Numbered from the stretch's first letter, positions 1 through 15,803 are shown. The stretch is 15,803 bases of DNA from Candidatus Margulisiibacteriota bacterium (GCA_034723395.1 JAYEOW010000022.1:1-15803); one strand, 5' to 3'. Numbers and translations: made by a program. Notes: generated by a model from the sequence alone, not told the origin.

Positions 1-60
1 ACCAAACTTATCAGTCAAAACGTAGAAGCGGTACCCGAAGATCAAAAACCAAGGAGGTGA
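1..60 (+). CDS. 3' end of a gene entering from the left (partial, ...TKLISQNVEAVPEDQKPRR*)
   Basis: Frame open from base 1 to TGA at 58-60, converging on the YibE/F gene. Too short to identify. Confidence 0.4.
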   Translation, partial: TKLISQNVEAVPEDQKPRR

Positions 61-107
61 TTTCGGTTAGGTCTTAGTTGATTTAACGATAACCATTTCG
101 GTTAGGT
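60..107. repeat. 13-bp direct repeat ATTTCGGTTAGGT x2 (60-72, 95-107)
   Basis: Exact copies 35 bp apart in the intergenic gap. Confidence 0.7.
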
Positions 108-155
108 TTTTATATGATTTGACACGGCAAGAATATCAGAAGATAAAACTATTTT

Positions 156-1274
156 TTAATCCAATCTCGCCCGCTTTGAATTCATCAGCGCTGAAACAAA
201 GGCGGTGACCGGGATACACAGCACCAGACCGATGCTTCCGGCCAATGCCCTGACTGCTTCAACCGCTATCATCTCCATATTCAGAATCTTGGAGAAAGAC
301 ATATTGTTCGCAACCAGTAAAAGGAGCAGTGGAAGCGCCGATCCGGTGTAGGCCAGGATCAAAGTATTAGACATTGTCCCCATCACATCTTTACCAACGT
401 TCATCCCGGCATCAAACAGGTTCCTAAAATTAACTTTAGGATGCACTTTATGGACCTCTTCAACCACCGAAGCGATCGACATCCCGACATCCATGATCGC
501 CCCTAACGCGCCAATTAAAATACTTCCGAAGATAAGTCCCTGATAATTAATTTTTAATTCCATCGAATATAAAAGGATCCTCGCCTCCTCCGAACTCAGT
601 CCGCTAAGGTGGACCATATTCCCGACGACATAAGCGAGCAGGCCGGCGATCGCAACTCCGATAATCGTCCCGATCGCCGCCGAAAAGCTCTTTACGCTCC
701 TCCCTCCAATGATCAGAAAAACGATCACCGAAACCGCGCCAGCCAGCAATATTGAGACCAACAACGGATTAAATCCCCATAAGGTCAGAGGGAAGAGGAC
801 CAAAAAGATCAGACAGATAGTAATGATCAAACTAAGGAGGGATTTTAACCCCCTTATCCCGCCGATAACTACTAAGAGGATAGCGTAAAGGAGCGCCAGC
901 AGATAGATCGGAAAATCGCGGGCGTAATCGGCAATACTTATCACCGGGCTTCCGTCTTCACTTTCGGCTTTGGATGGATGCTCGTCGATATAAAGGATCA
1001 CTTTGTCCCCCAGCTTGATCACCATCTGCCCCCCCATCATGCTGGAGGTTATATGCTGGACCTCAACTATTTTATCTTTATATTTGCCCGAGGTTATTTT
1101 TAATATTACATCCTGGCTCTCCCCGCCAGTAATGTCCCGGTCATCAAACGTGTAAACATCCATGACGGTCGCTTTTTCGTAGAGGGGCGGGTGAAGTTCT
1201 TCTGCTGATGCGGAAAATCCAAATAATGAGACCAGAATGATGAATAAAACCCAGATGGCAGATCTCTTAGACAT
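156..1274 (-). CDS. YibE/F family integral membrane protein
   Basis: Family-typical motifs [73 protein letters not shown]. Multiple TM segments. Likely start is ATG 1274 (MSKRSAIW, signal-like), overlapping the pdaD stop by 8 nt. Confidence 0.9.
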
Positions 1275-1833
1275 TATTGTCCTGGTCAAGTAAAAGTACC
1301 GCGGCGGCAATTACTGTCGTAAATACCCCCCTCTGCCCGATCGCGCTCTGGGTGATGTTCGTGGTCTTAACGATATCGTTGGATAATTTCCATTGCTCCT
1401 GGCGTTCGTCCCAGCTCGAAGCCTCATCAAAGGGAATTCCCAGCGTCGTAGCCAGCATCTGCGCGGCAATATCTTCCGCGTAATCCCCCGCCTCTTCATC
1501 GGTCGCACCATAGGCATGATGCTCGCTCAGGTAGCCGTATGATTTTTGGTCGGCGGGGATCGCCATCCCCACGGAGGCGGAGATAAGCCGATGGGTTTCA
1601 TCGGTATGGTTACGCGCCATAACAATAAAGGTGATTTCACCCGGTTTAATTAATTTTACCCCCTGCTCTTTTGAGATCTGTTTACATCCGGGAGGAAAGA
1701 TCGAAGATACCTGGACATAGTTGACTGCATGGATCCCGGCATCGCGCAGCGCCATCTCGAAACTTGCTAATTTCTCTTTATGGCGCCCGACCCCTCTGGT
1801 TAAAAATATCTTATTCGGTACCAATAAGCTCAT
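1267..1833 (-). CDS. pdaD: Pyruvoyl-dependent arginine decarboxylase
   Basis: [24 protein letters not shown] self-cleavage motif, [24 protein letters not shown]-terminal TTVIAAAV. Confidence 0.92.
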
Positions 1834-1842
1834 ATTATTATT

Positions 1843-2058
1843 TTAATGCATAAGCTTTAAAAAATCCAGCTTTTTAAGCCATCTAAATACCCACCCTTTT
1901 TTCCCACCGCCGCCAATTCCAAAGCCTCTCCCCATCCTGCCTATGCGAGACGGAGTCCCGTATAAGAATGGACGATAGTAAGTTGCCATATCGACCGGGT
2001 GATCATTTTTATCGATCGCTCCCGGGCGCACACATGTCCCGATCTCTCTTGGTGTCAT
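1843..2058 (-). CDS. Small Gly/Arg-rich protein, DUF5320-like
   Basis: GRMGRGFGIGGGGKKGWVFRW segment. SD AAGGAGG upstream. ATG directly follows the TAA of the upstream ORF. DUF134 context. Confidence 0.55.
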   Translation of the reverse strand: MTPREIGTCVRPGAIDKNDHPVDMATYYRPFLYGTPSRIGRMGRGFGIGGGGKKGWVFRWLKKLDFLKLMH

Positions 2059-2301
2059 TTATTTCCCCTCCTTTATCATACGTTCCAGATCTTCGATCCT
2101 CGACTCGATATCCTCTTTTTCCGCCCTTAAAATCCTGATCTCCTCTTTCACGTCCTCTTCGGTCGGATCGTAAGGGAACGGCCCCGAATCCTGCACCCCC
2201 CACATCCAGGGAGGAGGCTCCCAGCTTTTCGTCCTTTTTCTCCCCCCTCCCGTTTCCGGTCCCGGCCCTTTTAAATGCTCCCTCCTAAAGAAAAAATTCA
2301 T
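2059..2301 (-). CDS. DUF5320-like small protein with C-terminal coiled coil
   Basis: GPGPETGGGR motif and EEIRILRAEKEDIESRIEDLE coiled coil. ATGA overlap with the DUF134 stop. Confidence 0.65.
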   Translation of the reverse strand: MNFFFRREHLKGPGPETGGGRKRTKSWEPPPWMWGVQDSGPFPYDPTEEDVKEEIRILRAEKEDIESRIEDLERMIKEGK

Positions 2302-2615
2302 CGTTTTTTTCCCCCTTTCTTAAATGAGATATATTTTGGATAGGTTATCTGGATGCCGTAACCTTTGATCAGCGCTCCGACCACTTTGAATCTCCCTGAA
2401 TTCAGTAATCTTTCGATCGTCCTCCGCGACACCCCCACCTTTTTAGCGGCATCTTCGTGGTCGAGGTCGTCCACGTCACAAAGGCGCATCGCCTCGAGCT
2501 CATCAATTTTCAAATTGGCGATTTTATTTTTGGACGGACTCATCCCCTGGGGCTTAAAAAAGTAATCCCGAAAGAGCGTGCTGCATTTTCTCCATTTGTA
2601 CGGCCTAGCTGCCAT
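2298..2615 (-). CDS. DUF134 (UPF0251) HTH DNA-binding protein
   Basis: ARPYKWRK, YFFKPQG, LKIDELEAMRLCDVDDLDHEDAAKKVGVSRRTIERLLNSGRFKVVGALIKG follow the family pattern. Confidence 0.9.
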   Translation of the reverse strand: MAARPYKWRKCSTLFRDYFFKPQGMSPSKNKIANLKIDELEAMRLCDVDDLDHEDAAKKVGVSRRTIERLLNSGRFKVVGALIKGYGIQITYPKYISFKKGGKKR

Positions 2616-2618
2616 GAG

Positions 2619-2638
2619 TTACGCCCATAAGGGCATAA
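2619..2638. promoter_or_regulatory. Palindromic operator candidate TTACGCCC-ATAA-GGGCATAA
   Basis: 8-bp arms with 1 mismatch, overlapping the -10 and predicted start site just upstream of an HTH gene. Confidence 0.5.
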
Positions 2639-2663
2639 TATCGGACAAAAAAAATATTGTCAA
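2635..2663 (-). promoter_or_regulatory. sigma70-type promoter of the DUF134-pdaD-yibE/F operon
   Basis: Minus strand TTGACA (2663-2658), N17, TATTAT (2640-2635), ending 19 nt before the DUF134 ATG. Confidence 0.75.
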
Positions 2664-2664
2664 G

Positions 2665-2709
2665 TCCCGGTTACCATATTATAATGCTCCGGGATCCCGC
2701 AAAGCGGGA
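2665..2709. repeat. TCCCG...CGGGA double-hairpin palindromic element, copy 1
   Basis: TCCCGG-ttacCATATTATAATGct-CCGGGA followed by TCCCGC-aaa-GCGGGA. Shares stem ends and a 12-nt loop core with 12639-12699. Confidence 0.7.
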
Positions 2710-2746
2710 GGGATAATTTTACCTTCGTGCTATTTTTAGAACCCCT

Positions 2747-2773
2747 GAAATTTTTAATGATTGTGAACGACAA
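2747..2773 (+). promoter_or_regulatory. sigma28-like promoter of the dGTPase-like gene
   Basis: GAAATTTT-N11-AACGACAA. ATG 5 nt downstream with no SD. Confidence 0.55.
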
Positions 2774-2778
2774 ACAAA

Positions 2779-4062
2779 ATGAGAGCTATGAAAATACATT
2801 GTTATTCCAGGAGTGTAAACAGAGCGCTGGCGCTAAGAGGCAAAACCCGCCTGCTCCGACGCCATGGAATAGCTTTTCCTGCTTCCGGAGTTATAGATCG
2901 TGGGATCATTGAAACTCGCGAACAGATAATGCTTTCCCCTTATGCCGCTCTCAGCTCACAATCCAGGGGTCAAGCCAGGCTTGCGACTGAGGGGTTAGCC
3001 GGCATCGGATCAGTTTTCGAACGCGACCGCTCTAAAATACTCTCTTCATTATTTTTCAGGCGGCTGTCGGGCAAAGCACAGATATTAATTGCTCCTTCCC
3101 AAGAACATGTTACCACGCGACTTTTCCATACTACAAGCGTTACTCAAATCGCCAGGGCTATCGGCCGGACCCTGGGTTTAAACGAAGATTTAATAGAAGC
3201 AATTGCTCTTGGCCATGATCTGGGCCACACCCCATTTGGTCACGCCGGGGAAAGAGCATTAGACAAAATCTCCATGAAAAACCTAAAGACTAATTTTAGG
3301 CACAATCGGCTAAGCCAGTTTATTGCAGATGAGATATTACATTTAAGCTTTGAAGCACAGGATGGGATATTGCGCCACAGCGGAAAGCTCCAGCTTGTTA
3401 ACGCACCTTCCAAAAACGCTGGAACAGGCCTTACAGATGAAAAAATAAATGCCACAACCCTGGAAGGCGTCGTCGTTAAAATTGCGGACAAATTGGCCTC
3501 AGCAGCGCAAGACCTGGCAGATTTGAAAAGTGCGGCAATTTTCAGTGTAAATCTCATGCAAAGAGATGATGGAAATGAGAATCCAACGCATAGAACCCTG
3601 CTTCAACCGATAACAAACATTTTTGGGGAAAACATAGGGAACTGGTACAAAATCCTTATTAATGATGTTATTGAAAACAGTAAAGGAAAAAGGGCTCTTT
3701 GCTTCAGCAAGCCTGTATTTGAAGGGCTTCAAAATTTGATGGCCCTCAACAAAGGAATTATCATCGGCGAATATAAAGGCATTTCTTTTGATGGGGTCAG
3801 TTCGGAGGATGCTAAAGTAGGCGCCATCGTTGACGCACTCCACAGACACTATACCAGGAAATATCTGGATGGTACATTGAGCCCTGGAAATTATTATTTT
3901 AGAGAAAAATGGCAGATAGCAATGACCGCTGAGGAACTGGACAAAACCTACGATCAAGCAGCGATCCATCGGATAGCAGGCATGACCGACAGGATGGCGA
4001 TTGAAGAATATTTAAAACTGCCTGGTTCCGATCCAAAACAGGTCCCTAAATCACCATTGTAA
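2779..4062 (+). CDS. dgt: Divergent dGTP triphosphohydrolase-family HD hydrolase with N-terminal extension
   Basis: FERDRSKIL..FRRLSGKAQI, TRLFH, LNEDLIEAIALGHDLGHTPFGHAGE, TLEGVVVKIAD, IAGMTD motifs. Symbol denotes family only. Confidence 0.85.
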   Translation: MRAMKIHCYSRSVNRALALRGKTRLLRRHGIAFPASGVIDRGIIETREQIMLSPYAALSSQSRGQARLATEGLAGIGSVFERDRSKILSSLFFRRLSGKAQILIAPSQEHVTTRLFHTTSVTQIARAIGRTLGLNEDLIEAIALGHDLGHTPFGHAGERALDKISMKNLKTNFRHNRLSQFIADEILHLSFEAQDGILRHSGKLQLVNAPSKNAGTGLTDEKINATTLEGVVVKIADKLASAAQDLADLKSAAIFSVNLMQRDDGNENPTHRTLLQPITNIFGENIGNWYKILINDVIENSKGKRALCFSKPVFEGLQNLMALNKGIIIGEYKGISFDGVSSEDAKVGAIVDALHRHYTRKYLDGTLSPGNYYFREKWQIAMTAEELDKTYDQAAIHRIAGMTDRMAIEEYLKLPGSDPKQVPKSPL

Positions 4063-4189
4063 TCACAAATCAAAAGTGGTTCTTAAAAAAGTGGGGGGAA
4101 TTATCTGGTTTCGGCCCAGGTAAGATAAAGATCATAAGCCGCCCGATCGACCACTTTTACATAAACCGCTTTCGTTCTCAAAAAATCTT

Positions 4190-4549
4190 TTAAGGCTTGG
4201 AAGCTTCCCTTCTCCGCCAGACCACATTGAATTTATCGCGCTCAACAAAATACCACTCTTCCCCACCGTTCCTTTCATCAATTACTTTATAAAATTCCAG
4301 GTTCTCAGCAGGTATCCCCCGCGAAATTAATACTCCACGCATCGTCTTATCTTCCCCGCGGTCTAATTCTCGTCTCTCCCCCCTAATACCCTTATTCGGA
4401 TCAACCACATATAACATATCTGCCGCGCGGTGCCGGCAGCATCCACCCTCTTCCTGGAAAAATCCAAGGGACAACAACATCCCTTTTTTCCCGTGCCCCT
4501 GCAGATTAGAATAATTTTCATCCAGCATGTCGGCAATTTTTAGCGCCAA
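4190..4549 (-). CDS. Hypothetical protein, possibly the frameshifted C-terminal part of 4579-5151
   Basis: 119-aa ORF with protein-like composition but a TTG start with poor SD. Its frame stays open upstream across the stop of 4579-5151. Confidence 0.45.
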   Translation of the reverse strand: MALKIADMLDENYSNLQGHGKKGMLLSLGFFQEEGGCCRHRAADMLYVVDPNKGIRGERRELDRGEDKTMRGVLISRGIPAENLEFYKVIDERNGGEEWYFVERDKFNVVWRRREASKP

Positions 4550-4578
4550 ACTTTTTTCTTCCCCGGAATGCTTGCCCT

Positions 4579-5151
4579 CTATTTCTCGAGCTCCCTGCCG
4601 TAAGTTTCGGTTTTCCCAAGAACAAATTCATGCCCGGGTAAAATGTCACCGTCTTGTAATCTTTCCGCATTCGGAAGTTCGAAATAATTGATGATATTTA
4701 TATCCTCGGCGGCCACCCGCGCCATCTCGATGGAAATTTGGGAATCCCGCATAGTCTCTCTAATGCCCGCCCTAACGACCTCCGGAGGCGGAGGTTCAAC
4801 CGGACGGCTCGGGGAAGCGGAAGATGCTTCTTCCGCTTTAAGCCTGACCTCAAATGCATCATTGTTTTTAATGATTATAATTCCATAAAGCTCATTACTG
4901 CCAGAAGAAATCCTCGCCCCTCTCATCATGGGGTACCTTCCTGAAAATTCGACCGGCACAACATGAATACTGTGTCGGCCCTGACAATCTTTAAATATGG
5001 AATATTTATATCCACCGGCTAAAAATTCAACTTGATTGCTCTTGGCCGCGAAGTGATAAGTATTCCCTGGATTTAAAACGTAAGGCTTTCGCCGAGGCGA
5101 TAAATAAATATTATTTAATCCGAGATTTGGGATTGGTGTTCTTGGACTCAT
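4579..5151 (-). CDS. Hypothetical protein with basic N-terminus and Ser/Pro linker
   Basis: 190-aa ORF, SD AAGGAGG at 5170-5164. No family recognised. Confidence 0.7.
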   Translation of the reverse strand: MSPRTPIPNLGLNNIYLSPRRKPYVLNPGNTYHFAAKSNQVEFLAGGYKYSIFKDCQGRHSIHVVPVEFSGRYPMMRGARISSGSNELYGIIIIKNNDAFEVRLKAEEASSASPSRPVEPPPPEVVRAGIRETMRDSQISIEMARVAAEDINIINYFELPNAERLQDGDILPGHEFVLGKTETYGRELEK

Positions 5152-5226
5152 TTGCGCTCAGATCCTCCTTAGGGATTCACTGTTAAAAAATGGCAATAAT
5201 TTCACTATTTAACCATAAAATAAAGT

Positions 5227-5253
5227 GAAATTTCATCAAATATACTACGATAT
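5227..5253 (+). promoter_or_regulatory. sigma28-like promoter of 5260-5913
   Basis: GAAATTTC-N11-TACGATAT. ATG 6 nt downstream with no SD. Confidence 0.65.
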
Positions 5254-5259
5254 TAATAT

Positions 5260-5913
5260 ATGAAATTACCAAGGCTGGCCAAACTAGGAGGATGCTACAG
5301 CCCTTACCTCACCAAGGGACGCTTCCGCGTAAGAGAAAAATTCATCCGCATCTATCAACATGAAAACCGCCATGTCCGCTCAAGACTGGTTGCCTGCACG
5401 CCCAAAGCATGGAAAATAATAAAAAACGACAAGGATATCTTAAGGAAATTGCGCGGGAATATAGGCGCTCATAATGATGGAAGAATAAATAAGGCAACCA
5501 TAATCGCCCTGAACAATAAAGGAATTTATATTGATTTTTTATCAAGAAGCAACAAAGGTCTATTTGCTTTGTGCCTGATGGAAGAAAAAGACTCAGAAAT
5601 ATTTTTAGATTGTTTCAAAGAGCTGGAAGAACCGACAAACAGGAATCTTCGGATCTTTGAAAAAACTTCTACTTTAAAATTAAACTTCCAAGACCTCACC
5701 GTGCGTCAACGGAAACAATTACTGGGATTCTTAGCTGATCAAAAGGTAAAACTTGAACAAATACAACAAGTTTTATTGGTTGACGGAGCCGAAATCGAAA
5801 TATTACCTTCGATCAACGGGAAATTGACCATAGCCTTCGGGAGAAATTGTCTTTACGCCGACACCGGATTCATAAACTGGGTCCCTCAAGAATATAAGCC
5901 AATATTATTTTAG
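5260..5913 (+). CDS. Hypothetical protein
   Basis: 217-aa ORF filling the gap. 3' end overlaps the convergent giant ORF by 9 nt. No family recognised. Confidence 0.7.
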   Translation: MKLPRLAKLGGCYSPYLTKGRFRVREKFIRIYQHENRHVRSRLVACTPKAWKIIKNDKDILRKLRGNIGAHNDGRINKATIIALNNKGIYIDFLSRSNKGLFALCLMEEKDSEIFLDCFKELEEPTNRNLRIFEKTSTLKLNFQDLTVRQRKQLLGFLADQKVKLEQIQQVLLVDGAEIEILPSINGKLTIAFGRNCLYADTGFINWVPQEYKPILF

Positions 5914-8900
5914 CCGGTAGGCATAACCATAGTTGACTTTAGCCTGGTTACTTACTGCCACAAGACCGTGAACCCTAGGACCCCTCCCCTGCTCTCCCGC
6001 ATTTTTTACTTTTAAATAATCAGCATAGAACTCCTGCGCGCCGCTTACCCAGCTCCCTTTCGGTTTCTTGGCGATGACAACCGCTACCCTTACCTCTTTA
6101 TAATTTCCGTCCAACATCCGCCCTTCGTAGACCCCTTCTTTTATCTTCCTTCCGGTCAAAGTAACCTGCCCAATCTTTTCACCTTTTCCATGAAGAACAT
6201 TCCATGCTTCTTTAGGGGCCCCTATATGCTTCAAGCTTTGGATCGGGCCCTTTATTCCAACCCCAGTCCCCCCATTACCACTATGCCTTCCCGCTTCAGG
6301 AACGCGATGACCTACTCCATTACTATTATGGAACTCAGTCATACGCATAATTAGTTGAGCTTTAAACCCGGCATCAATTATATAGGCTTTCTGTTTTCCT
6401 TTCGGACCAATAACTAATATAAACTTACTAGCGTTTTGGCCAGGCAGAACAGTAACTTCACCTTTTCTATAATGGTTTTTAAAACTCTTTAACACCTCGC
6501 CTTCCTGCCCAGGCTTAAGTATTACCGCTGTGCCAACTTTTCTCTGATCTGCTCTTCCCGCTGGTTCGGTAATATGCCTTCCTGCGGCTGGAGTAGAAAT
6601 AGGCCTTGGCATACTCCCGATAACATCACCCATCCTGCTCATAAATTCTCCGCGTTGATGGGCGGAAACCCGATATACAATTCGATGATTGTTCTTAAAT
6701 ATAGTGATCCTGTAATGCGTGATCAGTCCGCCGTTGGGAAGAGTTTCCGGTCGAACCTGATGATTGCCATTCAATGAGGCTTTCCTCAATGTTCCACTGT
6801 CAAATACCTGGCCAAAAACCTTTGAATCGCTCCAACCCGAAATATCCAGAGGTTTTTTGTTTGTATTTCTGACTATGCCTTGGATAGAATTCTTCGTATT
6901 CATGGAGACTTTATACTGATACTGTATAGATCTTCCCTTAACATTGTATATAAAAATATAATATTGACCTTTATTGCCGGGAACCGGGGTAAATTTTATC
7001 CGATCGGACTGCGCAAGCTTTACGACGCCTCCTTCCCTTCCAAGGGCAAATAAAACTTCTTTGGTTCTAAGGCCCGAATAATCCCGTTTTTGGACCCTGG
7101 GAACAGCAAGTTTTCCCACTCCACCACTACGATCCGGGCCGCCAGCCAATCTTTTTGCTGAAGGCATACCTTCTCCTGAATCGATTACCGTCTCCTTGGT
7201 AACAAATCTATGCCGTGAAGGGGCTGAAGGAGTTGCTAGAGGAGGCGTTACCCCTCGGTTAGAAATTCCTGGCTCTGCTATAACTGCCCTGCTATCCGGC
7301 TCAGCAACACGTCTTCCAACTCCCGGGATTTCTCCTGAATTCTTATGGATATCAAATTTAATGTTAATTATATATCGCCTAAATAGCCCTCTTACCCCTT
7401 TCGGAATTCTGTATACCTGACCATTTATTGAAACATTGCTCGCGTTCAAAACAAAGACCCCCCCCCGCTTAGTGTGACGATCAACCCTGGTTTTTATGTC
7501 GATAACTTGCTTTAGCAGCGCCAAAGCTTGTTTATTAACGTAAGTATAATAAATCTTGGCAGCCCCACCCTCGGTAGTTCTGGCCTCAACCCTGTAATAA
7601 TCCGAATCGCCCAACCTTACGATCTTCGTCTGATCCGCTCCCCAAACAAGTTTTTGGATGAATATACCAAGTTTCTTTACCCCCAAAGTCTGAGTTTTTG
7701 CCCTATTTTCGGCGGTAAATTTCCCAACCTTTGTGACCTCAGGGCTCCTTACGCTCCCGATCTGTCCTCTCTGATCATAAGCAAACCTCCAGAAAGAACC
7801 TAACCCGACCATTCGTTTAATCGTATCAGCAAGGGATAACGGCTTAAAATGCATCGGCTTATTAACATTGCTGAATATCTGATAACCATTTCCAGCTTTG
7901 CGGATCTGCCAATGGCTGCCCTTGTAATTCACAATCCTTACTTTTATTTGGCCATTACGGGCCTTTGAAACAACTAAGATATCTGCGGTCGCAATATTTT
8001 TTCTTTTACAAAGAGCTAAAGTTTGGGTTATAACATCCGAGGTCAGTTCAACCCCTCGGCTATATACGTATTTAATGCCCAGCGATTTTTTCAGCGCGCT
8101 ATTTTCATCCAATGTGATAACTTTTGCCGGCGTCCTCACAAATCTGGCAAGCCGCGCCATAAAAGTGGAAGAAGGCCCAACATTGATCCCGGCTTCCCTT
8201 AATTGCGATTCGGTCGTTACGGCCTCTGCCGCTAATCTCTTTATACGTCGGTTAAAACGTAGAATTGCTCTATAAGTACTTCCTGGAAGAACGTCTTTTC
8301 TTCTTAAGTTAAGAACGGATCTCTCATATCTATTACTCAACTTGGCAATCTTTTTAAGGAGGTGGACTCTTTGCCCAAATGTTTCCGCCGCGGTGCCTAA
8401 CTTCTGAAGTTTTTCATACAAAGCATTTATCCTCACCTGATATCCCTTTGCAACACCATATAGACGCCTGGTCCTTAAATCCCTTATCCTTGCGCCAACT
8501 TTCAACCTTGCATTACGCAGTGATTTTGCCCCTCTTTTTGCCGCACCACCGGCCAATCCCATTGCGATCGAAAACTGAAGTGCGCTGCCAAACTGGCCTT
8601 TTATATTTTTATAACTAAATATTTGTGAAAGCGATTGATTACTATCCATTACCTGTTTAAAGATCCCCCAAACCGTGAAGAACCCGGTATCAACTACTCC
8701 AAGCCTTAAAAGATTTTTTGAGAACGAAAGCGGTTTCGCCACTAATTGCCCGGCCGTGTTTCTGGCTAATCCGTCTAACTTCAGTTTTCTCAATAATTTA
8801 CCATGGGCATAAAACATTGCCGTGCTCCAGATGGCCGACTTGAAAAAGCCTTCTTTATGTTTTACCCCCATTATCCTGGATTCAAGCTGGCGGTTTATCC

Positions 8901-11640
8901 CGGTAAAGGCAAAACCCCTTGCGACATGGACCGATCCGCGGGCAACAACTGAAGCGATCCTCCAAAACCGGGTTGCGGTTTGGGCCGCCTTTGCCGTACT
9001 GTAAGCGCTGGCAAGCTCAAACGGCAGGGTAAACAACTTAGCTACGCCGAGAGAGACCGCCAAAAGGGCGATGCTTGTAAAAATATTTTCCCATTTATCG
9101 ATAAACCCTGCCGTACCGTAAGCCGCCTTAACGAAATTATTAGTCGGGCGGAAATATTTTTTAACTAATCCATGGAATTGCGAATCACTTAAACCACCAA
9201 GCTCTCCTGGAATTCTTACTTTAGTATTGCTATAAGATAAAGTAAGTGATTGTCCGCTCCTTATCGCCCGGGTGAAACCCTTTAAATTGCCCAGATTCTT
9301 ACGCGCTGCACTATCCAGTCCGCTTGCATCAGAAAATCGGGAATTTCTCAGAAATTTTACTCCGGCGTTCCACTGTGCATTATTGGCATGTTTCACCAGC
9401 ACGCGCATCTGAGCCGACATTACAATAAGCTGAATTCTTCTTTGGATATCTTTCTTTAAAGCGAGGGTCCCGCTTGACCCTGTTCTCCCTTTTGAGGCTA
9501 ACGCGTATAATTTTTTCAAGCTTGCATTAATAGCCGGGATCTTATCAAATCCCCCCTTAAAAGCTGCTCTCAATAACCCCCTCACGCGGCTCTCTAGTTT
9601 CGGAGGAAGTTTTGCGCACACTCGAGATATAACGGTATTAACAAATCCTCCATTCTGTAATCGCTCTGCCCAGCGATAAGTCTCCGCGATCCCCTGTAAT
9701 CGGGACAATGCGGCAGTAAACCTTTTCGCTTCACCCCTTGAAACCTGTTCACCTCTTGCCATTTTTTTGCTGATATCTAGAACAAATCGCTCATCTGAAG
9801 ATCGATCCACCCTGATCCCCATTGCCTGAAGGCCCGCTCTGGACCGGCGATAATCCGCTACAACCATAAGCTGTGAAGTGCGAACTGCAAAGCGCATAAA
9901 CTCGCCATATTTAAAGACCCCTCTCCCGTAAGCTCTGGTTAAAAGAGCCGTTTTATTCCTTCTAAATATTCTTGCCGAACGAGCCAAACCTAGTTTTCCA
10001 CCACTGTTATTGTCCCATTTAATCAACTGGTCCAACCGGTCTGATGCGTATGCATCATGTATTTTTGTTTTTGGATCCCGCTTTCTCAGCAAACCGGTAC
10101 TTAATTCCATGTAAGGGAGACCAAGGCCTCTTACAAATTTGCTAACAGACCCATCGCCCGGCTTTAAATGTATCAGCCCAAATCTCAGCCCCCCGATCGC
10201 CCGGGATATTACCTTATATTTGTTTTGTATTTTTGTGGTAATAGAACGGGAGGTAATCATCTCTTTTATCAGATAATTTGTTTGGCGGACCAGGCTTCGA
10301 TAAGATAGCTCTAATGCCTTAAATCCCACAGGTAATTTTAAATTTGCAAGGGATTTCCTGTCTTTTAAGGCCTGAGCAACTAAACCAAGTTTTTGAACGC
10401 CTCTTCGTAAGACAACCCCGTTTTTTTCATATTTAACCGCAACCCCTTCCAACCCCCTGCTCCATCTTAAAAATTTGGCACCTGATCGTTTTATTCCCGA
10501 TAAGGAAGCCTGTAACTTCACATATTCAGCCATGATATTCTTTCTTAAACGGGGCGTAATCCGGTAAGACACATTACTTAAACAAACGTCTATCTCTCCC
10601 AAGACCCTCTGCGCACTGCCTGCTTCAATAACATAACGCATATACATCGAGATCCGGTCACGGATCCGGCCGCCTTTGACATAATATTTTAACGCGGCGG
10701 CAATATTACCTCTCTGGACCGCCCGTTTTGCCTTAGCCAGATAAGCCCCTCCCAAGCTGAACAACCTGCTGACTTTCCGGCTATTAAACTCACGGCTTAC
10801 TTGTCCGCGCGTATTATTCATCTGGATCCCAAACTGCTTATATTCTCTCGATTCTCCGTAAACTTCCCTGCGGACCAAAGATTTATATCTGGCTTCAACC
10901 TTTCTTCTTTCGGCTACAATTTGACCAACTAATTTTTTAGCTGTCGCCCTATCGGCTTTTGCAGCCTGGGCAGCAAATCCACGAATGCGCTTTAACGCCC
11001 TCGCCGCAAACCATCGAAACCGCCTTAAGGAACTCGATCCACTCGGATTATTAGAAAGGAATATGCTCAGGTTTTTTTCAAATTGGCCAAATACCCTGCC
11101 GGCTTCCCGCGGACTTAAGATAATTGAGGCCTTTAGATAGCTCAACGCTTCATGACGGGTAATTTGCTTCTTGCCGCTGGTAGGGCCGGTTGAACGGGCT
11201 GCAGGCAGACTGGTAGTTTCAGGAATTCTAACCTCGACAAAAGAGGCTAAAGCTTTTAGTCCATTATAAAGGACATTTGATAACAGGAAAGCAGTCGAAT
11301 ACGACTCAGGGTTCTTAATAAAACCGGCGGTTTTCAAAGCAGCAATAGTCCGTTTTGTGATTTGTAGCTTCGGCCGGCTGCGATCGTCGTTATCCCTTAA
11401 GATCTTTACAAACTGTTCTCTCTTTTTTCTTGCTTCAGCAGTTTTTCCTGTAGGAATGTTAAAAACCAGATCTCTGGCGGGGGTTTTAAGCTTTTGAGCT
11501 AAGGAGAGTATCTGATCATCCTGTTTAGAGTCAGTTATAAGGCGGGTTATTCCAGTATCTGCCCCTCCCAGCCTTGCTAAATCATTACTTTTAGGCTGTG
11601 GAGGCTGATTTCCAAATATATTGTTGGTTTCTAATGGCAC
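5905..11640 (-). CDS. Giant (1911 aa) highly basic protein with toxin/effector-like architecture
   Basis: Uninterrupted 5.7-kb ORF, GTG start with SD AGGAGG. Helical N-half, central hydrophobic/Gly-Ala helices, C-terminal repeated beta modules. No signal peptide. Confidence 0.85.
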   Translation of the reverse strand: MPLETNNIFGNQPPQPKSNDLARLGGADTGITRLITDSKQDDQILSLAQKLKTPARDLVFNIPTGKTAEARKKREQFVKILRDNDDRSRPKLQITKRTIAALKTAGFIKNPESYSTAFLLSNVLYNGLKALASFVEVRIPETTSLPAARSTGPTSGKKQITRHEALSYLKASIILSPREAGRVFGQFEKNLSIFLSNNPSGSSSLRRFRWFAARALKRIRGFAAQAAKADRATAKKLVGQIVAERRKVEARYKSLVRREVYGESREYKQFGIQMNNTRGQVSREFNSRKVSRLFSLGGAYLAKAKRAVQRGNIAAALKYYVKGGRIRDRISMYMRYVIEAGSAQRVLGEIDVCLSNVSYRITPRLRKNIMAEYVKLQASLSGIKRSGAKFLRWSRGLEGVAVKYEKNGVVLRRGVQKLGLVAQALKDRKSLANLKLPVGFKALELSYRSLVRQTNYLIKEMITSRSITTKIQNKYKVISRAIGGLRFGLIHLKPGDGSVSKFVRGLGLPYMELSTGLLRKRDPKTKIHDAYASDRLDQLIKWDNNSGGKLGLARSARIFRRNKTALLTRAYGRGVFKYGEFMRFAVRTSQLMVVADYRRSRAGLQAMGIRVDRSSDERFVLDISKKMARGEQVSRGEAKRFTAALSRLQGIAETYRWAERLQNGGFVNTVISRVCAKLPPKLESRVRGLLRAAFKGGFDKIPAINASLKKLYALASKGRTGSSGTLALKKDIQRRIQLIVMSAQMRVLVKHANNAQWNAGVKFLRNSRFSDASGLDSAARKNLGNLKGFTRAIRSGQSLTLSYSNTKVRIPGELGGLSDSQFHGLVKKYFRPTNNFVKAAYGTAGFIDKWENIFTSIALLAVSLGVAKLFTLPFELASAYSTAKAAQTATRFWRIASVVARGSVHVARGFAFTGINRQLESRIMGVKHKEGFFKSAIWSTAMFYAHGKLLRKLKLDGLARNTAGQLVAKPLSFSKNLLRLGVVDTGFFTVWGIFKQVMDSNQSLSQIFSYKNIKGQFGSALQFSIAMGLAGGAAKRGAKSLRNARLKVGARIRDLRTRRLYGVAKGYQVRINALYEKLQKLGTAAETFGQRVHLLKKIAKLSNRYERSVLNLRRKDVLPGSTYRAILRFNRRIKRLAAEAVTTESQLREAGINVGPSSTFMARLARFVRTPAKVITLDENSALKKSLGIKYVYSRGVELTSDVITQTLALCKRKNIATADILVVSKARNGQIKVRIVNYKGSHWQIRKAGNGYQIFSNVNKPMHFKPLSLADTIKRMVGLGSFWRFAYDQRGQIGSVRSPEVTKVGKFTAENRAKTQTLGVKKLGIFIQKLVWGADQTKIVRLGDSDYYRVEARTTEGGAAKIYYTYVNKQALALLKQVIDIKTRVDRHTKRGGVFVLNASNVSINGQVYRIPKGVRGLFRRYIINIKFDIHKNSGEIPGVGRRVAEPDSRAVIAEPGISNRGVTPPLATPSAPSRHRFVTKETVIDSGEGMPSAKRLAGGPDRSGGVGKLAVPRVQKRDYSGLRTKEVLFALGREGGVVKLAQSDRIKFTPVPGNKGQYYIFIYNVKGRSIQYQYKVSMNTKNSIQGIVRNTNKKPLDISGWSDSKVFGQVFDSGTLRKASLNGNHQVRPETLPNGGLITHYRITIFKNNHRIVYRVSAHQRGEFMSRMGDVIGSMPRPISTPAAGRHITEPAGRADQRKVGTAVILKPGQEGEVLKSFKNHYRKGEVTVLPGQNASKFILVIGPKGKQKAYIIDAGFKAQLIMRMTEFHNSNGVGHRVPEAGRHSGNGGTGVGIKGPIQSLKHIGAPKEAWNVLHGKGEKIGQVTLTGRKIKEGVYEGRMLDGNYKEVRVAVVIAKKPKGSWVSGAQEFYADYLKVKNAGEQGRGPRVHGLVAVSNQAKVNYGYAYRLK

Positions 11641-11675
11641 TCTCTTGTTCCTCCTGGGGAATCTTCTAAAAACTC

Positions 11676-11730
11676 AAAAAGCGAACCATCTACAGTTCGC
11701 TCATTTTGCAGATGGCTTCGTGTCTCTCAC
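11676..11730 (-). promoter_or_regulatory. Attenuator-like leader (terminator hairpin, competing stem, short uORF)
   Basis: AGCGAAC-TGTAGATG-GTTCGCT followed by TTTT. Competing arm CGAAGCCATCTGCA pairs with TGTAGATGGTTCG. uORF GTG..TGA at 11730-11701. Confidence 0.5.
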
Positions 11731-11735
11731 TAGTA

Positions 11736-11762
11736 TTATCGTAATATAATGTAGAAAACTTG
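11736..11762 (-). promoter_or_regulatory. sigma28-like promoter of the giant gene
   Basis: Minus strand CAAGTTTT-N11-TACGATAA. Confidence 0.6.
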
Positions 11763-11784
11763 CATCATTCTCGCATCATTGAAA

Positions 11785-11861
11785 AGCTCGAATACCCGAA
11801 TTATGCTGCTCGAATTCCCTAATACTAGTGAATTCGGATTCCTCATTCGGGCTTTCGAGTT
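11785..11861. repeat. Long imperfect inverted repeat built of CGAA/TTCG units
   Basis: Nested pairs CTCGAA/TTCGAG, CCCGAAT/ATTCGGG, CGAATTC/GAATTCG. Confidence 0.7.
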
Positions 11862-11913
11862 ATATATGTTCGAGAGGGTTAAATTTTGACATTTTTATGC
11901 CAAAAACATTGCT

Positions 11914-11940
11914 GAAATTTCCGACCGATTCTATCGATAA
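11914..11940 (+). promoter_or_regulatory. sigma28-like promoter of 11967-12611
   Basis: GAAATTTC-N11-ATCGATAA. Confidence 0.7.
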
Positions 11941-11966
11941 TATATTGGTGAGAAAAGGAGACCAAA

Positions 11967-12611
11967 TTGAAACTAATACAATTCCGCATTAATCCCAATC
12001 CAAGCTGCTTCAACCGCCGGCTGGAAAACTGCCCGCCGCGGGGCTATTGCAAGACCATGCGTAAAAAGCCTGCCACCTGGCAATGTTTTAAATCTTATCC
12101 CCACCGTTTTAAAGTGCGGCTGCTCGGCAACAGCAATAATCCGGAGATGCTCCGGGCCAATCCGGAACTTATTGAAAGGTTTTCCGACGCGGTCCTGAAG
12201 AACTTTGAAGCGCGCACCGAAACGCTGACGATCGAAATCCAGGCTTCACTCCTCGCCTCGCCGCGCAATTTTAATCTCGTCCTCAAGGGCCTGGCCAATA
12301 ACCGGGACGATCATTACAACGGCATGCTGCCTATCGCAGATAAAGCATTTAGCCATTTCCCTAATCGCGAAGTTTCCCGCGAAATGACCGTGAGATTCCG
12401 GATGCGGGAACAAGATGAAGTATCCATGGATATCACCAGAAGAACATTCGACGGTATCGTCGAAAGAGTGACCGGATTTATTATCGAGAGTCCGGATAAA
12501 TCACGGATCGGGACGATTCCAAGAGTATCAATGGAAGCAAAAAAAGACATCGCCGGCGCCACTTCCGCCGTTTTGCAAAGAATGGTCGAGCTGGGGATGA
12601 TACCTAAGTAG
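11967..12611 (+). CDS. Hypothetical protein with basic N-terminus
   Basis: 214-aa ORF, TTG start 6 nt after SD AAGGAG. No family recognised. Confidence 0.75.
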   Translation: MKLIQFRINPNPSCFNRRLENCPPRGYCKTMRKKPATWQCFKSYPHRFKVRLLGNSNNPEMLRANPELIERFSDAVLKNFEARTETLTIEIQASLLASPRNFNLVLKGLANNRDDHYNGMLPIADKAFSHFPNREVSREMTVRFRMREQDEVSMDITRRTFDGIVERVTGFIIESPDKSRIGTIPRVSMEAKKDIAGATSAVLQRMVELGMIPK

Positions 12612-12621
12612 GCTGAAGAAA

Positions 12622-12713
12622 CGGGAGCGACGGGATTCTCCCGACTCACAGTCGGGATCCCGATGATTCCATAATCACATATTATAATGACCATCGGGAG
12701 AACCCTCGATCTC
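12622..12713 (-). pseudogene. tRNA 3' fragment (possibly tRNA-Asp), att-like, interrupted in the T-loop
   Basis: Removing 12639-12699 gives GAGATCGAGGGTTCGAATCCCGTCGCTCCCG: variable loop, T-arm (one stem mismatch), acceptor 3' strand and G discriminator. No D or anticodon arm is visible upstream. Confidence 0.7.
12639..12699. repeat. TCCCG...CGGGA double-hairpin palindromic element, copy 2 (61 bp)
   Basis: TCCCGACT-cac-AGTCGGGA followed by TCCCGATG-attccataatcaCATATTATAATGac-CATCGGGA, inserted at TTC^GAA. Confidence 0.75.
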
Positions 12714-12734
12714 AGACTAGTTTGGGTTAGTTTC

Positions 12735-12770
12735 ATTGTTAGAAAATTGTTAGAAGATTTTTAGAAGATT
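12735..12770. repeat. Three tandem 11-bp repeats ATT(G/T)TTAGAA(A/G), candidate integrase arm sites
   Basis: ATTGTTAGAAA, ATTGTTAGAAG, ATTTTTAGAAG, then ATT, about 20 nt from the tRNA fragment. Confidence 0.6.
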
Positions 12771-12779
12771 AAAACTTAA

Positions 12780-13580
12780 CTATTTAAAAGGATTATAATC
12801 TGGATGTTCCACCAAATATTGTTTTAAGAATAAAAAAGCCTCTTGGTTAAATCTTCTTTCACGCACTTTACCAGAAACGGTCCTAAGAGTATAACAGTAA
12901 TCTTTATTATCCGATATCTTCAACTTCTTCAAAGCCTGATAGACGAAGCCTCCGTTTTTCCCTAACTCTTCAGCAATTTTTTCTGTCCGATACGAAAACC
13001 TCAGAAGCTTATCAACCTCTTCTGTTTTCACAACTACAGGCATCCCCCGACCTCTCTTCATAATCTTCACGGGTGGGATTTCTTCCATTTTCATCTCTCT
13101 ATTTATTGGAAATTTAGCGACCAGATTAATCCTCTTCATAAACTCGTCCAATTTCTCAGCCCACATTCTGTCGTAATCATCTTTGGTAGCTAAATTATTC
13201 TCTGAAGAATGCCTAACCCAAACTTGCCCCTCATAAAATTCGGCTTTTTGTTGTGGGGGCGGAGAAGGATTTTCATACATACCTGGCTTGCGAAATATAT
13301 GGGGTTTAGATACCGAATTGGGGACGTATATTATAATTTTTTTATCATTTACAGAACTGATATTTTGAATCCTAGGTCCAATATAGCTGTTCACTTTGTC
13401 GTCGATTTTTGCGGAATCAAATTCTTTAGGGGATATCCTGCCAATATTGAACAATCGGATTTCTCCCCCATTTGTATTTGCCAAAGCAACGATCGTTCTA
13501 ATTATCCTTAGCCATTCTTTTGCACTTCCCGCAAACTTTGATTTATATTCAACTTTTTCGCTTTCAACAATTTTCTTCAT
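12780..13580 (-). CDS. Schlafen/AlbA_2 domain protein with C-terminal HTH-like domain
   Basis: ESEKVEYKS...IVALANTNGGEI, IYVPNSVSKPH, GQVWVRHSSENNLAT match AlbA_2. C-terminal YRTEKIAEELG...LKISDNKDYCY...RRFNQEAFLFL resembles a wHTH of the EC042_2821/DUF3644 type. Confidence 0.8.
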   Translation of the reverse strand: MKKIVESEKVEYKSKFAGSAKEWLRIIRTIVALANTNGGEIRLFNIGRISPKEFDSAKIDDKVNSYIGPRIQNISSVNDKKIIIYVPNSVSKPHIFRKPGMYENPSPPPQQKAEFYEGQVWVRHSSENNLATKDDYDRMWAEKLDEFMKRINLVAKFPINREMKMEEIPPVKIMKRGRGMPVVVKTEEVDKLLRFSYRTEKIAEELGKNGGFVYQALKKLKISDNKDYCYTLRTVSGKVRERRFNQEAFLFLKQYLVEHPDYNPFK

Positions 13581-13637
13581 AAATATACCTAAAAGATTAG
13601 GGTTTCACCCAGCTGCAACTAGTTCGTATATGTTACT

Positions 13638-14156
13638 TCAATTATTTAATTTAATGTAATACTTAAAATACTGAGGGATATCGTCCAGATACTTAACATC
13701 CACTTGAATCTTCTCAAAGGGCCGCAGTTTTGCCTTGATGGCTCTCAAATCTCTCTTCTTTTGGTATTTTCTCTTCCTCTTGCCTATCAGCCCATGATCT
13801 TTAAGTACGCGATAGATAGTGCAGGTAGAATATGGCAGCTTGAGCGAAGCCTTAATTGCCCAGCAGGAAATCCGGTTTTTACGCCTTTTTCTCAGTTCAA
13901 CGATCCTTTCCTCATCAGCCTTCGGAAGCTTTCTTGGTTGTTTCGGTCTCTTTGACTCATCCAGCAAACCATCCAGCCCCTTGCTCAAATACCTCCTATG
14001 CCATTTCCTGACCGTTACTACCGAAGCCATATATTCCCTGGCAGTTGGCTTAATCCCTATCTCCTTTACCCTTTGTACCATTTTTAACCTCCATCCATAT
14101 TTATTTGCTGATAGCCTAAGGTTCTCATAATATGTTATGCTTATTATAGGGATCAC
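13638..14156 (-). pseudogene. IS481-like transposase, C-terminally truncated
   Basis: HTH motifs GIKPTAREY..TVRKWHRRY..GLDGLLDESKRPK, EERIVELRK, TIYRVLKDHGL. The ORF stops just after the first catalytic Asp (IQVDVKYL), and no DDE continuation lies before the next gene. Confidence 0.85.
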
Positions 14157-14345
14157 TCCTTTCTTGTGTTGTTGCTAACATCATTATAAGGGTGGTCCCC
14201 AACCTTAAAAAGGCCCGATTTCATGTTTTTTGTGATTTTTTTGATATAGCCACTCCGAAACCACCTCCCCAATCCAAACACCCCTTTACCGTCGAGAAAC
14301 CCTATTTCTGCCAATTCCAGGGGTATACCATGTTCCAGATCATTT
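13638..14345 (-). mobile_element. Truncated IS481-like insertion sequence remnant
   Basis: Contains the transposase fragment and its RBS-sequestering hairpin. The boundary near 14345 is a guess because no matching second IR was found. Confidence 0.55.
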
Positions 14346-14366
14346 CTAAAAATTTTGGGATTTCGT

Positions 14367-14393
14367 GAAATTTCTTGTAAAAAGTGTCGATAT
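14367..14393 (+). promoter_or_regulatory. sigma28-like promoter of 14534-15196
   Basis: GAAATTTC-N11-GTCGATAT. Confidence 0.7.
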
Positions 14394-14533
14394 AAATATA
14401 GTGGGAGATGAACCTCTCACAAAAACCAGATGCTCCTCGACAAGCTCGGAGCAAGCCCAACGAGGCTTGCAAGGTCGATATCTGGAAGAAGAAAAAAAAG
14501 AAAAGTTAATAAAAATTAAGGAGGATGATATAA

Positions 14534-15196
14534 ATGGCATTATTTGGAACAAGAGCCGTGCCAAAAACAATTATAAGTCGGAGAAACGCTTTAACTGTCT
14601 CGGGAAATAGCCGTTTTGCCAGAATTGCCAATCTTACCGGTACGGAGGTTCTTTTGAAGGTGGAAAAGGCGGCGGGTCGTTTGGCAAGAAAGGCCATAGA
14701 TTGGTTTAATTTTGGGGGGCCGCAACCAGGATATGCGTTTGCAGGTACAGAAGGAGCGGCTTTTCTTGGAGGAATCGAAAGGATTGACGCAGATGCCACC
14801 ATTAGCAGAATGGCCAATAATTCGGAAGGGACAAAGGTTGGTGGAAAAATAATCGGCAGTGGTAATGCAGTAAGGGGACAAGAGGCCTTGAAGCCAGATA
14901 GAGAAGAAAGTGTGGACGCTTTTCTTGAAAAAATGCGTATATTTGAGAAAGAAGCTGATAGAAGCTTCAAAATAGGAATGTTCGGAAGAAATATAGGGCT
15001 TTCCATGATAGGCGTTGGAGCGGTGCTTGCCGCTGGGTCAGCGTTTTTTTCGGGATCGGCCTTGGGCATCGGTGCATCGGTTTTATTGTACGGTGGATCA
15101 GCTTTGTTTGCTGGTGGAGTAGTTTTGCTTTGTATTGCTTTGACCTGGTCACAAATCCTGCTTATGAAAGCTATGAATAAAAAAGATAGGCAATGA
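14534..15196 (+). CDS. Hypothetical membrane protein with C-terminal bilobed hydrophobic domain
   Basis: SD AAGGAGG plus ATG. About 50-residue charge-free Gly/Ala-rich hydrophobic stretch near the C-terminus. Confidence 0.8.
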   Translation: MALFGTRAVPKTIISRRNALTVSGNSRFARIANLTGTEVLLKVEKAAGRLARKAIDWFNFGGPQPGYAFAGTEGAAFLGGIERIDADATISRMANNSEGTKVGGKIIGSGNAVRGQEALKPDREESVDAFLEKMRIFEKEADRSFKIGMFGRNIGLSMIGVGAVLAAGSAFFSGSALGIGASVLLYGGSALFAGGVVLLCIALTWSQILLMKAMNKKDRQ

Positions 15197-15238
15197 AAAA
15201 TTCTTAAAAAAGGAACCTGTGATTGGAAGTTTCACAAT

Positions 15239-15281
15239 AAGCGCCGAATAATTTAACCATTATTTCGGCGCTTTTTCTTTT
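15239..15281 (+). terminator. Intrinsic terminator of 14534-15196
   Basis: AAGCGCCGAA(TAAT)...(ATTA)TTTCGGCGCTT followed by TTTCTTTT. Confidence 0.85.
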
Positions 15282-15784
15282 GATATTCTAAAATCCCCGC
15301 CCCCAAAAAGAGCAAGAATTTTTTCATATTTAAATACAGGAACCGAACCGCTCTGACGAGCAAACTTGAAGAAGAAAGAGTAGACTAGCCATTACCTTAT
15401 TAATTTAGAATAATGTGCCTGTTTTCTCGTATATTCGGTAATAACAGCATATATTTGGCCTTTAAAGGCATTGTGGGTGTTGTGGTAAGGAGCAAAAAGC
15501 ATTCGCTTGACCACTTAGCAAACTTAGCGGGGAGAAAGTTTGTCCGCTGTAGTTTTAACGAAAGCATATAAGCATCATTCCTTTTAAGATTTGTTCAATG
15601 GATACCTAAAGAAAGGCCTTGTATCATTAAACCTGACTCTCTATCTTTAAGCTGAATATATGACATTTCCCTAATTAAGATAACGTAAAATAAGGTGTGC
15701 AAAATGACAGGAAAGAAAAAGCCATCGCAAGCCTCAAAACTGGTAAAATCATTACCAGGGATTAAAAATAAAGGAGGCAATACG

Positions 15785-15803
15785 ATGGCAAAGACAACTG
15801 TAT
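15785..15803 (+). CDS. 5' end of a gene leaving the window (MAKTTV...)
   Basis: AAGGAGG shortly before ATG 15785. In-frame alternative ATG at 15704. Confidence 0.55.

What the first reader, a model, noticed from the sequence alone, without database searches (positions are those of the whole stretch)
2747..14393. Shared sigma28-like promoter defines a regulon of orphan, non-flagellar genes
Seen: five genes carry the same bipartite motif with an invariant 11-nt spacer. These are GAAATTTT-N11-AACGACAA (2747-2773, +), GAAATTTC-N11-TACGATAT (5227-5253, +), CAAGTTTT-N11-TACGATAA (11762-11736, -), GAAATTTC-N11-ATCGATAA (11914-11940, +) and GAAATTTC-N11-GTCGATAT (14367-14393, +). Each is intergenic and points at its gene. 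I did not find the motif before the housekeeping operon, the Schlafen gene or the IS. Known: FliA/SigD (sigma28) promoters have TAAAGTTT-N11-GCCGATAA geometry and drive late flagellar-export substrates. Inference: a variant sigma28-family factor switches on a dispersed set of orphan genes, five in 16 kb and none flagellar. This could be an undescribed effector or host/prey-interaction programme.
Basis: partly seen in the sequence, partly recalled or inferred. Interest (0 to 1): 0.85.

Follow-up and report, generated by a model that had tools for sequence, protein, structure and literature searches.

The report
Promoter code for motorless flagellar exporter
The five repeated motifs are real promoters of two related kinds, used about a hundred times in this uncultured bacterium and across its class, and they switch on a flagellum-derived export machine that has no motor or filament together with dozens of fast-changing proteins that look like its cargo, which hints that these bacteria deliver proteins into other cells.

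Summary
All five sites exist as stated. The motif is a real sigma-28-type promoter: 91 sites of 20 bits or more in this Saganbacteria/WOR-1 genome against 0 in the reversed genome, 86 intergenic, and present in 41 of 41 class genomes. There are two kinds. Class C (CAAGTTT; site 11762) precedes the flagellar-type export operon (fliK to flhA) in 28 of 30 genomes, and a conserved cluster of unknown proteins. So the regulon is not 'non-flagellar'. Class G (GAAATTT; the other four sites) precedes orphans and spare copies of cytoplasmic enzymes with added Arg-rich, acid-poor N-termini; site 2747 drives such a dGTPase copy. The class has two FliA-like sigmas, a basal body and an export gate, but no stator (0 of 41) and almost no flagellin (1 of 53). 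Best reading: a two-step sigma cascade that builds a motorless type III exporter and then expresses its cargo. Secretion, sigma assignment, start sites, needle identity and host are inferred, not shown. Earlier scan notes on other DNA of this genome already reported the motif, its two classes and the motorless machine. I found no paper on it.

The parts
2747..2773 (+). Class G promoter, weak (-10 box CGACAA), 5 nt before an in-frame ATG (2779) and 14 nt before the next (2788)
   Evidence: (13.5 bits)
2779..4062 (+). dGTPase-like HD protein, second copy, about 35-residue Arg-rich N-terminal extension; HD metal motif kept, DRIAY of the housekeeping copy reads DKLAS
   Evidence: (query residue 38 aligns to residue 1 of the housekeeping copy on C29)
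5227..5253 (+). Class G promoter, ATG 6 nt after the -10 box (leaderless, inferred)
   Evidence: (29.3 bits)
5260..5913 (+). 217-aa basic protein, no Pfam family, Arg-rich acid-poor N-terminus; candidate cargo
5177..5203 (-).
   Evidence: 5.0 bits
4579..5151 (-). 190-aa protein, no Pfam family, cargo-like N-terminus; possible sixth target
11736..11762 (-). Class C promoter, 95 nt before the GTG start
   Evidence: (22.7 bits)
5905..11640 (-). 1911-aa very basic protein (pI 10.9), one hydrophobic segment near residue 852, Pro/Asn/Gln-rich N-terminus, no homologue found
11914..11940 (+). Class G promoter; its -35 box is a palindrome and also forms a weak reverse site (11895-11921, 9.3 bits)
   Evidence: (25.4 bits)
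11967..12611 (+). 214-aa basic protein (TTG start after a GGAG site; 184 aa from the next ATG), no Pfam family; candidate cargo
14367..14393 (+). Class G promoter, 140 nt before the ATG
   Evidence: (29.9 bits)
14534..15196 (+). 220-aa protein, no Pfam family, Arg-rich N-terminus, three Gly-rich hydrophobic segments at residues 153-212; candidate membrane-inserting cargo

Best explanation
The sites are promoters of a two-tier sigma-28-type regulon that serves a flagellum-derived, motorless type III export machine. Shown: a sigma-70-type promoter precedes the rod/ring/ATPase operon that holds FliA-like sigma 1 (246 aa). Class C sites precede the export-gate operon, which in most relatives ends in FliA-like sigma 2 (196 aa), and a conserved cluster of unknown proteins. 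Class G sites precede about 75-90 scattered, fast-turnover genes whose products have Arg-rich, acid-poor N-termini, among them spare copies of cytoplasmic enzymes with N-terminal additions. Inferred: sigma-70 makes sigma 1; sigma 1 reads class C and builds the gate and the outer structure; sigma 2 then reads class G, and most class G products are exported through the machine by their N-terminal signal. Most weakly inferred: the cargo is delivered into another cell, more likely a bacterium than a eukaryote. In the window, four class G genes and one class C giant would be cargo or accessory parts.
For: Promoter behaviour. Machine: flgF, G, A, H, I, B, C, fliE, F, half-size fliG, fliH, I, J, M, N, O, P, Q, R, flhB, flhA, a 271-aa rod/hook protein and a fliK-like gene. 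No flagellin (1 of 53 class genomes), MotA_N in 0 of 41. Four flagellated phylum members hold two flhA copies; this genome's is 62-65% identical to their second copy and 41-44% to the other, so it is a separate machine and not a decayed flagellum. Class C site before fliK in 28 of 30 loci; strict sigma-70 consensus before flgF in 8 of 15 rows and in this genome. Sigma 2 lies 8-10 kb downstream of fliK on the same strand in 16 of 22 genomes where both share a contig (coordinates). N-termini, first 30 residues, 48 class G targets against 309 other first-in-unit genes: Arg 0.109 vs 0.049, Asp+Glu 0.060 vs 0.123, p about 1e-9, with ordinary protein bodies. Acid-poor N-termini recur in two other families (p 7e-4 and 4.5e-6). 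PGK, PFK, PPDK, PGM, a GlgC-like enzyme, dGTPase and RelA/SpoT targets each have a motif-less paralogue and start 8-65 residues earlier in the alignment (PPDK about 900). No TatC was found, so the arginines are not an own Tat signal. Precedent for a housekeeping enzyme gaining a type III signal: PMC9251005 (abstract).
Against: No secretion, start site or sigma binding was measured. rpoD (two genomes) and a sigma-54 activator (two or three genomes) are class G targets and act in the cell itself; 6 of 67 class G and 3 of 17 class C targets have Sec-like signals. The Arg excess is not significant in G031 (p 0.14). Motif-less genes with Arg-rich N-termini do not have better hidden motifs (p 0.37). 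In this genome sigma 2 is 19 kb from flhA and has no site of 8 bits or more; 6 of 22 same-contig pairs depart from the 8-10 kb order. The sigma-70 pattern missed 7 of 15 rows. No needle, tip, translocon or chaperone could be identified. Start codons come from my own gene caller. Two more sigma-70-family genes are themselves class G targets and could read part of the set.
Confidence: 0.55

Rival explanations
1. Life-stage regulon: as in Bdellovibrio attack phase, the FliA-like sigmas run a global programme for a dispersal, dormant or restart stage. The spare enzymes, sigma factors, RelA/SpoT and kinases work inside the cell, and only a few targets use the export machine.
For: rpoD and a sigma-54 activator are the only clearly shared class G targets between families. 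Many targets are metabolic or regulatory. Bdellovibrio FliA marks 92 of 140 attack-phase promoters, many non-flagellar (PMC3627812, passages).
Against: Does not explain the N-terminal additions and their composition, the near-complete turnover of targets between families, or the conserved class C site on the export operon.
Confidence: 0.25
2. Same export regulon, but the recipient is a eukaryote (an anaerobic protist, its vacuole or its organelles). The Arg-rich, acid-poor N-termini would then double as organelle-targeting mimics, and the sugar enzymes would work as Chlamydia's secreted glycogen enzymes do.
For: PGM, GlgC-like, PGK, PFK, GH16, GH116, GH77, Ser/Thr kinase, PP2C, TPR and HEAT proteins among targets. 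A phylum member lives inside Trichoplax cells (10.1101/568287, passages). Chlamydia PGM is a type III substrate (PMC9251005, abstract). Likeness to mitochondrial presequences is recalled, not tested.
Against: Sigma-70 copies, RelA/SpoT, histidine kinases, CheR, an ADP-ribosylglycohydrolase and dGTPase suit a bacterial cytoplasm (inference). Ankyrin repeats occur in only 8 of 41 genomes, 1-6 matches each.
Confidence: 0.12
3. One sigma (the short FliA-like sigma 2, kept in 122 of 131 phylum genomes) reads both classes, the C/G difference being tuned by an activator or by promoter strength; there is no cascade.
For: Both classes share the CGATA box and its spacing. Sigma 2 is the most widely conserved. 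Its gene would then be autoregulated through the class C site.
Against: The two -35 boxes are sharply distinct, with 100% CAAGTTT in 20 sites and 98-100% GAAAT in 74 sites, in all families seen. Two FliA-like genes are kept. Target types differ by class.
Confidence: 0.2
4. The motif is not a promoter but an operator or a copied repeat.
For: A few spacers are near-identical (6 pairs against 0.9 expected, one pair a duplicated contig end).
Against: Two boxes with fixed spacing and free spacer, strict orientation, ATG often 6-9 nt downstream (9 of 30 sites at exactly 6 nt in G040), class-wide conservation with unrelated targets.
Confidence: 0.03

Closest known systems
Sigma-28 (FliA/SigD/WhiG) late flagellar regulon
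   Different: Both sigmas score far below the family cut-off (135.6 and 75.1 vs 189.6); sigma 2 is 196 aa with only regions 2 and 4 detected; two -35 variants; no flagellin or stator; about 100 mostly non-flagellar targets.
FliA attack-phase regulon of Bdellovibrio bacteriovorus (PMC3627812, passages read)
   Same: FliA-type promoter (TTAAG-N16-CCGATA) before 92 of 140 stage-specific promoters, many non-flagellar. Class C has the same AAG-to-CGATA distance.
   Different: Bdellovibrio swims with a full flagellum; here the machine is motorless, two sigmas and two promoter classes exist, and targets carry a shared N-terminal signature.
HrpL regulon of Pseudomonas syringae (PMC3879358, abstract read)
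   Same: An alternative sigma co-regulates a type III machine and scattered, strain-variable effector and non-effector genes.
   Different: HrpL is not FliA-like (recalled) and serves a true injectisome; here the machine keeps flagellar rod and L/P-ring genes and secretion is unproven.
Buchnera flagellar basal bodies and the secreted protein SyeA (PMC13468123, abstract and section 5; PMC8109811, listing; PMC3459982, passages)
   Same: Basal body and export genes kept in a non-motile bacterium and proposed to secrete proteins.
   Different: Buchnera has 8 predicted substrates among 569 proteins. Here about 100 co-regulated genes, a class-wide cluster of new proteins, and a machine kept beside a true flagellum in relatives.
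Non-flagellar T3SS / injectisome (PMC3459982, passages read)
   Same: Core export genes, no motor, candidate cargo with N-terminal signals, two small helical-hairpin proteins in a cluster with hydrophobic giants.
   Different: Has flgB, flgC, fliE, flgH and flgI, which that paper uses to mark flagella; FlhA model scores above SctV (770.8 vs 661); no SctF, tip or translocon match. It would be an independent reuse of a flagellum.

Membership tests
Sigma-28 promoter/regulon | Two boxes with a fixed 11-nt spacer, -10 box containing CGATA | tested here: met
Sigma-28 promoter/regulon | -35 box TAAAG(TTT) (consensus recalled) | tested here: not met
   TGAAATTT and GCAAGTTTT instead; variants
Sigma-28 promoter/regulon | FliA-family sigma factor in the genome | tested here: inconclusive
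   Two genes with FliA_WhiG as best match but below the curated cut-off
Sigma-28 promoter/regulon | Controls flagellin and late motility genes | tested here: not met
   No flagellin, no MotA; class C precedes export and hook-length genes
Sigma-28 promoter/regulon | Sigma binds the site and starts transcription just downstream | not testable with these tools
   No RNA run was listed
Sigma-28 promoter/regulon | FlgM anti-sigma | not tested
   No genome-wide FlgM search; none among the cluster proteins scanned
Flagellar type III export system | flhA, flhB, fliP, Q, R, I, H, F plus rod genes flgB, flgC, fliE | tested here: met
Motile flagellum | Flagellin, stator, full-length FliG | tested here: not met
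   FliG is 154 aa with only N and M domains matched; the one MotA_ExbB hit is in a TonB-ExbB-ExbD locus
Non-flagellar T3SS | Absence of flgB/flgC/fliE, SctV-type gate | tested here: not met
Non-flagellar T3SS | SctF needle subunit | tested here: inconclusive
   Two tandem families of 70-140 aa; one modelled as helix, beta hairpin, helix at pLDDT 54; no Pfam, PDB-sequence or fold match
Non-flagellar T3SS | Tip and translocon proteins | tested here: inconclusive
   699-aa family modelled at pLDDT 80 with no fold match; giant protein has 8 mildly hydrophobic segments and only coiled-coil matches
Non-flagellar T3SS | Secretin | not tested
   No secretin search; L- and P-ring genes are present
Type III substrate | Uncleaved N-terminal signal that drives export | tested here: inconclusive
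   Composition bias and N-terminal additions shown; export not testable here

The most novel reading that the evidence does not exclude
Saganbacteria (WOR-1), and probably other Margulisbacteria, carry a second, independently evolved injection machine made from a flagellar basal body with its own needle, tip and pore proteins, run by a two-sigma cascade, and use it to deliver some 80 proteins, including retooled sigma factors, alarmone synthetases, a dGTPase and glycolytic enzymes, into a bacterial host. The promoter would then be a ready tag for cataloguing these effectors across the class.
Probability: 0.3. Interest if true: 0.92.

Novelty: new variant of a known kind. Interest (0 to 1): 0.74.

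Why it matters
Saganbacteria are known only from genomes, and the main paper on them has no match for secretion, motility, pili or sigma. The promoter ties about 100 genes, 7.5% of the genome by coding length, to one machine and gives a testable list of its parts and cargo. If export is confirmed, this is a second route from flagellum to protein delivery, whereas injectisomes are held to have arisen once (PMC3459982). If the target is a bacterium, it would be type III delivery between bacteria, for which I recall no established case (not searched).

Tried and rejected
Needle identity: the small class C proteins resembled type III needle subunits by eye (recalled), but Pfam, PDB profiles (56, 57), the Atlas (61) and a fold search of a low-confidence model (60, 65; best Z 5.8, generic hairpins) gave no support; the two families resemble each other weakly (hhalign 59%, E 9e-5). 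699-aa cluster protein: good model but no Foldseek hit at E 0.001 (110) and best Z 5.9 on its coiled coil (111); it was searched whole, not by domain. Giant cluster protein: coiled-coil matches only (95). Window 1911-aa protein: only itself among 7985 candidates (71), 0 of 40 relatives (85), no Atlas hit for residues 1540-1911 (109); shorter or longer forms were not searched. RNA evidence: no RNA holder was listed (105). Rfam: no match in the window (10). Sigma-54 control of the machine: the recalled consensus was not found before either flagellar operon (63). Tat export: no TatC (79). ATP/ADP translocase: 0 of 41, but no control genome rang, so uninformative (115). Hidden weak motifs before other Arg-rich genes: not supported (84). 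Promoter copying between genes: only a slight excess (118). Leaderless starts: clear in G040, mixed here, absent in G031 (118). Literature: 10 searches; by titles and abstract starts none describes this system; the Termititenax genome paper was not held; no supplements were read, and those of PMC6349859 may list flagellar genes.
Full report
Observation. The window is the whole of contig C22 of a 1.68-Mb genome, 97% complete. Relatives found with its sigma gene are labelled Saganbacteria, WOR-1 or Margulisiibacteriota. The motif is far beyond chance: 86 hits at the N11 spacing against 2-12 at 13 other spacings; a matrix trained without this contig gives 91 hits of 20 bits or more, 86 intergenic, 81 facing a same-strand gene and 1 facing the other way, against 0 in the reversed genome. 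It scores the window sites 13.5-29.9 bits. One exact pattern occurs 5-104 times in each of 41 of 41 class genomes, with 0-2 in the backward control.

Two classes. Sites of 18 bits or more split into class G, TGAAATTT-N11-xxCGATAW (74), and class C, GCAAGTTTT with the same CGATA position (20). Site 11762 is class C, the other four class G. Many class G sites have an ATG 6-9 nt downstream, which suggests leaderless messages in some lineages (9 of 30 at exactly 6 nt in G040, 0 of 30 in G031).

Sigma factors and machine. The genome encodes RpoD, an ECF-type sigma, a sigma-54-like gene (read by eye), two FliA-like sigmas (246 and 196 aa, both below the family cut-off) and two further sigma-70-family genes that are themselves class G targets. 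It has two flagellar-type operons: flgF-G-A-H-I-(J-like)-sigma1-flgB-C-fliE-F-G(154 aa)-H-I-J, and fliK-like, a 271-aa rod/hook gene, fliM-N-O-P-Q-R-flhB-flhA. Flagellin is absent here and found in 1 of 53 class genomes, MotA_N in 0 of 41. Four flagellated phylum members have two flhA genes. This genome's FlhA is 62-65% identical to their second copy, which lies beside a sigma 2 homologue in 3 of 4, and 41-44% to the other (unrooted tree, 10 sequences). So this is a separate, motorless machine.

Wiring. The first operon has a sigma-70 consensus just before flgF here and in 8 of 15 rows from relatives by a strict pattern. The second operon has a class C site before fliK in 28 of 30 loci. Sigma 2 is found in 122 of 131 phylum genomes and lies 8-10 kb downstream of fliK on the same strand in 16 of 22 same-contig pairs, 19-28 kb downstream in 4 (this genome included) and elsewhere in 2 (my reading of coordinates). 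The simplest order is sigma-70, sigma 1, class C, sigma 2, class G. It is an inference from gene position; in this genome sigma 2 has no site of 8 bits or more.

Class C targets. Beyond the export operon, class C marks a second fliK/flhB-like pair and a syntenic cluster. Its 128-aa marker gene matches strongly in 35 of 53 class genomes, and a profile of its 699-aa gene matches 51 of 131 phylum genomes (23 of these built the profile). The cluster holds a 1300-2600-aa protein with hydrophobic stretches, two tandem families of 70-140-aa proteins (29 and 27 sequences, picked by position), the 699-aa protein and often a TPR glycosyltransferase. This layout suggests the outer parts of the machine, but no test identified a needle, tip or translocon. 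Class C also drives lineage-specific giants such as the window's 1911-aa protein, which has no homologue. Class C N-termini are Pro/Asn/Gln-rich (0.245 vs 0.110, p 5e-8, 14 proteins).

Class G targets. Of 108 selected targets, 85 that lay in fetched loci were scanned (17 not fetched, 5 window genes and rpoD left out): 56 have no Pfam family, against 10 of 66 motif-less first genes from the same loci (p 3.5e-10). The rest include PGK, PFK, two PPDK-domain proteins, PGM, a GlgC-like enzyme, an amino-acid kinase, HD proteins, two RelA/SpoT, two sigma-70 proteins, three histidine-kinase-domain proteins, CheR, a Ser/Thr kinase, PP2C and an ADP-ribosylglycohydrolase. Where a paralogue exists it lacks the motif and the N-terminal addition (22 of 108 targets have a paralogue). 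The window's dGTPase is an example: about 35 extra residues, HD motif kept, and DKLAS where the housekeeping copy and the four outside homologues aligned have D-x-I-A-Y; six close homologues share the extension and the change. That tyrosine is recalled as a substrate-selecting residue. The first 30 residues of class G proteins are Arg-rich and acid-poor while the bodies are ordinary, also against other first-in-unit genes (48 vs 309, p about 1e-9; proteins with Sec-like signals removed from both). The acid depletion recurs in two other families, tested against their own protein bodies on 22 and 29 proteins from 30 of 47 and 30 of 50 sites; the Arg excess is significant in one only. Targets turn over almost wholly between families: of 53 relatives' targets only rpoD is a clear orthologue of a listed target here, with a sigma-54 activator shared by both relatives.

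Mechanism and confidence. Shown: promoter-like behaviour, two classes, the link of class C to the export operon, the motorless machine, the orphan excess and the N-terminal signature. Inferred: sigma assignment, order, export, and delivery into another cell. I put 0.55 on the export-regulon reading whatever the recipient is; the life-stage reading (0.25) is the main rival, and the single-sigma rival concerns wiring only. A bacterial recipient fits the sigma, RelA/SpoT, kinase and CheR cargo, and ankyrin genes are few (8 of 41 genomes); a eukaryote is not excluded, since a phylum member is intracellular in Trichoplax and Chlamydia exports a phosphoglucomutase.

Comparison and novelty. It works like the FliA attack-phase regulon of Bdellovibrio (passages) and the HrpL regulon (abstract), on hardware like Buchnera's basal bodies. 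It is not a motile flagellum and not a member of the injectisome family, as it keeps flgB, flgC and fliE. Ten paper searches showed no description; the main Saganbacteria paper has no match for secretion, motility, pili or sigma in its main text. Earlier notes of this scan had the motif, two classes, the rpoD target, the Bdellovibrio comparison and the motorless machine; I had reached these points, except the Bdellovibrio paper id and the second flhA in flagellated relatives, before reading them and tested them afterwards. Not in the few lines shown to me: the class C site on the export operon, the cascade order, the N-terminal signature with spare enzymes, and the conserved cluster. Verdict: real feature, new variant of a known kind, interest 0.74.

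Noticed in passing
G000:C16:15984-18083 (L011, minus strand): Conserved 699-aa class C cluster protein folds confidently (pLDDT 80, pTM 0.78) with N- and C-terminal helices aligned together in the fold matches, yet has no structural match; possibly a new fold.
   Followed up: partly
G000:C29:79465-80564: rpoD has a class G site 17 nt upstream, also in G031, next to a possible sigma-driven restart of housekeeping transcription.
   Followed up: partly
G000:C29:52849-57278 and C46:1377-1712: Sigma-54-like gene, two response regulators and a 111-aa gene that by eye resembles the 111-aa gene before sigma 2; a class G site inside the sigma-54 gene faces the 462-aa activator.
   Followed up: no
window 12780-14156 (minus strand): Schlafen AlbA_2 protein (266 aa) next to an IS481-like transposase fragment; no motif upstream. 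A similar transposase start occurs on C7.
   Followed up: no
window 156-2615 (minus strand): Operon DUF134 HTH, DUF5320-like, small ORF, pyruvoyl arginine decarboxylase, YibE/F.
   Followed up: no
G000, several contigs near position 101 or contig ends (C4, C10, C16, C18, C24, C27, C39): An identical 17-mer that fits the sigma-54 consensus recurs nine times, mostly near contig ends; probably a repeat or IS end.
   Followed up: no
window 14420-14470 and 12620-12670: Short palindromic stretches lie between promoter 14367 and its gene and after the 214-aa gene; they look like dispersed repeats.
   Followed up: no
G019:C4:62270-62632: The only Flagellin_N match among 53 class genomes (E 6e-16, 253-aa frame); a relic, FlgL-like gene or contamination.
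   Followed up: no
L115:4097-4681: One genome carries two tandem copies of the small family A gene.
   Followed up: no
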